Source: Thermoplasmata archaeon
Lineage (GTDB): Archaea; Thermoplasmatota; Thermoplasmata; Lutacidiplasmatales; UBA184
DNA: 64,000 nucleotides
Direction: 5' to 3'
Assembly (NCBI GenBank): GCA_022750055.1
Contig: JAKIWL010000002.1
Location: 409,729-473,728, forward strand
The position numbers and the translations under genes are program-made. Positions 1-64,000 of the stretch are shown here, piece by piece (position 1 is the stretch's first letter; the number at the start of each line of letters is the position of its first letter). The notes under the pieces were generated by a model. That model ran no database searches. It saw only the letters and a list, made by a program, of their open reading frames with translations, and was not told the DNA's origin.

Positions 1-165
1 CCGGTGCGAGGATGGCGCCGCGCCGGAGGACCCGGCGGGATATGATGAAACGGCCGTCTCCCCGGGAGCAAGCCCTGAGTGACGGGATGAGGAGGTCCTC
101 TGTCCGTCGAGGAGAGCGCGGAGTCGAATGCTGCCTGAAACAGAACGGGGCTTACTACCGCCACC
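1..165 (+). ncRNA. rnpB: RNase P RNA, 3' portion (5' end outside window)
   Basis: Conserved RNase P RNA blocks in order: TGAAACGGCCGTCTCCCCGGGAGCAAG (46-72), GAATGCTGCC (~126-135) and the 3' motif AAACAGAACGGGGCTTAC (138-155); 3' end approximate. Confidence 0.85.
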
Positions 166-345
166 TGGCCCGGTCGTCGAGAGATCGGCGGCCGGTGACC
201 CGCTCGCTGGAGTTGGCGATCTGCGGGGTGTACGAAAGGTTGGGCTCGTTCCAGGGCCCCCCCTTTGAACCGTCGGACGAATTCGGTCTTGGTCCCTCCG
301 TCGGCGTGAGCCCCTGAGGAAAAGTCTGCCGGAGCTCGGGGAGGC

Positions 346-3300
346 CTACCAGGAGGATTCGTCTTCCCAGCCCCGGCTAGGGGACGCCATACGGGGTATC
401 GCAGCCGGTTTCGGGGGTCGGTCCTTCCTACGCCAAGCGACGATCAGGGCCACCCCGACCAAGACGGCCGCGATACCTCCCAGGACCGGTAGGTACGGCC
501 CCACCTGACCGTACCACGGAATCGTCGGGGGAATGCCGACGGTGATGGTGAGTCGATCGAGTACGGAGCCGCCAGCGCTGTCGTTGACCCAGATCCGGGC
601 CGCGAACGTCCCGGAACTCGTGTAGGTGTGAACGACCATCACCCCAGCCGCACGGGTTCCGTCTCCGAAGGCCCATGCATAATGGAACGGGCCAGTTCCA
701 CCGGAGACGTTGGCGGCAAGCGATAGGCTCTGTCCGGAAACCGGCGGTGCGGCGGCACCCAGGATGAGCACCGACATGGCCTGATTGACTTCGAGCGTCG
801 TCGGGTCGGAGGTAACCGTGAACCGGTTCGAATCGAGCACTGTGACGGTCACGTTGTACAACCCCGGTAGCGTCGGAGCACAGACCATCGTCGAGGCATT
901 GCTCGCGCACCCCGGCACGCCAGCCCAGGCGTAAGTGAACCCTCCGGAACCTCCCGACGCCCTCGCGGAGCCGTTCGCGACCACCCCAACGTCACTGAAA
1001 GCCGGCCCGAAGGTTGGTGGGTCGACCGTGGGGTCACCGAGAACTCGGACCGCCAAGGAGGTCGCGCTCCCGGATTCACCATTCGCATCCGTGACCGCGA
1101 CGCTGACCGCAAAAGAGCCCGCTGCGGTAGCGGAACAATTGATGGTAGCGGAGGAGGTCGGACTGCAGGATAGCCCTGCCGAACCGGCCGACCCCCAGGT
1201 CCAACGATATCCGGCGATCCCAGGACCTGGACCCACGATCGCGGCCGTGAAGGAGACGCCCTGTCCAACGTCAGCCGTGGTCCGGTTGACCAAGGGCGGC
1301 GCGACCTGAGGCGGCAGGAAGACCGGGAAGGGCAGGGTCCCGCTCGTCGCCGTGAATCCCTCCGAATCGGTCACCGAGACGCTGACCCGGAAGGTGCCCG
1401 CACTCGGGACGCTGCTGCACCGCACGGTCGTAGTCCCGTTACATGACCCTGGTAGACCGGCCCACTGGAATCGATCGCCCCCCGAGCCGGCGTACGGGTT
1501 CGTGGAGAAAGCGACCGATTGGCCGACGTCGGCGGAGGATCGATTTGCCGTTGGCGTGGTGACCCCCGGGTCGCCCGTGACGTTGACGGAGAGGGCCGCT
1601 TGGGCAGAGTTTCCGACTGTGTCGCCCACTCGAACCCGTATCGTGAACGCGCCGGCGGTCCGGTAGTCGTGGGAGGAAGAGGGACCCGTGGTCGAGGCCA
1701 GGGTTCCGTCCCCGTAGTCCCACTGGTACATTGAGTATGGCGCGAACCCTCCGCTCGCCTGGGCGCTGAAGTTGAAGGGGGTAAGGGCGTCCCCGGAGGT
1801 GCGCGCCACCCGGATTCCGACCGACAGGTTCGACGTGACCAGGAACGAACCAAGGCCGGTGGCGAGCTGCGAGCTCCGGTTGGACGCTCGAACCACATAC
1901 CAACCCGCCGAGGCTCGGGGCACCGTGAAGGTGCAGTTGAAGCTCCCGGCCCCGTTCGAGTTCCCAGCGCACTCGGTCGCATTACCGGGCAACCAACTGA
2001 CGGTCAGCCCGAGGCCCGGGGTGAACCCTCCCCCGGAGACGGTTGCCGAGGTCATCGGGAGTCCGAGGGTAGGCGTGAAGGTGAGCTGGTTCAAACGACC
2101 CGAGGTGGGGATATAGACCCCACCGCCGACGCTCAAATTCACTCGGTCAGAGACCGACCCAGCGCGGAGATCGAGACGGTACGATCCCGGCAAAATCGAG
2201 ACATTCAAGGGGGCGGAGGTGTAGTTCACCGCGGTCCCGTCAATCGAAAGCGCCCCGGGAACCGGTATCGAGCTAGCGTTTAGGACCGCATAGTTCGAGG
2301 GGCCGTAGAGGGCGGTCAATGCACCCGAACCGTTCGTGAGCTCGGCTCCTGGGGTACCGGCGGACGATCCGGCGGCGAGCGACGCGACAACATTCGAGAT
2401 CGCTTCCGCCGTGTCGCCTCCGAAATTGAACGCGTTCGGGACCGCCTCGAAATTGTTGCCGTTGAACTCTTGCAGGGATAATGAGAGGTTCGCGCCACCG
2501 GCAGAGGTGCTCGAGCCACCACCGGGACCGCCGAGGACCCACTCGGCGTCGTAGTAGACGCCGGCCGGGGGCGTGGACGCGCCGTCCACAAGGAATCCCT
2601 GGCTGGCCCAGCCCTTGGCCGAAGGGAAGGTCACATTGTCGTAGGTGACCCATCCGTATCCGTCGTCGTACTGGAAGCCGACGTGGGTCAACCCGGCGAT
2701 CGTGCTCGCCACGACCTCCACGGAAAAGTTCGCGGGGTAGAGGAGCTGTACGTCGTTTCCGGGATAGGAGGATCCGGCCACATCGGCGTAATAGTCGCCG
2801 TTCCCGCTCGTGTAGATCGTGCCGTTGCCTCGGACCGAGGACGCGGGGAGGGCGAGGGAGCTGCTGCTGGACAGGTTCCAGACGTTGTCGATCATCTGGA
2901 AGGTCTGAGTACTCGTATCGAGGAACGGGACATTCTGGATCCAGTACGATGCGGATTTCGACCCTTGCGTGAGGACGAGGACGACGTTGAGTTGAAAACT
3001 GACCGAGTACGGGTCGAACGACGGACCATTGGTGGTGAGCGCGTTGATCCGGGCGGTCGCCAGGAAGCGCGGAGTCCAATACGAATACGGGGAAAACCCT
3101 GCCGTCATGCCGAAGTCCCCTACCCCCATCGGCGCCGGTTCGGACGAGTAACTGGGGGACGGAGTGAGTTCCCGGCTCAGGATCGCCTGCTTGACGGACG
3201 CCGCATGTAATCGGGCGGGCGGGCTCGGCACCCATATTCCTGCCGGGGTCGCCAACCCTGAGGCGGGAGCGTTGAGGCGGGTCTCACCCGAGGTCGTCGG

Positions 3301-3501
3301 CGAGTCGGCCCGCCCTGCCTGTGACACGGTATGCCCCGAATGAGAGGAGGTCGCCGCTGGCGTCCGAGCGAGCAGGGCTGGACCTGCCGTCGAAGAGTAT
3401 GGAGTGAAAGGCTGCAGGAAGGCTGACGGGGTGGCCCCCCCGACTTCGGGTACGAGGAGGAGAAGCGTGACCACGGCGAGACCCACCAAGAGTCGTCCCA
3501 T
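346..3501 (-). CDS. Secreted thermopsin-family (peptidase A5) protease with PKD/Ig-like repeats and C-terminal membrane anchor
   Basis: Motifs PAPMGVGDFG, SFQLNVVL, YWIQNV, IDNVWN, YDAEWVLGGPGGG, NFGGDTAE; PKD motifs WDYGDGT/WAFGDGT; signal peptide after ATG 3501; TM plus WRRK tail. Confidence 0.88.
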   Translation of the reverse strand: MGRLLVGLAVVTLLLLVPEVGGATPSAFLQPFTPYSSTAGPALLARTPAATSSHSGHTVSQAGRADSPTTSGETRLNAPASGLATPAGIWVPSPPARLHAASVKQAILSRELTPSPSYSSEPAPMGVGDFGMTAGFSPYSYWTPRFLATARINALTTNGPSFDPYSVSFQLNVVLVLTQGSKSASYWIQNVPFLDTSTQTFQMIDNVWNLSSSSSLALPASSVRGNGTIYTSGNGDYYADVAGSSYPGNDVQLLYPANFSVEVVASTIAGLTHVGFQYDDGYGWVTYDNVTFPSAKGWASQGFLVDGASTPPAGVYYDAEWVLGGPGGGSSTSAGGANLSLSLQEFNGNNFEAVPNAFNFGGDTAEAISNVVASLAAGSSAGTPGAELTNGSGALTALYGPSNYAVLNASSIPVPGALSIDGTAVNYTSAPLNVSILPGSYRLDLRAGSVSDRVNLSVGGGVYIPTSGRLNQLTFTPTLGLPMTSATVSGGGFTPGLGLTVSWLPGNATECAGNSNGAGSFNCTFTVPRASAGWYVVRASNRSSQLATGLGSFLVTSNLSVGIRVARTSGDALTPFNFSAQASGGFAPYSMYQWDYGDGTLASTTGPSSSHDYRTAGAFTIRVRVGDTVGNSAQAALSVNVTGDPGVTTPTANRSSADVGQSVAFSTNPYAGSGGDRFQWAGLPGSCNGTTTVRCSSVPSAGTFRVSVSVTDSEGFTATSGTLPFPVFLPPQVAPPLVNRTTADVGQGVSFTAAIVGPGPGIAGYRWTWGSAGSAGLSCSPTSSATINCSATAAGSFAVSVAVTDANGESGSATSLAVRVLGDPTVDPPTFGPAFSDVGVVANGSARASGGSGGFTYAWAGVPGCASNASTMVCAPTLPGLYNVTVTVLDSNRFTVTSDPTTLEVNQAMSVLILGAAAPPVSGQSLSLAANVSGGTGPFHYAWAFGDGTRAAGVMVVHTYTSSGTFAARIWVNDSAGGSVLDRLTITVGIPPTIPWYGQVGPYLPVLGGIAAVLVGVALIVAWRRKDRPPKPAAIPRMASPSRGWEDESSW

Positions 3502-3707
3502 TCCGGCGGCACCCCTTGGGTTCAGGAAGGGCACGGTCTCTTCTACCTTACCCGGGACGAGGACAGGGATCGACGTTCCGTCCGTACGCTCCCGCAATGC
3601 GCCCGGTCGCTTGGCGGATCGGCCGGGAATCGGCCGGGCCAACTCCGTCCAGTCGATGCTGCGTCGAGCCGCAGGGCTGATTAGGGTGGTCCAATCTGGC
3701 CGCCCCG

Positions 3708-4640
3708 ATGGGGTTGAAGGGGCGGGACCTGGTCTCGATCCGGGACCTGTCCCGGGAGGAGGTCGTCGAGGTCCTCAAGGCCTCCCGTCGGATGTTACCG
3801 TATTCGGAGGGGTCGAAGATCGGTCATCAGCTTGAAGGCAAGGTCCTGACCCTCGCTTTCTTCGAGCCCTCGACCCGGACCCGGCTGTCGTTCGAGACCG
3901 CCATGGCACGACTGGGCGGGCGGAGTGTCACCATCTCCGATCCGTCTGCCTCCTCGCTCCGCAAGGGGGAGACGCTCTACGACACGATCCGGGTCATCGG
4001 CCAATACGGCGACGCGGTCGTCCTTCGTCACCCCAACGAAGGCGCGGCGCGATTGGCCGCACAGGCTTCGGACCGCCCGGTCATCAACGCGGGGGACGGG
4101 GCGGGTCAGCACCCGACGCAAACTCTGATCGACCTCGCCACGATCGAGGAGAAGTTCGGCACGCTCCAGGGCCTGAACGTCGTCCTCCTTGGGGATCTCA
4201 AGTACGGCCGGACCGTCCACTCGCTCGCCCGCGCCCTGGCGCTGTTCGGCACTTCCCTCGTCCTGACGGCCCCTCCGACGCTCGCGATGCCGGAAGAGGT
4301 GCGGAAGGACCTCGACTCCGCCGGGGCCAAAGTCCAGGAGGAGCCCGAGCTTGAACGGGCCGTGAAGAACGCCGACGTCCTGTACGTGACCCGGATCCAA
4401 CGCGAGCGCTTTGGCGACGAGGCGGAGTTCGCGAAGGTGGCGGGGTCGTATCGAGTCGACCCAGCGCTCCTCGAACCCGCGAAGGAGAGGATGATCGTTC
4501 TGCACCCGCTCCCTCGCACGGGCGAGATCAGCCCATCGGTGGACGCGAGCCCCCACGCGGCGTACTTCCGGCAGGCGTTCCTGGGCGTCCCGGTCCGGAT
4601 GGGGCTCCTCTCCCTGATCCTGACGGGGAAGGCCGCATGA
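3708..4640 (+). CDS. pyrB: Aspartate carbamoyltransferase catalytic subunit
   Basis: FFEPSTRTRLSF, NAGDG-HPTQ, GDLKYGRTVHSL, HPLPR motifs. Confidence 0.97.
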   Translation: MGLKGRDLVSIRDLSREEVVEVLKASRRMLPYSEGSKIGHQLEGKVLTLAFFEPSTRTRLSFETAMARLGGRSVTISDPSASSLRKGETLYDTIRVIGQYGDAVVLRHPNEGAARLAAQASDRPVINAGDGAGQHPTQTLIDLATIEEKFGTLQGLNVVLLGDLKYGRTVHSLARALALFGTSLVLTAPPTLAMPEEVRKDLDSAGAKVQEEPELERAVKNADVLYVTRIQRERFGDEAEFAKVAGSYRVDPALLEPAKERMIVLHPLPRTGEISPSVDASPHAAYFRQAFLGVPVRMGLLSLILTGKAA

Positions 4641-5104
4641 CGGCGCTCCGGGAGCTCAAGCTCACTCCGATCAAGAACGGCACGGTCATCGACCACATCG
4701 GCAACGGCCTCGCTCTCGACGTCCTGCGGATCATCGGCATCAACGAGATCGATCGGAGCTCCACCGTCTCGGTTGCGCTCCACGTCCGCAGCCAGAAGAT
4801 CGGTTGGAAGGACATCGTCAAGGTGGAGAACATGGAGCTGTCCTCCCGCAAGGTCAACGCGATCGCCTTGGTAGCGCCGACCGCGACGATATCGATCATC
4901 CGCGACTTTCACGTCCGAGAGAAGCGCCCGGTCGACCTGCCGGACCGGGTCGTCGGCGTGCTCCTGTGCCCGAACGCGAGCTGTATCACCAACCAGCCGG
5001 AGCCCGTGGAGAGCGATTTCGAAGTGGCCCGTCGGAAACCGGTCGTGCTCCGATGCACGTACTGCGAACGGCTGGTAGACGACTTCCTCCACCACCTCGC
5101 CTGA
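4637..5104 (+). CDS. pyrI: Aspartate carbamoyltransferase regulatory subunit
   Basis: IKNGTVIDHI, KDIVKVE, CPNASCIT and CTYCE zinc ligands; ATGA overlap with pyrB. Confidence 0.96.
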   Translation: MTALRELKLTPIKNGTVIDHIGNGLALDVLRIIGINEIDRSSTVSVALHVRSQKIGWKDIVKVENMELSSRKVNAIALVAPTATISIIRDFHVREKRPVDLPDRVVGVLLCPNASCITNQPEPVESDFEVARRKPVVLRCTYCERLVDDFLHHLA

Positions 5105-5125
5105 CGCGCCCGAACGAGGCTCCCT

Positions 5126-5722
5126 TTGGTGGCGATCCCCGACCTGCTCATCGTCTTCGCCGTGATCGGTCTGCTCGAACTCTCCGACCGGACGAACTTC
5201 GCCCTGATCGGCCTCGCCTCCCGACGCTCCGGATTCCTGACCTGGGCCGGGGCCGCAACGGCCTTCCTGGTCACCTCGGCGATCGCGGTCGCGATCGGGA
5301 CGGTCGTCCTCGCCTTCTTGCGCCCCGAGATCCGCCTCGTCCAGCTGGCGGGCGGAGTGCTGATCCTCGTCTACGCCGCTCACCTGGCCCGACGAACCGA
5401 TCCGGCGGAGGAGCCTCCGGCCCGGCGTTCCGCTTTCATGACCGCCTTCCTGTTGATCCTCCTGCTCGAAATGGGGGACAGCACCATGATCCTCTTGGTG
5501 CTCTTCACCGGAGGTCTGGGCGACCCCATCGGGGTGTTCCTGGTCGGTTCGGCCGCTCTCCTTGGCGTGGCGGCGTTCGCCTGCACGTTGGGCGGCCAAC
5601 TCGGCGCCCGGGTCGAGCCGAAAACGCTCGACCGGATCGTGATCGGAATCCTCGTTTTCGTCGGGGGCGCCACGATCCTCTTCGCGCTGTTCCCGTCGCT
5701 ACTTCCCTCGGTCCTCTCCTAG
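5126..5722 (+). CDS. TMEM165/GDT1 (UPF0016) family Ca2+/Mn2+ transporter
   Basis: Two repeats of the E-x-G-D-K-T-like motif (ELSDRT, EMGDST) in a six-TM hydrophobic protein. Confidence 0.8.
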   Translation: MVAIPDLLIVFAVIGLLELSDRTNFALIGLASRRSGFLTWAGAATAFLVTSAIAVAIGTVVLAFLRPEIRLVQLAGGVLILVYAAHLARRTDPAEEPPARRSAFMTAFLLILLLEMGDSTMILLVLFTGGLGDPIGVFLVGSAALLGVAAFACTLGGQLGARVEPKTLDRIVIGILVFVGGATILFALFPSLLPSVLS

Positions 5723-5917
5723 ATACAACGGAGCGGAGCGCGTCCGAGGTCGATCGTCCTCGTTCGGGACATCTCCTCGGTGAGCCGGCGGAGTTCGCCG
5801 AGTGGGCCGGGCTCGAGACGCACCGCGACCGTGCGACTCCACGACGCGCTGGATCCACCGGCTCGCTTCGGCCCCCGCAAAGGTGGCATTATTATGGTGG
5901 ACCTGGGTGGGACGACG

Positions 5918-6976
5918 ATGGCAAAGCGCCGGTCTCTCACCCGCCGGAACCTGTTGAAGAAGAGCGTCCAACCGGTCGACGTGACACGGGTGCGTGGATC
6001 AGGGGATCTCCTCCGGGCGTTCCAGAGTACCTCGATCCAGGCGCGCAACCTGGGACGGTGCCTGTCGGTGTGGGAGAATGCGCTCACCGACCCGAAGCGA
6101 CCGACCATCCTCATCGGTCTCTCCGGACCCCTCATCGCCGCGGGTCTTCGAAAGGTGCTTCGGGACCTCGTGGACTGGGGACTCGTCGACGTGGTCGTTT
6201 CCACCGGCGCGGTCCTCTACCAGGACATCTACCAGACCGTCGGAGGTCGGCACTGGGTGGGTTCCCCCGACGCCGACGACGTCGAGCTAAGGAAGCTCTA
6301 CCTCGACCGGATCTACGACACCTATGTCGACGAGCTCAAGTTCGAGGAGACCGACCGGGCGATCGGCCGCGTCACCGAACGGTTCCCGGCCCGCCCGGCG
6401 TCTTCGAGAGAGTTCCTCGAGTTCCTGGGACGCGAGTTCCGCGATCCAGAGTCGATCGTAGCCACGGCCTCCCGACGGGGGGTTCCTGTCTTTTCCCCCG
6501 CGCTGATCGACAGCTCGATCGGGATCGGTCTCACGCTCCATTATCAACGCAATCGCGGCAAGCCCCGATTCATGCTCGATGCGGTCCGGGACAACTATGA
6601 GCTCGTCCAGATCCTCTCGCATTCCCCGCGGACCGCGGTAGTGTACATCGGTGGAGGGACGCCGAAGAATTGGATCAACGACGGGATCGTCATGGCCAAC
6701 TACGCCTTCGGGCGGGAAGGGGAGGGCCACTACTACGCCCTCCAGATCACGACCGACGTGCCCCATTGGGGGGGGCTCTCGGGGAGCACGCTCGATGAGG
6801 CCCAGTCCTGGGGCAAGATCTCGCCCACCGCCACGCGCGCGATGGCCCACGTCGACGCGTCCATCGGCCTCCCGATCCTGGTCGGTGCCTTGTGGGACCG
6901 TCGCAAGGTCTGGCAGCCGCGGCGGCGGCTTCGATTCGAATGGGACGGTGACGAAATAACTCGGGTCGTGCGGTAA
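5918..6976 (+). CDS. dys: Deoxyhypusine synthase
   Basis: VVSTGAVLYQD, LDRIYD, PALIDSSIG, IGGGTPKNW, GGLSGSTLDEAQSWGK (catalytic Lys); ATG 5918 follows a TTATTA box by ~25 nt. Confidence 0.9.
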   Translation: MAKRRSLTRRNLLKKSVQPVDVTRVRGSGDLLRAFQSTSIQARNLGRCLSVWENALTDPKRPTILIGLSGPLIAAGLRKVLRDLVDWGLVDVVVSTGAVLYQDIYQTVGGRHWVGSPDADDVELRKLYLDRIYDTYVDELKFEETDRAIGRVTERFPARPASSREFLEFLGREFRDPESIVATASRRGVPVFSPALIDSSIGIGLTLHYQRNRGKPRFMLDAVRDNYELVQILSHSPRTAVVYIGGGTPKNWINDGIVMANYAFGREGEGHYYALQITTDVPHWGGLSGSTLDEAQSWGKISPTATRAMAHVDASIGLPILVGALWDRRKVWQPRRRLRFEWDGDEITRVVR

Positions 6977-7039
6977 CCCGGCCCCCGCTCGATTCGGGCT
7001 CCCCCGCCAGCCTATCTGGTCGGACTCGATCGGGTTCCC

Positions 7040-7684
7040 ATGCCTCTTGCCCGACCGGAGGGCAGCCGGATACCGCCCGGGCAGGTCTTGAACCGAGGGT
7101 TTCCGATCCTCCATGCCGGAACGATACCCACCGACCTGACCCGTGACACCTGGCGGCTGCGGGTCCATGGCGCCGTCGCCCATCCCTTCGAGCTCGCCTT
7201 CGCCGAGCTCCTCGAGTTCCCTCAGAAGGAGGAGGTCGTCGACATCCACTGCGTTACAAGCTGGACCAAATTGGACACCCGCTGGCGAGGAGTCCCGTTT
7301 CGATCGATCGCCGAGCGTGCGGCGCCTGATCCGGACGCCCGATTCGTGGTGATGGAATGCGAGCAGGGTTTCACGACCTCCCTGCCGATGCCAGCGCTCT
7401 TCGAGGACTCTGTCTTGCTAGCCCATGGCTATGGTGGAGCGCCGCTCGCTCCCGAGCACGGCGGCCCGGTTCGGATGCTCGTTCCGCAGCGCTACTTCTA
7501 CAAGAGCGCGAAATGGCTCAGGGGGATCAAGTTCGTGGTCCAAGACGAACCCGGATTCTGGGAGGTTCGTGGGTATTCCAACCTGGCCGACCCGTGGAAG
7601 CAAACTCGCTATGAGGTAGATGATGTTCGGGAGATCCACGCGATGCGCAAACGTTCCCTGTTCGAGCCCATCGTGCGAGGATAG
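7040..7684 (+). CDS. Sulfite oxidase-like molybdopterin-binding oxidoreductase (YuiH/MsrP-like)
   Basis: IPPGQ, DIHCVTSW (Mo Cys), PEHGGPVR, YFYKSAKWL, PGFWE motifs. Confidence 0.88.
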   Translation: MPLARPEGSRIPPGQVLNRGFPILHAGTIPTDLTRDTWRLRVHGAVAHPFELAFAELLEFPQKEEVVDIHCVTSWTKLDTRWRGVPFRSIAERAAPDPDARFVVMECEQGFTTSLPMPALFEDSVLLAHGYGGAPLAPEHGGPVRMLVPQRYFYKSAKWLRGIKFVVQDEPGFWEVRGYSNLADPWKQTRYEVDDVREIHAMRKRSLFEPIVRG

Positions 7685-7785
7685 AGCATGGTGGTCCCCA
7701 GCAGGCAAGACGTAAAGTATTCGACCCGACGCCCGCCGTTGTGACGTAGGGATAGAATAAGGAATCTTATATTAGTGCGCATCTG

Positions 7786-7801
7786 CCCGTATAAATACGG
7801 G
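7786..7801. promoter_or_regulatory. Inverted repeat centred on a TATA box, probable promoter/operator of the peptide gene
   Basis: CCCGTAT-AA-ATACGGG containing TATAAATA in an AT-rich intergenic island. Confidence 0.55.
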
Positions 7802-7887
7802 TCGATTTACACCCCCAAGTTATACGACGTCGAGTGGATATTACTTAATACCCAATTCCCGACGGACGGGATGGAGGTGACTCGCAC

Positions 7888-7932
7888 ATGTACCTGCCGA
7901 TCGTTCCGCCCCTTCCTCGCGACCAACTCTAA
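7888..7932 (+). CDS. Putative 14-aa peptide MYLPIVPPLPRDQL
   Basis: GGAGGTGA (7873-7880) 7 nt before ATG; TAA at 7930-7932; upstream TATA; downstream hairpin. Confidence 0.6.
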   Translation: MYLPIVPPLPRDQL

Positions 7933-7948
7933 ACCATTAAGGTTGGAC

Positions 7949-7968
7949 GGGGGGGTTCCTACCCCCCC
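7949..7968. terminator. G7-TTCCTA-C7 hairpin at the convergence of the peptide gene and the STAND regulator
   Basis: GGGGGGG TTCCTA CCCCCCC; overlaps the regulator TAG stop; no U-tract. Confidence 0.35.
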
Positions 7969-10427
7969 TCCGCCTGCTCGGCCGGTGAAGGGAGCTGCGA
8001 GGCTCCTGAGGCCGAGCCACCCGAGCCTCTCGACCGGAGGTTCTCGATCTTCGACTTGAACTCCGATTCCATCTGGTCCACCCACCACTGCATTCCCATC
8101 GATGCGGCGAGCTGTACCGCCGCATGGTACTCCTGCCGGGCGAGGGAGGCCTCTCCCAACGCGGTGTAGACCTCCGTCAGGTAGGATCGCGCGAACACGA
8201 GCGAGTCCGACACCGGCAGTCGGCTGAGCACGAGCACGCTCCGCTCGGCGTGTTCTCGCGCCTGCCCGAGCTTGCCCTGTCGCAGTTCTCCGGCCGCCAG
8301 GGCCGCGAGAGTGTGCCCTAGGACCGTCTCGTTGCCGAGGCGTTCGGCAAGTCCGATCGCCTCCCGGGCGAACTCTCCGGCCTCCTCCCACTTGCCGGCC
8401 TCCATCGTCATCGCCACGAGTCCGCTCAGGGTGTAGATCAGCTCGTTGAGGTGTCCCTTCGCCTCGGTCTCGGCGCGGATCTGGCGCATCTCCAGGTCGG
8501 CCAGTTCGGGTTTCCCGGTCTCCTGGTAGGCCCGGGCGCGAACGAGCAGGAGGTTGAAGACGAGCTCCATCTGGCCCGACGCGCGCGCTTCGGGAAGGCC
8601 CTGTTCGACCATCCGGAGGGCGACCTCGTGCGCCCCGCCGATCGAGGCCTGTCGGGACCAACGAGCCAGGGCCTCGAGCGCCACCTCGGATTGACGGTCC
8701 TTTCGAGCCTGCTCAAAACACGTCTGGAACAGCTCCCGTGCCTTGGCGAGGTCCCCGCGAGCCTCCACGAGCCGGGCCTCGTAGAATTGGAACATCGACC
8801 GGAGCCGCTTCGTCGTCGGAGCGGACCGCCGGGCCTCGTCGAGGGTCGCTCGGGCGCTCTCTACCTGCTTGAGCCGGATCTGAAGGTCGGCGATCTTGAG
8901 CTGGCATTCGGCCCGGGTACGGCGGTCTTCGCCGGCATCCGTGCTAGCACGCCGTAGGAGCAGGATCGCCTCGGAGTATTCGGAATGGGTCCGCAGGAGC
9001 TCGGCCTGGACGCGCAGCGCCCTGAGGCGCCCCGGCCCGAGGGGCATGGCGAGGGTCATGTGGTTGAGGGCGTTTCGCAGGGCATCCGAGTAGCCGAGCG
9101 AGAGGATCTTGGTCTCCTCGCGAGAGAGGACCTCGGAGGCCGACCGCCAATCCTCCCCGGCCACGAGATGGAGGAACCGCTCCCGGACCATGTCGGATCG
9201 GTGGCTGCGCAGGTAGTACGAGGCGAGGGTGCGATGGGCCTCCAGGTCGAGCGGCCCGGCCCGGCTAACGATGGCCCGACGGATCGCCTCGAGAATCTCG
9301 ACACGGCCCTCCCCGGTCGGGTGCAGGATACCGATCCGGACCAGCTCGTCGAGCCGTTCGGGGCTCATCCGTCCGAATTCGGTCAGAAACGTCAGCGGAA
9401 GGGGGGCGTTGGCCAACGCGACCGGCAGTAGGTCGGCCAGCTCCGAGCTCGGCATCTTCGCGACCACCGCGTCGGGAAGGGTGGACGGCTTCGCCTCGAC
9501 GCCAGGATTCAGGACGGCGAGTTGGAGCATCAACGGGCTGCCGAGCGACGCCTGGTAGACGCTTTCGAAGCGGTCCGCGAGGCCGCCCTGTCGATCGGTC
9601 AGTTCGTGGGCGGAGGCGCGGTCGAGTCCCCCGATCTCCAAGCGCCGTATCTCCGATTCCCCGGCGATCATGAACGGGGGCTCCTGTCCCACCATGAAGA
9701 ACAGCGACTTTCCTTCGATCAGGAGTGCGGGAAAGAACTCCGAAAGGAAGCTTCTGAGGTCGGGACCGCCGAACTGGACGTCGTCGAGGACCCCGAGCAG
9801 ATGGTGGTCACGGAGGGCGCGGAGGACGAGGCTCGCGACCACCCGTCCGGTAGGCGGTCGGGGGACCTCGGCATAGTAGGCGAGCTGAGAGGCTCCCAAG
9901 GGGGCCAGCGCGTGGGCGATCGCCTCCAAGAAGTGTCGGGGAGACGACCCGGGCCGAACCGTGAACCAGAACGGAACCCTACCCCGTTTGAGACGCCACA
10001 CATGCTGAGCCACGAGGGCGGTCTTTCCCATGCCTGGGGCGCCCTGGACCCAGATCAGCGATTCCGGGTCGTCTGAAAACTCGGCGAGCCGGCGGAGCTC
10101 GTCGCGGCGTCCCATGAAGGGCCGGGGAGGAACGGGGAGTTCAGCCGGTAGCATCGGGACGTATCGGGCCTGTTTGTGGAGCACCTCCCGTCCGTCCGGG
10201 GTCAGTCGGTAGACGAGCTGTTTTCGGACCCCGCCGCGAACCAGCCCCCGGTGGGCCTCCAGTTGACGCTCGGACACGAGCGTCTGCAACGGCCTCGACA
10301 TCGAGCAGGGGTGGTAGCCGAGGGATTGGGCGAGTTCCCCCTGGGAGATCCCGAACGGCCCTTCGTCGGAAGTGTGGGTCCCGACGTAGTCGAGGATCTC
10401 GGTGTGGACGTAGGTCTTGACTGGCAC
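7959..10427 (-). CDS. wHTH-ATPase-TPR (STAND/MalT-like) transcriptional regulator
   Basis: N-terminal wHTH (GISQGELAQSLG...VYRLTPDG), FMGRRDEL pre-ATPase motif, Walker A GAPGMGKT, Walker B LLGVLDDVQ, GSPLML, C-terminal TPR-like helices; GTG 10427 chosen as start. Confidence 0.85.
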   Translation of the reverse strand: MPVKTYVHTEILDYVGTHTSDEGPFGISQGELAQSLGYHPCSMSRPLQTLVSERQLEAHRGLVRGGVRKQLVYRLTPDGREVLHKQARYVPMLPAELPVPPRPFMGRRDELRRLAEFSDDPESLIWVQGAPGMGKTALVAQHVWRLKRGRVPFWFTVRPGSSPRHFLEAIAHALAPLGASQLAYYAEVPRPPTGRVVASLVLRALRDHHLLGVLDDVQFGGPDLRSFLSEFFPALLIEGKSLFFMVGQEPPFMIAGESEIRRLEIGGLDRASAHELTDRQGGLADRFESVYQASLGSPLMLQLAVLNPGVEAKPSTLPDAVVAKMPSSELADLLPVALANAPLPLTFLTEFGRMSPERLDELVRIGILHPTGEGRVEILEAIRRAIVSRAGPLDLEAHRTLASYYLRSHRSDMVRERFLHLVAGEDWRSASEVLSREETKILSLGYSDALRNALNHMTLAMPLGPGRLRALRVQAELLRTHSEYSEAILLLRRASTDAGEDRRTRAECQLKIADLQIRLKQVESARATLDEARRSAPTTKRLRSMFQFYEARLVEARGDLAKARELFQTCFEQARKDRQSEVALEALARWSRQASIGGAHEVALRMVEQGLPEARASGQMELVFNLLLVRARAYQETGKPELADLEMRQIRAETEAKGHLNELIYTLSGLVAMTMEAGKWEEAGEFAREAIGLAERLGNETVLGHTLAALAAGELRQGKLGQAREHAERSVLVLSRLPVSDSLVFARSYLTEVYTALGEASLARQEYHAAVQLAASMGMQWWVDQMESEFKSKIENLRSRGSGGSASGASQLPSPAEQAEGG

Positions 10428-10460
10428 TGACTCGGGGTAGACCGTCCGGCTACTTATCCT

Positions 10461-10476
10461 TATTTTGTACAAAATA
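10461..10476. promoter_or_regulatory. Perfect 16-bp palindrome between divergent promoters (candidate operator)
   Basis: TATTTTGTACAAAATA, between an AT box for the regulator (~10451-10459, minus) and TTTATGTA (10487-10494, plus). Confidence 0.7.
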
Positions 10477-10520
10477 GCAGGCAGGGTTTATGTACGATGC
10501 CGGGAACTGAGTCCTTTGCA

Positions 10521-10790
10521 ATGACGCAACCGAGCGAATCGGGCAAGCCCGTCGGCGGCATCGGAACGATGCTGATGCAGTCCGACGTCTGCCCGGCGTG
10601 CGGGAAGGTCCACAACAGTCGATTGGTACGCTACCTGCCGTCGGTGGGTCAACTGATGGGCACCCCCACCGCCTATCCGACAAGCCCCGTCTCCACGGAA
10701 TCCGCTCGATCGCCCCGGGTTCGCGGCCGGAAGCCCTCGAACATGCCGTTGTTCTGGCCGATGCCCCAGTCCTCTGAGGGGTACCCATGA
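10521..10790 (+). CDS. Small hypothetical protein with CPACGKVH zinc-knuckle-like motif
   Basis: ATG ~27 nt after TATA; shares CPxCxKxHxxRLVRxL with next ORF; ATGA overlap with it. Confidence 0.65.
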   Translation: MTQPSESGKPVGGIGTMLMQSDVCPACGKVHNSRLVRYLPSVGQLMGTPTAYPTSPVSTESARSPRVRGRKPSNMPLFWPMPQSSEGYP

Positions 10791-11098
10791 GTCCGCCGGA
10801 GTCCCTGGCGAACGGCTGGAAGCTGCTCCCGAAGTTCGACATCGAGGGAGAGTCGACCCACACAGGCCGCAGCGGTCACACCGACTCCCTGTCGCTCCCG
10901 TGCCCGGTCTGCCGCAAGTCCCACGGCGCTCGGCTCGTCCGCAGCCTGGTCGTCTCCCCGATCACGCCGCCCCGCGAAACGATCCCGAAGGAGCCTCGGA
11001 TCGATTCCCGATACTACCCACCGGCCGTGCCCGTCCTCTCCCGGCAATCCAAGGGCCCGATCAACCTGTCGGCCCGTTGGTCGCTCTCGGTCGTCTAG
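10787..11098 (+). CDS. Small hypothetical protein with CPVCRKSH motif, paralogue of upstream ORF
   Basis: SD-like GAGGGG, ATGA coupling, CPVCRKSHGARLVRSL. Confidence 0.65.
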   Translation: MSPPESLANGWKLLPKFDIEGESTHTGRSGHTDSLSLPCPVCRKSHGARLVRSLVVSPITPPRETIPKEPRIDSRYYPPAVPVLSRQSKGPINLSARWSLSVV

Positions 11099-11109
11099 GA
11101 GGGGTTTGC

Positions 11110-11391
11110 ATGGTGGTGGATCGAGAGGTCGGCCGCGGAAGTCGGATCTCACCGCGCTGGCTCGATTCGCCCCGCGGCGAGGCGTTCCTCGTCTCGGTCG
11201 GCAAGCTGACCAAGGAGGAGGAGGCGGCGACGTGGCCCATGTGGCTCTCCCCGACCTCCTCGAGCGGTCCCGCGGTGAACCAAGGGATCTCGGGTGGGCG
11301 GCGACCGGCTCTCGGCAAGCGCAGCGCCCCGGCTCGAACTGACGATGACCCAAGGCTCCCGCCGGGGATCCCGGCCCCGACGGGAGCCTAG
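11110..11391 (+). CDS. Small hypothetical protein (93 aa)
   Basis: SD AGGAGGGG overlapping previous stop; ATG 11110; MVVDREVGRG...WPMWLSP. Confidence 0.5.
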   Translation: MVVDREVGRGSRISPRWLDSPRGEAFLVSVGKLTKEEEAATWPMWLSPTSSSGPAVNQGISGGRRPALGKRSAPARTDDDPRLPPGIPAPTGA

Positions 11392-11493
11392 AAACCCAGG
11401 GCGACGATGACGCCCGGATATCTCATCGAAGCCGATCCCAGGGCCGCAAACGAAAGATACTTCCAGGGGGGTTCCTCCGCCCTGGTATCGCTG

Positions 11494-11718
11494 ATGTCCG
11501 AGACCCGATGCGCGAACTGTGGAGGGTCGCTCGAACCCGGGTTCGTCTCCACCACGAACGGGTCGGGCCTTTTTTGGTCCCACGAGGCGAATTCGACCCG
11601 CCTTCGACCCAAGGGTCTCGAAGTCCTCGTCCCGACCGGATTCCAGGGGACCTACTCGGCGAACATCCCCGGGCTGCGCTGCGGGGCCTGCGCAACGATC
11701 CTGTTGCGCCTGAAATAG
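11494..11718 (+). CDS. Small zinc-ribbon protein (DUF6487-like)
   Basis: CANCGGSLEPGFV...LFW...RCGACATI pattern with two CxxC pairs. Confidence 0.7.
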   Translation: MSETRCANCGGSLEPGFVSTTNGSGLFWSHEANSTRLRPKGLEVLVPTGFQGTYSANIPGLRCGACATILLRLK

Positions 11719-11730
11719 GCCTCGGGCCCG

Positions 11731-13137
11731 TTAGGCGCCGGCCACGCTCAACGACCCTACCGAAAGGGCGGGGGCCGACAATTGACCCACCAGGGTCGGG
11801 CGGCCCCCTACTGCGCTCACCGACCGGAGTAGCGACGGCTCTCCGGGGGCCGCCAAGGCAACCCCTCCGACCGTTCCGCCTCGGACCGGGGTCGAGAGCT
11901 TTCCGTCCTTGACGAGGTACCCGAGGCGGATCTCCCCACCGAACGCGCCCGAGACCGGGTCGGGAAACGAGTAGCCAAGCTGGTCGACCCACAGGCCCTC
12001 TCCAAGGGCCTCGATCATCTCCTGGTCCGATCCCCCGTCGCCCGGGCCCAACACCATGGTCGAGGGACCGGGATTGGGCCGGATCATGAAATGGAACCAG
12101 GGGGACAGGGTCGCGGTGTCCCGGCGCCCACCCCCGGTGGACTGATCGCTGAGCGCACGGCCGTGGAGAACGTCGTAGATCGGTTCCCGGAACTCCCCGG
12201 ATTGGATCAGGGGCCGTTTGGCGTGAAGAACCCCTTCATCGTCCCACGGTGCGGAGGCGAGGCCGTACGGATAGAGCCCGTCATCCCAAAGGTCGATGTT
12301 GGCCCCCCCCACGGCCGACCCCTTCGGCGGCATCATTCCGCGAAGGGCGGCCTGACCGCCCAAGCGGAACCCGAGGGTCGCCGGCAAGATCTCGCTCAGG
12401 ACCTCAGGAGGGAGAAGCACCTGGCGTACCCCGGGCGGGGTGGGCGACGCGCTCCCTGCATCCCGGGCTTTCCGAGACCATTCGAGGCCCTGGGAAGCGA
12501 TGGCACGGTGGTCCAGGCAGCAGCTCCGCTGGTTGACCCAGTACTCCCCCGACCCGGGCCCTTCCGGTCCTGCGGTGGATCGGACGGCGAACTCGAGCTC
12601 GGCCGAGGTTCTCTGAAAGCTCGCCTTGGCCCCCGAGGAGTTCGCGAAGGTGACGTCGATGAGCGCGACTCGAAGCGACCCAAAGCTCGGACGGACGTCC
12701 TTGCGACCATCGAACGGAGCCAGGACCTCCGAGACGAACCGCTCGATGGACGCCTCCGGGCGCGCCCAGAGCTCCGGATCGGCACTGAGGACGGTGCCCG
12801 AGCTGGGTAAACTCCCAGGGAGCGAAACGTCCTTCGCCGGGAAGGAGGAGAATCGCGAGGCGATCGTGGCTTCCTCTATCGTCCGGGCGACCCCGGCCGT
12901 GGAAACGTCGGTCGACCCGGCGAACCCGACTCGTACGCCCCCGTTGTGGGGCGCGATCACCCGATACCCGTATCCCTCGAGCTGGATGGGCCCCCGCGTC
13001 ATCTCGACCTGGTCGCCGTTGATGTGGATCTCGAAACGACGGATCGCCTCCCCGTACACGTCCCAGGGCCCCGGGGCCCGGCGCACGCGGTCGGCCACTC
13101 GAAACGCGGTCTCGGCCGAGGAGAACGGGGCGGTCAC
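11731..13137 (-). CDS. pmbA: PmbA/TldE family metalloprotease modulator
   Basis: PWDDEG, DPVSGAFGG and YLVKDGKL motifs, no HExxxH; GTGA overlap with tldD. Confidence 0.82.
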   Translation of the reverse strand: MTAPFSSAETAFRVADRVRRAPGPWDVYGEAIRRFEIHINGDQVEMTRGPIQLEGYGYRVIAPHNGGVRVGFAGSTDVSTAGVARTIEEATIASRFSSFPAKDVSLPGSLPSSGTVLSADPELWARPEASIERFVSEVLAPFDGRKDVRPSFGSLRVALIDVTFANSSGAKASFQRTSAELEFAVRSTAGPEGPGSGEYWVNQRSCCLDHRAIASQGLEWSRKARDAGSASPTPPGVRQVLLPPEVLSEILPATLGFRLGGQAALRGMMPPKGSAVGGANIDLWDDGLYPYGLASAPWDDEGVLHAKRPLIQSGEFREPIYDVLHGRALSDQSTGGGRRDTATLSPWFHFMIRPNPGPSTMVLGPGDGGSDQEMIEALGEGLWVDQLGYSFPDPVSGAFGGEIRLGYLVKDGKLSTPVRGGTVGGVALAAPGEPSLLRSVSAVGGRPTLVGQLSAPALSVGSLSVAGA

Positions 13138-14528
13138 GCGGGCCCCACGATCGCTTCGGAGAGCAGGTACGGACCCCCGGTCCCGGTCGGAAGGAGGTCG
13201 GTGTGTCCCTTGCCGCAATATCCCGGGCTCATCTCGAAGTCCTCCTTCCGACTGACCCCTCGGATGGCGGTCAAGAATTCTAGCACACGGCCGGAGAGCG
13301 CCATGGAGGGACGGATCGGCCCGATCTCGCCGCCCCGGACGAGATGGCCCTTCTTCACCTTGATCTGCATGTTTCCTCCGAGCGGGTCCTCGATGCCGCT
13401 CGTGCAGGATTCGAGGATCACGCCATCGCGCATCTCCCGGACCATCTCCTCAAGGTGCATCGCCCCGGGTTCCACGAATGTATTCGTCATCCGGACGAAC
13501 GGGCGGCTCAGGAAGTCGGCCCGTCGGGTGTTCCCCGTGGCTCTTCGATGGAGCGCGGCGGCTGTCTCCCGGTCGTGGAGCGCCTCGATGAACTTTCCGT
13601 GATCGACTAGGACGGTCCTCCCGGAGGGATGGCCCTCATCATCGAAGAAGATCGAACCCCATCCCCCCGGGAGCGAACCATCGTCGACCAGCGTCAGGCT
13701 CTCGGGCCCGAGGACCTTTCCAAAGAGGGGCTTGAGGTACGAACGGTCCCGCAGCATCTGGTCGGCCTCAGCGCCGTGTCCGAACGATTCATGGGCGAAC
13801 GTGCCCGACGCGCTCGGGTCGAGCAGCACCTTCATCCGGCCGACGGGAGGCGAGGGAGCCTGAAGGAGCTCGACCGCCGCATGGGCGGCCCGGCTCACCC
13901 GTTCCGGAGTGATCTCTGCCAGGATCTCCGCCCCACCCATCCCCCCACGGCCCGTGAAGTCGTACTCCACCTTTCCATTCTCGATCGCCAGGGCGGCGAC
14001 GGCCCCCCGGGTCCGGTCGATGGTCTGGAGCGTCCGGGCCCCAGCCGTGGAGAGGAACAGTCGGATGTCGGTCCGCGATTGGATCGTCGCATACGCATTC
14101 CGAATGCCTTTCACTTCGGTCGCCCAGGCGAACCAGGTCTGAGCGAGTGCGACCCGTTCGGAGACCGGAACCTCACCCATGGGTTGTTGGGTCTTCGTCG
14201 AGGCCTCGCCGCGCTGAGTGGAGGACTCCCCCGGTGGGTCGGGGGCGCCGCCGGCGAACCCGAGATGTTGGATGAGGGAGTCGGCGGCCGTCGTGAGCGA
14301 ATCGGCCTCGAGTCCGCTCGCGCCCGCCTCGGTCCATCCCTTGGGTCCCCATGCCCGGAACATGGCCCCTCGAAACCCTGGAGAGGGCTCGACCACGGTC
14401 GCGGAGCGGTCGTACCGGACGAGGTGGCTGGTGGTCTCCTCGGCCATCACCTCCGCATAGGGCGCATGTCGTTCGATCCGGTGGAGGAGCCGGGCGAGGA
14501 GGTCGTCGACCTCAACGACTCCGGGCAT
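13134..14528 (-). CDS. tldD: TldD family metalloprotease
   Basis: HESFGHGAEAD zinc motif, FDDEG, VRMTNTF, CGKG; SD GGAGGGG. Confidence 0.92.
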   Translation of the reverse strand: MPGVVEVDDLLARLLHRIERHAPYAEVMAEETTSHLVRYDRSATVVEPSPGFRGAMFRAWGPKGWTEAGASGLEADSLTTAADSLIQHLGFAGGAPDPPGESSTQRGEASTKTQQPMGEVPVSERVALAQTWFAWATEVKGIRNAYATIQSRTDIRLFLSTAGARTLQTIDRTRGAVAALAIENGKVEYDFTGRGGMGGAEILAEITPERVSRAAHAAVELLQAPSPPVGRMKVLLDPSASGTFAHESFGHGAEADQMLRDRSYLKPLFGKVLGPESLTLVDDGSLPGGWGSIFFDDEGHPSGRTVLVDHGKFIEALHDRETAAALHRRATGNTRRADFLSRPFVRMTNTFVEPGAMHLEEMVREMRDGVILESCTSGIEDPLGGNMQIKVKKGHLVRGGEIGPIRPSMALSGRVLEFLTAIRGVSRKEDFEMSPGYCGKGHTDLLPTGTGGPYLLSEAIVGPA

Positions 14529-14558
14529 GTTGGTTCCCCCTCCGGCAACGCTCTGGGT

Positions 14559-15380
14559 TCAAGTAAGGCTCGCTCCGGTCGGAGACGACCCGCCAGGCCG
14601 CCTCGAGCGCGGCCGCTCGAGGAGGAGTCGGCGCGCTGTCGGTACCGGAGTGAACGAACGGATCACTCGGACCGTCGGGAACCCCGCTGGTCTTCGCCCA
14701 CGGCGGCGCAGCCAGACCGCGCCCAGCCCTGCGGAGACGGCCCCCAGCACGTCACTTCGCCAGCTATCGCCGACCATCGTGGACTCGGAAGCGGCCACCC
14801 CTGCCCGATGGAGAGCCGCCCGGAATATCGCTGGGTCGGGCTTCAGACAGCCCTCCTCCTCCGAGGTGACCATGAAGTCGATCCATCGGCCTAGCCCGAG
14901 AGCCGCGATCTTCTCTTGTTGCTCGGTCGTGTGATTGTTCGTCACCACACCCACGGTCACGGCGCCGTGGAGGCTCCGCAGGAGCGGAAGGGCCCCCCGG
15001 ACCGGCCGGCGTGCACTCTGGTAGGCCGCCCGGTACGTCGCCGACCACCGCTCTCCCGTATCGAAGTCTCCCGTCCCGCCGAGCCAAGCATCCAGCCGTC
15101 GAAACCTCGCGATTCGGGCCTCTGGGTGGGTCCGCGGCCCCCCTTCCCCCACCGGTTGGATGAGGTCGAGGAGCCGCTCGTACTCCCGGACGATCCGGGG
15201 AAAAGGAACCGACGACAGCCGCCGGTCGGTGGCCCGGAGCGCCCGCAGCCCTCCCACGAGAGAGCGAGTGTGGTCGAAGAGCGTATCGTCGAAATCGAAG
15301 AACAGCGCACGAATGGGTCCGTCCAGGGGGACGGCCCGCGAACTCGTCGAACTGTCCGTACGCGAACGGGCCCTGGGCAT
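14559..15380 (-). CDS. HAD family hydrolase (YjjG-like)
   Basis: FFDFDDTL motif I, VVTNN, KPDPAIF, VGDSWRSDV; start uncertain. Confidence 0.85.
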   Translation of the reverse strand: MPRARSRTDSSTSSRAVPLDGPIRALFFDFDDTLFDHTRSLVGGLRALRATDRRLSSVPFPRIVREYERLLDLIQPVGEGGPRTHPEARIARFRRLDAWLGGTGDFDTGERWSATYRAAYQSARRPVRGALPLLRSLHGAVTVGVVTNNHTTEQQEKIAALGLGRWIDFMVTSEEEGCLKPDPAIFRAALHRAGVAASESTMVGDSWRSDVLGAVSAGLGAVWLRRRGRRPAGFPTVRVIRSFTPVPTARRLLLERPRSRRPGGSSPTGASLT

Positions 15381-15504
15381 CGCCTCGGCGGGCCGAGCCG
15401 GGCGAATCGTAAAAGACCCCCGGACCCGCCGAGGGGACCCGGAAGTCCCCTCTTGGGACCTGGGCATCGATATAGCCCCAGCCGGTTCCTGGGGGTCGAC
15501 CATC

Positions 15505-15897
15505 GTGAGCGCGAAGGAACTCGACTTCGGTATCTCCGGCTTCGACCACGTCGACCTCCACGTGAAGGATCTCACCAAGGCCCGACGATTCTTCGTCGAG
15601 CAACTCAAGCTCGCCGTCATCGGGGAGGGACCCGACCATGCGTTCCTCCTCTTCGGGGACCAGGTCCTCGGCCTACGGACCGGCGAGGCGAGATCCGGGA
15701 CCGATGGGGTGGACCACATCGCCCTCCGCGTGGAGAGCTGGACGGGGCTTCGAACGCGCCTGAAGCGCGCCCGGCTCGAAGTGGTGAAAGAGAAAGAACG
15801 CGACGAGTCCCGCTCGCTCTACCTGAAGGGCCCCGACGGACTCTCCCTCGAGCTCGTGTGGAGGCCGGATCCGCACCGGCACCCGGTCCATCGCTGA
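15505..15897 (+). CDS. VOC/glyoxalase family protein
   Basis: FDHVDLHVKDL..ARRFF, GVDHIALRV, LYLKGPDGLSLEL. Confidence 0.85.
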   Translation: MSAKELDFGISGFDHVDLHVKDLTKARRFFVEQLKLAVIGEGPDHAFLLFGDQVLGLRTGEARSGTDGVDHIALRVESWTGLRTRLKRARLEVVKEKERDESRSLYLKGPDGLSLELVWRPDPHRHPVHR

Positions 15898-15909
15898 AGG
15901 GGTCCCGTT

Positions 15910-16866
15910 CTAGCGGCGGGCCGGCCGAGCGACCGCGCGAGGCGCGGTCGGGACGGGCGTGAGCCAGCTAGCGTACTTCGGCTCCTCTCCGTGAACGACC
16001 CGATAGAACACGTTCATGACCGCCTTCGTGACCGGACCTGGGGTTCCCTGCCCGATCGAGGAATGCCCGATCTCGCGGACGGGCGCGATCTCGGCGTACG
16101 TCCCCGAGAAGAACACCTCGTCGGCCGTGAGCAGCTCGTTGACCGAGATCGGCTTCTCGATCACTGGGTAGCCAAGGTCCGAGGCGATCTCCTGTACCGA
16201 GCGACGCGTGACCCCGAGGAGGATGTCCGACTCGAGCCCGGGCGTGTACAGCCGGTTCTCCCGGACCAGGAAGATGTTCTCCCCGGTGCCCTCGGCCACG
16301 AATCCCCGATGGTCGAGCAGGATCGCCTCTTCGTATCCGTCCTCGGCCGCGTCGATCCCGGCGAGGTAGCTGTTCAGGTAGTTCCCGGAGGCCTTCGCGA
16401 AGGACGGGATCGAGTCGGATTGGGGCTTTCGGAACGGGGAGATCTTCGCCCGCACCCCGGTCTCGGAGTTCGCCCCGAGGTACTTCTTGGCGGGGATGGC
16501 CGCGATGGCGAGGGAGACGCGCCCTTTCAGGTTCTTGACGCCGAGGGCCGGATCGCCTCGGTAGAGGATGGGCCGGATGTACGAGGGGGAGAAATCGTTC
16601 GCCGCCTGGGTCTCGACGATCGCGCGAGCGATCTCCTCCGCGGTGTACGGGCAGACCATACGATAGATGTGGGCCGAGGAGAGCATCCGGCGCACGTGGT
16701 CGGCCAATCGGAAGATCATCGTGCCTTTCGAGGTCGGGTAGGCCCGGATCCCCTCGAAGACGCCGACGCCATAGTGGAGCGAATGGGACAGCACGTGGAC
16801 GCGAGCGTTCGCGAAATCGACGAGCTCCCCGTCCATCCAGATCTTCTTTCCCTCGGTCGACATCAT
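15910..16866 (-). CDS. ilvE: Branched-chain amino acid aminotransferase
   Basis: SLHYGVGVFEGIRAY, AKASGNYLNS (PLP Lys), EGTGENIF, LLGVTR. Confidence 0.93.
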   Translation of the reverse strand: MMSTEGKKIWMDGELVDFANARVHVLSHSLHYGVGVFEGIRAYPTSKGTMIFRLADHVRRMLSSAHIYRMVCPYTAEEIARAIVETQAANDFSPSYIRPILYRGDPALGVKNLKGRVSLAIAAIPAKKYLGANSETGVRAKISPFRKPQSDSIPSFAKASGNYLNSYLAGIDAAEDGYEEAILLDHRGFVAEGTGENIFLVRENRLYTPGLESDILLGVTRRSVQEIASDLGYPVIEKPISVNELLTADEVFFSGTYAEIAPVREIGHSSIGQGTPGPVTKAVMNVFYRVVHGEEPKYASWLTPVPTAPRAVARPARR

Positions 16867-16992
16867 CGTCTTCCTCCTCGGGAGCCGGACGGCTCTCCGA
16901 GTCAGCGAACCGAACCGGGTATATCCTCTCATCGTAGTTCCGCCGACACGGCCGCGGCCCTCCGTCGGGTGGAGGGCCCTTCCGCCGGCCGG

Positions 16993-18348
16993 CTAGGGGG
17001 AACAGCCCGAGACGGCGAAGTCGTCTCCGTTGAACTCGGCGAAGCCGTAGTCCTCGTAGAGATCGGTCTCCGTGACGGTCACCGAGTTCACCGGATCGTA
17101 GAAGACCGTCGTCCCCGTGCTCGGGTCGTAGGAGAGGATGACCGATGGCCCGAGAGCCCGATGCAGGGCCTGGAGGGTACCACTCGGAACGGCCGGACTA
17201 TCCTTCACACAGGAAGCCGCGACGTGGCTCCCGGAGCCCCCGGAACCGGAAGACGACCCCCCACCGCCTCCGGGGAAATGGGGAGGGACCCCCGCGCTGA
17301 CGGAGGGAGTCGGGCTGGGCGCGTAGGTGACGGCTGCCACCGCGCCGATCACGATCAGGACGAGGAATCCCGAGGTCAGCCTTCGGCCGATCGACCAGGG
17401 CGGCCATGCCGGTGCACGTGGAGGGTCGCGACGGAGCTGACGGCGGCGCCCATTCCGGCTCCGGCGGGCCGGCTGGAATGCCCCGACGGACGCTTTCGAT
17501 GCCGACCTCACGTCTCGAGCAACGCGGAACGCCACGGCGCCGAGGTTCGTGAGGAGCAGCGCGACAAGAACGCCGGGGCCGGGCATCGCCAGCGGCAGAA
17601 ACACCGCGCCGAAGGCGACCATCGCCGCGTAGAGCGGGTGCAGGAGCGGGTCTGCCGGTGCGGTCCGAGGCTCTACGACCATGAAGAGCCCGAAGAATAA
17701 CGTCGCGGGGTCCAACACTCCCAGGACGAGGAGCTTCGGGGCGAGCGCAGCGCCGACGATGACCTTCATCGCCACCGAGAACGGCGCGTATACCACGAAG
17801 AATGTCGCGGCCAGACGCCACGAGGTCAGACTTCTGAGGACGAGCCCGACCCCCAAGGCGACCAAGACCTCGTTCCCCCACGGTCCCACTCCGGCCCACC
17901 ACGCCGGGGCCATGCCGAACAGGAAGACCCCCGCCACGAGACCGGAGGCCGCGGGGTTCAGAACGGGTCGACCCCGATAGCGCAAGGCGTGCTTCAGGCC
18001 GATGGCGGCGAACGTCACCGTCCCGGCCGCTACCAAGGGAACCGTCGGGGTGGCCAGCAGGGCGAGGAAGAGACCGGTCGCGAGGGCTCCGTCGGGGAAA
18101 CGGACCGTCGGGAATCGAACGCTCTGGAAGGCAAGGTCGGTCGCGACCGCGACAACCGGAAGGACGGTGAGCGACAGGGCCCCGGCCCCAGCGAGGAACT
18201 GGACGCCCAAGAGACCGAGGACGAGCAAGAATATCCAGGTCACCCGAGGAGGAGGCAGCATCCGAATCAGGGATGGCCACGGAAGTCGACCTTCATGCCG
18301 CACTTCGGCGTTTTCCGGAGCGGAGCTCCCGGCGGCAGATCCGCTCAT
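16993..18348 (-). CDS. Stand-alone RnfD/NqrB-like membrane protein with extra C-terminal exported domain
   Basis: ALATGLFLALL, LKHALRYRGRPVLNPAASG, FFGLFMVVEPRTAP match RnfD/NqrB-type patterns; extra TM, Gly/Ser linker, two-Cys domain. Confidence 0.65.
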   Translation of the reverse strand: MSGSAAGSSAPENAEVRHEGRLPWPSLIRMLPPPRVTWIFLLVLGLLGVQFLAGAGALSLTVLPVVAVATDLAFQSVRFPTVRFPDGALATGLFLALLATPTVPLVAAGTVTFAAIGLKHALRYRGRPVLNPAASGLVAGVFLFGMAPAWWAGVGPWGNEVLVALGVGLVLRSLTSWRLAATFFVVYAPFSVAMKVIVGAALAPKLLVLGVLDPATLFFGLFMVVEPRTAPADPLLHPLYAAMVAFGAVFLPLAMPGPGVLVALLLTNLGAVAFRVARDVRSASKASVGAFQPARRSRNGRRRQLRRDPPRAPAWPPWSIGRRLTSGFLVLIVIGAVAAVTYAPSPTPSVSAGVPPHFPGGGGGSSSGSGGSGSHVAASCVKDSPAVPSGTLQALHRALGPSVILSYDPSTGTTVFYDPVNSVTVTETDLYEDYGFAEFNGDDFAVSGCSP

Positions 18349-18623
18349 TGAGCGCCCGAAGCGCGGTCCGGGCTTATCGTTTGTCGGGCTTCCCGATCGG
18401 CCCGCCAGATCGGACGGTCCATACCGGTCGAGCAACGAGTAGATGGAGCGGTTAGTTGGACGCGGGAGGAGCCGGCGTCGGCATTCCGCAGGCCGCGCGG
18501 TTCGGACGCCTAGGGGTCCGTCGCCAAAGCTGAAGTGACCGCGGCCGTTCGTGCCCGCGAAGGGTTGATGGGCCCGGGATCGCTCGGGCGCGTCAGGGGG
18601 CGTGTTCATTGATTTGGACTTCG

Positions 18624-21600
18624 ATGCGAATCCGGCGAGGGACTCGATCCTGGACCTGGCTCGGGCTAACCGTCGCGCTCCTCGCCGCGTTCCCGGGGAC
18701 CCATTTCCCTCGAGGCGGCGTTGCCGGCAATCCCTGGACCCACGGAGACTACGGTCCCGGCTACCCTGGCTCGGGCGTCGTCCCGCGCTCGAGCGTTTTC
18801 AATGGAGCTCCTTCCCAACGGCCCGCCTCCATCGTCCCTGCCCTCTCCCCATCGGCGCCCTCGGGAGCGGACCTCCTCGCCACGGTGGGCACGGGCGACA
18901 ATCCCACGACGCCGTGCTACGACAGCTCCGACGGCGACGTCTACGTCCCCGACTATGGGGCGGTTCTCCGCGGGGGAAACAACGTCAGCATCATCTCTAC
19001 GAGCACCAACTCCCTGGTCGCGAGTCGGTCGGTCGGCGACGATCCTATCTTCGCGGTCTACGACCCGAGCGACCAGGACGTCTACGTCCTCAACTTCGGG
19101 ATCAGCCACAACCTGACCGTTCTGCACGGTACGAGCATCATCGCCTGGCTCGGGGTCGGGTCGGCGCCGATCGGCGCGGTCTATGACCCGGCCAACGGGT
19201 ACCTCTACGTCTCTAACTTCCTATCCGATAATGTCAGCGTAGTGAACGGAACCTCCGTCATTGCCTCCGTCAACGTGGGAAACCATCCGAGCACTCCCGC
19301 CTATGACGCCGCCGATGGCGATGTCTACGTGCCGGATCGAGGTTCGAATGCCGTGAGCATCATCAAGGGAACCTCGGTCGTAGGAACCGTGACCGTCGGG
19401 AGCCAGCCCAACGCGCCGGTCTACGATAGCGGCGATGGCCACGTCTACGTCCCGAACACCGGGGGGAACAACGTCAGCGTGCTCGCCGGAACGATCCTGG
19501 TTACGAACGTGACCGTCGGCTCGGCCCCGTATTCCGCGACCTACGATAGTCGCAATGGGTTCGTCTACGTCCCGAATACCGGGTCGGACAATGTGAGCGT
19601 GATCTCGAACGGGGTCAACGTCTCCACCGTGACCGGTGGGTCCGCTCCCCGCCAGTCGTACTACGATTCGTCGACGGGAGCCATGTACGTGACGAACCTC
19701 GCCTCGAACAACGTGACGATGATCAACGGAACGACCATCGTGGCCTCGATCGATGTCAGTACGAGCCCCTATGCAGGGGTCTTCGATCCGAACAATTCCG
19801 AGACGTACATCACCGATTACAACGGGAACAACGTCAGTGTGTTGGGCACGAATTCGGGTCCGTATCAGGTGATCTTCAACGAGACGGGCCTCCCAAGCGG
19901 CACCGCCTGGGGCGCCCGGATCGGAGCGACCACCTTCTTCGAGTCCGGCCCATCGATCACCTTCTCCGAGCCGAACGCGACCTACAACTACTCCATCCGG
20001 CCGATCGCCGGATACACGGTCAACGGGACCGGGAAGGTCACCGTCAGCGGCCAGGACGTCGTCGTGAACGTGACCTTCCGAAAGCTCTACGAGATCCCGT
20101 TCCAGGAGACCGGGCTGCCCCTCGGAATGGGATGGAACGTCAGTATCGGGAGCGAGTGGAACAACACGACCACCCCCGTGATCGGACTCTTCGAGCCGAA
20201 CGGGACGTACACCTACGACATCTTCCCGATACCGGGCTATGCCACCACCTGGTCCGGCCAGGTCCAGGTATCGGGAGCCCACGCGACGGTTCCCGTGGTC
20301 TTCTCGCGGGTGAACTATACCATCACCTTCGACGAGACGGGGCTGCCCGGAGGGACCCCTTGGGCGGTCACTCTCGCCGGCGGCACGATGAGCGCGGCCC
20401 GTTCCGCGATCTCGTTCGTCGAACCCAACGGGACGTACCGGTACACCGTCAACCCCGTCCCGGGTTATTCCGGAAACGGCACGGGAAACGTCACCCTTCG
20501 AGGGAGTGGGCAAACGGTCGCCGTGCGGTTCGTGGCGACCTACGTGGTGCGGTTCCTCGAATCCGGGCTTCCGGCAGGAACGAGCTGGTCCGTTCGGGTC
20601 GGCAACTCGACGAATGGATCGACGACGTCGGCGATCGACCTGCGAGAACCGAACGGAACGTACAACTACACGGTGAACCCGGTGGCCGGCTTTGTTGCGA
20701 ACGGAACGGGCCCCCTGTCCGTCTTGGGAGCAGGCCTGACGGTGCGGGTCGCCTTCCGGGCGGTCTACGCGGTCACGTTCCTGGAATCCGGTCTGTCCAA
20801 AGGCACCCCGTGGGCGGTTCTCCTCGGCTCGGCGAACAATGCCTCCTCGACCCCGACGATCGGCTTTCTCGAGGCGAACGGGTCCTTCCCCTACACGATC
20901 GAGCCGGTGACGGGCTATCTAGGGAACGGCACCGGCCAGGTCGCGGTCTCTGGAGCGGGCCGGACGGTGTCGGTGACCTTCGTTGCGGAGTTCCGCGTCA
21001 CATTCCAGGAGTCGGGACTTCCGACCGGGACTCAGTGGAGCGCGTCGATCGGGACCGCGTCGAACCGATCTAGTTCCTCGGTCATCGATTTGTTTGCGAA
21101 CGATGGGACCCACGCGTATCGGATCGGTTCGCTCCCCGGATTCCGTGCCCAATGGACGGGCACCGTCTCCGTGAACGGGGCTGCGGTCACCGTTCCCGTC
21201 CCGTTCGTCGTCACCGTCTATCCCGTTTCCTTCGCGGAAACAGGGTTGGTAGACTCGACCAGCTGGTCGGTGACCCTCAATAGCTCGATGAGATCATCGA
21301 CGGGGCCGTCGATCACCTTCGAAGAACCCAACGGCACGTACCCGTACTCGGTCGCGCCGGAGTCGGGCTACCTCGGCGAGGCCCAGGGGAGCCTGCGAGT
21401 GGCCGGCGTCCCTCCCGCAACGGTCGAAGTGGCGTTCCAGCCCATGCACGGGCCCGCGACGGGGTTCGCAGCCATCTCGGGACCCGAGTGGGGCGTTATC
21501 GGCGCGGTGGCCATCGCTGTCTTCGTTGCCCTCGCATGGGTGCTCCGGCGGCGCACCCCGCCCTCTCCCTCCGAGGAGGAGGGACCCTCCCTCGAGTCGG

Positions 21601-21647
21601 TGGCTCCTTTGGAGAAGGGCGAATACGAACCGAACGGTCCGGCGTAG
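18624..21647 (+). CDS. Cell-surface protein: YVTN/YncE beta-propeller plus six FxE(T/S)GLP Ig-like repeats and C-terminal TM
   Basis: Seven repeats like YDxxxGxVYVPNxGSxNVSV; repeats FNETGLPSGTAW...EPNGTY; signal peptide and TM-RRR anchor. Confidence 0.88.
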   Translation: MRIRRGTRSWTWLGLTVALLAAFPGTHFPRGGVAGNPWTHGDYGPGYPGSGVVPRSSVFNGAPSQRPASIVPALSPSAPSGADLLATVGTGDNPTTPCYDSSDGDVYVPDYGAVLRGGNNVSIISTSTNSLVASRSVGDDPIFAVYDPSDQDVYVLNFGISHNLTVLHGTSIIAWLGVGSAPIGAVYDPANGYLYVSNFLSDNVSVVNGTSVIASVNVGNHPSTPAYDAADGDVYVPDRGSNAVSIIKGTSVVGTVTVGSQPNAPVYDSGDGHVYVPNTGGNNVSVLAGTILVTNVTVGSAPYSATYDSRNGFVYVPNTGSDNVSVISNGVNVSTVTGGSAPRQSYYDSSTGAMYVTNLASNNVTMINGTTIVASIDVSTSPYAGVFDPNNSETYITDYNGNNVSVLGTNSGPYQVIFNETGLPSGTAWGARIGATTFFESGPSITFSEPNATYNYSIRPIAGYTVNGTGKVTVSGQDVVVNVTFRKLYEIPFQETGLPLGMGWNVSIGSEWNNTTTPVIGLFEPNGTYTYDIFPIPGYATTWSGQVQVSGAHATVPVVFSRVNYTITFDETGLPGGTPWAVTLAGGTMSAARSAISFVEPNGTYRYTVNPVPGYSGNGTGNVTLRGSGQTVAVRFVATYVVRFLESGLPAGTSWSVRVGNSTNGSTTSAIDLREPNGTYNYTVNPVAGFVANGTGPLSVLGAGLTVRVAFRAVYAVTFLESGLSKGTPWAVLLGSANNASSTPTIGFLEANGSFPYTIEPVTGYLGNGTGQVAVSGAGRTVSVTFVAEFRVTFQESGLPTGTQWSASIGTASNRSSSSVIDLFANDGTHAYRIGSLPGFRAQWTGTVSVNGAAVTVPVPFVVTVYPVSFAETGLVDSTSWSVTLNSSMRSSTGPSITFEEPNGTYPYSVAPESGYLGEAQGSLRVAGVPPATVEVAFQPMHGPATGFAAISGPEWGVIGAVAIAVFVALAWVLRRRTPPSPSEEEGPSLESVAPLEKGEYEPNGPA

Positions 21648-21784
21648 TGAGGCAGCGGGCCTTCCGCCGGGAAGACGGGATCCGGGCGCGAGCTGTCCTC
21701 ATCCACCGGGTCCGCCCAGGGTCCCTTCATGGTTCGGGAGGAGACGTTCGATCGTCTAGGATAACAAAGCTCGGTTAGAAAGGA

Positions 21785-21808
21785 CCACATATGTAGATAC
21801 ATATGTGG
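21785..21808. promoter_or_regulatory. Perfect inverted repeat resembling the vapB operator
   Basis: CCACATATGTA-GA-TACATATGTGG. Confidence 0.6.
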
Positions 21809-22133
21809 AGTAAGGGCCTCCGTCGTCATGGGCCGTCCACTCCCGGGTCGACATGGATCGTTGCGATCCGACCCGCTTCTTGCGCCCAGGATAGGGGATC
21901 CCGCGGCTCGGGCGATGCCAGACCCCGTCCATCTGGATAGCACGACCTTCGACCCTCTGATGGCATCCGACGAGGAGCAGCGCAGGCCCAGCGTCAGCGT
22001 TGAGCTCGCCGCTCAGATCGAGAGAGTCTCGACCTCCTGCCCATTTACAATGGGGATGGCGAGCGTCTCTACGATCGGCCGAAGATCCTTGCGGGACTCC
22101 CTTTTCGACCCAGTCTAGGGGTCCCTCGACGTG

Positions 22134-22161
22134 AGGACGTATAATTCGAGTTATACGACGG
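22134..22161. other. dif-like Xer recombination site (11-6-11)
   Basis: AGGACGTATAA-TTCGAG-TTATACGACGG; ATAA-N6-TTAT core with palindromic CGTATAA/TTATACG in non-coding AT-rich DNA. Confidence 0.62.
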
Positions 22162-22381
22162 ATTTCGGGGTTCTTCTTGCTAGCAGAATCCAAACCTTAG
22201 GCTGGTAAGTAACGAATCTATGCTAACTAACTCATGCAATATGGAAACGCCGCGCCCTGATCGGGAGGCCCGTCCGGGAAAGGGTTGGGAGACAAGCCCA
22301 AGGGCAATTCACCCGCCCGGGAACCGACCGTCAGCGATACGAAGACAATTGCATAACTCAGTAATGCAAACTGCGTAATAT

Positions 22382-22795
22382 CTACGCCTTAGACTTCGCA
22401 GGAGCGAGAACGGTTACCTTCAGGTCCGATGAGTCGGGGAAACACGCCTCTCGGACCGTCGCCCACTCGTTGCATCCCCCCGCCTGGAGGGCGCCGAGGA
22501 TCAGCCAGGAGGCTGACGAGGCACCGGCTAGAGTGGCCCGAGCCGCCTGCTGAGCGGCAAGCCTCGCCGAGCGCTCCTCGATCGGGAGCACCGTTAGTTT
22601 CCTTCGCAGCCGCTCGATCGCGGCGAGCCGCCGCTCTCGGCCGGGTGCCCGGCCCGTCCGAGCGATCGTCTCGAGCTCGAAGAGGTTCACCGACGTGGTG
22701 CAGAGCTCCTCTCCTTCCCACTTTCGCAGCAGGGCGGTCACTCGCGGGTCCCCTCGAAGAAGTCCGAGCAGGACCGGTGTGTCCAGCCCCTTCAC
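22382..22795 (-). CDS. vapC: PIN-domain toxin (VapC family)
   Basis: GLDTPVL and TTSVNLFEL PIN motifs; GTGA overlap with antitoxin. Confidence 0.8.
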   Translation of the reverse strand: MKGLDTPVLLGLLRGDPRVTALLRKWEGEELCTTSVNLFELETIARTGRAPGRERRLAAIERLRRKLTVLPIEERSARLAAQQAARATLAGASSASWLILGALQAGGCNEWATVREACFPDSSDLKVTVLAPAKSKA

Positions 22796-23013
22796 GGCTT
22801 CCCCTTCCGGACCCCGTCGATGCCTCGGAGGCGCCTCCATCGGGCCCTATCGGACCCCTTTGTACCGCCTGGCCACGCCCCCGAGAGGTCCCGCAACGGA
22901 CCTCGCTGATTGAGGAGGCGGAGGAGGACTTTGGTAAAGCTTTCCTGAGGGCGACATTCCTTTCGAAGGGCATCGTACACGTCCTTACGAACGGCGATGT
23001 TTCTCGAAGGCAT
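22792..23013 (-). CDS. vapB: VapB-type antitoxin (DUF217-like)
   Basis: RNIAVRKDVYDALRK...ESFTKVLLRLL...LRDLSGAW pattern, directly upstream of PIN gene. Confidence 0.82.
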   Translation of the reverse strand: MPSRNIAVRKDVYDALRKECRPQESFTKVLLRLLNQRGPLRDLSGAWPGGTKGSDRARWRRLRGIDGVRKGKP

Positions 23014-23033
23014 ACATATGCCTATGCATATGT
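23014..23033. promoter_or_regulatory. vapBC autoregulatory operator
   Basis: ACATATGC-CTAT-GCATATGT abutting the ATG, between it and a TTAAA box (~23037-23041, minus). Confidence 0.72.
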
Positions 23034-23173
23034 GGCTTTAAGGGAAGCGCTCGGCTGGAATCCGATCCGAACCGGGTCGAGCGACCCACCGGCCGGGCGA
23101 GCACGACCGTCGGAGGAGGTGCGACCGCGCTCGGGAGGCACAGGCCATAAGGGCCCCGGTCGGTCCGATTCCG

Positions 23174-24589
23174 ATGGTCACCCGCTCCCGCGTCCTGGTG
23201 CTGGGTCTGGATTCCCTCTCCCCGAGCATCCTAACAAGCCGCTTCCGGTCCCACCTCCCTAGGATCACTCGGCAGGTCGAACGGGGCGCGCTCGGGACCC
23301 TGAAATCGTGCGATCCACCGATCACGATCCCCGCATGGGCGGTCATGTTCACCGGGATGGACGCCGGATCGCTCGGCCTGTACGGGTTCCGGAACCGCCG
23401 GTCGGGAACGTATTTCGAGAACGTCACGCCTACGCCCGCTGGCCTCCCGTATCCGGCGGTGTGGGACGTCGCCTCCCGAGTCGGGCGGCGGGTGTGCGTC
23501 GTCGGGGTACCCCCCGGGTATCCCCCTCCGGCGGTCAACGGGGTCTATGTCTCCTGCCTACTCACTCCACCGGGCGCGCGCGACTTCGTATCGCCCGTCT
23601 CGCTCGTCGACGAAGTGGAACAGGTGACCGGAGGCTACCAGTTCGACGTTCTGTTCCGGACCGAGGAGCGAGCCGCGGTCGCTCGAGAGCTGATGGAGAT
23701 GACCCGGAAGCGATGGACCCTGGCCCGCCACCTTTGGAAGAAGGAGCCCTGGGACCTCTTCATCGTGCACGAGATCGGGACCGACCGGCTCCATCATGCT
23801 TTCTGGAAGTACTTCGACCCTGCCCACCCTCGACACGACCCGAACCCCCAGTTTGCGAACGTGGGCGACCTTTACTACGACCTCCTCGACCAGGAGGTCG
23901 GAGCGCTCCTCGACCTAGTCGGCGATGACGTCACCGTCCTCATCGTCTCGGACCACGGGACCCAAGCGATGGAAGGGTGTTTTTGCATCAACGAATGGCT
24001 TCGCTCCAAAGGCTGGCTCACCCTGAAAGAGCCGTGTCCCGCGGGGACCCCGCTCGAGCGGGCGAACGTGGATTGGAGCCGTACGAAAGCCTGGGGCGCA
24101 GGAGGATACTACGCCCGCATCCACTTGAATCTGCGCGGGCGCGAGCCCGAGGGCATCGTCGACCCCTCGGAGGCCCCGGAGGTTCTCGACCGGCTTGCGG
24201 CCGAACTCGAGGACGTTCGGGGGCCGAACGGCCACCTGCTCGGGGTGGAGTTGGCGCGGCCCTCCGAGATCTACGACGAGGTGCGCGGTCTACCCCCAGA
24301 CTTGATCGTCTACTTCGCAGACCTGAAGTGGCGCTCGGCCGGAACGTTGGGACATTCGAGCCTGTTTCTCGATGAGAACGACACCGGTCCGGACGACGCG
24401 GTCCATTCATGGGATGGGATCCTCGCCGCCGCCGGCCCGAATCTCAAGGCGAAGGGGGCGATATCCACCTCCCGGATCCGCGACGTGGGTCCGACCATCC
24501 TTCGCCTGATGGGGATCCCTCCCCCCCTCACGATGCGGGGACAGGTCATCTCCGGGCTGCTCGGGCGCCACCATCACGAAGAACGCTGA
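23174..24589 (+). CDS. Alkaline phosphatase superfamily phosphodiesterase/nucleotide pyrophosphatase
   Basis: VLGLDS, PPITIPAW..MFTG, DRLHHAFW, VSDHG, AVHSWDG. Confidence 0.88.
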   Translation: MVTRSRVLVLGLDSLSPSILTSRFRSHLPRITRQVERGALGTLKSCDPPITIPAWAVMFTGMDAGSLGLYGFRNRRSGTYFENVTPTPAGLPYPAVWDVASRVGRRVCVVGVPPGYPPPAVNGVYVSCLLTPPGARDFVSPVSLVDEVEQVTGGYQFDVLFRTEERAAVARELMEMTRKRWTLARHLWKKEPWDLFIVHEIGTDRLHHAFWKYFDPAHPRHDPNPQFANVGDLYYDLLDQEVGALLDLVGDDVTVLIVSDHGTQAMEGCFCINEWLRSKGWLTLKEPCPAGTPLERANVDWSRTKAWGAGGYYARIHLNLRGREPEGIVDPSEAPEVLDRLAAELEDVRGPNGHLLGVELARPSEIYDEVRGLPPDLIVYFADLKWRSAGTLGHSSLFLDENDTGPDDAVHSWDGILAAAGPNLKAKGAISTSRIRDVGPTILRLMGIPPPLTMRGQVISGLLGRHHHEER

Positions 24590-24719
24590 GGGGAACCCCG
24601 CGTCCCTTCGGCCCCTCCCGCAGGAGCGGTTGAGGCGCCCTCCGCGCTCACGCGCTGCGATAGGCGGATGGCGACGGGGCTCACTCTGGCTTGTGTTTTC
24701 AACTCCGATCCAGTCGAGG

Positions 24720-25220
24720 TCAGGAAGGGGTTCGGCGCGTCGCTTCGGGCCGGTCGACCTCGTCGACCGTGGCCTCGTGCCCCACAGGGAATTTCACCGA
24801 GCTCGCGATGAAGCACCGTCGGTGCGCCTCCACGTGCAGCGACCGCGCCTGGTCCGGGTCCCCACCGGATATCGTCACGTGGGGGTGGAGGGTCACCTTC
24901 CTGAATTCGCCGCCCCCATCGGGCCGGGTCTCCATGACCCCGTCGGCCTCATCCCGATACGACACGACCCGGACCCCGGCCACCGCGCACAGGTGTAGGT
25001 AGGCAAGCATGTGACAGGACGAAAGGGCGGCGACCAGAAGTTCCTCGGGATTGTATCGCGTCGCATCGCCTCGAAACGACGGGTCGGCGGATCCGAGGAG
25101 CACCGGCTTGGACCCGGCGCGAACCGTATGATCCCGACCATAGGAGGAGTAGGTTTCCGTCCCTCGGCCGAGATTTCCAGTCCACTCGACCTGGACCCGG
25201 TACGCATGGCTCCGCTCCAT
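24720..25220 (-). CDS. OsmC/Ohr family peroxiredoxin
   Basis: NPEELLVAALSSCHML and AHRRCFIASSV. Confidence 0.9.
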   Translation of the reverse strand: MERSHAYRVQVEWTGNLGRGTETYSSYGRDHTVRAGSKPVLLGSADPSFRGDATRYNPEELLVAALSSCHMLAYLHLCAVAGVRVVSYRDEADGVMETRPDGGGEFRKVTLHPHVTISGGDPDQARSLHVEAHRRCFIASSVKFPVGHEATVDEVDRPEATRRTPS

Positions 25221-25334
25221 CGAAGGACCCTTCGACCGGAGGCATCGCTCTCTTCATACAGATTGCCAGGACGCGGTGCCGGTGATCCGGATTGGGCTCG
25301 ACAGAAGGGGCGCTCCGCGCCGGGGGAAGGGCGC

Positions 25335-27806
25335 TCAATCGAGCGGGGGCCGAGACGTAAGTTTCGGAGGATCTACGAGCACGGCATAGTCCCGGCCCTC
25401 CCAGGTCCCACGGCTCGGCCAGTAGAAGGTGAACACCAGCCCCCGCCCGGGGCGTTCGACCGTCGAGAGCTCCACGAAGTGGATCCCCAGCCCCGTTTCC
25501 GTTGACGGGGTATCCTGAGGCGTATTCCACTCGTCGTCCGACCAGTGGAGACGGAACGGTTCCGGCGCCTGGATCCTAAGGACCGGGCCGCTCGGAACAT
25601 GGGCGGGCCGGTAGTGCGGTTTCCAGACCTCGACGTTCGGCTTCGGATGGTTTCCGTGGATGTAGCGTTCCTGGACCTCGGCGAGGCAGGAGAAGACCCG
25701 ACCGTCCGAGATCGACCGCAATAGCTCGAGGTATTCGGCGTGGGCCCAGACCAGCGGCATCGCCGCCGTGGTGGGACGGCCAAGATGGAGGTGGAGGTCC
25801 GGCCGATCCTCCTGGTCCCACACCTGTTCGGGGAGGAGCCCGGTACGCGAGGCGAACCGTTCGAGGGCATGCAACAGGTGGCCCGGGTCGCGCCCTCTCG
25901 CCAGTTCGAAGTGCCCGCGTTCTCCCGTCAAGAGCGGCCAGGCCCGTCCCACCCCGTCGGTCAGGAAGGGACCTCCGTCGTCCCGTTGGCCGTATCCGTC
26001 GTGGTTGTAGCGGTGCCAGCACGGGCCGAGCGGGGTCTCGACCTTGAGGACCCGGTCGATGACCTTCACGGATCGGGCGATGGTCGGATCGTGAGGGGAT
26101 CGGACCCCATGGCGAACCAGCTCGAGAAACCCGGCGTCGACGACCTCCTGGACGGGAAAGTCGTTCGGGGCGTCGGCGGGAAGGTTGGCGATGCGGACCG
26201 ACCCGTCGTTGGCCGGGCCCTCGACGAACGATTCCATCGGATCCGCGGGTCGGATGCGGACGTAATGCCTTGCGATCTCGGGGACGAGCGTCCCTCGGGT
26301 GGTCACGGTCCACCGCTCGATGTGGTCGTTGAGCCAGTCCGCATACTCCTCGATGAAGCGGGCCAGATTCTCATCGTGACGGTCGCGGGCGAAGGTGGCC
26401 ACGACGATCAGGGCCGCCACGTTCGACGCGAGGGTCGACGGCGAGTACCCGGCGAGCTCCTCCCATCGTTCCTGTTGGGTAGCCGGACCATAGTCGATGA
26501 GGAACCGTGCCGCGTTGCGAACCATCGGCCACGGGTCGAACTCACCGAGGGCCCCTTCACGGCGAAGCAGCCCGGCTAGGAGCACGGGGAACGCGACCTC
26601 GTCCAGTTGGATCGCCCCGTAGAACGCCTCACCGTTGAGCCAGGAGTTCTGGGGGAAGCTTCCGTCCTCCCGCTGGCTTCCCGCGAGGTAGATGAGGCTG
26701 CGGAGCGCCGCCTCTCGATTTCCGGCGGCCAGGAGCCCGATCGCGGAGTGGACGAGGTCGCGAGTCCATATCAGGTGGTATCCTCCCCGGTCATCGTCCC
26801 CGTGGGCCTGCCCCCAGGGGATCGACAGGGAGGCGATGCGCGCCCCCGGGTAGGTCTTGTCCTCGTGGGCGAGGATGAGGCTGTGGGAGCTGTGGAATAG
26901 ATTTCCCTTGTCTCCCGCGTGCTGGCCTAACGGGAGAAGGTCCCGGCAGACGCGCTTCCAGCCGTCGCGGAATCGTTTCTGATGCTCCTCAAAGGGGGTG
27001 GACAACGACTGCATCAAGGTCGTGATCGCGCTCGAGATGTCCCGGCCGAACGCGAGCCCTACGGTGAACTCGTCCCCGACCGTGGCGTCCAGCTCGCCCG
27101 TGAGAGCGATGTTCCCGTCGGTCGCGCGGTCGAACTCGTAGTCCATGAGGTAGTTCTCAGCGAGGTCGGTCCACCCATCGGACCGACCCACAAACCCGAC
27201 GCTCGACCGGCGGAACGGGCAACTGGCTCCGAGGGCGAGCCAGTAACGATTCCGGTGGGCCACGAGGAACTCCCGACCCGCTTGTTGGACGACGTACCCA
27301 TCATTGCCCCATCCCGCGACCCCCAAGTGGGGTGCAAGCAAGGCGTAGACCGACATCTCCGTCGGGGTCCCGAGCCCCGGATGGATCCGGGTCCGCTGGA
27401 GGACCGCCGGGAGCGTCGGATCTGTGATGATCTCCTTCTCGAGCCGGTATCGGTCCGAGGGAGCCTGGGAGTTCACTCGGTAGCCGAGGGAGTGCTCGGT
27501 CAGCCGATGGACCGTCGCCTTCAGGTGGCGCTTCTCCTCGTGGAAGAACGACTTCCCGTCACTCACGAGGAACTGCAGGTCGCGGATCTGCGGTTGGTCG
27601 ATGAACGGGGTGTAGACCTCCGTGATCACGCCGCGCCAGATCGTGAACCAAATCTTGCTCGACGGGTACGGGCTCGTCCCCACCCCTTCCTTGTTGGCCT
27701 GCGTCCACCGAGGCTCCATCCCCGGCGCCCCGAATGCCTCCCGGTCTCCTCGGAAGCGCACGGGGTTATCCTGGTGGGCCCGAACGGGAGAAGGTGGCCC
27801 CGGCAA
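25335..27806 (-). CDS. GH15 glucoamylase/glucodextranase
   Basis: Glucodextranase-N region, ASLSIPWG, GGYHLIWTRD, QLDE, QERWEE, LLPEQVW, PLVWAHAEY; start uncertain. Confidence 0.9.
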   Translation of the reverse strand: MPGPPSPVRAHQDNPVRFRGDREAFGAPGMEPRWTQANKEGVGTSPYPSSKIWFTIWRGVITEVYTPFIDQPQIRDLQFLVSDGKSFFHEEKRHLKATVHRLTEHSLGYRVNSQAPSDRYRLEKEIITDPTLPAVLQRTRIHPGLGTPTEMSVYALLAPHLGVAGWGNDGYVVQQAGREFLVAHRNRYWLALGASCPFRRSSVGFVGRSDGWTDLAENYLMDYEFDRATDGNIALTGELDATVGDEFTVGLAFGRDISSAITTLMQSLSTPFEEHQKRFRDGWKRVCRDLLPLGQHAGDKGNLFHSSHSLILAHEDKTYPGARIASLSIPWGQAHGDDDRGGYHLIWTRDLVHSAIGLLAAGNREAALRSLIYLAGSQREDGSFPQNSWLNGEAFYGAIQLDEVAFPVLLAGLLRREGALGEFDPWPMVRNAARFLIDYGPATQQERWEELAGYSPSTLASNVAALIVVATFARDRHDENLARFIEEYADWLNDHIERWTVTTRGTLVPEIARHYVRIRPADPMESFVEGPANDGSVRIANLPADAPNDFPVQEVVDAGFLELVRHGVRSPHDPTIARSVKVIDRVLKVETPLGPCWHRYNHDGYGQRDDGGPFLTDGVGRAWPLLTGERGHFELARGRDPGHLLHALERFASRTGLLPEQVWDQEDRPDLHLHLGRPTTAAMPLVWAHAEYLELLRSISDGRVFSCLAEVQERYIHGNHPKPNVEVWKPHYRPAHVPSGPVLRIQAPEPFRLHWSDDEWNTPQDTPSTETGLGIHFVELSTVERPGRGLVFTFYWPSRGTWEGRDYAVLVDPPKLTSRPPLD

Positions 27807-28089
27807 CCTTCCCGCTCGGGCTTCCGGGCGGGGCCTGGACCGAGGAACGATCGGCCGTCCGACGGCCCGCGACGTGGCGCGACGACGGGGGCCGCTCGAA
27901 ATGGCGAGGGAGGATTCCCCCGCTGTGGGTCCCTGACGAGGGCCTCTCGACCCCGCGACCCGGTCGCGGCGGCATGAGGGGGTTCGGGGTCCCGGCCATC
28001 CTTCGGTAAGCCGGGCGTTCGGGGGGCATCTGCCCAGTCCACGACGCTGCCCACTTAAGGTGGTTTCAGAGGACTCGGGGGGTCACCGT

Positions 28090-29940
28090 TTACGGGACGC
28101 TCATGGTTTCACGATAGCGATAAACGAGTTCGAGAAACGCAGCATGGGACCAGGTGAGAGGCGTTGCACTCTTCGGCTCGCCCGTCCGGGCGTCGACCTG
28201 CTCTGGGAGGAGACCCGAGGCCGGGGTGTGTTGCACGACCCAGTCGATGAGTTCGCGACCCCGCGTTCGGTTCCCCATCCGTAGGTGGGCCGCCGACAGC
28301 CACAGCGTGCAGACGATCCACGGGTTCTCGTGACCGTAGTATCCGTCGTCCTCGTACCGCGCGAGGCCACCGACCTCCTTCGACCACAATCGCTCGGTCA
28401 CCGCGTCCACCGTGCTGCGGAATCGCGGGTCGTCGTGGGGCAGGAGGTTGAGATCGAGCGCGAGCAATAGCGAGGCGTCGATCCGTTCGTCCCGAGGCGC
28501 GAGGGAACGGATGAATCGCCCGAGCTTCGGGTCCCACAGATGCTCCAGGACCCCGCGTCGGATCTCCTGGGAGGCGATCCGCCATCGGGGGTAGTCCTTC
28601 CCGAGCGTCTCGGCGATCCGCGCCGCGCCCTCTAGCGCGTGTGCCACCGCGGCCGACGAATAGGCATGGACCCCGAATCGCTCCTCCCAGAGGTCGAAAC
28701 TGGCCGCTGAGAGGCCGGTCGCCTCGTCGCGGAAATCCGTGAGGAAGTTCGCCGCCCGTTTGACCATGGGCCAGAGTTCGAGGAAGGTATCCGGGTCCGC
28801 GCCTCGCTCTAGATGGTGCCAAGCAGCCGCCACAACGCTCGCCGTCTGGTCGACCTGCACGAACGGGGGAGGATGCCAGGTGCTTCCGATCTCCCCGTCC
28901 GGGAAGTGGCGGTGCACGAACGCCCCGTCCGGGCTTTGGCACTGCAGCGCGAAGTGCAGGAAGCGGTCGGCGTATTCTCCCATACCAGAATCGTCCATCG
29001 CCATGCTGACGTAACCCCCGTCCCGCCACCAGCAGTAGTTGTACGAGTCGCCGCCGATGGCGAGGGAACGAGAGTCGGGGGAGGCGATGATCGACCCGTT
29101 CGTTCCGGAACAATGCTTTAGGACGAGCACGCTCGACCGGACGAGCCGACGGATCGGCTCGCCGAAGCCGCTCACCCGGCTCCCGAGGTGTCGCGGGACC
29201 CACGCGTCCCAGAACGCCTTCGATTCCGACTCGTACCGAGCGAGGCCCCCCGCCCGTACCTCGTCGCGCAATCGATGGACCGCCGCTGGCCCTCGGTCGA
29301 TCGCGAGGACGATCCGGACCGCCGATTCGACCTTGGGGGCGAGATGGACGTCCCACTGAAGGACCGAATCGGCCGCGCCGTGGGCGATCGTGCGGCCTTC
29401 GAGGCGGCCGTCCTCGGCGTCGACATAGCTCCCCTTGAGCCCCTTCAGGGTATGCTCCCCGCAGACGGCTCGGTCGAACGCGGGATCGCCGAAGAGCTCG
29501 AAGTAGTAGCCGCGCTTGTAGTGGACAAGGGACCAGCTCGTCGGGTCGAGGTAGGCGGTCTCCTGATACATCGATTCGGTGATCATGAACGATTGGTACG
29601 AGAACAGACGCAGGCGTCGCTCCTGCTCGCTCTCCATGCGGACGACCCGCACCACGAGGTTGTGGTTCGGGTGTACGATCTCCTCGGTCGTCAGGGTGAG
29701 CCCGTCCCCCTTCCAGAGAGTCGACGGGTAGGAATCCGAACCGGGAATGGGGCCGAGATAGGCTAACCCGTTCCCCGGCCGGAGCCACTGGAATCGGCTC
29801 CGTGTCTCGTCCCAGAACCCGAGTCGAGCCTCTCGGAGGTGCTGGAACTGCCCCGGGTACGGGTAGAAGAGGTTCTCCCACTCGCCGGAGTCGTTGAGCG
29901 TCAGCAGGATGCGACCGTTCCCGGCAAGTTGGGTGATCAT
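28090..29940 (-). CDS. GH15 family glycoside hydrolase (glucoamylase-like)
   Basis: SYNYCWWRDG, QVDQTA, DLWEE, LLPEQVD, PLTWSHA. Confidence 0.9.
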   Translation of the reverse strand: MITQLAGNGRILLTLNDSGEWENLFYPYPGQFQHLREARLGFWDETRSRFQWLRPGNGLAYLGPIPGSDSYPSTLWKGDGLTLTTEEIVHPNHNLVVRVVRMESEQERRLRLFSYQSFMITESMYQETAYLDPTSWSLVHYKRGYYFELFGDPAFDRAVCGEHTLKGLKGSYVDAEDGRLEGRTIAHGAADSVLQWDVHLAPKVESAVRIVLAIDRGPAAVHRLRDEVRAGGLARYESESKAFWDAWVPRHLGSRVSGFGEPIRRLVRSSVLVLKHCSGTNGSIIASPDSRSLAIGGDSYNYCWWRDGGYVSMAMDDSGMGEYADRFLHFALQCQSPDGAFVHRHFPDGEIGSTWHPPPFVQVDQTASVVAAAWHHLERGADPDTFLELWPMVKRAANFLTDFRDEATGLSAASFDLWEERFGVHAYSSAAVAHALEGAARIAETLGKDYPRWRIASQEIRRGVLEHLWDPKLGRFIRSLAPRDERIDASLLLALDLNLLPHDDPRFRSTVDAVTERLWSKEVGGLARYEDDGYYGHENPWIVCTLWLSAAHLRMGNRTRGRELIDWVVQHTPASGLLPEQVDARTGEPKSATPLTWSHAAFLELVYRYRETMSVP

Positions 29941-29974
29941 TTCGGCGCGGACACTCCCGCGCGGACCGACTCCG

Positions 29975-31156
29975 TCATGGTGCCAGCCGCTCGATCGCCC
30001 GCCGTCTCAGGTCCGTCAGGGCGTTCATATAATTGGCGTAGGCATCGTACGGGCTACCGTACGCACTGAAGTACTGATGGACCCCCGCGTCCGCTCCATG
30101 ACCCCCGACGTACATGTAATAGAAGTGGTCGGAGGTCAGGAGGCGTCGCCACACCTCGAGTATCTCCGGATCCCGGGCACGTCGGGCGAGAACGCCCACC
30201 TTCTTCGCCGCCTCGAACGCCGATCGCTGGAGGTCGTTCCCGAGCCAAGCGCCCAGGTCCCGATTCTGGTCCGCCCAGCTGATGGTCACCGGGACGCTCA
30301 CCGGCCCCCGATCGGGTAGGTCGAGCGCATCCTCGACGGTCGCCCACTCGAGACCCGGGGATCGCCGCACGCTCCGCGGGAGGGCCGACAGAAAATCGAG
30401 GATCCCGCTCGAGGCGGGATGGTGCTCCCCGAAGGTCTCGAAGTCCATGAACAGGTTGACGACCTCCCCCGGAGTGGAGGCGAGCCACTGCACGTACTTT
30501 TCGCTCGTCAGCGGGTATTCTGACCAGCCCTTCGAGGAGAATCGGAAACCGACATCATCGCTCAGCCGGTAGTGGCGGGGCAACAACCGGACCGAGGGCG
30601 CCGAGGCGGCGGAGTAGACGTGCGTCGAGGGTCGGTCTCCGAGAACGCCTTCCCACCCTTCCATCAGCATGCCCCGGAAGGAACCCTGCTGGGCGAACAG
30701 CGCGAGGTCGTCGGAATACGCGAGCTCGGTCATCCGAAGCACCTTCGGCTGCACGCCGAACTCGGCGCGTAGAGCGGCGCGGTGCCGGTCCACTTCCTCC
30801 TGGAGCTCCGGAGGCGGGAGCAGGAAAGCGAGGGAGTGATAGTACGTCTCGGACAGGAGGGCGACCCGTTTCGTCTCCACGACCTCCCGGAGCAGCTCGA
30901 GCACGTCGGGGGCCGCGCGCTCGGCCTGCTCCAGGAACGTGCCCGTTACGCTCAGACTGAACCGAAACTCCGAGAACTCCCGGAGCGCCATCGACAGCCG
31001 CGAGAGGGCGGGTCGGTAGCATCGGTCGGCGATGCCGCGAAAGATCTCGAGGTTCCGTCGCTCGTCGACGTAAGGTCGGCCCGACCCCAGGTCGACGTAT
31101 CGGAACCGGCCGAGCCGCCAGGGCTGGTGCATGTGCAAGTACAGGACCAGTTTCAA
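29975..31156 (-). CDS. GH57 alpha-amylase-like protein
   Basis: HMHQP, ETYYHSL, RMTELAY, FMDFETFGEH, LTSDHFYYM. Confidence 0.92.
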   Translation of the reverse strand: MKLVLYLHMHQPWRLGRFRYVDLGSGRPYVDERRNLEIFRGIADRCYRPALSRLSMALREFSEFRFSLSVTGTFLEQAERAAPDVLELLREVVETKRVALLSETYYHSLAFLLPPPELQEEVDRHRAALRAEFGVQPKVLRMTELAYSDDLALFAQQGSFRGMLMEGWEGVLGDRPSTHVYSAASAPSVRLLPRHYRLSDDVGFRFSSKGWSEYPLTSEKYVQWLASTPGEVVNLFMDFETFGEHHPASSGILDFLSALPRSVRRSPGLEWATVEDALDLPDRGPVSVPVTISWADQNRDLGAWLGNDLQRSAFEAAKKVGVLARRARDPEILEVWRRLLTSDHFYYMYVGGHGADAGVHQYFSAYGSPYDAYANYMNALTDLRRRAIERLAP

Positions 31157-32613
31157 CGGCGCCCCCGCGTCACGAGCTCGAAGTAGACGCCGACGGTCTG
31201 GATCGCCCGCTCCTCCCAGCCCTCTCGGGTCGCCGAGACCCGACCCGCCTCCCCCATAGTGTGACGAAGGGCCGGATACGCCAGCAGCTCGGAGATGCGG
31301 CTCGCGAACTCGTCGATGTCCCAGAAATCCACGGTGAACACGCTGTTGGTGATCTCGGCGACCCCGCTGGTCTTCGAGACGATCGCCGGGACGCCGGCGG
31401 CCATGGCCTCGAGGGCGGCGATCCCGAACGGTTCGACGACGCTGGGCAAGACGAAGACCGAGGTCGAGGTGAGAAGGGTCGTCCGTTCCTCATCGGTGAC
31501 CCGGCCCAGGAACATGACCTGCTCGGAGAGGTTCAGGTGCGCCGCCAGGGCGAGGAGCCGCGGGAACTCCGGTCCCTCCCCTGCGACGACGAACAGCGCA
31601 TCGGGTACGGCCGGGGCCACCCGGGCTGCGGCCCTCAGGAAGGTGTCCACCCCTTTCATCGCGGCGAGCCGTCCCAGGTAGAGCACGACCTTGCGACCCC
31701 CGGTCACGGCCGAAAGGCGTTCGCTGGGTCGCACCGCGTTGTACACCACACGGACCTTGTCGGGAGCGGCACGGTATTGCCTGACCAGCTGACTCTTGAG
31801 ATGGCGACTGACGGCGATGACCCGGTCGGCTCGGTCGATCCCGGTCTGCTCCCTCGCCAGGATCTGCTTCCAGGGGTGTCCGAGGGACCGGTCGTACTCC
31901 GTGGAGTGCACCGTCAGGACGAAGGGCAGCGAGAGCCGATGGGCGAGGCGGGCCGCACCGACCGCGCCAAACCAATCGTGCGCGTGGAGGATGTCATACC
32001 CGTCGTCGGGGAGGCCCGCGATCCATCGGTTGAACCGATCGATGTCGTCGTCGCCCCAACCTCCGGAGGGGGACCCATGGATCTCGTAGGCGCCCGGATA
32101 CGGCGTCGAGCCGGCGTCGTGGGGGGTCCGGAAGGAGACCCCCGGAATCTCGGTGCGGGCTCCCTCGAACGGAAGCAGGAAAGTGATACGGTGGCCCATC
32201 CGGGCGAGCTCCTGGCATAGCTCGAACACGTGAACGCCGAGGCCCCCCGAGTGGCTGGGTGGCCACTCCCAGCCGATCATCAGGACGTGGAGCGTTCGTT
32301 CGACCACCCGGATCGGGCGAGCGGAGGGCGGCTCGACGGTCCGTTGCCAGACCAATTGGGAGGTAAAGGGTTCGAGCTCCTGCTTCGAGGCCCGTCGACG
32401 TCGCCTCGGTCGACTCGGTCCAGCGCGAGCGCTCTTGGGAGGGGCCGGCGACCTTCCAACGAGTCGGGATCGGGATCGTGGGGTCCGCCGAGGCTTACGC
32501 CGACGCAGTTCGGGGGGATCTCCCCCGGGTGTACCCTCGGGGGGCAGGACCGGATGCGAACGCGGCATATTGGTCGAGCGTTCCGCCCCCTTCTCCGGGT
32601 GCGCGGAGCCCAT
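31153..32613 (-). CDS. GT4 glycosyltransferase (glycogen synthase-like)
   Basis: GWEWPP..SGGLG, HAHDW, VHSTEYDR, PSVVEPFGIAALEA; long basic N-terminal extension, start uncertain. Confidence 0.88.
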   Translation of the reverse strand: MGSAHPEKGAERSTNMPRSHPVLPPEGTPGGDPPELRRRKPRRTPRSRSRLVGRSPAPPKSARAGPSRPRRRRRASKQELEPFTSQLVWQRTVEPPSARPIRVVERTLHVLMIGWEWPPSHSGGLGVHVFELCQELARMGHRITFLLPFEGARTEIPGVSFRTPHDAGSTPYPGAYEIHGSPSGGWGDDDIDRFNRWIAGLPDDGYDILHAHDWFGAVGAARLAHRLSLPFVLTVHSTEYDRSLGHPWKQILAREQTGIDRADRVIAVSRHLKSQLVRQYRAAPDKVRVVYNAVRPSERLSAVTGGRKVVLYLGRLAAMKGVDTFLRAAARVAPAVPDALFVVAGEGPEFPRLLALAAHLNLSEQVMFLGRVTDEERTTLLTSTSVFVLPSVVEPFGIAALEAMAAGVPAIVSKTSGVAEITNSVFTVDFWDIDEFASRISELLAYPALRHTMGEAGRVSATREGWEERAIQTVGVYFELVTRGRR

Positions 32614-32791
32614 GGGCCCTCAAGGCCCTTTGGCCGGCTGGACCGGACCACCCGGGGCCTCCCCGACCTTCCCCGGCCGGCCCGGACCGGGGGGCCCACC
32701 GTGCCCATCGTGACGAGATGCCTGAGCGTCCTCCCACGACGCTGAGGCCCAGAGGACCCCGCGGTCTCCCCCGCCGGTCGGACTCGGCACG

Positions 32792-35656
32792 CTACTTTCG
32801 ACCGCGAGCGCGGACGGCCAGGAAGACTCCGATTCCCACGATCAGGACGACGATCAAGAGGAGGACGACCATCCCCTGCGAACCGAACAACGCCCACGGC
32901 GAGGGGGACGATCCGGACGGCGCCGGACTGACCGAGACGGTCAGATCCGCGGTGGCCACCCCGCCGAGCGAATCCGTGACCGTGGCGACCACTTTGAACT
33001 GACCGGAGGCGATCGGACGGCAGGCCCAGGACGGATCCAATTGGATCGGGCAGCCCGTCGGTAGACCGGACCACGTGAAAGTGAACGGACCCGAGCCATC
33101 CACCACCAACGCCGAGAGGTTCAGGACCTCGCCGACGACCACCGAAGGCGGGGCCGCGACGATCGAGAGCTTAGGGCCAGCGACGACTACGACCTCCACG
33201 GTCCGGGAGGTCCCCCTGAACGAGAACGAATCGGAGACGGTGGCGGTGGTGTTGAAGGAGCCTGCGCCTCCGGGGGTACAGAGGAGGTCCGCCGTGTTCC
33301 TCCCGGCGCAACCGGTGGGGAGGCCGTTCCAGGAATAGGCGGGGGTCCCTACCCCGCCCGCCGCGGTCGCGGTGAACTCCACCGATTGGCCGACCTCGAT
33401 GGTCGAGGTGCTCGCGTTAACGCTCACGGATGGGTCCGGTTCGATGACGAACCCTGCCGACAGCTGCGTCTGTACCCCGACGGAGTCGGTCGCGGAGACG
33501 GTCAGCCGACCGACCCCCGCGGCGGTCGGGGTGCATGACAGGGTAGTGGATGGGGTGGGTGAACACCCAGGCGGCAGGCTCGACCAGAGGAACGAGGCCC
33601 CGCCGGAGCCGCCCGCGATGACGGCCTTCAACGTCACGGGGACTCCGACGTCGACCGGGAACGCCGGGCTAGCCGTATACGTCAGGCTCGGAGCGGGATG
33701 GACCGTCACGATCACTGGCGTGGCGCTCAGGTTGAGGGCGGGGGACCCGCTACAAGACGAGGAGTTGAAGACGTCGAGATACCCCCCCGCGCCGATAGTA
33801 AAGTTGCCGGCTGCGGAGAAGGTCACGGTTGCGTTGGCCGCGGTGAACGGCGAGGTGCACGTAACGTCGAGGTTCGAACCCACGAGCGGGATATGGACCC
33901 GGCAAGAATTTCCAGCGGAGCTGACGCAGGTTGAGTTGAGAAATCGGAAGGTCACCGTAGTGGATTGGCCCGCATCGAGAACGGTCGGTGCCGCGGAGAG
34001 GTGCACTTCCTGCCTTGCGGCGGCCGTCGAGTAGGTAGCCTCGGCGAAGGCGGTGCCCCAGGTGGCGCCCGTCGCCCCCACGAACTCGCCCGCCAGCCAA
34101 GCGTGTGTGTCGTTGGGGGTCCAGGCGGCGCCGAAGTAGTCCCCGTAGCGGCATGCCCCGTTCGAGCACAGACCCCCCGTCATGGCGCTGGTCCCGGCCC
34201 GCAGTAGCGTTGGCGGCGCGAAGGATCCGCTGGGGTCGGACGGGCCCCGACCGGTCGCATAGATGCTCGGGTAGACGGTCGAAGAGCTCTCACCGTACAC
34301 CATGAGGACGGTCCCGTCGGGACCGACCGCCACCGCCGGATAGAGCAGGTAGGCTTTCGCGACGCCGTAGTCGAAGTCTTTCACGATCGCCGGGGTCGAG
34401 GTGTTGATCTGGACGAATCGGACGCAGCCACGGTTTGTGACGTCCCCGGACGGTACGCACTGGTCGCTGAAGACCAACCAGATCGACCCGTGGCCGTACA
34501 CCGCCGACTGAATTCGCGGATCTCCCGGATCGAGAAGGTTCGTGCTGGATGGCATCGGGGCTCCGGGCGCGCCGGAGATGCTCGAAACCGTGAACGACAT
34601 GTTCGAGAACACGGGGGTGGCTGGCGGAACGCCGGTGACGCTCACTAGGTCGATCTGGTTCGATGCGAACGGATCGACCTGGACCATCCGGAGTGTCCCA
34701 TTCGGGGAGACCCCCTCGACGGGATGCAGGGAGTAGTCCACGCCCGAAGGTCCGTAGGCCTGGTAGGCCAAGACCCCGCCGGCGACCGCGCTCGACTTGT
34801 TGACGATCCAGAACTGCACGCCCAAAAGCGAGCTCCCGCTGAACAAGTTGACCGCGAGTCCGATGAGCGAGGAGGACAGTCCGAGGATCGGCTGGTCTCC
34901 GAGGTCTCCGGGCACATCGGGGAGCGAGTAGACCGTCCACGTTCCGCTCGCGTCCGACGAGCTCGAGACGGCGAGCACGTTGAAGACGGCGGTTTGAGCA
35001 GAGTTGATGTGCAGTATCGACGCGAACCAGCGATCCGATTCGTTGTCGTACAGGATCTTCGGGTCGGACAGGTAGTCGGTCCCGGTCTGGAAGAAGTTGC
35101 CGAGGTAGAAGGAGCCGCGGCTCGCCCCGGTCAGGTTGAAGATCTCCCCGTAGAGGTTGACGAACTCGACCTCTTGAGTGGGGCCAGAGGCGAATTGCAC
35201 ATCGGGAGGCGTCGTCATTCCGGCGGAGCTAAAATCGAGGCCGTTGGTTACATGGCTCAGAGAGACACTTCCCGACAGGGCGGGAGCGGCCGGCGGGGCA
35301 CGGACGAGCGCAAGGCTCGGCGCCGCCGGGCCCGCGAACCGAGCCCGGACATCCCATCCCGGCGGCGGGGAGAGGGTGCTCGGGGGGGGCGCAGCGCTAC
35401 CAAGGATGGTTCGAACCTCGACCGTACCGATCGGATTCGTCCTCCCGGGCAGCCCCCCGTGAGTGAGGAAGTCGATGGGTGACGTCATGACGGCCCGAGC
35501 GGCGCTTCGAAATTGGATAGGAGCCTCGGGTCGGTTGCCTGCCAACGCTCCGAGATGGACCGCCGGGATCAGGAGCAAGATCGCCACAAGGCTCACCAGG
35601 ACGTACGCCGACCTCCTGGAACGGATCGGAGCTGCGCTGCGCTCGGTCCCCGACAT
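32792..35656 (-). CDS. Secreted surface protein: propeller-like domain plus PKD/Ig-like repeats, C-terminal TM
   Basis: Signal peptide; PPDVQFASGP, DPKILYD..SDRWF, RYGDYFG; WxGLPxGC repeats; TM-RARGRK tail. Confidence 0.75.
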   Translation of the reverse strand: MSGTERSAAPIRSRRSAYVLVSLVAILLLIPAVHLGALAGNRPEAPIQFRSAARAVMTSPIDFLTHGGLPGRTNPIGTVEVRTILGSAAPPPSTLSPPPGWDVRARFAGPAAPSLALVRAPPAAPALSGSVSLSHVTNGLDFSSAGMTTPPDVQFASGPTQEVEFVNLYGEIFNLTGASRGSFYLGNFFQTGTDYLSDPKILYDNESDRWFASILHINSAQTAVFNVLAVSSSSDASGTWTVYSLPDVPGDLGDQPILGLSSSLIGLAVNLFSGSSLLGVQFWIVNKSSAVAGGVLAYQAYGPSGVDYSLHPVEGVSPNGTLRMVQVDPFASNQIDLVSVTGVPPATPVFSNMSFTVSSISGAPGAPMPSSTNLLDPGDPRIQSAVYGHGSIWLVFSDQCVPSGDVTNRGCVRFVQINTSTPAIVKDFDYGVAKAYLLYPAVAVGPDGTVLMVYGESSSTVYPSIYATGRGPSDPSGSFAPPTLLRAGTSAMTGGLCSNGACRYGDYFGAAWTPNDTHAWLAGEFVGATGATWGTAFAEATYSTAAARQEVHLSAAPTVLDAGQSTTVTFRFLNSTCVSSAGNSCRVHIPLVGSNLDVTCTSPFTAANATVTFSAAGNFTIGAGGYLDVFNSSSCSGSPALNLSATPVIVTVHPAPSLTYTASPAFPVDVGVPVTLKAVIAGGSGGASFLWSSLPPGCSPTPSTTLSCTPTAAGVGRLTVSATDSVGVQTQLSAGFVIEPDPSVSVNASTSTIEVGQSVEFTATAAGGVGTPAYSWNGLPTGCAGRNTADLLCTPGGAGSFNTTATVSDSFSFRGTSRTVEVVVVAGPKLSIVAAPPSVVVGEVLNLSALVVDGSGPFTFTWSGLPTGCPIQLDPSWACRPIASGQFKVVATVTDSLGGVATADLTVSVSPAPSGSSPSPWALFGSQGMVVLLLIVVLIVGIGVFLAVRARGRK

Positions 35657-35944
35657 TCTACCCCGTACAATTGCTATTGACGCGGTGGTCCCTATTTGAG
35701 GCGATTCCCCCTGCCTTGGGTCGGCCCGGACACCCCCACAGGGGCGAACGATTCCGCCAAGGAGTACCCGAGGGGACCCTGGCGGGTCAATACCCCTAGA
35801 AAAAAGCCTCCGAACGCCCCCCAGGGGGACGTTGCGGAGGAACTCTCGAATCGGAGTAGGGACCACTCGACCGCCCCGCTATCGCACGATCCCGTTCTGC
35901 CCGGACCTTGGGGTCCGGCCTGAGAGTGCAGGGCCCCCCCCGTT

Positions 35945-36811
35945 TCAGCCGCGGGGTCTCGAGAACCCGGAGGCGACGCCACCCGAGCGCCGGGGCGCTC
36001 CCGGAGGGTTCGCCAATCCCTCCAGCAGAAGGTGGAGCGCCCGATCGGGGTGGGTCGATCGTACGACTCCGCTCGCCACGAGCACCCCCTTCGCCCCAAG
36101 CTGCATCGCCATCGAGACATCCTCACGCCGGTGGATTCCGGCTCCGACTAGGAGCTGGGTTTGGAGGGAGACTTCTCGAACCGCCTCGACCGCCTCGACG
36201 ATCAACTCCGGTCTCGCGGTAGACACCGAGACGTCGCCTCCGATGAGCTCGGGCGGCTCGATGGCAAGGTAGGGAGGGTGGAGAGCCGCCATTCGCCATA
36301 CCTCGGCCAGGTCCCGGGCGCATACGATCGCCGCCAGGCCGGCCTCGGCGAGCCGCTGTACGACCCGGGCGACTTCCTCCGCCCCAAGAGGGCGCTCGGA
36401 ATGATTCACGAGGCTCCCCGAGCAGCCCGCCGCTCGGACCGCCTCCGCGACCAGCCGCCCGGTGTGGGCTCCGGGCGGGTCCGGGTCGGTGTGCTGGGCC
36501 AGGACTGGGATCGACACGAGCGCGGCGACGGTACCGAGGTCGGCGGAGGCAGGACAGATCGCTGCCGGAACCCGGAGCCGCTCGCTGACCCGTTCCAGTA
36601 CGCGGGCGAGGCGGATCGCCCCCGGGCCGAGTGCCTGGGGGTAGGATTTCAGATTCAGAACCAGGAGCGGACGGCCGAGGGGAGACGGGTCAGTGCGCGA
36701 TGGCTGCCTTGGGCCGGCGCGGCCGCGAGCAGATGGCGTACTCGTCCCCGTCGAAGAAGACCTCTCGGTCCGGGTGGTGTTTCTGGAGGTCGGAGATCTT
36801 GGATAGGACAT
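35945..36811 (-). CDS. tpiA: Triosephosphate isomerase, archaeal type (start codon uncertain)
   Basis: LNLKSY, AQH.D, GAHTG, NHSE, IEPPELIG, VGAGI, GVLVASG. Confidence 0.92.
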   Translation of the reverse strand: MSYPRSPTSRNTTRTERSSSTGTSTPSARGRAGPRQPSRTDPSPLGRPLLVLNLKSYPQALGPGAIRLARVLERVSERLRVPAAICPASADLGTVAALVSIPVLAQHTDPDPPGAHTGRLVAEAVRAAGCSGSLVNHSERPLGAEEVARVVQRLAEAGLAAIVCARDLAEVWRMAALHPPYLAIEPPELIGGDVSVSTARPELIVEAVEAVREVSLQTQLLVGAGIHRREDVSMAMQLGAKGVLVASGVVRSTHPDRALHLLLEGLANPPGAPRRSGGVASGFSRPRG

Positions 36812-36899
36812 CTTCGAGCGTCGTGGTTTCGTCATTCGGGTCGATCCGAAGGTGGACGATCTTCTCCGGCTTGTCGTGCGCTCGCCCTCGCTCCACCAT
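36690..36899 (-). CDS. Small hypothetical protein (69 aa)
   Basis: Compact globular-looking sequence KIVHLRID...REVFFDGDEYAIC with G/C-ending codons. Confidence 0.6.
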   Translation of the reverse strand: MVERGRAHDKPEKIVHLRIDPNDETTTLEDVLSKISDLQKHHPDREVFFDGDEYAICSRPRRPKAAIAH

Positions 36900-37038
36900 C
36901 GGGCTCCGGCGGGGATGCGCTACGGTGTCGGGTCTAATAGCCTTGCGCGAACCGGGCCGTCCGTCGAATTTATCAGCGGGGGGCCGAATCCCGGGCCGGT
37001 TTGCTGTGCGCGACCGGACCGAGCTCCAGCGCATCGTC

Positions 37039-37281
37039 ATGGGCGAAACCCGCATCATTCTGACACGGGACCTCTCCGTGATGAACCCGAATCTGGTCGT
37101 TGGGGCGCAGGGGCTCGCGGTCGGGAAGCTCGCGAGTTACGTGCTCAAGGTCGCCTTCCCAGCCGTGACGGTGGGCGTGAACTGGCAGGATTGTGACATC
37201 GTCGAAGGCATGAAGGGGATGCCGACCAATGCGGACCAGCCCAAGGTGATCCCCCGCCCCCGGGCGATCGCCGACGAATAG
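37039..37281 (+). CDS. Small hypothetical protein (80 aa, SH3/KOW-like beta pattern)
   Basis: MGETRIILTRDL...VGAQGLAVG...VLKVAFP; G/C-ending codons; fills intergenic gap. Confidence 0.6.
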   Translation: MGETRIILTRDLSVMNPNLVVGAQGLAVGKLASYVLKVAFPAVTVGVNWQDCDIVEGMKGMPTNADQPKVIPRPRAIADE

Positions 37282-37321
37282 TCCCAGATCCGCACCGCGT
37301 CGCGCGACCCATCCGGGGCGA

Positions 37322-40051
37322 CTATCGGATCCGCTCGAGTGCGAACGAACCGATCACGAGGGCGCGGTTCGTCGCGCGGTACTCGATCCAGTCCCGGGAC
37401 TCGACGTCGCCGATCCCTTGGACCGACAGGAACGTGCGCCCCCCTTCACGCTTGAAGTAGATCGCCCCGTCGAGTCGCGACAGTACGGTCTCGAGCTGGG
37501 TCTCCGGGAGCGTTCCGCTCTCGAGAGCGTAGAGCGCGATCGCGTTGCGGGTCTTGAGGACCCCGACGATGTTCTGGATGAACTGCAAGCGCTGGCGGTC
37601 GTCGGCGTTGGCGAGGGAGGACGACAGGCCGAAGAAGGCGACCCGGATCGGACGGGAGTTACTCTCCACGAGCGCGTTGGCCGCCTTGACGAGGGCCGAG
37701 AGGATGCCCGCGTGGTCCTGCGGGCCGTTCGTCTTCAGGTGGGTCTTGGCGAGGTTCTCCTCGGTCGGGATCCCCCCCGTCGAGGAGGCATCCACCCATC
37801 GGACCATGTCGAGCTGTTCGTATTCGTGGAACTGGGGGGCGACGAGGCCGATCTTCTGGGCCACCTCTTCGGGCCCGCGGGCGGCGCTGATGATCACGAC
37901 CCCCTCCCCTCGCTTGAGGCCCTCCGTCAGGAATGCGTAGAGCGCGACCTCCTTCCCGACGAACGCGTCCCCGATGAGGATGACATGACCCTTCGGCGGG
38001 ATCCCACCCAGGAGCAGGTCGTCAAGCCGGGCCGTCCCGGTCGGGAGCCGGTCCGCGAACCGATTCGTCACGGCCCGGGTGAGCATCCCCGGTTCCTCCG
38101 GTTGGGCGGGGGGAACGTACGGAGAGTCGACCACGGTGACGCCGCGCCGCGGGGGGGCCGCTGCCGGCTTCAGGTAACCGGAATCGGGTACCGCCGCGAA
38201 GGCGAGCGAGAAATCCTGGGACCGGCCACTGCGCTTGGCCGCCGACTGGCGGGCGAGCTTGAGCTCGTCATCGAGCATCGAGACCTTCTTCTCCTGAACG
38301 GTGAGCTCGCGTCCACGCCGGTCGATCTCGGCCCGCCGGTTCTTGATGTCGACCTCGTGGTCCGCCTGGCTCTTGGCCCGGCCCTCGAGCTCCCTTTCGC
38401 GCTGGTCGAGCTCGTCGCCGCGCTGGCCCAGCGCCGCCGCCCGGCCGTCGACCCCCTGGATCTTCTGGTCGAGGACCTTGAGATTCTCTTCGTATCGGTG
38501 AACGTTCGCTTCGGCCAGCGCGATCCGCTCCGCGGCATCCTTCTCCCGTTCGATGGCCTGGGCCTCTTGGAATCGAAGGTCCTCGAGCTCCCGGGTGCGG
38601 CCCTCCCGAGACTTGGATAGCTCCGCTTGCTGAGCCTGGATGTCGGCCGAGCGGCCGTCGAGGGAGCGCTTCTGTTGGTCGAGCGTCTCCTGAAGGACGG
38701 CGAGGCGGGCCTCCTTCGCGGCGAGGTCCGGACCGGGGGGCGCCGGTGCCCCCTTGGGAGGGGGCCCCCCTCGAGCGATCTCGCTCTCCTTCTGCAGCAG
38801 TTCTTGGGTCTTCCGCTCGATCTCTTGACGACGTGCGGTGAGTCGGGCCTCCATCTCGGCCGCGTCGGTGGCTCGGCGATCGAGCTCCTTACCCCGCAGG
38901 TTCGTCGCCGCCTCGCGCTGGACGAGCTCACCCTCCCGGCGGATCGTCTCCTTCTCCCGGTTCGTCAGCCTCGGAAGTCGGGCCTCGATGTCCTTCTCCC
39001 GGAGGAGCAGCGCCTGTTCTTTGTCCTCGATGCCGCGGGCCCGGGCGTTCGTCTCGGCGAGCTTCACCGCAAGCTCTCGTTGGAGCCGCGTGAGCGTGGT
39101 CGTCCGAGCCTGGCCCTCCGTCTCGAGCGTCGTCGCGTGGACGCGGGACTCCTCGATCGCCTCGAGCTTGCGCTGGATCCCGATCTCCGCGTTCTCTACG
39201 TCCGCCTCGCGGCCGATCAGGCTTGCCTCGCGGAAGCGGACCGCATCCTCCCGGTCCTTCAGTTGGTTGGCGACCTGCCCGAGGCGGCTCTGGGAGGAAA
39301 GGATCACCGCCCGCTCGTGGGGTCTCGTTCCGGAGGCGATGAGGTGGAGGAAGGAGCCGGACATCAGGTAGAGGACCGCCGCAACGGCCAGCGAGAGGGC
39401 GATAGACGAGGCGTGCGCGGCCGGACTGAGCCCTGGAACGAAGACGATGAGGGCGAGCAGGGTGGGACCCACGGCCGCCGCAACCCCGAGGGTCTTCGAC
39501 TGGGTCCACTCCGGCCAGGTCAACGCGAGGCCGACCATCGGGAGGCTGAGACCGACGAGGCTCAGGGGATAGAACCCCGGCAGGAGCCCCCAGGAGGCGG
39601 TCGGGCCGGCATGGAAGACGGTTCCGCCGAAGATGATCAGCAGCACCGCGTCGAGGGCGACCGCGAGCAGGGTGACGGCGAAATGAGGTTCCCAGGGCCA
39701 GACCTGGTACTCCTCCCATTTCGCCCAGAGGCCATAGGCCGCCACGTAGAGGCCCGCGACGAGGGGGAGGGCGAGGAAGTAGAGCGAAGAGAGCTGTAGC
39801 GAGGCCGAACCGGAAAGCACAGGGGGGAAGATCAGGATCAACGCCGTATCGAGAAGGAGGGCCGCCGCCACCCCGACCGAATAATAGTGGGCCCCCCGAC
39901 CGATGGCGAGCTGTAGAAGCGCGTCCTTCTGGGAGTGGTCGATGTCCCTAGGGGTGAGCGCCGACGCATACGGCCTCGGGGCAGGGCGGGCGGTGGGCGG
40001 CGTGGGGGCCGCGGCCTTTGGAGTCGGCTTGGAAGATGGCAAACCCAGCAC
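37322..40051 (-). CDS. Multi-pass membrane protein with long coiled coil and C-terminal KaiC/RAD55-like RecA-fold domain
   Basis: About six TMs, ~350 aa E/R/A-rich heptads, PTGTARLDDLLLGGIP and GDAFVGKE P-loop variant. Confidence 0.78.
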   Translation of the reverse strand: MLGLPSSKPTPKAAAPTPPTARPAPRPYASALTPRDIDHSQKDALLQLAIGRGAHYYSVGVAAALLLDTALILIFPPVLSGSASLQLSSLYFLALPLVAGLYVAAYGLWAKWEEYQVWPWEPHFAVTLLAVALDAVLLIIFGGTVFHAGPTASWGLLPGFYPLSLVGLSLPMVGLALTWPEWTQSKTLGVAAAVGPTLLALIVFVPGLSPAAHASSIALSLAVAAVLYLMSGSFLHLIASGTRPHERAVILSSQSRLGQVANQLKDREDAVRFREASLIGREADVENAEIGIQRKLEAIEESRVHATTLETEGQARTTTLTRLQRELAVKLAETNARARGIEDKEQALLLREKDIEARLPRLTNREKETIRREGELVQREAATNLRGKELDRRATDAAEMEARLTARRQEIERKTQELLQKESEIARGGPPPKGAPAPPGPDLAAKEARLAVLQETLDQQKRSLDGRSADIQAQQAELSKSREGRTRELEDLRFQEAQAIEREKDAAERIALAEANVHRYEENLKVLDQKIQGVDGRAAALGQRGDELDQRERELEGRAKSQADHEVDIKNRRAEIDRRGRELTVQEKKVSMLDDELKLARQSAAKRSGRSQDFSLAFAAVPDSGYLKPAAAPPRRGVTVVDSPYVPPAQPEEPGMLTRAVTNRFADRLPTGTARLDDLLLGGIPPKGHVILIGDAFVGKEVALYAFLTEGLKRGEGVVIISAARGPEEVAQKIGLVAPQFHEYEQLDMVRWVDASSTGGIPTEENLAKTHLKTNGPQDHAGILSALVKAANALVESNSRPIRVAFFGLSSSLANADDRQRLQFIQNIVGVLKTRNAIALYALESGTLPETQLETVLSRLDGAIYFKREGGRTFLSVQGIGDVESRDWIEYRATNRALVIGSFALERIR

Positions 40052-40096
40052 TACCCATCAATTCACGGGTCCGCGCGCTACTTAATCATGCGCTTT

Positions 40097-41044
40097 TTAG
40101 GGTGGTGGGGCCTGGGCTCGGACTCCAGCAACCAACAGGGAGGCGGCGACCTCCCGGTGCTCGACCTGCCGCCCGAACCGTTCCTCCAACTCGAGGAGAT
40201 TCTTCCACGCGCGGGGATCCCGTGAGACTTCACGGACCCGGTCCGGGTCCGCCCCTAGGAGAGGGGCCACGGCCAGGGACTCTGCCCACTCGACCCCCGC
40301 TCGTTGGAACTCGGCGCGGAGATCGCCTTCGGTGAATCGGCGAAAGCCATGATGGGGTCGGGTCGGGGCCAGGATCGGCTCGAATCCCTCCCGTTCGATC
40401 CGCGCCTGGAGGGCGTTCGGCGGGGCCAGCATGAGCCGGCCGACGGCCTTCGGCGGAAGCCGCTTGAGGTATCTCGAGCGGGCTCCGGTCCCAGCGACAG
40501 CCTCCAGAACGAGAATTCCCCCGGGGGCGAGAAGGGCCGAACATTCCGAGAGAAGTCTCTCGGATTGAGGGCCCGCAAATCCAAGCGGGTTGCCGAGTGC
40601 GACGACCAATTCGAAGCGACCACGAGCGAGCGGGGGACGGACCCCGTCCCCTCGGACCAGGGCCGGTACAGGAGCCGAGGACCGCGCCGCCCAGCGGTCT
40701 CGAACGTAGCCCAGGGCTGCCTCGGACAGGTCAAGAAGGACTCGCTTCCCTGGGTCGATTCCCACCCAGGGTGAGAACCGACCCGGGCCGGGGCCCACCT
40801 CGAGCGCTCGGCCCGATCGCCGTGCGTTACGCTGAAGGAACCTCTCTCGCAGTTGACGAAACAGGTCTCGCTGCGGGGTCCCCTCGTAGCGCCGCCATTC
40901 CCGCTCCACCCGGTACCGGTCGAGATGGCGAAACCGTCCGCGCGCCGACGGTGTTTCCACCGGCACTGAGGCACCAGAAGGTCGGGAGCCGACCGTTCCA
41001 CCCTTCACCCGACCAGGGTGAGGGGGCTCGGGTCGCAGTCTCAT
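40097..41044 (-). CDS. Class I SAM-dependent methyltransferase
   Basis: ALEVGPGPGRF, VLLDLS, FELVV, LLAPGG; start uncertain. Confidence 0.8.
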   Translation of the reverse strand: MRLRPEPPHPGRVKGGTVGSRPSGASVPVETPSARGRFRHLDRYRVEREWRRYEGTPQRDLFRQLRERFLQRNARRSGRALEVGPGPGRFSPWVGIDPGKRVLLDLSEAALGYVRDRWAARSSAPVPALVRGDGVRPPLARGRFELVVALGNPLGFAGPQSERLLSECSALLAPGGILVLEAVAGTGARSRYLKRLPPKAVGRLMLAPPNALQARIEREGFEPILAPTRPHHGFRRFTEGDLRAEFQRAGVEWAESLAVAPLLGADPDRVREVSRDPRAWKNLLELEERFGRQVEHREVAASLLVAGVRAQAPPP

Positions 41045-41216
41045 CGCGGGGGACCCCTCTCGTCCGGCTCGAGCGACATCGATCGGACCGCCAACGGCCG
41101 GCGACCGGGTCGGGCGCCCTCGAGTGGGTCGGCTCCGGATGGGATCGGCCGGCCAGACGCCCCCCCGATCATCGGCCCCTCGGCGCAGCGAACCTCTGGA
41201 CCGAGCCCGATAGGGA

Positions 41217-44200
41217 TCACCGGACTCCCTTTCGGAGCCTCCAGACGAGGATTCCGAGCACCGCGAGCCCAACCGCAGCTCCAATCGCGAGCTCAACTGG
41301 CAGACCGGAGGGCCCAAAGAACCCCTGGGATCCGGAACGGCCCACCAGTTCGACCGGACTGGAGGTCGCGTTGAACCCGTTCGAGTCCCGAACCGTCACG
41401 ACGACATGGTAGGACCCTGCCGTTTCGACCTCGCACACGACGGTGGGCCCGGAACTCGGGCAATCTGACGGGAGACCCGTCCACACATACTCGTACCACC
41501 CTGATCCTCCACTTGCTCGGGCCGAGACGGAGAAGAACCCGCCCACCGACACCGATGGAGCGCTCACCGATCGGGCGCTGACCTGAGGATCGGAATCGGT
41601 CGTCACGCGGATGGACGCATTCGTGGCCGACCTCTCGCCGTTCGAATCAACGGCCTGCACCGAGATCTCCATGGCTCCCACCGATTCCATTTCGCAGGAG
41701 ACCTTGCTCGTCCCGGCGGACTCGCATCCGGCCGGTAGTCCGCTCCAGATGAATCCGTAGGGGCCGACTCCTCCGGATGCAGAAGCAAAAAATCCAACCA
41801 CTTGGTGGATATCGGCCACGTTCCGGCTTGCCTCGGCATTCGTCAGGTTCAACGCGGGGCTCACGAGGAGTCGAACCGTAGGACTGACCCTAGAGACGCC
41901 GTCCTGATCGGTCACCAGGACGAACGCGGCGAGCGGCCCGGGCTGGACTAGCTCGCAGGTCGGCGAGGAGGTCGTGAGGCCCGAGCAGGACGCCAACGAG
42001 AGGCCCCCCCAGGTGTACTCGAGCGAGCTCCAGCTAACCGCCGCCTCCGCGAACCTGACGGTTTGGCCCACATCGGCGCTCGAGGGATTCGCGGACGGCA
42101 TCCTCACCTGGGGGAGCAGGTGCACCATGAAATCCAACGGAACGCTCTCGACCACGTCCCCGTTGCCGTCGTGCACCAACGCTCGGACGGTGAGAGCTTC
42201 GGGGTATCCGAACACGCAAGTCGCCCGATCCGTGTCGAGGCCACTACACTCTGTCGACGAAAGCCCCTGCCACACAAACCCCGAGTAGTTCCCGTCCCCC
42301 CCGGAAGGCACTTCGACAAACGTGATCGACTGATTCACGTCCGCGGAGGGAGGGCCCAGGGTACCGTTATGCAGCACCGTGATGGCCCCGGCAGCAAGGG
42401 AATCGTTCGTAGCGAGTCTCAGAGAGTTCGAATAGCCGGAGGAGGCGTTCCGCCACCATCCCTGGACCTCGAAGCAGTAGGACTCCCCCCGGTTAAGCCC
42501 GGTGACATTGTAGAAGGTCGATCGGCCCACGCCAACACCTGCGCTCCAGACGCCGCACACGCCTCCGTACAGGACGGTGCCATTGTCGATGGCCGCTGGA
42601 GCGGTCCATGCAAGAGCCACGGAGTTCCCGGTCCGGCTCGGTGATCGAAGGTCGAAGGGCGCGTTCAGCTCGACCGTAAGCCCGTTCGAGTATTCAGAAT
42701 CCGCGCTGCCGTTCCATCCGGCAACAGAGAAGCAGTAGGTCCCACCGTCATAGAGGCCGGTCGCTGTCGCGACCCGGACGTCGGGTGCTTCAACGTCAAC
42801 ATAGGCCCACGGGCCGCTGACCGCCGACGCGCTGGCGCACGGACCCTCGCGGTAGAACAGGTAGACCGCCCGGTAGGCGAAACTCCCGTTATGGACTACC
42901 CAGGCTAGCGTCGCAGAGGTCGGGCCGCTTCCCAATTCCGATAGGCCCGTGGGACCGCCCGGCGGGTTGCTCGAACGCGGCGCGGTCACGTCGGACAGTT
43001 TCAAAGGCGTTCCGAAGAAGTGCTGGTTCAAGGGGACGACCTCCATGTAGTAGGTTTGGGCGGAGGAAAGCCCCGTGAGATTCACGAAACGCGCGGTGGG
43101 GAGTAGTGACATCGAGGCAGTAAAGTTCGGGGAGGTGCCCCAATAGACCGTGTAATTCAGCAGGGGAAACTCCCCGGCAGCCGGCTGGGCCCATGAGAGG
43201 TTCAAGTAGGTCGCCCCGGTGCCGATCCCGGTTTCCACAGGGGTCGCCGGCGGCAGCGGCTGGGCGATCGGGGAATCGGAAGGGAACGGGAACTTCGGTT
43301 CGCCGAGGCGCCAGTAGTAGTACACCTTCCCCCGCGAAGCGGTCTGGTCAATCAGGCAGCTCGAGAATGTATGACAGTCCATCGCCTCTAAGGAAAGGGT
43401 GTAGGTCCCGTTGAAGAACAATCCCTCCTCGTTGTACGCCTGTTGGGCCGGATACTCACCTCCTCCGGAATATTGCGTGCCCCAGACGAGCGAGACGTTC
43501 GTGGCGTACCACTGTCCGCTCCCCGGATCCAAGAGCCACGAGTCGTTCTCGAATGTGTTGTTCCAGGTGCCTGCGACCCAGGGGCCCTGGGCAGCGAGGC
43601 CGATTCGATGTTCGGAGGACCCGGTGGGTAGGCCCCCCTGGCTCCCCTCGGCGAGAGGCTCCCCGAAACCGCATCGGTGGCCGCTCGGGAGGTAGCCAGC
43701 ACCGGACATCACCCCTCCAATCCCGAGCGTTGCGTACCCCGTGTACACCGCCGAACCGGCGCAGTATCCGGCGGTCCAATACAGGCGATGCCCCGTCAGG
43801 TCGTAGTCCATCCCGGCAACATAGTTCGACGGGGCTCCACCCGGCCCCCACGTCGAGCTAGCCACGCTGGTGATGCCCCCACGCGTGAGCATGTATTGGA
43901 CGACCGTCCAAGTGGTCGCCCCGTTGGCGGCGATGTTGAACCACGAATTGAGCGGAGGCACCCAGTAGAGGTTGTTGGCCTCGAAGAAGGAGAGCACCCC
44001 CAACCTCCATTGCGTGTGGTTCCGTAGGTCCCAAGCCCACATCTGACCCTGGCTGGTGGTCAGGACCGCCTCGGTGTAGCTTCCATTGAGGCCGACCATG
44101 TTCACCTGGCCGTTCAGATTCGTGCTGGCGGAACTGACCCCTGACCAGTTCCATTCGAACGTTTGTCCCGTCGAGACGTTGACCGCGTAGAACGTCAGGG

Positions 44201-44918
44201 TCGAGGCGGACCCACAAATGGACCTACATCCGAGCTCGTAGACGAACGACCCATCGGACGTCACCCACTCGGTGTCCTTCTGGCAACCGTAGTAGCAGAT
44301 GTTGTCATAGAGCGGGAGCCAGGGTCCGATCGGCGTAACTTGTTGGGTCGCGAAATTGAAGAAGACGAGCTCCAACGACCGATTCACGTAGAACGCCCCG
44401 TCGGCGGTCCAGGAGAGTAACGGGACCTGGACATTCTGGTCCACAGCCGTACGATACGGACTCAGATCGTAGTAATCGGGAAGGGTGAGCGTTGCGTTGC
44501 CGTAGGGCAGGAACGGCTGGGCGACGACGTCGCCGAGATTCGACGAGGGACCCGAGGCGACGAAGTACCAATCGGCCCCGCCGTACCCCGTGGTCCGATT
44601 CGTGAAGAGGTAGTACGATGCGGAGGAGGCCGGGAGGCCCACGGAGAAGGCCCCCCCCGATTTCGAGAGGGCGGAGCCGACGAAATGGCAGCTCGCAATA
44701 CCAGATTGAGTGGACGGATACGACGGGCATGGATATTGGACGACGGTCACGTTCGCCCCCGCTATTCCAGAACCGCCCGGCGTGGTGATGTTGCCGAATA
44801 CCGACCAAGACGGGGCCAACCACGGGGCCGTCGCATTCTCATTCTGAGCGTGCATTGGAATCGTCGGTGTCGCCATCATGACGATGGTGAGTAGCATCAG
44901 CGGGACGGACCACGGCAT
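41217..44918 (-). CDS. Large secreted protein with three FN3 domains, Ig-like repeats and C-terminal TM
   Basis: Signal peptide; FN3 patterns (LSWAQP..YTVYW..LTGL..TY; VTGLNRGESYCFEV); WxGL.xxC repeats; TM-WRLRK. Confidence 0.78.
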   Translation of the reverse strand: MPWSVPLMLLTIVMMATPTIPMHAQNENATAPWLAPSWSVFGNITTPGGSGIAGANVTVVQYPCPSYPSTQSGIASCHFVGSALSKSGGAFSVGLPASSASYYLFTNRTTGYGGADWYFVASGPSSNLGDVVAQPFLPYGNATLTLPDYYDLSPYRTAVDQNVQVPLLSWTADGAFYVNRSLELVFFNFATQQVTPIGPWLPLYDNICYYGCQKDTEWVTSDGSFVYELGCRSICGSASTLTFYAVNVSTGQTFEWNWSGVSSASTNLNGQVNMVGLNGSYTEAVLTTSQGQMWAWDLRNHTQWRLGVLSFFEANNLYWVPPLNSWFNIAANGATTWTVVQYMLTRGGITSVASSTWGPGGAPSNYVAGMDYDLTGHRLYWTAGYCAGSAVYTGYATLGIGGVMSGAGYLPSGHRCGFGEPLAEGSQGGLPTGSSEHRIGLAAQGPWVAGTWNNTFENDSWLLDPGSGQWYATNVSLVWGTQYSGGGEYPAQQAYNEEGLFFNGTYTLSLEAMDCHTFSSCLIDQTASRGKVYYYWRLGEPKFPFPSDSPIAQPLPPATPVETGIGTGATYLNLSWAQPAAGEFPLLNYTVYWGTSPNFTASMSLLPTARFVNLTGLSSAQTYYMEVVPLNQHFFGTPLKLSDVTAPRSSNPPGGPTGLSELGSGPTSATLAWVVHNGSFAYRAVYLFYREGPCASASAVSGPWAYVDVEAPDVRVATATGLYDGGTYCFSVAGWNGSADSEYSNGLTVELNAPFDLRSPSRTGNSVALAWTAPAAIDNGTVLYGGVCGVWSAGVGVGRSTFYNVTGLNRGESYCFEVQGWWRNASSGYSNSLRLATNDSLAAGAITVLHNGTLGPPSADVNQSITFVEVPSGGDGNYSGFVWQGLSSTECSGLDTDRATCVFGYPEALTVRALVHDGNGDVVESVPLDFMVHLLPQVRMPSANPSSADVGQTVRFAEAAVSWSSLEYTWGGLSLASCSGLTTSSPTCELVQPGPLAAFVLVTDQDGVSRVSPTVRLLVSPALNLTNAEASRNVADIHQVVGFFASASGGVGPYGFIWSGLPAGCESAGTSKVSCEMESVGAMEISVQAVDSNGERSATNASIRVTTDSDPQVSARSVSAPSVSVGGFFSVSARASGGSGWYEYVWTGLPSDCPSSGPTVVCEVETAGSYHVVVTVRDSNGFNATSSPVELVGRSGSQGFFGPSGLPVELAIGAAVGLAVLGILVWRLRKGVR

Positions 44919-45113
44919 CGGCTTCGCCCTCCTGGAGGGAGCTCTCGGGGCCCAATCAAGGGTCGCCTTGACCGGTCAGCCCTACCGCTCCGGCTCCCAA
45001 CAAAGTCGTCTCCACCTTCCTGCCGAGCGGGCGAAGTGGTCGGGAACGGCGAACCGTCGACCTAGGGCCCTTATATACTCTCATCATCACGAGTCAGTTA
45101 GTTGGAAGGAACC

Positions 45114-45257
45114 ATGCCGTACTACGAATGCCCAAAATGCGGTGGGGGATACGTCATCGATGTTCAGCCGAGCGCGAAGCCGGTGTGCGATCGCGATGGA
45201 GCGAGGCTCAAGCGGACCAGCGATGCCTCGTACGAGCGAAGCGCCAGGGAAGAGTAG
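45114..45257 (+). CDS. 47-aa zinc-ribbon microprotein (CPKCG...CDRDG)
   Basis: MPYYECPKCGGGYVIDVQPSAKPVCDRDGARLKRTSDASYERSAREE; CTTATATA box at 45070 and GAAGGA upstream. Confidence 0.72.
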   Translation: MPYYECPKCGGGYVIDVQPSAKPVCDRDGARLKRTSDASYERSAREE

Positions 45258-45284
45258 GCTTCTCGCTCGAGGGGCCCTGTCCTG

Positions 45285-45938
45285 ATGGCCGCCCGGGGTC
45301 CCCTCGTCCCAAGGGCGGCCCACAGGGCCGGTCTGCTGATGCTGGTAGCGGCGGTCGAATTTACGGCCGCCATGGGAATTGCTCAGAAAGGGTATCCCGG
45401 ATTCAGCGATGTCTCGAACGCCATCAGCGACCTCGGCAACTCGACGAAGTCCCCCTGGTTCCTCGTCTTCAACGTCGCGATCGTCGTCTTCGGCTTCATC
45501 GGTCTAGGAGCCTCGTGGCTCTTGCGGGCTGCGTTCCGGCCCAAGACGTCCGCTCACATCGGGGTCGCCTTGTTAGGGGCCGCCTTCGTCGGAGCGATCG
45601 GGGTCGGACTGTTCCCCGAGCAGGTTCAACATGGACTCCACGCGGCGTTCTCCGCCTTGGCTTTCGTCGCGTCGGGGATCGCCCTTCTGACGCTCTCCCT
45701 CTCGATGTTAAGGGACACACGCTGGGAAGGAATGCGATTGTATACCGCTCTCTCGGGCGCGGTGGCCCTCATCGCGATCGCGCTGCTGTTTTCCTCCCTG
45801 ACCACTTCGTCCGATTTCGGGGCGGTGGAGCGGGTAATCGTCGCCCCCGTCTTGCTTTGGTTCGCGGTCGCCGGGATCCACTTGTGGCGAATGCCGGTCT
45901 ACGACCCGGTCGCGCTAGGTGAGGCTGGCGCCGGATAG
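45285..45938 (+). CDS. DUF998 family membrane protein
   Basis: YPGFS..NAISDLG, GVGLFPE, LH, GAVER motifs; six TMs. Confidence 0.82.
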   Translation: MAARGPLVPRAAHRAGLLMLVAAVEFTAAMGIAQKGYPGFSDVSNAISDLGNSTKSPWFLVFNVAIVVFGFIGLGASWLLRAAFRPKTSAHIGVALLGAAFVGAIGVGLFPEQVQHGLHAAFSALAFVASGIALLTLSLSMLRDTRWEGMRLYTALSGAVALIAIALLFSSLTTSSDFGAVERVIVAPVLLWFAVAGIHLWRMPVYDPVALGEAGAG

Positions 45939-46255
45939 GACCGGCGCGACCCACCTGGCGCACATTCGACCCCTGTTGTATCGGGACCGATCCATCAGTC
46001 CGGCCACCAGGCCTGGGTCCTTGTGAGTGGGCGGGCCAATAGGGACCCTCGAGCCGGGAGCCGACCTGAGCCTGCGCGTCGACCTTCGGTTCGCCACCTC
46101 CACGCGCTCGCCCCAGTTCGATGCGCTGCGATGTACGGCCGCGTCGAGAGGGCGCGCTACGACGAGACATGGACCGACGAGGAGGGTCGTGGGCTTCCAA
46201 GCCGGCCTGCGACGTCGCGCCGTTCCACGTGTGGGCTGGGGGGGTCGCGCCGAGT

Positions 46256-46675
46256 TCAGGATCGCGATGTCGGGCAGAAGCGCCGTAGCGCCTCCCGAAC
46301 GATTCGATCGTGATCGAAAGCGAGCCCGACCGCCTGATCGATCGGGACCCACGATGCGTTCCGAGCATCATCCCCGCCCTGAGGGGACCCGCCCCGCCCT
46401 TTCATCCAAAACGCGACGGAGGCGGTCGGGCCCCTCGGATCGCGGTTCGGGCCGGAAAAGACCCCGACGATCCCTTCTGGACGGGCGCGTAACCCCGTCT
46501 CCTCTCGGAGCTCTCGAACCACCGCCTCCTCGACCGTCTCAGTTGGGTCAACGAAGCCACCGGGTAGCGCCCATCGACCCACGAAGGGCGGACGACCCCG
46601 CTGGACGAGGAGGAGCGAACCCCGTCGGACCCAGACCGCGTCGACCGTGAGCTTCGGTCCTGCGGGGTAACGCAT
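46256..46675 (-). CDS. NUDIX hydrolase (ADP-ribose pyrophosphatase-like)
   Basis: WALPGGFV..TETVEEAVVRELREETGL Nudix box, RDPR, GDDA, LAFDH. Confidence 0.92.
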   Translation of the reverse strand: MRYPAGPKLTVDAVWVRRGSLLLVQRGRPPFVGRWALPGGFVDPTETVEEAVVRELREETGLRARPEGIVGVFSGPNRDPRGPTASVAFWMKGRGGSPQGGDDARNASWVPIDQAVGLAFDHDRIVREALRRFCPTSRS

Positions 46676-46780
46676 GAAGGTTGAGGGGCGAAGCCATGGA
46701 TAAGCGTCGGGGCCGGCGGACGGGCGAACCGTTCGGATGTTCGGCATGGTTAAATCAGGGGCCCGGGTCCGCGTCCATCG

Positions 46781-47821
46781 ATGGCCATCTTCCGGAGCAA
46801 AGCTCCGCTGAGGATCAGTTTCGCCGGCGGCGGGACCGATGTCTCCCCCTACCCCGAAGAGAAGGGCGGCGCCGTGCTCAACTGCACGATAGATAAGTTC
46901 GCGTACGCGACGCTCTCCTCCAAGGAGAACGCAGCGGGCGCGACCCACGTGCACTCCCTCGATTACAACCTCTCGGCGAGCTACGACAAGCCCGAGGACC
47001 TCGTCTTCAACGGCGAGCTCGACCTCGTCAAGGCGGCCCTGAAGGTCCTCCGACCCTCGGTCGACGGGCGCGACAGCGGTCCGGGGCTCGAACTCTTCCT
47101 TCACTCGGACGCCCCGCCAGGGACCGGCCTCGGCTCGTCCTCCGCGATGTGCGTCGCGCTCGTGGGGGCCTTCCAACTGTACCTGAAGGAGGCCTGGACC
47201 GGATACGAGGTCGCGGAACTCGCCTACCGGATCGAGCGGGAGGAGTGGGGGAGGCGTGGGGGCCGGCAGGACCAGTACGCGGCGGTGTTCGGCGGGTTCA
47301 ACTTCATGGAGTTCAACGGTACGACCACGGTGGTCAACCCGCTGCGGATCCACCCCGACGTCCTGAACGAGCTCGCCTACCGGCTCCTACTGTGCTACAC
47401 AGGGACGAGCCACTACTCCAACGACCTCATCGAGCGCCAGCAGGCGAGCTACTCGCAGAAGCGGCCGGAAACCGTCGACGCCCTCGACGCGACGAAGCGG
47501 CTCGCGCTCGACATGAAGAACGAACTGTTGCGAGGGCGGATCGACGAGATGGGCCGGCTCCTCGATGAAGCGTGGCAACTGAAGAAGCACTTCACCGAGG
47601 GGATCTCGAACGATCGGATCGACTCGTTCTACGCCCATGCGCGGGAGGCGGGAGCGCTAGGCGGAAAGCTCGTGGGAGCGGGCGGGGGAGGTTACATCCT
47701 CTTGTTCTGCGACTTCGAGCGCAGGGCCAACGTCGCGAAGTCGGTCACCGAGTCGGGCGGCCGGGTCGTGGATTTCTCGCTCGAGCCGGGCGGTCTCCGG
47801 ACGTGGATGGTCCGACCCTAG
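46781..47821 (+). CDS. GHMP sugar kinase (HddA heptose-7-phosphate kinase-like)
   Basis: APLRISFAGGGTD, PPGTGLGSSS, GRQDQYAA, GGKLVGAGGGG. Confidence 0.88.
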   Translation: MAIFRSKAPLRISFAGGGTDVSPYPEEKGGAVLNCTIDKFAYATLSSKENAAGATHVHSLDYNLSASYDKPEDLVFNGELDLVKAALKVLRPSVDGRDSGPGLELFLHSDAPPGTGLGSSSAMCVALVGAFQLYLKEAWTGYEVAELAYRIEREEWGRRGGRQDQYAAVFGGFNFMEFNGTTTVVNPLRIHPDVLNELAYRLLLCYTGTSHYSNDLIERQQASYSQKRPETVDALDATKRLALDMKNELLRGRIDEMGRLLDEAWQLKKHFTEGISNDRIDSFYAHAREAGALGGKLVGAGGGGYILLFCDFERRANVAKSVTESGGRVVDFSLEPGGLRTWMVRP

Positions 47822-47870
47822 TCGGATCGGGACCCCGCGGGACCCGATCGAGACGCCCCGGGATACCCGC

Positions 47871-48815
47871 CTAGGAATCGATCGCGCCCATCGGGAGGCC
47901 GGCGCGCTGCCGGAGCGCGTAATAGAATCCGCCGAACGCCGTGGCTGTGTGAGTCCGCATCCCTTGCATTCGAAGGGCCTGCTTGACCTCCTTCGGGCTC
48001 TGACGGGCATCGAGCGTCTTTGACGTGTCGTACTTGTACTGGAACGTCCCCGCCGGGCCCTTGGGGAACTGCTCCCAGTCCCGCGCGTTCGTGGGTCGCA
48101 GCTCGTGGGGTCGGTGCGGTCCCTGTTGACCGGCAAAGATGGGCATCGACAGGTGTTCCTCCGTGAGCCAGAGCATCGTCGCGTCCCGGATCGCGGATTC
48201 GGTCGCTTCGTCGAGCGCGCCGGGAGCGACCTGGGACTTTACCCAACTGACCATCGCGTCGAAGGTCTTTTCGGAGTTGTCCTCGAGCATCTGTAGGACC
48301 GCGAGACGGATCGCGCTCCGTCGAAGCGCGTCGATCCCGGTGTCCGATAGGCGGTACTCGGCGGCGAGTCCGACGAGCGCCTCTGCGTTCTCGGGCAGGT
48401 CCTTGAGCGAGAGCATGAACAGCGGGGTCGGGGGCTCCTTCTCCGCCACGTGCCAGAGCGAGAACTCCCCGCCGTCCGTCAGGAGCACGAGGGGTGCACC
48501 GACGCTCCGGGCCTTCTTGGCGGCCTCTTCGGCGGCCGAGCGGACCGGGGTCTTTGCGGCGTAGACCTCCAAGACCAGGCGAGGGCGTCCGGACGGGTCG
48601 AGCAGGGCGTACGAGGCGTGACCGCCGTCGAACTTCGTGGGGAAATCGAGGTAGACCTGCTTCTTGTCGTGCGGGTCCCATCCGAGCGAAACGAGGAAGG
48701 GGCTGACGATCCAGTGCTTGACCTGTTGGGGCGTGATGTCCTTGACGTCGGTCAGCACTTCGTTTGCGATGACTTGAAACTCACTCAATCGGCGCTGTAG
48801 GTCTTGGGCGTCCAT
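47871..48815 (-). CDS. HsdR-N-like restriction endonuclease-fold protein with degenerate catalytic motif
   Basis: IVSPFLVSLGWD, ASYAL, LVLEVY, LLTDG..F.LW resemble the HsdR-N pattern (xDYAL, IEAK, LTNG). Confidence 0.6.
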   Translation of the reverse strand: MDAQDLQRRLSEFQVIANEVLTDVKDITPQQVKHWIVSPFLVSLGWDPHDKKQVYLDFPTKFDGGHASYALLDPSGRPRLVLEVYAAKTPVRSAAEEAAKKARSVGAPLVLLTDGGEFSLWHVAEKEPPTPLFMLSLKDLPENAEALVGLAAEYRLSDTGIDALRRSAIRLAVLQMLEDNSEKTFDAMVSWVKSQVAPGALDEATESAIRDATMLWLTEEHLSMPIFAGQQGPHRPHELRPTNARDWEQFPKGPAGTFQYKYDTSKTLDARQSPKEVKQALRMQGMRTHTATAFGGFYYALRQRAGLPMGAIDS

Positions 48816-48848
48816 CGGAGGAAGGAAGGCGGAGTAGGTGGGATAAGA

Positions 48849-49784
48849 CTACCGAAGGGTCGGGGGGGCGGCGCCGGCCGGGGACCGATCGCCGCGAAGC
48901 TCCATCGCGACCGCCCGAAGGTACGGTTCCAACCGTTCGAGCCCACGCCCTCGGAGGGCGGCGGGAGGAAGGCCGAGGCGACCGCTCAGCAGCCATTCGA
49001 CCTCGTAGCGGTAGAGGAGGCTAGAGCCCACGGCTTCGAGCAGGCTCGCGAGCCGCAACGACCCCCGAGCCGAGAGGCGCCAATAGCGCGGGCGCTTGCC
49101 GAGCGCGGCGAACATCGCGTCGGTCAGCTCGCTGTATCGATAGACGATCGGACCCCCTAGGTCGTAGCGGCCGGATTCAGAGGAGTCCAGGGCCTCGCGA
49201 ACGACGCGCGCGAGGTCGGTCACGGCGATCGGGCTCAGCGTGCAGGCGCCGTCCCCGAACATCGGGAAGAACGGGTACCGGTGGATCGAACGCATCATGA
49301 CCCCGAGCAGCTTGTCCCCGACGCCGAAGAGTGCGCTCGGCCGAAGTACCGCATAGGAGAGCCCGCTCCGCTCGACGGAGTGATCGAACCGTCGCTTGTA
49401 CACTAGGTAAGGGAGTGTCGTCTCCAACGAGTCGGGCGCCTCCGGCACGCTGACCTGGATGAGCCGGGCCACCCCGGCCCGGACCGAGGCCGCGAGCATT
49501 CGCTCCAGCCCCTCGTACAACACCCGGAACCGCGCCTCGGACCCGGATCGATACCAGGCCACGTTCACCACCGCGTCCACGTCGCGTAGTCGCTGGTCCC
49601 AGTCAACCTTCCCGCCGAGGTCGGTCTCGACCCACTCCACTCCGGCACTGCGTTCCTCCGTCGAGGCATGTCGATGGAGCGAACGGATCGAGTGATCCAC
49701 GGCGAGCTCTCGGACCAACGCCCGTCCGACGAACCCGCCCCCTCCCCCGACCAGCAGGAGGCGAGGGCGGGGCCTCGAGCTCAT
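48849..49784 (-). CDS. NAD-dependent epimerase/dehydratase (NDUFA9-like SDR)
   Basis: VGGGGGFVG, DAVVN, YLVYK, LRPSALFG. Confidence 0.85.
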   Translation of the reverse strand: MSSRPRPRLLLVGGGGGFVGRALVRELAVDHSIRSLHRHASTEERSAGVEWVETDLGGKVDWDQRLRDVDAVVNVAWYRSGSEARFRVLYEGLERMLAASVRAGVARLIQVSVPEAPDSLETTLPYLVYKRRFDHSVERSGLSYAVLRPSALFGVGDKLLGVMMRSIHRYPFFPMFGDGACTLSPIAVTDLARVVREALDSSESGRYDLGGPIVYRYSELTDAMFAALGKRPRYWRLSARGSLRLASLLEAVGSSLLYRYEVEWLLSGRLGLPPAALRGRGLERLEPYLRAVAMELRGDRSPAGAAPPTLR

Positions 49785-50449
49785 CGGGCGAGGACCGACG
49801 CTTCGCCCGGGGGCGCGGCCCGAGGCGGTTCCCAAGGCGTCCCGAAGATGTGTTCCCAGGCCTCTCGGACGGGAACCCTCAGCGATCCCGTCGTCGTCGG
49901 TCGGCGAAGCTCCTCGGACACCGACGTCATCACCGTTCCGGGGAGGCCGCAGGGATGGAACGCCCGGAAAGGGGCGAGGTCGTTCGAGACGTTGAGCGCA
50001 AACCCATGGAACGTCACCCACGATTCGACCGCGATCCCCACGGAAGCGATCTTACGCTCCCCCCCCACCCCGACCCCGCGGCGTCCGGCCACTCGGTCGG
50101 CGGTCACGCCGACCGCTCCCAAGGACTGGATCAGGAGCGACTCCACCTCGTGGACGAACCGGCGCACGTCCCGCCCTCGCGAGTTGAGGTCGACGATCGG
50201 GTATCCCACCAGCTGGCCGGGGCCGTGGTACGTACCCTTCCCGCCCCGTTCAACGGCGACGACCGGGATCCCTTCCGGCATCGTCTCTCCGTCGCTTCCC
50301 TGTACTCCGACGGTGACGACGGGGGAATGCTCGACGAGGAGGAGGGTGTCTGGGATCTCCCCTCGTTGACGTAGCGCACGCAGGGCGCGCATCTCCTGGA
50401 GGGCGGGAACGTAGGGGCGGGTTCCCCAGTCACGGATCGCGAGCGACAC
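49781..50449 (-). CDS. lipB: Lipoate-protein ligase B (octanoyltransferase)
   Basis: EHSPVVT.G, RGGKGTYHGPGQLVGYPI, KIASVG, HGFALNV, PCG. Confidence 0.93.
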   Translation of the reverse strand: MSLAIRDWGTRPYVPALQEMRALRALRQRGEIPDTLLLVEHSPVVTVGVQGSDGETMPEGIPVVAVERGGKGTYHGPGQLVGYPIVDLNSRGRDVRRFVHEVESLLIQSLGAVGVTADRVAGRRGVGVGGERKIASVGIAVESWVTFHGFALNVSNDLAPFRAFHPCGLPGTVMTSVSEELRRPTTTGSLRVPVREAWEHIFGTPWEPPRAAPPGEASVLAR

Positions 50450-51872
50450 GCTTCCTCGCCACTACATGGAACGGCTCGCCGAGCCACAGCAGGGCGGCCT
50501 CCTGAAGCGTCTCGGAGAAAGTCGGATGGGGGTGGATCGTCATCGCGAGGTCCCGGACGGTGGCGGCCATCTCGATAGCAAGCCCGGCTTCGGCGATGAA
50601 CTCCCCGACCGATTCTCCGGCGGCCTGGACCCCCAAGAGCAGCCCCGTCTGGTCATCGCCGACTATCTTCAGCCAGCCCTTCGTGGCATGGGCGGCGTGG
50701 GCCCGTCCCAAGGCGGCGAACGGAAAGCGGGCCTCCCGCGCCGCGTGTCCCTGAGCGCCGGCCTCCGCCATCGTCAACCCGACGCTGGCGAGCTCGGGGT
50801 CGGTGAAGACGACAGAGGGGATAGTTTGGAACTGAAATCGGGTCGGTCGGCCCGCGATCGCTTCCGCGGCGACCACGCCCTCCCGATAGGCCTTGTGCGC
50901 CAGCATCGGAGGACGCGCGACGTCGCCCACCGCGTAGATATGGGACACATTCGTCCGTTGCTGGGCATCGACGGTGATGAATCCGGACTTGGGATCGCGC
51001 GTCACCCCTGCCTCCTCGAGTCCCAGGTCGTTCGATTCCGGACGCTTGCCCACCGTCAGGAACAGCCGTTCCGCCTCTAGGTCGTGGGAACCGGCCGCGT
51101 CGACCACCGTGAGCACGACGCGCCCCTTCTCTCGGAGGAGGTGCGTGGCCCGAGTGCCGACCCGGACCTCGACCCCTTCCTTGAGGAAGGTTCCGGTGAG
51201 CTCCTGCGAGAGATCGGGATCGACGCCCGGAAGCAGTTGCGACAGGAGCTCCACGATGGTCACGCGCACTCCCACTCGAGCCAGGAACTCCCCGAGCTCG
51301 CAACCGCTCACGCCCCCACCGAGTACGAGCATCGACTTCGGGAGCGTACCAAGGGTGAGAATGTCCTCGGCGGTCAAGACGCGGTCTCCGTCGGGCTCGA
51401 AACCGGGGAAGGAGGTGGGCGAAGCCCCCGTGGCCAGGATGGCCGAGGAGAAATCGATCCGTTCCCTCCCGCCATCGGGGGCGGTCAGTTCGGCCGAGTT
51501 CGGCCCGGTGAGACGCGCCTCGCCCTTCAGGACCTGCACTCCCGCTAGCTTCAGCAGCTGTTGGACCCCGGAGCGCTCCTTCTGGATGACCGACTCCTTC
51601 CACGCCATCGCTTTGGCTAGGTCGAAGCGTGGGTTCTCGGCGAGAACTCCGATCTCCGGCCCCTCGGTCCGCACGGCATGCAGCAGGCCGGCGGCGTGAA
51701 TGAGCGCCTTGGACGGGATGCAACCTCGGTTGAGGCACTCTCCCCCGAGCTCTCGACGCTCCACCAGAAGGACCTTGAGCCCGAGTTGGCCGAGGCGGAT
51801 CGCAGCGATGTAGCCTCCGGGCCCTCCACCGATCACAAGGGTTCCGGTCTCGCGTGCGTAGGTGCCGGCCAT
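50430..51872 (-). CDS. lpdA: Dihydrolipoamide dehydrogenase (E3)
   Basis: GGGPGGY, GGECLNRGCIPSK, LAHKA, HPHPTFSE. Confidence 0.95.
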   Translation of the reverse strand: MAGTYARETGTLVIGGGPGGYIAAIRLGQLGLKVLLVERRELGGECLNRGCIPSKALIHAAGLLHAVRTEGPEIGVLAENPRFDLAKAMAWKESVIQKERSGVQQLLKLAGVQVLKGEARLTGPNSAELTAPDGGRERIDFSSAILATGASPTSFPGFEPDGDRVLTAEDILTLGTLPKSMLVLGGGVSGCELGEFLARVGVRVTIVELLSQLLPGVDPDLSQELTGTFLKEGVEVRVGTRATHLLREKGRVVLTVVDAAGSHDLEAERLFLTVGKRPESNDLGLEEAGVTRDPKSGFITVDAQQRTNVSHIYAVGDVARPPMLAHKAYREGVVAAEAIAGRPTRFQFQTIPSVVFTDPELASVGLTMAEAGAQGHAAREARFPFAALGRAHAAHATKGWLKIVGDDQTGLLLGVQAAGESVGEFIAEAGLAIEMAATVRDLAMTIHPHPTFSETLQEAALLWLGEPFHVVARKRVARDP

Positions 51873-51878
51873 ATCGAC

Positions 51879-52988
51879 TCAGCCGCCTCCCGAGCCGGGC
51901 GGAAGGAAAACGTCCGTGGTCAGCGAGCGCGCGTCGGGCGGGGCGGTGGCCTCCGCCTCCTTCACGGCCGACCGGACCCGAGCGTCGGCGTCCGCCGCCA
52001 CGGTCCGGACCACCTCGTCATCGAGAACCCCCCGATCGCGGAGAAGCCGCGCGAGGCGCGCGACGGGGTCCCTCGCGCGCCCTCGGACGAGGAAATCGGC
52101 GGGCTGGTATCTACTCGGGTCGTCCGAGCTCGAGTGGGGGGTCATCCGGAACACCACGAACTCGATCAGGCTGGGTCCGCCCCCCGTCCGCGCTCGGTCG
52201 AGGGCCTCCTTCAGGGCAGCGTGGACCGCGACGACATCCGTCCCGTCGATGCGAACCCCGCTGAACCCGTACGCGTTCGCCTTCTCGGCGAGGACGTCGA
52301 CGTGCGTCTGGCGCTGGACCGGGATCGAGATCGCCCACTGGTTGTTCGTCAGGCAGAAGACGACCGGCAAGGAGAGGGCCCCGGCGAAGTTCATCCCGGC
52401 GTGGAAATCGTTCGCGCTCGTGGCGCCGTCCCCGAAGAACGCGAGCGCGACGCCCGGGTCGTGACGGAGCTTCTGCCCGTAGGCGAGGCCGACGGCCTGC
52501 GAGATCTGCGTCCCGATCACCGAGGACATCGACACGTACCGAACCTCCCGGGCCGTCGGGTGGCACGGCATCTGCCGCCCCCGAGCGGGGTCCAGGTCGT
52601 CGGCGAACAGATGGTGCATGTACGTGACCAGGGAGTGTCCGCGCGCCAGCGCTAGCAGTTGCTCACGGAGGCCCGGGAACACCCAGTCCGATTCGGCGAT
52701 CGCGAGCCAGGCCCCCAGACTCACCGCTTCCTGACCCGTCGCCGGCCCGTAGAATCCGATCCGCCCTTGTCGCTGGAGTCCGAGCATCCTCTCGTCCAGG
52801 GTGCGTCCGAGGATCATCCATCGGTAGGCGTCGAGAAGGCGAACCCTCCAATCGGGTCCGACCGAACCCGCGAGGGCACCTTCCGAGTACTCGAGCGCTA
52901 CGAGCTCAGGCTGTGCCGGAACGGGGGGTTCCGGCGGCGCGCGGGGAGGGCCGCGCCGGGTCGAGTCGGTCCGCTTCGCCCGAGGCAC
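51879..52988 (-). CDS. 2-oxoacid dehydrogenase E1 alpha subunit (second copy)
   Basis: LQRQGRIGFY, GRQMPCH, FGDGATS...NNQWAIS ThDP motif, PHSSSDDP. Confidence 0.9.
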   Translation of the reverse strand: MPRAKRTDSTRRGPPRAPPEPPVPAQPELVALEYSEGALAGSVGPDWRVRLLDAYRWMILGRTLDERMLGLQRQGRIGFYGPATGQEAVSLGAWLAIAESDWVFPGLREQLLALARGHSLVTYMHHLFADDLDPARGRQMPCHPTAREVRYVSMSSVIGTQISQAVGLAYGQKLRHDPGVALAFFGDGATSANDFHAGMNFAGALSLPVVFCLTNNQWAISIPVQRQTHVDVLAEKANAYGFSGVRIDGTDVVAVHAALKEALDRARTGGGPSLIEFVVFRMTPHSSSDDPSRYQPADFLVRGRARDPVARLARLLRDRGVLDDEVVRTVAADADARVRSAVKEAEATAPPDARSLTTDVFLPPGSGGG

Positions 52989-53188
52989 GGGGAGCGAGGA
53001 CGGTCCTCCGGTATTTCACGGGGCCGCCGTCCGGACGGGAGGCCCGCACGCGGATCGCCGCCCGCCCGAGACCGGAGCAGCCGGCCCCGACCGACTACCG
53101 ACGCGTCGGAAGGGTATTGAACCGGGCGCATCGCTACCGCTTCAGCTCCGGCCCCACCGGATGAGGGGCCGAGGCGGGTCGGGAACGC

Positions 53189-54694
53189 ATGCTCGACGCC
53201 ACCACCCAGCTCATCGTGGACCTGTTCGTCCTCCTCGCCGCCGCGGTGCTGGCCGGAGAGATCTCGGTCCACCTGGGCCAGGCCGCCCTGGTCGGTCAGC
53301 TGATCGCCGGCGTGGTCCTGGGGCCCACTTTGCTGGGCCCGTTCTTCGGCCTGACGGGCTTGACCGCGGCGCTGACGGCGGTCCAGACCCTGGCCGTGAT
53401 CTTCGTGCTCTTCCTCGCCGGCCTCGAGGTCGTTCCCACCACCATCTACCGGATGGAGTTCGGGAACCTCGTCCTCGGCATCGGGGCGTTCGCCGTCCCG
53501 TTCACCCTCGGAGCCCTGCTCGTCGGGCCGGTGCTCGGACTGGGGTACCCGACCAATCTCTACGTCGCCCTGACGCTGTCCATCACGGCCCTGCCGGTGA
53601 TGAGCATCATGCTCGACGAGCTCGGGCTCGGCCGGACGCGGCTCGGAACCTGGCTGCTGAACGCGGCCCTCGTCAACGAACTCACCGCGGTCTCGGTCTT
53701 CGCGGTCCTGTTGCGACTCGGTACGACCCCGTTCGCGAACGTGACCGCGGTCCTCACCGGCGTGGTCTCCCTCGCACTATTCATCGCAACGATGCTCACG
53801 ATCCACCAGGGGCTCAACCTCCTGCGTTCGTCGCGTCTCTGGGACCGATTGGCGAAGGGGTTCGCGAAAACATGGCGGAGCAAGCAGGGGGAGTTCGCCC
53901 TCCTGATGGTCCTGGTCGTCGGGGCCACCCTGTACTCTCAGTTCCTTGGACTGACCTACGTGGTGGGGGCCTTCTACGCAGGGCTTCTCGTGACGCGAGA
54001 GAGCGCCGGCAAGGAGGCGCACCGTTCGATCAGCCAGATCTTCGGCGCGATGAGCTGGGGGTTCTTCATCCCGCTCTTCTTCGCCCTCATCGGGGTCAAC
54101 ATGAACCTCCAGCAGCTCGCGACGCCGACTCTCGTGGTCTCCTTCGCCATCCTGCTCGGGTTCGCCGCGATCAGCAAGATCGGGTCGGGATTCTCGATCG
54201 CCACCTTGTTCGGGTGGAAGCGGACCGACGCGCTCACGATCGGACATCTGGTGAACAGCCGGGGCGCCGTCGAGCTCGCGATGGCCGTGATCCTCCTCGA
54301 CGCGGGGCTGATCACGATCCGGATCTTCACGCTCGTCGCCGCCATCGGCCTCGTGACGACGATCCTCGCCCCGATCGGGGCGACCCAGGCGATCCTACGG
54401 GACCCGGAACGGCGCGATGCGCTGTATCGACGGGTCCCTTCTCTCCGGCCCGGTCCGGGACGGCGACGATATCGTTCGGTCGACCCGGAGGAGGCCCTTT
54501 GGGGGTGGTCCCCGGGTTCGATCTTGGTCGAAGACACGCGGGCCTCTGCCTCCGGCGTTCCGAATCCGTCCGCGGGCTCGACCCCTCCCCCTCAACCTAC
54601 GCCGGACCCAGCGTCCGGATCGGCCGAGTCGGCGGCCCCGGCGGGCCTTCCACCCCTACCGCGCGATCGACGCAAGCCCAGGCCCGGGAAGTAG
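53189..54694 (+). CDS. Cation:proton antiporter (CPA2/Kef-type)
   Basis: GVVLGP, LFLAGLE, LSITALPV, FFIPLFF..IG, SRGAVEL; ~12-13 TMs. Confidence 0.9.
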   Translation: MLDATTQLIVDLFVLLAAAVLAGEISVHLGQAALVGQLIAGVVLGPTLLGPFFGLTGLTAALTAVQTLAVIFVLFLAGLEVVPTTIYRMEFGNLVLGIGAFAVPFTLGALLVGPVLGLGYPTNLYVALTLSITALPVMSIMLDELGLGRTRLGTWLLNAALVNELTAVSVFAVLLRLGTTPFANVTAVLTGVVSLALFIATMLTIHQGLNLLRSSRLWDRLAKGFAKTWRSKQGEFALLMVLVVGATLYSQFLGLTYVVGAFYAGLLVTRESAGKEAHRSISQIFGAMSWGFFIPLFFALIGVNMNLQQLATPTLVVSFAILLGFAAISKIGSGFSIATLFGWKRTDALTIGHLVNSRGAVELAMAVILLDAGLITIRIFTLVAAIGLVTTILAPIGATQAILRDPERRDALYRRVPSLRPGPGRRRYRSVDPEEALWGWSPGSILVEDTRASASGVPNPSAGSTPPPQPTPDPASGSAESAAPAGLPPLPRDRRKPRPGK

Positions 54695-54733
54695 GGAGCG
54701 CAGCACACCTGGGCTCAGAAGGCAAGAGGCGGT

Positions 54734-56104
54734 TCAGGCCATGTCCGCGAACAGCGAGTGGGGGTCTTCGAGATGCGCCTTGACGACCGCCAGGAACTGC
54801 GCCCCGACGATCCCGTCGAGAACGCGGTGGTCCAGGGAGACCGAGAGGTTCATGAACTGGCCCGGTCCGATCGACCCGTCGGTGAGGTAAGCGGGCCGGC
54901 GCTGGATCTTGTGGACCCCGAGGATCGCGACCTCGGGATAGTTGAGGATCGGGGTCGCGAGGATCCCACCCAGGGCGCCGAGGCTCGTGATCGTGAACGT
55001 CCCTCCCGAGAGTTCGGCCAGGGTGAGCTTCCCCTCGCGAGCCCGCTCCGAGAGCTCCTGAATCTCTCGGGCGAGCTGATTGAGGCTCTTCCGTTCCGCA
55101 TGATGAATGACCGGGACGATGAGTCCCTCGGGCGTCGCCGCGGCGATCCCGATGTGATAGCTCGAAAAGACGTCGAGCTCCCCCTGTGCATCGTCCATGC
55201 GGGCGTTCATCCAGGGGTGGGCCTTCAGCCCCTGGACCACCGCCTTGACGATGAACGGAAGGTAGCTCAGCTTCGCCCCGCCGGAGACTTCGATGTGCTT
55301 GGCCATCCGGTCGCGTAGGCGCACGAGCTCGCTCACCTCGATCTCCTCCACGTAGGTGAAGTGCGCCGCGGTGTGGACGGACGCGCTCATGCGTTCGGAG
55401 ATCACGCGTCGAATCCCGCGGATGGGTACTCGCTGAAATTCGCCCGCGTTCGATGGCCCGGCTGTCGCCGTTCGAGGCGGGCCGGAGGCGCTACCCGCAG
55501 CGGATGGGGACCCACGAGGAACTTGCGTCGACGCCGAAACGTCCGGCCCGGGCGCGCGCCCTCCCAGATCGGACTCCTGGATCCGACCGCCGGGACCCGT
55601 CCCCGTCACGTGGCCCAGGTCGATGCCACGTTCCGAGGCGAGTCGCCGCAGATAAGGCGTCGCGAGGATCCGCGCCGGACCTTCGGCGGCGGGCGTCGGG
55701 CTTGCGGACGGGTTTCCCGGCGCGGCATCGGATCGGGCGGGGCCGGAAGTGGGACGCGGTTCCGTGGCGCTGGTGCGGGCGGCCGCTCCGGACGCTGCCG
55801 GGCGGGAAGCCCCCGAGCCCGCCCGGGGTTGGGGAGCGCCCCCGGCGGGAGAGGCCGGAGTACCCCCGGATTCCTCGATCGTGACCAGGATCCCGCCCAC
55901 CTTGACCTTCTCACCGACCTGGGCGTGGATCTTGACGATCCGGCCGGACTTAGGGCTCGGGATCTCGACATTGGCCTTGTCCGTCAGGACGGAGACCAAC
56001 GGCGCGTCCTCCAGGACGGGACCCCCTTCCTGGACGAACCATTGGACCACCTCGCCCTCGGCGACGCCCTCGCCGATGTCCGGCAGTCGGAATTCGTAGC
56101 TCAT
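54734..56104 (-). CDS. pdhC: Dihydrolipoamide acyltransferase (E2)
   Basis: Lipoyl domain (TDKANVEIPSP), E3-binding GTGPGGRI, DHRVLDG. Confidence 0.93.
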   Translation of the reverse strand: MSYEFRLPDIGEGVAEGEVVQWFVQEGGPVLEDAPLVSVLTDKANVEIPSPKSGRIVKIHAQVGEKVKVGGILVTIEESGGTPASPAGGAPQPRAGSGASRPAASGAAARTSATEPRPTSGPARSDAAPGNPSASPTPAAEGPARILATPYLRRLASERGIDLGHVTGTGPGGRIQESDLGGRAPGPDVSASTQVPRGSPSAAGSASGPPRTATAGPSNAGEFQRVPIRGIRRVISERMSASVHTAAHFTYVEEIEVSELVRLRDRMAKHIEVSGGAKLSYLPFIVKAVVQGLKAHPWMNARMDDAQGELDVFSSYHIGIAAATPEGLIVPVIHHAERKSLNQLAREIQELSERAREGKLTLAELSGGTFTITSLGALGGILATPILNYPEVAILGVHKIQRRPAYLTDGSIGPGQFMNLSVSLDHRVLDGIVGAQFLAVVKAHLEDPHSLFADMA

Positions 56105-56113
56105 CGCGGGCTC

Positions 56114-57091
56114 CTATCCTTCACGGGCGCTAGCCCGGATGGCATGGGCGATCCGTTCGGCGTTGGGGAGGTAGAGGTTCTCCAAGGCATAGGGGAACGG
56201 TGTATCATACCCCGTCACCCGGCGGACCGGCGACTTGAGCGAATAGAGCGCCTTCTCGGCGAGCAGGGCCGCGACCTCGGCGCCGAATCCGACGAAGCGA
56301 GGGGCTTCGTGCACGATGACGGCGCGGCCGGTCTTCTCCACCGACTTGAGGATCGCCGCTTCATCCAGCGGCACGAGGCTGCGCAGGTCGATGACCTCCG
56401 CCGACAACCCCTCCGCCTGGACCGCCTTTGCCGCCTCGACGACGGGTGGGATCATCGCGCCGTAGGCGAAGACCGAAACGTCGCTCCCAGGTCGGACGAT
56501 CGACGCGCTGCCGAGGGGCACCCGATGATCCCCGTCTGGCACCTCCCCGGTCACGGCCCGGTAGATCCGCTTGGGCTCGAGGAAGATGACCGGGTCGGGG
56601 TCGAAGATGGCCGAGGTGAGGAGGCCCTTGGCGTCGGCCGGGTTCGACGGGATGACGACCTTCAAACCCGCGGTGTGCGCGAAGTACGCTTCGGCGCTTT
56701 GGGAGTGGTACAGGCCGCCCTTGATGCCCCCGCCGTACGGAGATCGGATCACGACGTGGCAGGGGTACTGGCCCCCCGATCGGTACCGGAACTTGGCGAG
56801 CTCGCTCACGATCTGGTCGAAGGCCGGGTAGATGAAATCGAGGAATTGGATCTCGGCGACCGGCTTCAACCCGTAGAGCGCCATGCCGATCGCGGCCCCG
56901 ACGATCCCGGTCTCCGAGAGCGGCGTGTCGACTACCCGCTCCGGACCGAACTCCTTGATGAGTCCCTCGGTCGCACGAAACACTCCGCCGTTCACTCCGA
57001 TGTCCTCGCCCAACAGGAGCACATCGGGGTCCGCGCGCATGGCGTCGAACAGCGCCCGATTGACCGCCTGGACAAGGGTGATCTCCGTCAC
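56114..57091 (-). CDS. pdhB: 2-oxoacid dehydrogenase E1 beta subunit
   Basis: GEDIG.NGGVFRAT, DTPLSE, EIQF, HSQS, DLRSL.PLD; GTGA overlap with E1 alpha. Confidence 0.93.
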   Translation of the reverse strand: MTEITLVQAVNRALFDAMRADPDVLLLGEDIGVNGGVFRATEGLIKEFGPERVVDTPLSETGIVGAAIGMALYGLKPVAEIQFLDFIYPAFDQIVSELAKFRYRSGGQYPCHVVIRSPYGGGIKGGLYHSQSAEAYFAHTAGLKVVIPSNPADAKGLLTSAIFDPDPVIFLEPKRIYRAVTGEVPDGDHRVPLGSASIVRPGSDVSVFAYGAMIPPVVEAAKAVQAEGLSAEVIDLRSLVPLDEAAILKSVEKTGRAVIVHEAPRFVGFGAEVAALLAEKALYSLKSPVRRVTGYDTPFPYALENLYLPNAERIAHAIRASAREG

Positions 57092-58170
57092 GGTTTGAGC
57101 ACCCCCTCTGTGAGGAACTTCGAGAACTCGGCTCGCTCCTCGTCCAGCCGGGGGGTCGGCCGCTCGAAGACGTCGTCGAAGAGGGTGGAAGGATCGATCG
57201 GGGCCGTGCCTTCGGCCTCCTTCAGGGCCATCGCGATCTCGGCGCGAAGCGATTCGAGCAGCTTCGCCTCGGACTCCTCCGTGAGGCCCCCCGAGGTGAG
57301 GAGTTCCTGACGAACCCGGCCAACGGAATCCCTCGCCTTCCACTCGGCTAGCTCGGCATCGGTACGGTACCGTTTGGGGTCGTCCGAGGTCGAATGGGGT
57401 CCGAGACGGTAGACCTGAGCTTCGATCAGCGTGGGGCCGCCTCCCGCGATCGCCTTCCGACGAGCGTCTCGGACGGCCCGGTAGACCGCATGGACATCCT
57501 CTCCGTCGACGACCACCCCCTCGATGCCATAGGCCGAGGCCTTCATGGCGAGGGTCTTGCTGCGGGTCTGGCGCTCGCGAGGCATCGAGATCGCCCACTG
57601 ATTGTTCTGGCAGAAGAAGATCGTCGGGGCCTGGAATACACCGGCGAAATTGAGTCCGGAATGGAAATCGTTCGAGCTCGTGGTGCCATCCCCGAAGAAC
57701 GTGACCGTGACGATCCGTTCCTTCTTCCGCTGGGCCGCCATGGCAGCGCCGACGGCGTGGATGATCTGCGTACCGACGGGGCTCGAGGCGGTGACGAACC
57801 GGTACTCCCGAGCTCCGTAATGGTTCGGCATCTGGCGCCCCTTCAGGACATCGCCAGCGTTTCCGATGAATTGGTCGAAGAGGGAGACTAGCGGGAGCCC
57901 CCGGACCAGGGCGACGGCAAGCTCCCGGTAGGCGGGGAAAAGCCAGTCCGATGGATCGAGGGCCCACGCACAGGCGACCTGGGCGCCTTCCTGACCCTGG
58001 AGCGGAACGTAGAACCCGATCCTCCCCTGCCGCTGGAGCGAGAGGCAGCGCTCGTCCATCAGCCGAGCTAGGAGCATCGCTCGGTACACTTTCGGGAGAT
58101 CCTCGGGTGGGATTCCCCCGGCATCGGACGGAGGGGAACCCGGTTTGGGCAGCTCGACCGCTTGCGACAT
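57088..58170 (-). CDS. pdhA: 2-oxoacid dehydrogenase E1 alpha subunit
   Basis: LQRQGRIGFY, GRQMPNHY, FGDGTTS...NNQWAIS, PHSTSDDP; substrate (pyruvate vs branched-chain) not resolved. Confidence 0.9.
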   Translation of the reverse strand: MSQAVELPKPGSPPSDAGGIPPEDLPKVYRAMLLARLMDERCLSLQRQGRIGFYVPLQGQEGAQVACAWALDPSDWLFPAYRELAVALVRGLPLVSLFDQFIGNAGDVLKGRQMPNHYGAREYRFVTASSPVGTQIIHAVGAAMAAQRKKERIVTVTFFGDGTTSSNDFHSGLNFAGVFQAPTIFFCQNNQWAISMPRERQTRSKTLAMKASAYGIEGVVVDGEDVHAVYRAVRDARRKAIAGGGPTLIEAQVYRLGPHSTSDDPKRYRTDAELAEWKARDSVGRVRQELLTSGGLTEESEAKLLESLRAEIAMALKEAEGTAPIDPSTLFDDVFERPTPRLDEERAEFSKFLTEGVLKP

Positions 58171-58421
58171 CGACCCTCCCCGACGCGCCGAGCGGGGGTG
58201 CTGATATAAAGTTGGAGGACGGCTGCGCTCGGCGGGCCGGCTCCCGAGGAAACCCCGGCCACGGGGGAGTCCCCGGCCGCTTCGTGACCGCACCGTTTCC
58301 GACCTCCTGCCAAGCATGATACGGAGTGACCGATTCGTTCGGGCGTGCCGCTGTTTGGGACCCATCCTAGAGTCCGACTCCTTGGGTTCCCGGGAACCGG
58401 AAACAGGGGGACGGCCCGTCC

Positions 58422-59399
58422 GTGAACGAAGCCGCCATTGAAGCGCACGGAATAGGGCGTGTCTTCGAGTCCCGCAAGGGGTTCCTAATGCAGGAACGGG
58501 TCCGGACCGTCGCCCTCGACGGAGTCGAGCTCTCCGTCCGACCCGGTGAGCTCTTCGGACTGCTGGGTCCGAATGGAGCCGGGAAGACCACCCTCACGAA
58601 GATCCTCTCCACGCTCCTCCTTCCTACGCGAGGCCAGGCGAAGGTCCTCGGGGTGGACGTCGCGCGCAACCCCGAATTGGTACGCCCCCGGATCGGCCTC
58701 GTACTGGGCGGGGAGCGGGGGCTGTACAATCGCGTCAGCGCCCGGGAGAATCTACGGTACTTCGCGGACCTCTTCGGTATCCCGGTCGAGCGTCGGGAAC
58801 CCCGTATCGTCGAGGTCCTAGCGCGGGTGGGCCTAACCGACTCGGCGGACCGGCGCGTGGAGGAATTTTCGCGCGGCATGAAGCAGAAGCTCCACCTCGC
58901 GCGAGGGATCCTCCACTGGCCCCAGGTCCTGTTCCTCGACGAACCTACGATCGGCCTCGACCCGAGGAGCGCCCGGGAGACGCGCAAGCTGGTTCGCGGC
59001 CTCGTCTCGGATGGCGTTACGATCTTCCTCACCACCCACTATATGTTCGAGGCCGAGGAGCTCTGCCACCGTATCGCGGTGCTCGGGCACGGCAAGATCA
59101 TCGCGACCGATACGGTCGCGGCACTCCGGCAGCTGGTCGGGGGCGACCGTACCTTCGAGGTCGAGGGCTACGGGTTCGAGGATGCGGAGCTCGCTCAACT
59201 TCGCCGCTTGCCCGGAGTATCGAAGATCGTCTCGGAGGAGTTCGGCCCGCGGCTCCGGCTGACCCTGCGGGTCCGCACCCGCGAGATCGTCCCTGAGGAC
59301 ATCCGCGGGGTCCTGCTCAATCACGCCGAGCTCTCCGTCCGAGAGCGCGGCACGAGCCTGGAAGACGTCTACCTCGACCTAGTCGAGGAGGGAACGTAG
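58422..59399 (+). CDS. ABC transporter ATP-binding protein (DrrA-like)
   Basis: GPNGAGKTT, FSRGMKQK, LFLDEPT, TTH. Confidence 0.93.
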   Translation: MNEAAIEAHGIGRVFESRKGFLMQERVRTVALDGVELSVRPGELFGLLGPNGAGKTTLTKILSTLLLPTRGQAKVLGVDVARNPELVRPRIGLVLGGERGLYNRVSARENLRYFADLFGIPVERREPRIVEVLARVGLTDSADRRVEEFSRGMKQKLHLARGILHWPQVLFLDEPTIGLDPRSARETRKLVRGLVSDGVTIFLTTHYMFEAEELCHRIAVLGHGKIIATDTVAALRQLVGGDRTFEVEGYGFEDAELAQLRRLPGVSKIVSEEFGPRLRLTLRVRTREIVPEDIRGVLLNHAELSVRERGTSLEDVYLDLVEEGT

Positions 59400-60200
59400 A
59401 TGATCGAGCTGTCGGTCTCACGCGCCCGGTCGACCCTGGCGTCCTTGCGCCTCGCGGTCCTCATGTTCCTGGCCGACCCCCAATGGCTCATCCCCTCCAT
59501 GATCGCCCCGGTGATCTTCGGGCTCGTCGCGTTCGAGATCTTTCGAGGGTCCGGACCCTACTTCGTGGTCTACGCGATTCTCGGGGCTGGGATGATGAGC
59601 ATGTGGGGCCAGACGCTGTACGGGAGCGGGTGGGCGACCGGCCAGGACCGCGAGTTCGGCACGCTCGAGCCGACCCTCCAGGCCCCCACGCCGTACCTCT
59701 ACGTCGTTCTCGGGCGCGTCATCTGGAACGTCCTCTCGGGATTGATCGGGGGGCTGATCGTCTATCTCGTCGTGATCCTCGCGTACGGCCGGCCGCCCCC
59801 CCTCGTCGACCCGTGGGCGTTCGCCGGCTTGTTCGTGTTCGTGGTCCTGACGTTGGCGGCCGTCGGCGTGGTCTTCGCCGCGTTCTACGTGTACACCCGC
59901 TACGCGGGTTTCATTCAGAACGTCGGGGAGTTCGCGTTCTACGTCGGCACGGGCTGCATGTTCCCTGTCGTCCTGCTTCCGTTTTGGACGAGCCCATTCT
60001 CCCTCTTCTTCCCCCCGACGTGGGCGCTCGACGCCCTCCGGTACCTCGCGATCCCCGGCTACGCCGGGTTCTCGTGGGGGTTCGGCATCGATCTTCTTGG
60101 CGCGGTCGGAACGACGGCGGTCTATCTGGCGGTCGCCGGGTCGGTCTTCCAGCAGGTCCAGCGCCATGTGCTCGAGTCGGGCGATCTGCAGGAGTACTAG
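59400..60200 (+). CDS. ABC-2 type permease
   Basis: DREFGTLE, FPV..LP.W, PPTWALDALR; six TMs. Confidence 0.88.
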   Translation: MIELSVSRARSTLASLRLAVLMFLADPQWLIPSMIAPVIFGLVAFEIFRGSGPYFVVYAILGAGMMSMWGQTLYGSGWATGQDREFGTLEPTLQAPTPYLYVVLGRVIWNVLSGLIGGLIVYLVVILAYGRPPPLVDPWAFAGLFVFVVLTLAAVGVVFAAFYVYTRYAGFIQNVGEFAFYVGTGCMFPVVLLPFWTSPFSLFFPPTWALDALRYLAIPGYAGFSWGFGIDLLGAVGTTAVYLAVAGSVFQQVQRHVLESGDLQEY

Positions 60201-61025
60201 TTGGCGCCCTTGGACCCGGTTCCGACCCTGCGTCCTTCGTTCTGGCGGAACCTGTGGGCGAACGCGGTCTTCTCGCCGAGGACGAGCCTCGGGTTCATGC
60301 GGCTCGACTTCGTTCTCGGCACGATCTTCATCATCCCGTTCACGCAGATGCTCTTCTTCGCCTTCACCGTTCAGCTCGGCGGCGGGTCGGCCGCCGCGAT
60401 CCAGTTCGTCGTGGTCGGCAACGCGGTGGCGACCGTGACCTACTCGAGCGTCTTCTCCGTCTGCCAGACCACGGACAGCGAAAAGAACCAGGGAACGATG
60501 GAGCACCTGCTCGTCTCGCCGGCGAACCGGCTCGCCTTGTACCTCGGCCGAGGCCTGATCCCTATCGGCGTCTCGCTCGCGACGGTGACGGTCGCCCTCA
60601 CGTACGCGGCGGTCGTCTTTCACGTCCCGATCGCGGCCGCGGACGATCCGGCCCTGGCGGTCTCGATCGTCCTGACCGCCTTCGCCATGGTCGGATTCGG
60701 CCTCGTGCTCGGTGGGGTCGCGCTCTACTTGCGAACGTCGATCATCCTCGGCAACATCTTCCTGTTCATCGGGCTCCTGTTCTCAGGTGCGAACTTTCCC
60801 CTCACCGACCTGCCGGCTCCGCTCCAAGCGGTCGGGTACGGGCTCCCGCTGACGTGGGGTCTCGCTGCGATCCGAGCGGCTCTCTCCGGCGCCTCGCTCG
60901 GCTCACTCCTGCGCCTGTGGGGGATCCTCGGATTCGCGATCGCGATCAGCCTCCTCCTCGCGATGGCGCTGTGGGACTACTTCGAGCGGCGGGCGCTGTC
61001 CACCGGTAGCATCGCCCGGTTCTGA
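60201..61025 (+). CDS. ABC-2 type permease
   Basis: EKNQGTMEHLLVSP, GANFPL..LP, PLTWG. Confidence 0.88.
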   Translation: MAPLDPVPTLRPSFWRNLWANAVFSPRTSLGFMRLDFVLGTIFIIPFTQMLFFAFTVQLGGGSAAAIQFVVVGNAVATVTYSSVFSVCQTTDSEKNQGTMEHLLVSPANRLALYLGRGLIPIGVSLATVTVALTYAAVVFHVPIAAADDPALAVSIVLTAFAMVGFGLVLGGVALYLRTSIILGNIFLFIGLLFSGANFPLTDLPAPLQAVGYGLPLTWGLAAIRAALSGASLGSLLRLWGILGFAIAISLLLAMALWDYFERRALSTGSIARF

Positions 61026-61046
61026 CCCGGTCCAGCGGGGTCCGGC

Positions 61047-63086
61047 TCACCAGATCGAGACCCGGAGGTTCTCGTCCTGACGCATCGGAGAACCCGGAGG
61101 GATATCGAATGCCTCCCAGAACTCCGGCAGGTTGGCGAGGATCCCGTTGACCCGGTACCGGCCGGGGCTATGCGGGTCGATCGTGAGGCGGCGCCTCAGC
61201 TCCTCCTCCCGGATGTTGATTCGCCAGATCTGCCCGTAAGAGAGGAAGAACCGCTGGCGGGGCGTGAAGCCATCGATCGGACGGTCCGATGTTCGACCCT
61301 CGGCGAGGCGCCGCTCCAGGGCCTCGAAGGCGAGGCTGACCCCACCCAGGTCGGCGATGTTCTCCCCCATCGTCAGCGCTCCGTTCAGCGGGAGGCCGGG
61401 CAGCGGTTCGAAGCGGCTGAACTGTTCGACGATCCGTTGGGCACGGGTCTGGAACTCCTCCGCGTCCTGGGGGGTCCACCAATCGTTCAGATTCCCTTCC
61501 GCGTCGTACTTCCGCCCCTGATCGTCGTACCCGTGCGTGATCTCGTGCCCGATGACCACGGCGATGCCCCCGAAGTTCACGGCGTCGTCCATCGACGGGT
61601 CGAAGAACGGCGGCTGCAGGATCCCGGCCGGAAAGAGGATCTCATTGAGCGTGGGCTCGAACTGAGCGTTGACCGTCGGGGGAGTCATGTGCCACTCGGT
61701 GCGGTCAATGGGACCCCCGATCCGATCGACCCAGCGACGGATCTCGTAGGCGCGAGCACGTCGGACGTTTCCGAGATGGTCGCGCCGGGCCACTCGAACC
61801 TTCGAGTAGTTCCGGTACCGCTTGGGGTGGCCGATCTTGACCGTGAAGCGATCGAACTTCGCGAGCGCGCGGGTTCGGGTTTCCTGGGTCATCCACGGGA
61901 CCCGTTCGAGCCGATCGTGAACCACGGCCCGCACATCGTCGACCAGCTCGGCAACCCGGTCCCGTGTCGCGGGAGGAAAGAACCGTTCCACGTACAGCCG
62001 GCCCAGCGCCTCGCCGAGCGAACGGTCGATGAGGTTCGCCGCGCGCTTCCAGCCCGGTTCCGGCTCCTGCTGACCGAGCAGACGCTTGTGGAAGAAATCG
62101 AAATCCTCCGCCTCCAGCACCGGATCGAGGTGAGGGGCGCTATCGTGGACCAGGTGCCAACGTAGGTAACTTCTCCAATCCTCTACGGGGGTCGTTCGGA
62201 GCAATGCGTTGAGGGAGTCGAACACCTCGGGCTGACCGACCACGACGTAGGACGCCTTCCGGGCCCCTCGGAGCCGGAGATACTCCTCCCACCGGATCCG
62301 AGGCTGACGACGTGCGAGCGAGCTAACCGAGAATCGGTTATAGTTCCGTTCGGCGTCGCGGAGGTCGACTCGAGCTCGACTCGCCTTCGCGATCGCCGTC
62401 TCGACCTTCAGGACCCCCCGAGCCGACTTGGAGGCACGGGTCGGTTGCTCCCCGGTGAGGGTGAGGGCCTTCTCGACGTGCCGAAGATATGCGCTGCGCG
62501 TCCCCGAAAAACCATCGAGGAGGTAATAGTCCCGGTCGGGGAGCGACAACCCCCCTTGGACGAAGTAGAGCGCATAGACCTCGCTGTTCTTCTCGTCCGG
62601 TGCGACGCCGCTGTGGAACAGGCAGTCGATCCCTCCGAGGTGAAACCGCGCGACGAGCTTGGGGATCGCGGCCGATGAAGTGAGCGCCTCGATCTCCGCA
62701 AGGTCAAGCTGGATCGGGCGGCAACCCAATCGGCCGCGTTCCCTCTCGTCCAGGGCCGCAGCGTAGAAGTCGCCCACCTTGCGGCGAGGACTCGCCGAGG
62801 AGCCGCGTCGGACCTGTCGGGCGTCCTCGAGAAGTGCGTGAAGGAGCCCATAGTTTCGCTCCATCAGCTCGTCAAATGCGCTCCACCGGGTCTTGTCGTT
62901 TGGAACCGGATGGGTATCGAGCCAGTGGCCCGTCGCGTATCGGTAGAAATCCTGGGTGAGGTTTCCCGTTCTGTCCAGGTAATTGACCGAGAACCTTGGG
63001 ATAGCGTCGGCTGGAGACGCCGGGTGGGGCGGAGAAGGGTCCCGGTTGGGTTCAACTTCGTGGGCATTTGGTCGGGCGCGCCTCAT
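61047..63086 (-). CDS. M13 family metalloendopeptidase (PepO/neprilysin-like)
   Basis: VNAQ, FPAGILQPPFF, GHEITHGYD, GENIAD, HSP..YRV; start uncertain. Confidence 0.93.
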   Translation of the reverse strand: MRRARPNAHEVEPNRDPSPPHPASPADAIPRFSVNYLDRTGNLTQDFYRYATGHWLDTHPVPNDKTRWSAFDELMERNYGLLHALLEDARQVRRGSSASPRRKVGDFYAAALDERERGRLGCRPIQLDLAEIEALTSSAAIPKLVARFHLGGIDCLFHSGVAPDEKNSEVYALYFVQGGLSLPDRDYYLLDGFSGTRSAYLRHVEKALTLTGEQPTRASKSARGVLKVETAIAKASRARVDLRDAERNYNRFSVSSLARRQPRIRWEEYLRLRGARKASYVVVGQPEVFDSLNALLRTTPVEDWRSYLRWHLVHDSAPHLDPVLEAEDFDFFHKRLLGQQEPEPGWKRAANLIDRSLGEALGRLYVERFFPPATRDRVAELVDDVRAVVHDRLERVPWMTQETRTRALAKFDRFTVKIGHPKRYRNYSKVRVARRDHLGNVRRARAYEIRRWVDRIGGPIDRTEWHMTPPTVNAQFEPTLNEILFPAGILQPPFFDPSMDDAVNFGGIAVVIGHEITHGYDDQGRKYDAEGNLNDWWTPQDAEEFQTRAQRIVEQFSRFEPLPGLPLNGALTMGENIADLGGVSLAFEALERRLAEGRTSDRPIDGFTPRQRFFLSYGQIWRINIREEELRRRLTIDPHSPGRYRVNGILANLPEFWEAFDIPPGSPMRQDENLRVSIW

Positions 63087-63225
63087 CGCATCATCCTGGA
63101 CCGGCTTCAACGGACGGGGCTTGATGAAGTCTGTGTCCGCCGCCGGCCGTTCGAATATACGACGGTGGCGCAGAGCGCATGGCTCCCTCCGAAAGACGTA
63201 TCTCTCCGACGCCATCCGCGAGCCG

Positions 63226-63300
63226 GGGCCCATAGCTTAGGCTGGCTGGAGCACCCGGCTGATAACCGGGAGGTCGTCGGTTCAAATCCGACTGGGCCCA
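63226..63300 (+). tRNA. tRNA-Ile(GAT)
   Basis: Acceptor GGGCCCA/TGGGCCC, anticodon arm CCCGG-CTGATAA-CCGGG, T arm GTCGG-TTCAAAT-CCGAC; no encoded CCA. Confidence 0.96.
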
Positions 63301-63420
63301 TAATCACTCTCTTATAGAACCCAGCCCAAAACGGGCTCCGGATCGACGGGGGCGCGCCCATCGCTTTGCCGCGATCCGGGCCAAGCCATCGCCCCTTGAA
63401 ACGGCGCCGGGGGTGGCCGT

Positions 63421-63636
63421 TTGACGCCCCAGTACGCGGAGATCACGTTCATTGTCGAACGGGATGGCCCCGTCTCCACTCCGCCCGTACCTCGCCTGGT
63501 CTGCGGGCGCTGCCGCTCGGACGCCCGACACAACCTGATCCTCCGCATCTCGTTCTGCCCGATCCACGGCTTCGCCGCCGGACTGGTAGAGGTTCAGCTC
63601 ACCGGGTACGCGCGCACACGGGGGCTCCCGGGGTGA
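63421..63636 (+). CDS. Small putative zinc-binding protein (CxxC...CxxH)
   Basis: VCGRCRS...FCPIHG; TTG start with GGGGTGG upstream. Confidence 0.45.
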   Translation: MTPQYAEITFIVERDGPVSTPPVPRLVCGRCRSDARHNLILRISFCPIHGFAAGLVEVQLTGYARTRGLPG

Positions 63637-63720
63637 GTCTCGTGCAGCGACCACCGCCTCCGTCAGTGAGGGCTCCTTCCGAGCCCGTTCCGGGCTCTCC
63701 CATCCTCTCTAACTCCCCCG

Positions 63721-63783
63721 AGTTCCGGGACATGAACTACGGTAGTTCCTGTACCGGAACTACCCCTGTTCCGGGCCCGGAAC
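63721..63783. repeat. Cluster of alternating GAAC/GTTC inverted repeats
   Basis: GAACTAC-G-GTAGTTC (63734-63748), GGTAGTTCC-N6-GGAACTACC (63741-63764), GTTCCGGGCCCGGAAC (63768-63783), AGTTCC at 63721. Confidence 0.7.
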
Positions 63784-64000
63784 TCCCTCCCCCTCCTACC
63801 TCCCAGCGCCACCTCTGGCTCTCGGACCGGACGTGGTTCGAGTTCCGGCGCGTCCAACGGATCATCTCCCAGCGGGGCCTCGTGGGCTCCTCCGGTCGGG
63901 GGAGGGGCCGAGGCAGGTCCGGGGGACGGCCTCCGATCGCTGACGCGACGCTTCTGGAGCTGCTGGAGGCCTACCGCTGGCGGCAGCGCGTGTGCGCGCG
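63732..64000 (+). CDS. Partial ORF, possible small DNA-binding protein (runs off window end)
   Basis: Open from ATG 63732: ...RHLWLSDRTWFEFRRVQRII...GGRPPIADATLLELLEAYRW. Confidence 0.45.
   Translation, partial: MNYGSSCTGTTPVPGPELPPPPTSQRHLWLSDRTWFEFRRVQRIISQRGLVGSSGRGRGRGRSGGRPPIADATLLELLEAYRWRQRVCA

What the first reader, a model, noticed from the sequence alone, without database searches (positions are those of the whole stretch)
7873..7968. Unannotated 14-codon gene whose product resembles the regulator's own HTH-ATPase linker
Seen: GGAGGTGA, the complement of the 16S 3' end, lies 7 nt before ATG 7888, and no plus-strand gene follows, so it is not a leader peptide of a downstream gene. 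MYLPIVPPLPRDQL reads like a compressed version of regulator residues RYVPMLPAELPVPPRPFMGRRDEL (~10095-10165): Y[LV]P[IM][VL]P, VPP, RD[QE]L. The first divergent microprotein has RYLPSV and the second YYPPAVP. Inference: a mimic peptide could displace an auto-inhibitory linker. Short Pro-rich matches can arise by chance.
Basis: partly seen in the sequence, partly recalled or inferred. Interest (0 to 1): 0.82.

Follow-up and report, generated by a model that had tools for sequence, protein, structure and literature searches.

The report
Conserved mini-gene beside archaeal STAND regulator
A 14-codon gene in uncultured soil archaea is real, strongly conserved and always sits tail-to-tail with a large sensor-type regulator, which points to an undescribed peptide-regulator pair, but it does not mimic the regulator's own linker as first proposed.

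Summary
The sequence features are all present: GGAGGTGA at 7873-7880, ATG at 7888, 14 codons, TAA ending at 7932, a G7/C7 hairpin at 7949-7968, and no plus-strand gene before 10497. The genome is an uncultured Thermoplasmata archaeon.

The mini-ORF is a real gene. An SD-led 13-16 codon ORF was tabulated at 95 of 97 orthologous places (86 distinct peptides), and a 96th holds a variant. Third codon positions vary most, and pN/pS is 0.49 in frame against 1.0 and 1.9 out of frame.

It always converges on a wHTH-NOD-TPR STAND regulator related to PH0952. Homologues of that regulator at 26-28% identity, and in three other families, carry different Pro-rich mini-ORFs (MDPNPGGSWP, MDPPPKDPN and others) at the same spot. 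No other neighbour is shared.

The proposed linker mimicry fails. The score is no better than for shuffled peptides. The Y..P match occurs in 2 of 29 orthologues. No covariation survives phylogenetic correction.

Best reading, about 0.4: the peptide is the regulator's cognate intracellular partner or ligand. Main rival: a cis-acting, proline-dependent translational sensor. No description was found in print. Structure tools were off, so binding is untested.

The parts
7757..7770 (+). Inverted repeat 1 of the mini-gene's upstream region (ATAAGGAATCTTAT)
   Evidence: Conserved position in the alignment of 36 loci. The two arms change in concert (TAAG..CTTA in some loci, CAG..CTG in others). No other close copy in the genome (best others carry 2-3 mismatches).
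7773..7785 (+). Conserved [AG]TGCGCAT box
   Evidence: T.CGCA is conserved in at least 80% of 36 loci. An ATGCGCAT box also lies upstream of the unrelated MDP-type mini-ORFs of genus g19 (read from the sequences printed).
7786..7801 (+). Inverted repeat 2 (CCCGTATAAATACGGG), probable operator
   Evidence: Perfect palindrome. Its counterparts in other loci are CCCKCAT-N2-3-ATGCGGG. Unique in the genome.
7844..7851 (+). TATA-box-like element (CTTAATAC; TTAAATA in most relatives)
   Evidence: TTA..TA is conserved in at least 80% of 36 loci, and ends about 22 nt before GGAGGTG. From recalled archaeal promoter geometry, the inferred transcript start is at or just before the SD. The base before the SD is C or T in 94 of 95 loci.
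7873..7880 (+). Shine-Dalgarno sequence GGAGGTGA
   Evidence: Complement of the 16S 3' end. GGAGGTG is kept in 90 of 95 loci, and 4-11 nt (mode 8-9) separate its end from the start codon.
7888..7932 (+). 14-codon gene, MYLPIVPPLPRDQL plus TAA
   Evidence: Conserved in 95 tabulated loci (lengths 13:8, 14:69, 15:7, 16:11). Entropy at codon positions 1/2/3 is 0.81/0.62/1.41, and pN/pS is 0.49 in frame against 1.01 and 1.94 out of frame.
7940..7975 (.). GC-rich hairpin between the two convergent genes (core G7 7949-7955, loop 7956-7961, C7 7962-7968). The regulator's stop codon lies in the loop.
   Evidence: A stable hairpin of differing sequence follows the stop in the 95 folded loci (median -33 kcal/mol per 70 nt; z below -2 in 52 of 95).
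7959..10427 (-). STAND regulator: wHTH + AAA_16 NOD + TPR sensor. Probable GTG start at 10427; the open frame runs to 10472.
   Evidence: Pfam HTH_IclR 6.9e-7, AAA_16 2.3e-6, TPR_12 1.1e-8, TPR_MalT 6.9e-7. A profile of 50 orthologues matches PH0952 (PDB 6MFV) at 8.5e-21. The start is inferred from the TATA-like element 22 nt upstream.
7864..8081 (.). Stretch covered by one contig of a soil metatranscriptome library
   Evidence: run X2, a 218-nt contig at depth 8.8 with 2 differences, one of them the synonymous CAA>CAG at 7926. Strand unknown, and DNA carry-over is not excluded.
10460..10477 (.). Palindrome TTATTTTGTACAAAATAG between the divergent regulator and d1 promoters
   Evidence: Present with at most 2 mismatches in 38 of 40 loci, flanked by mirror-image TTTAAGTAG boxes. 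Unique in the genome.

Best explanation
Positions 7888-7932 are a genuine, efficiently translated 14-codon gene. It has its own regulated archaeal promoter and forms a conserved two-gene cassette with the convergent STAND transcription factor (wHTH effector, NOD ATPase, TPR sensor).

Most likely (inferred, not shown), the 13-16 residue Pro-rich peptide is made in its final form inside the cell and acts on its cognate regulator. It probably acts as the ligand or partner of the TPR sensor, switching the NOD between resting and oligomeric states. The regulator in turn acts on the unique palindromes in front of the mini-gene and/or in front of its own divergent promoter.

Shown: the gene is coding, it is conserved, and it is always paired with the regulator across deep divergence. 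Inferred: that peptide and regulator bind, and the direction of control.
For: Coding:
- SD, start and stop are kept in 95 of 95 tabulated loci, giving 86 distinct peptides.
- Variation is 3-periodic, and pN/pS is 0.49 in frame against 1.01 and 1.94 out of frame. P4 is kept in 68 of 68 distinct 14-codon sequences, P7 in 66 of 68 and Q13 in 58 of 68.
- No Rfam family reaches its threshold.

Pairing:
- The gene is convergent and adjacent in 36 of 37 loci and in 22 of 23 further hits.
- It is present at 39 of 40 regulator 3' ends that the search patterns had missed.
- The upstream molybdopterin gene varies, being present in 24 of 49 loci.
- Sister families have DHS but neither the regulator orthologue nor the mini-ORF.

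The peptide tracks the regulator, not the ribosome:
- Homologues at 26-28% identity within the same organismal family carry unrelated 10-11 codon peptides (MDPNPGGSWP and similar) 2-53 nt past their stop, in 5 of 5 loci.
- Three further families carry MDPDLPPKNPT, MDPPPKDPN or VAGPPKDPN, and MAGPRPTDDPS, abutting or overlapping the stop. These are 5 of 20 loci, all with GC of at least 0.64.
- DHS, d1, d3 and TldD/E are absent near these distant cassettes.

Sensor type: after PH0952, the best solved-structure matches of the regulator profile are the TPR regions of the peptide receptors NprR (2e-5) and RapF (4e-3).

Chance: only 6 comparable SD-led ORFs exist in the genome.
Against: - No binding test could be run.
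- No covariation between peptide and regulator survives phylogenetic correction.
- The strict tail-to-tail geometry, with gaps from -4 to about 215 nt, is not needed for a diffusible ligand and hints at a cis component.
- All peptide classes are Pro-rich or Asp-Pro-rich, as expected for aIF5A-dependent translation rather than for a specific ligand.
- The NprR and RapF matches are weak and may reflect generic TPR similarity.
- 15 of 20 distant STAND homologues showed no such mini-ORF by the SD criterion.
- The mini-gene's promoter palindromes differ from the palindrome at the regulator's own promoter, so one protein binding both is not evident.
- All genomes are MAGs, and there is no proteomic evidence.
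Confidence: 0.4

Rival explanations
1. Cis-acting translational sensor. Translation of the Pro-rich mini-ORF stalls or terminates slowly, depending on aIF5A, proline or a small molecule. Ribosome occupancy next to the shared hairpin then sets how far the mini-gene's transcript reads antisense into the regulator's 3' end, or how stable the two overlapping RNAs are. This would tune regulator expression.
For: - Every peptide class contains PP, DP, PPK, DDP or a C-terminal Pro. Such motifs are recalled as EF-P/eIF5A-dependent.
- The tail-to-tail position is invariant, with a hairpin starting 0-17 nt after the stop in the folds. In family f27 the two stop codons overlap.
- The spacing from PP.P to the stop is kept while the N-terminus varies by 0-2 residues.
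- Stop-codon choice is skewed: TAA 62, TAG 30 and TGA 3 of 95, against TGA 0.50 and TAA 0.10 in the genome's long frames.
- One RNA-library contig bridges the mini-ORF, the hairpin and 120 nt of the regulator's end.
- Deoxyhypusine synthase lies upstream in 45 of 49 loci.
- A minigene encoding apidaecin (SD, start, stop) arrests ribosomes at stop codons in bacteria (PMC11347161, passages).
Against: - Organisms of one family, with near-identical ribosomes, use entirely different peptides next to diverged regulators. That fits a regulator-specific target better than a ribosomal one.
- Residues far from the C-terminus (Y2, hydrophobic residue 3, P4) are as conserved as those near it.
- Pro codons are not biased to rare codons.
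- There is no alternative antiterminator structure, only a single hairpin.
- The strand of the RNA contig is unknown.
- DHS linkage is confined to family f1.
Confidence: 0.27
2. Independent microprotein. The peptide is merely the regulator's dedicated output gene, or a neighbour inherited with it. It acts on some other target, such as the ribosome exit tunnel, an enzyme, or the nearby d1/d3 zinc-ribbon proteins or TldD/E peptidases.
For: - The elaborate palindromes in front of the mini-gene are unique in the genome, suggesting a dedicated regulator with a single target.
- The outline Y-[LI]-P-x-x-P-P-x-P...L-COOH recalls apidaecin 1b as printed in PMC11347161.
- Synteny with d1, d3 and TldD/E holds within family f1.
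Against: - Distant cassettes keep only the regulator as a neighbour.
- The residues critical for apidaecin (penultimate Arg, P11, R12) are not matched. The penultimate residue here is Q in 58 of 68 sequences.
- As the linker test showed, Pro-rich resemblance is cheap.
Confidence: 0.2
3. One reading: the peptide mimics the regulator's own HTH-ATPase linker and displaces it from an auto-inhibitory groove.
For: Literal matches exist in this one genome: YLPIVP against YVPMLP, plus VPP and RD[QE]L. There is a raw association of peptide residue -4 with the linker PP[N/H]PF position in 43 of 46 loci.
Against: - 32% of shuffled peptides score as high. Only 1 of 28 loci reaches 0.05 or better.
- The Y and the second P of the linker occur in only 2 of 29 orthologues.
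- The association rests on 2 and 5 changes on the tree, and 1 of 4 independent pairs co-changes.
[quoted passage not shown] That construct lacked the N-terminal domain, however.
Confidence: 0.04
4. Not a gene: a chance ORF within a non-coding RNA or a terminator region.
For: It is very short. No proteomic data exist. Rfam gives only sub-threshold noise.
Against: Frame-specific constraint and retention of SD, ATG and stop in 95 loci. Zero hits to reversed-pattern controls in 150 genomes.
Confidence: 0.01

Closest known systems
RRNPP peptide-receptor pairs of Firmicutes and their phages (Rap/NprR/PlcR/PrgX, arbitrium)
   Same: A small peptide gene lies directly next to a TPR-bearing intracellular receptor that is often a DNA-binding regulator. 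Peptide sequence diversifies with the receptor. The intergenic distance falls within the -60 to 400 bp used to define such pairs (PMC10075063, passages). NprR and RapF are the best non-STAND structure matches of the regulator's TPR region.
   Different: - The organisms are archaea.
- The peptide (9-16 aa) has no room for a signal sequence or pro-region, so it is probably not secreted or processed.
- The receptor is about 820 aa with a STAND NOD ATPase, not 250-500 aa.
- The genes are convergent.
- No sequence homology of the peptides.
PH0952 of Pyrococcus horikoshii and MalT: STAND transcription factors with a TPR sensor
   Same: Same architecture: N-terminal winged-helix DNA-binding effector, NOD, arm and TPR sensor (PMC6468293, passages; Pfam). 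The profile matches 6MFV at 8.5e-21 over the NOD-arm region.
   Different: Single-sequence identity is too low for phmmer to find. The inducer of PH0952 is not given in the passages read, and MalT's is a sugar (recalled). No encoded peptide partner is mentioned in the 6 papers that hold 'PH0952' (listing only).
Regulatory leader and arrest peptides (recalled: TnaC, SecM, Erm leaders, Trp/His leaders) and the apidaecin minigene
   Same: A tiny SD-led ORF whose amino-acid sequence is conserved, followed closely by a hairpin. It is Pro-rich with a conserved C-terminus. Apidaecin binds the exit tunnel in nascent-chain orientation and traps release factor at the stop codon (PMC11347161).
   Different: There is no co-directional downstream gene to control. 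The target, if any, is a convergent gene. Apidaecin's critical penultimate Arg is not conserved. Peptides differ wholesale between regulator clades. No stalling has been shown.
Eukaryotic upstream conserved coding regions that sense polyamines and eIF5A (recalled: AZIN1 uCC, AMD1 uORF)
   Same: A short conserved Pro-containing ORF whose translation depends on the hypusinated factor. Here deoxyhypusine synthase is a syntenic neighbour in family f1.
   Different: It is not upstream of the regulated gene. DHS linkage is absent in the other families. The comparison is recalled only and was not tested.

Membership tests
RRNPP quorum-sensing pairs (five criteria of PMC10075063) | Propeptide is small (10-100 aa) | tested here: met
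   13-16 aa in 95 loci. The distant classes of 9-11 aa are at or below the lower bound.
RRNPP quorum-sensing pairs (five criteria of PMC10075063) | Propeptide is secreted (N-terminal basic plus hydrophobic signal) and processed to a 4-10 aa mature peptide | tested here: not met
   By inspection of the 86 peptides. There is no basic N-terminus and no hydrophobic stretch, and the total length equals that of a mature peptide. No SignalP run was available.
RRNPP quorum-sensing pairs (five criteria of PMC10075063) | Receptor is 250-500 aa | tested here: not met
   About 822 aa, with an AAA_16 NOD.
RRNPP quorum-sensing pairs (five criteria of PMC10075063) | Receptor carries TPRs | tested here: met
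   TPR_12 1.1e-8 and TPR_MalT 6.9e-7. NprR TPR match at 2e-5.
RRNPP quorum-sensing pairs (five criteria of PMC10075063) | Receptor and peptide genes are direct neighbours | tested here: met
   The regulator's stop lies 67-215 nt after the mini-ORF's start codon in 33 loci. Adjacency holds in 36 of 37 loci.
PH0952/MalT-type STAND transcription factors (for the regulator) | NOD (P-loop NBD-HD-WHD) homologous to the clade | tested here: met
   GxxGxGK[ST] in 29 of 31 orthologues printed. AAA_16. Profile against 6MFV at 8.5e-21, covering profile positions 100-534.
PH0952/MalT-type STAND transcription factors (for the regulator) | DNA-binding effector domain at one end and a TPR sensor at the other | tested here: met
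   HTH_IclR-like wHTH at residues 26-72. TPR hits at 498-790.
PH0952/MalT-type STAND transcription factors (for the regulator) | Inducer-triggered ADP/ATP switch and multimerisation | not testable with these tools
   Needs biochemistry.
Attenuation leader / arrest peptides | The sORF lies upstream of, and is co-transcribed with, the gene it controls | tested here: not met
   No plus-strand gene lies between 7932 and 10497. The neighbour is convergent.
Attenuation leader / arrest peptides | Mutually exclusive terminator and antiterminator structures, or a demonstrated ribosome stall | tested here: inconclusive
   A single hairpin follows the stop and no alternative pairing was sought systematically. 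Stalling is not testable here.
Type II proline-rich antimicrobial peptides (apidaecin-like) | C-terminal ...P-R-L with an essential penultimate Arg, and P11 and R12 (PMC11347161) | tested here: not met
   The penultimate residue is Q in 58 of 68 sequences. The C-terminal residue is L in 53 of 68. R or H sits at -4. This is a resemblance of outline only.

The most novel reading that the evidence does not exclude
Archaeal PH0952-like STAND receptors, whose inducers are unknown, may be switched by genetically encoded mini-peptides of 9-16 residues. These would be translated in mature form from convergent mini-genes, giving an intracellular peptide-signal system with cognate peptide-receptor pairs that co-diversify across Thermoplasmata families. 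Every peptide class is rich in Pro-Pro or Asp-Pro, so the amount of peptide made could report aIF5A/hypusine (polyamine) status. That would explain the deoxyhypusine synthase neighbour in family f1.
Probability: 0.2. Interest if true: 0.9.

Novelty: new variant of a known kind. Interest (0 to 1): 0.78.

Why it matters
Genes of 9-16 codons are invisible to gene callers, and very few have a known role in archaea. This one has unusually clean comparative evidence for translation. It also has a fixed partner: a STAND NTPase of the PH0952/MalT type, a class whose archaeal members have no known inducer.

If the peptide is the inducer or partner, this would be the first encoded peptide-STAND receptor pair. 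It would also be an archaeal counterpart, without secretion, of the RRNPP systems. If instead it is a proline-dependent translational sensor acting on a convergent gene, it would be a new regulatory geometry and the first arrest-type peptide proposed in archaea.

Either way, a synthetic 14-mer and a recombinant regulator make the question directly testable.

Tried and rejected
- Rfam at gathering threshold over the window found only a tRNA at 63226-63300. A permissive scan of 7600-8100 gave nine sub-threshold hits, the best being 17.7 bits against a cut-off of 58.6. RNA-family explanations were dropped.
- The sigma-70 promoter and intrinsic-terminator scan found nothing. It is not relevant to an archaeon.
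- A DNA search of 40 relatives with the 291-nt spacer found only 3 matches. This was too insensitive, and was replaced by degenerate codon patterns.
- Linker mimicry: rejected.
- Shared motif with the divergent proteins: RYLP[STA]V in only 3 of 30. Rejected.
- DHS as the true partner: rejected as the conserved partner. Five sister-family genomes have DHS without a mini-ORF within 1.5 kb, and distant cassettes lack DHS.
- RiPP precursor for the TldD/E peptidases: the synteny holds only within family f1. Not pursued.
- A shared operator between the mini-gene promoter and the regulator promoter: not found.
- Metatranscriptome: parts of 7300-8700 outside 7864-8081 had no cover in RNA run X2. That is no evidence of silence. 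The DNA runs X1, X3 and X4 held fragments at 90-99% identity only.
- phmmer of the regulator against PDB sequences found no hit. The profile search superseded it.
- Complex prediction was not used, because the peptide is 14 residues and the tool asks for chains of 30 or more.
- Fold search was not used, because no model could be made.
- The search for homologous proteins, the search of protein representatives and the protein-atlas search were not used, because a 14-aa query is below their limits.
- Literature searches listed nothing describing this cassette. Only listings and abstract starts were seen for those. The STAND phylogeny supplement of PMC6468293 and the candidate datasets of PMC10075063 might bear on clade assignment and on any archaeal hits.
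Full report
**What is at the coordinates**

The 275-nt spacer 7685-7958 lies between a plus-strand molybdopterin-oxidoreductase-like gene (7040-7684; PF00174, 1.7e-41) and a minus-strand 837-codon open frame (7959-10472). Within the spacer:
- GGAGGTGA is at 7873-7880.
- ATG is at 7888.
- The frame reads MYLPIVPPLPRDQL, with TAA at 7930-7932.
- A G7-TTCCTA-C7 hairpin occupies 7949-7968. Its loop holds the regulator's stop codon.

The genome is archaeal. The archaeal SSU model scores 1486 bits, some tRNAs are of intron-bearing length, and the 16S rRNA ends ...GGATCACCTCCT, the exact complement of the SD. It is 1.52 Mb at 67% GC. Its relatives are titled 'Thermoplasmata archaeon' MAGs, and the runs holding near-identical DNA are soil metagenomes.

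**Is the mini-ORF a gene? Yes.**

- A codon-degenerate pattern for SD + M-Y-[LF]-P-x-x-P-P hit 37 of 150 genomes of the genus, once each. The reversed-pattern control gave 0 hits.
- A second pattern for the C-terminal half hit 53 of 150, with 1 control hit. The union is 60 of 150.
- Across 401 genomes of the class, the pattern occurred only in the window's family. It hit 17 of 59 genomes there plus the window's own, and 0 of 342 elsewhere, with 2 control hits.
- The patterns were too strict. I fetched 40 places just beyond the 3' end of regulator orthologues. Most of them had no pattern hit; four were hits not fetched before. Of these, 39 held an SD-led Pro-rich ORF of 12-16 codons in the same position and orientation. 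The 40th was only 121 nt long.

In all, 95 loci were tabulated out of 97 places in 94 genomes. One further locus holds a variant, and one is too short. The tabulated set shows:

| Feature | Values |
|---|---|
| Distinct peptides | 86 |
| Length (codons) | 13: 8; 14: 69; 15: 7; 16: 11 |
| Start codon | ATG 91; GTG 4 |
| SD | GGAGGTG in 90 |
| Spacing from SD end to start | 4-11 nt, mode 8-9 |

In the 68 distinct 14-codon sequences, the entropy at codon positions 1, 2 and 3 is 0.81, 0.62 and 1.41 bits. Pooled pN/pS is 0.49 in frame, against 1.01 and 1.94 in the other two frames. P4 is invariant, and P7 is kept in 66 of 68.

The consensus is M-[YWF]-[LIMVF]-P-x-x-P-P-[VLIM]-P-[RHTQ]-[ED]-Q-L.

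The whole genome holds only 6 GGAGGTG-led ORFs of 8-17 codons, so recurrence by chance is excluded. These are related genomes, not independent trials. The frame-specific pattern is the argument, not a p-value.

**Anatomy around the gene**

About 135 nt upstream are conserved in order:
- an inverted repeat whose arms change in concert (7757-7770);
- a TGCGCAT box (7773-7785);
- a second palindrome (7786-7801);
- a GTATA[TA]C box;
- a TATA-like TTAAATA (7844-7851), ending about 22 nt before the SD.

The base before the SD is a pyrimidine in 94 of 95 loci. From recalled archaeal promoter geometry, I infer a transcript that starts at or just before the SD. The two palindromes have no other good copy in the genome.

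A stable hairpin of varying sequence follows the stop in all 95 folds.

One contig of a soil metatranscriptome library (218 nt, depth 8.8) covers 7864-8081, running from 9 nt before the SD into the regulator's last 120 nt. One of its two differences is synonymous (CAA>CAG). Its strand is unknown, and DNA carry-over cannot be excluded.

**The partner**

The minus-strand protein has a winged-helix domain, an AAA_16 NOD and TPR/MalT-like repeats. A profile of 50 orthologues (A1) matches PH0952 of Pyrococcus horikoshii (6MFV) at 8.5e-21. The next matches are the TPR regions of NprR at 2e-5 and RapF at 4e-3. [quoted passage not shown]

Orthologues at 44% identity or more occur in 122 of 180 genomes of the family. 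The mini-gene converges on this regulator in 36 of 37 loci, with the 37th cut by a contig end, and in 22 of 23 further hits, by comparing the coordinates.

Within the family the wider order is also syntenic: deoxyhypusine synthase, (molybdopterin gene), mini-gene, regulator (convergent), then d1, d3 and convergent TldD/E. DHS is present in 45 of 49 large loci and the molybdopterin gene in 24 of 49.

Outgroups separate the candidate partners:
- Five genomes of two sister families have DHS at 50-56% identity. They have no regulator orthologue (at most 27% identity) and no SD-led Pro-rich ORF within 1.5 kb of DHS.
- Regulator homologues at 26-28% identity in genera g18 and g19 each carry a different 10-11 codon ORF, GGAGGTG-led and convergent, 2-53 nt past their stop. 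This holds in 5 of 5 loci. The peptides are MDPTEPPSLFP, MDPNPGGTWP, MDPTVPPDAWP, MDPNPGGSWP and MDPNPGSSWP.
- Among 20 more distant STAND homologues from other families, 5 have such an ORF abutting or overlapping the stop. All 5 have GC of at least 0.64. The peptides are MDPDLPPKNPT, MDPPPKDPN, VAGPPKDPN (twice) and MAGPRPTDDPS. Differences between the loci are synonymous where the peptides agree. The other 15 showed none by my SD criterion, and one of those was not assessable.
- None of these distant cassettes has DHS, d1, d3 or TldD/E nearby.

The conserved unit is therefore regulator plus convergent mini-gene.

- The peptide-linker score in the window (24) is matched by 32% of shuffled peptides. 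Only 1 of 28 loci reaches 0.05 or better.
- In orthologues the linker reads ET[RK][ED]VP[LI]LSG[EA][LI]P[PA]PP[NH]PF[LF]GR..EL. The Tyr and the second Pro of 'YVPMLP' occur in only 2 of 29.
- 'RD[QE]L' aligns with the canonical start of the AAA_16 domain.
- RYLP[STA]V is in 3 of 30 d1 homologues.
- A raw link between peptide residue -4 (R against H/T/Q) and linker PP[N/H]PF is concordant in 43 of 46 loci. It reduces to 2 and 5 changes on the regulator tree. Of 4 independent pairs, 1 co-changes and 3 do not.

The mimicry idea is not supported. The broader intuition that peptide and regulator belong together is.

**How it most likely works**

Two readings fit.

(A) The peptide is the regulator's cognate intracellular partner or ligand.
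- For: peptide sequence is tightly conserved within a regulator clade. It is replaced wholesale between clades that live in near-identical cellular backgrounds.
- For: the sensor is a TPR array of a kind that binds short peptides in RRNPP receptors (PMC10075063, passages).
- For: no inducer for PH0952 is named in the passages read.

(B) The mini-ORF is a cis-acting translational sensor.
- For: every class is rich in PP or DP motifs.
- For: the geometry is strictly tail-to-tail with a hairpin.
- For: the distance from PP.P to the stop is fixed while the N-terminus varies.
- For: TAA is used in 62 of 95 loci and TGA in 3 of 95, although TGA ends half of the genome's long frames.
- For: an apidaecin minigene arrests ribosomes at stop codons in bacteria (PMC11347161, passages).
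- Against: the peptides are clade-specific, there is no co-directional target, Pro codon usage is unbiased, and apidaecin's critical residues are not matched.

I put A at about 0.4 and B at about 0.27. A and B are not exclusive: translation that depends on aIF5A could set the level of a peptide that the regulator senses.

**Limits**

- All genomes are MAGs.
- No proteomics and no stranded RNA data are available.
- The complex tool does not take a 14-residue chain, so binding is untested.
- The wider-family cassettes rest on 10 loci and on an SD-based detector that would miss leaderless mini-ORFs.
- Promoter, transcript-start and terminator roles are inferred from sequence and from recalled archaeal rules.

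**Novelty**

Six full-text searches listed no description of a mini-ORF paired with a PH0952-like STAND regulator, nor of peptide-TPR receptor pairs in archaea.

Against the five RRNPP criteria, the cassette meets three: a small peptide, a receptor with TPRs, and adjacent genes. It fails two: secretion of the peptide, and a receptor of 250-500 aa.

I file it as a new variant of the 'encoded peptide plus TPR receptor' kind. It may prove to be categorically new if the cis mechanism or the aIF5A link holds.

Noticed in passing
window 5780-6976 (+): Deoxyhypusine synthase (PF01916, 1.3e-81) lies upstream of the Pro-rich mini-gene, in the same orientation, in 45 of 49 large loci and in three other genera of the family. 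It is not found near the distant cassettes. The enzyme modifies aIF5A, the factor recalled to relieve Pro-Pro stalling.
   Followed up: partly
window 10427-10500: The regulator/d1 divergent promoter region has mirror-image TATA-like boxes (CTACTTA.. / ..TTTAAGTAG) around a perfect palindrome, TTATTTTGTACAAAATAG (10460-10477). It is kept in 38 of 40 loci and is unique in the genome. The regulator probably starts leaderless at GTG 10427, not at TTG 10472.
   Followed up: partly
window 10497-10790 (+) and 10787-11098 (+): d1 is a conserved family without a Pfam match. It has an N-terminal GGIGTML.Q.DVCPxCG.VH motif and a C-terminal PWPMPS.LEDYL tail, with a variable middle. d2 looks like a local duplicate, found only in the 3 closest relatives.
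   Followed up: partly
window 11407-11718 (+); 11731-13218 (-); 13134-14528 (-): A DUF6487 zinc-ribbon-like protein (d3), followed by a convergent pair of TldD/PmbA-type metallopeptidases. They are syntenic with the cassette throughout family f1 but absent near the distant cassettes.
   Followed up: partly
L200-L204, L206-L210 (genomes G272, G440, G509-G511, G379, G249, G374, G305, G498): A second class of convergent mini-ORFs sits at the 3' end of diverged STAND regulators. They are MDP-type, 9-11 codons, and several end in Pro or have Pro at -2. In family f27 the two stop codons overlap.
   Followed up: partly
95 orthologous mini-ORFs (window 7930-7932): Stop-codon choice is skewed to TAA (62) and TAG (30), with TGA only 3. 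In the genome's open frames of 300 codons or more, TGA is 0.50 and TAA 0.10. Many loci also have a short T-run (CCGTTTTCC-like) between the stop and the hairpin.
   Followed up: partly
L036/L068 (G153:C2:804525-807094): The regulator next to an intact mini-ORF (MYLPVVPPVPREQL) is matched in three overlapping pieces. This is either a frameshifted pseudogene or errors in a long-read assembly (6 contigs, 63% complete).
   Followed up: no
G158 (C4, C5), G095 (C137, C23), G520 (C43, C39, C9): Three MAGs hold two or three regulator copies. At least two copies in each were examined, and each sits beside a different mini-ORF (for example MYIPTFPTPLQDQQ and MCVFVPCVPPLPQDQL in G158). G095 and G520 share one identical peptide, so mis-binning is possible.
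   Followed up: no
whole genome G000: Only 72 of 423 GGAGGTG sites are followed by ATG or GTG at 4-11 nt, and about 40 of those open ORFs longer than 60 codons. Strong SD-led genes are therefore a small minority in this archaeon, which makes the mini-gene's perfect SD stand out.
   Followed up: partly
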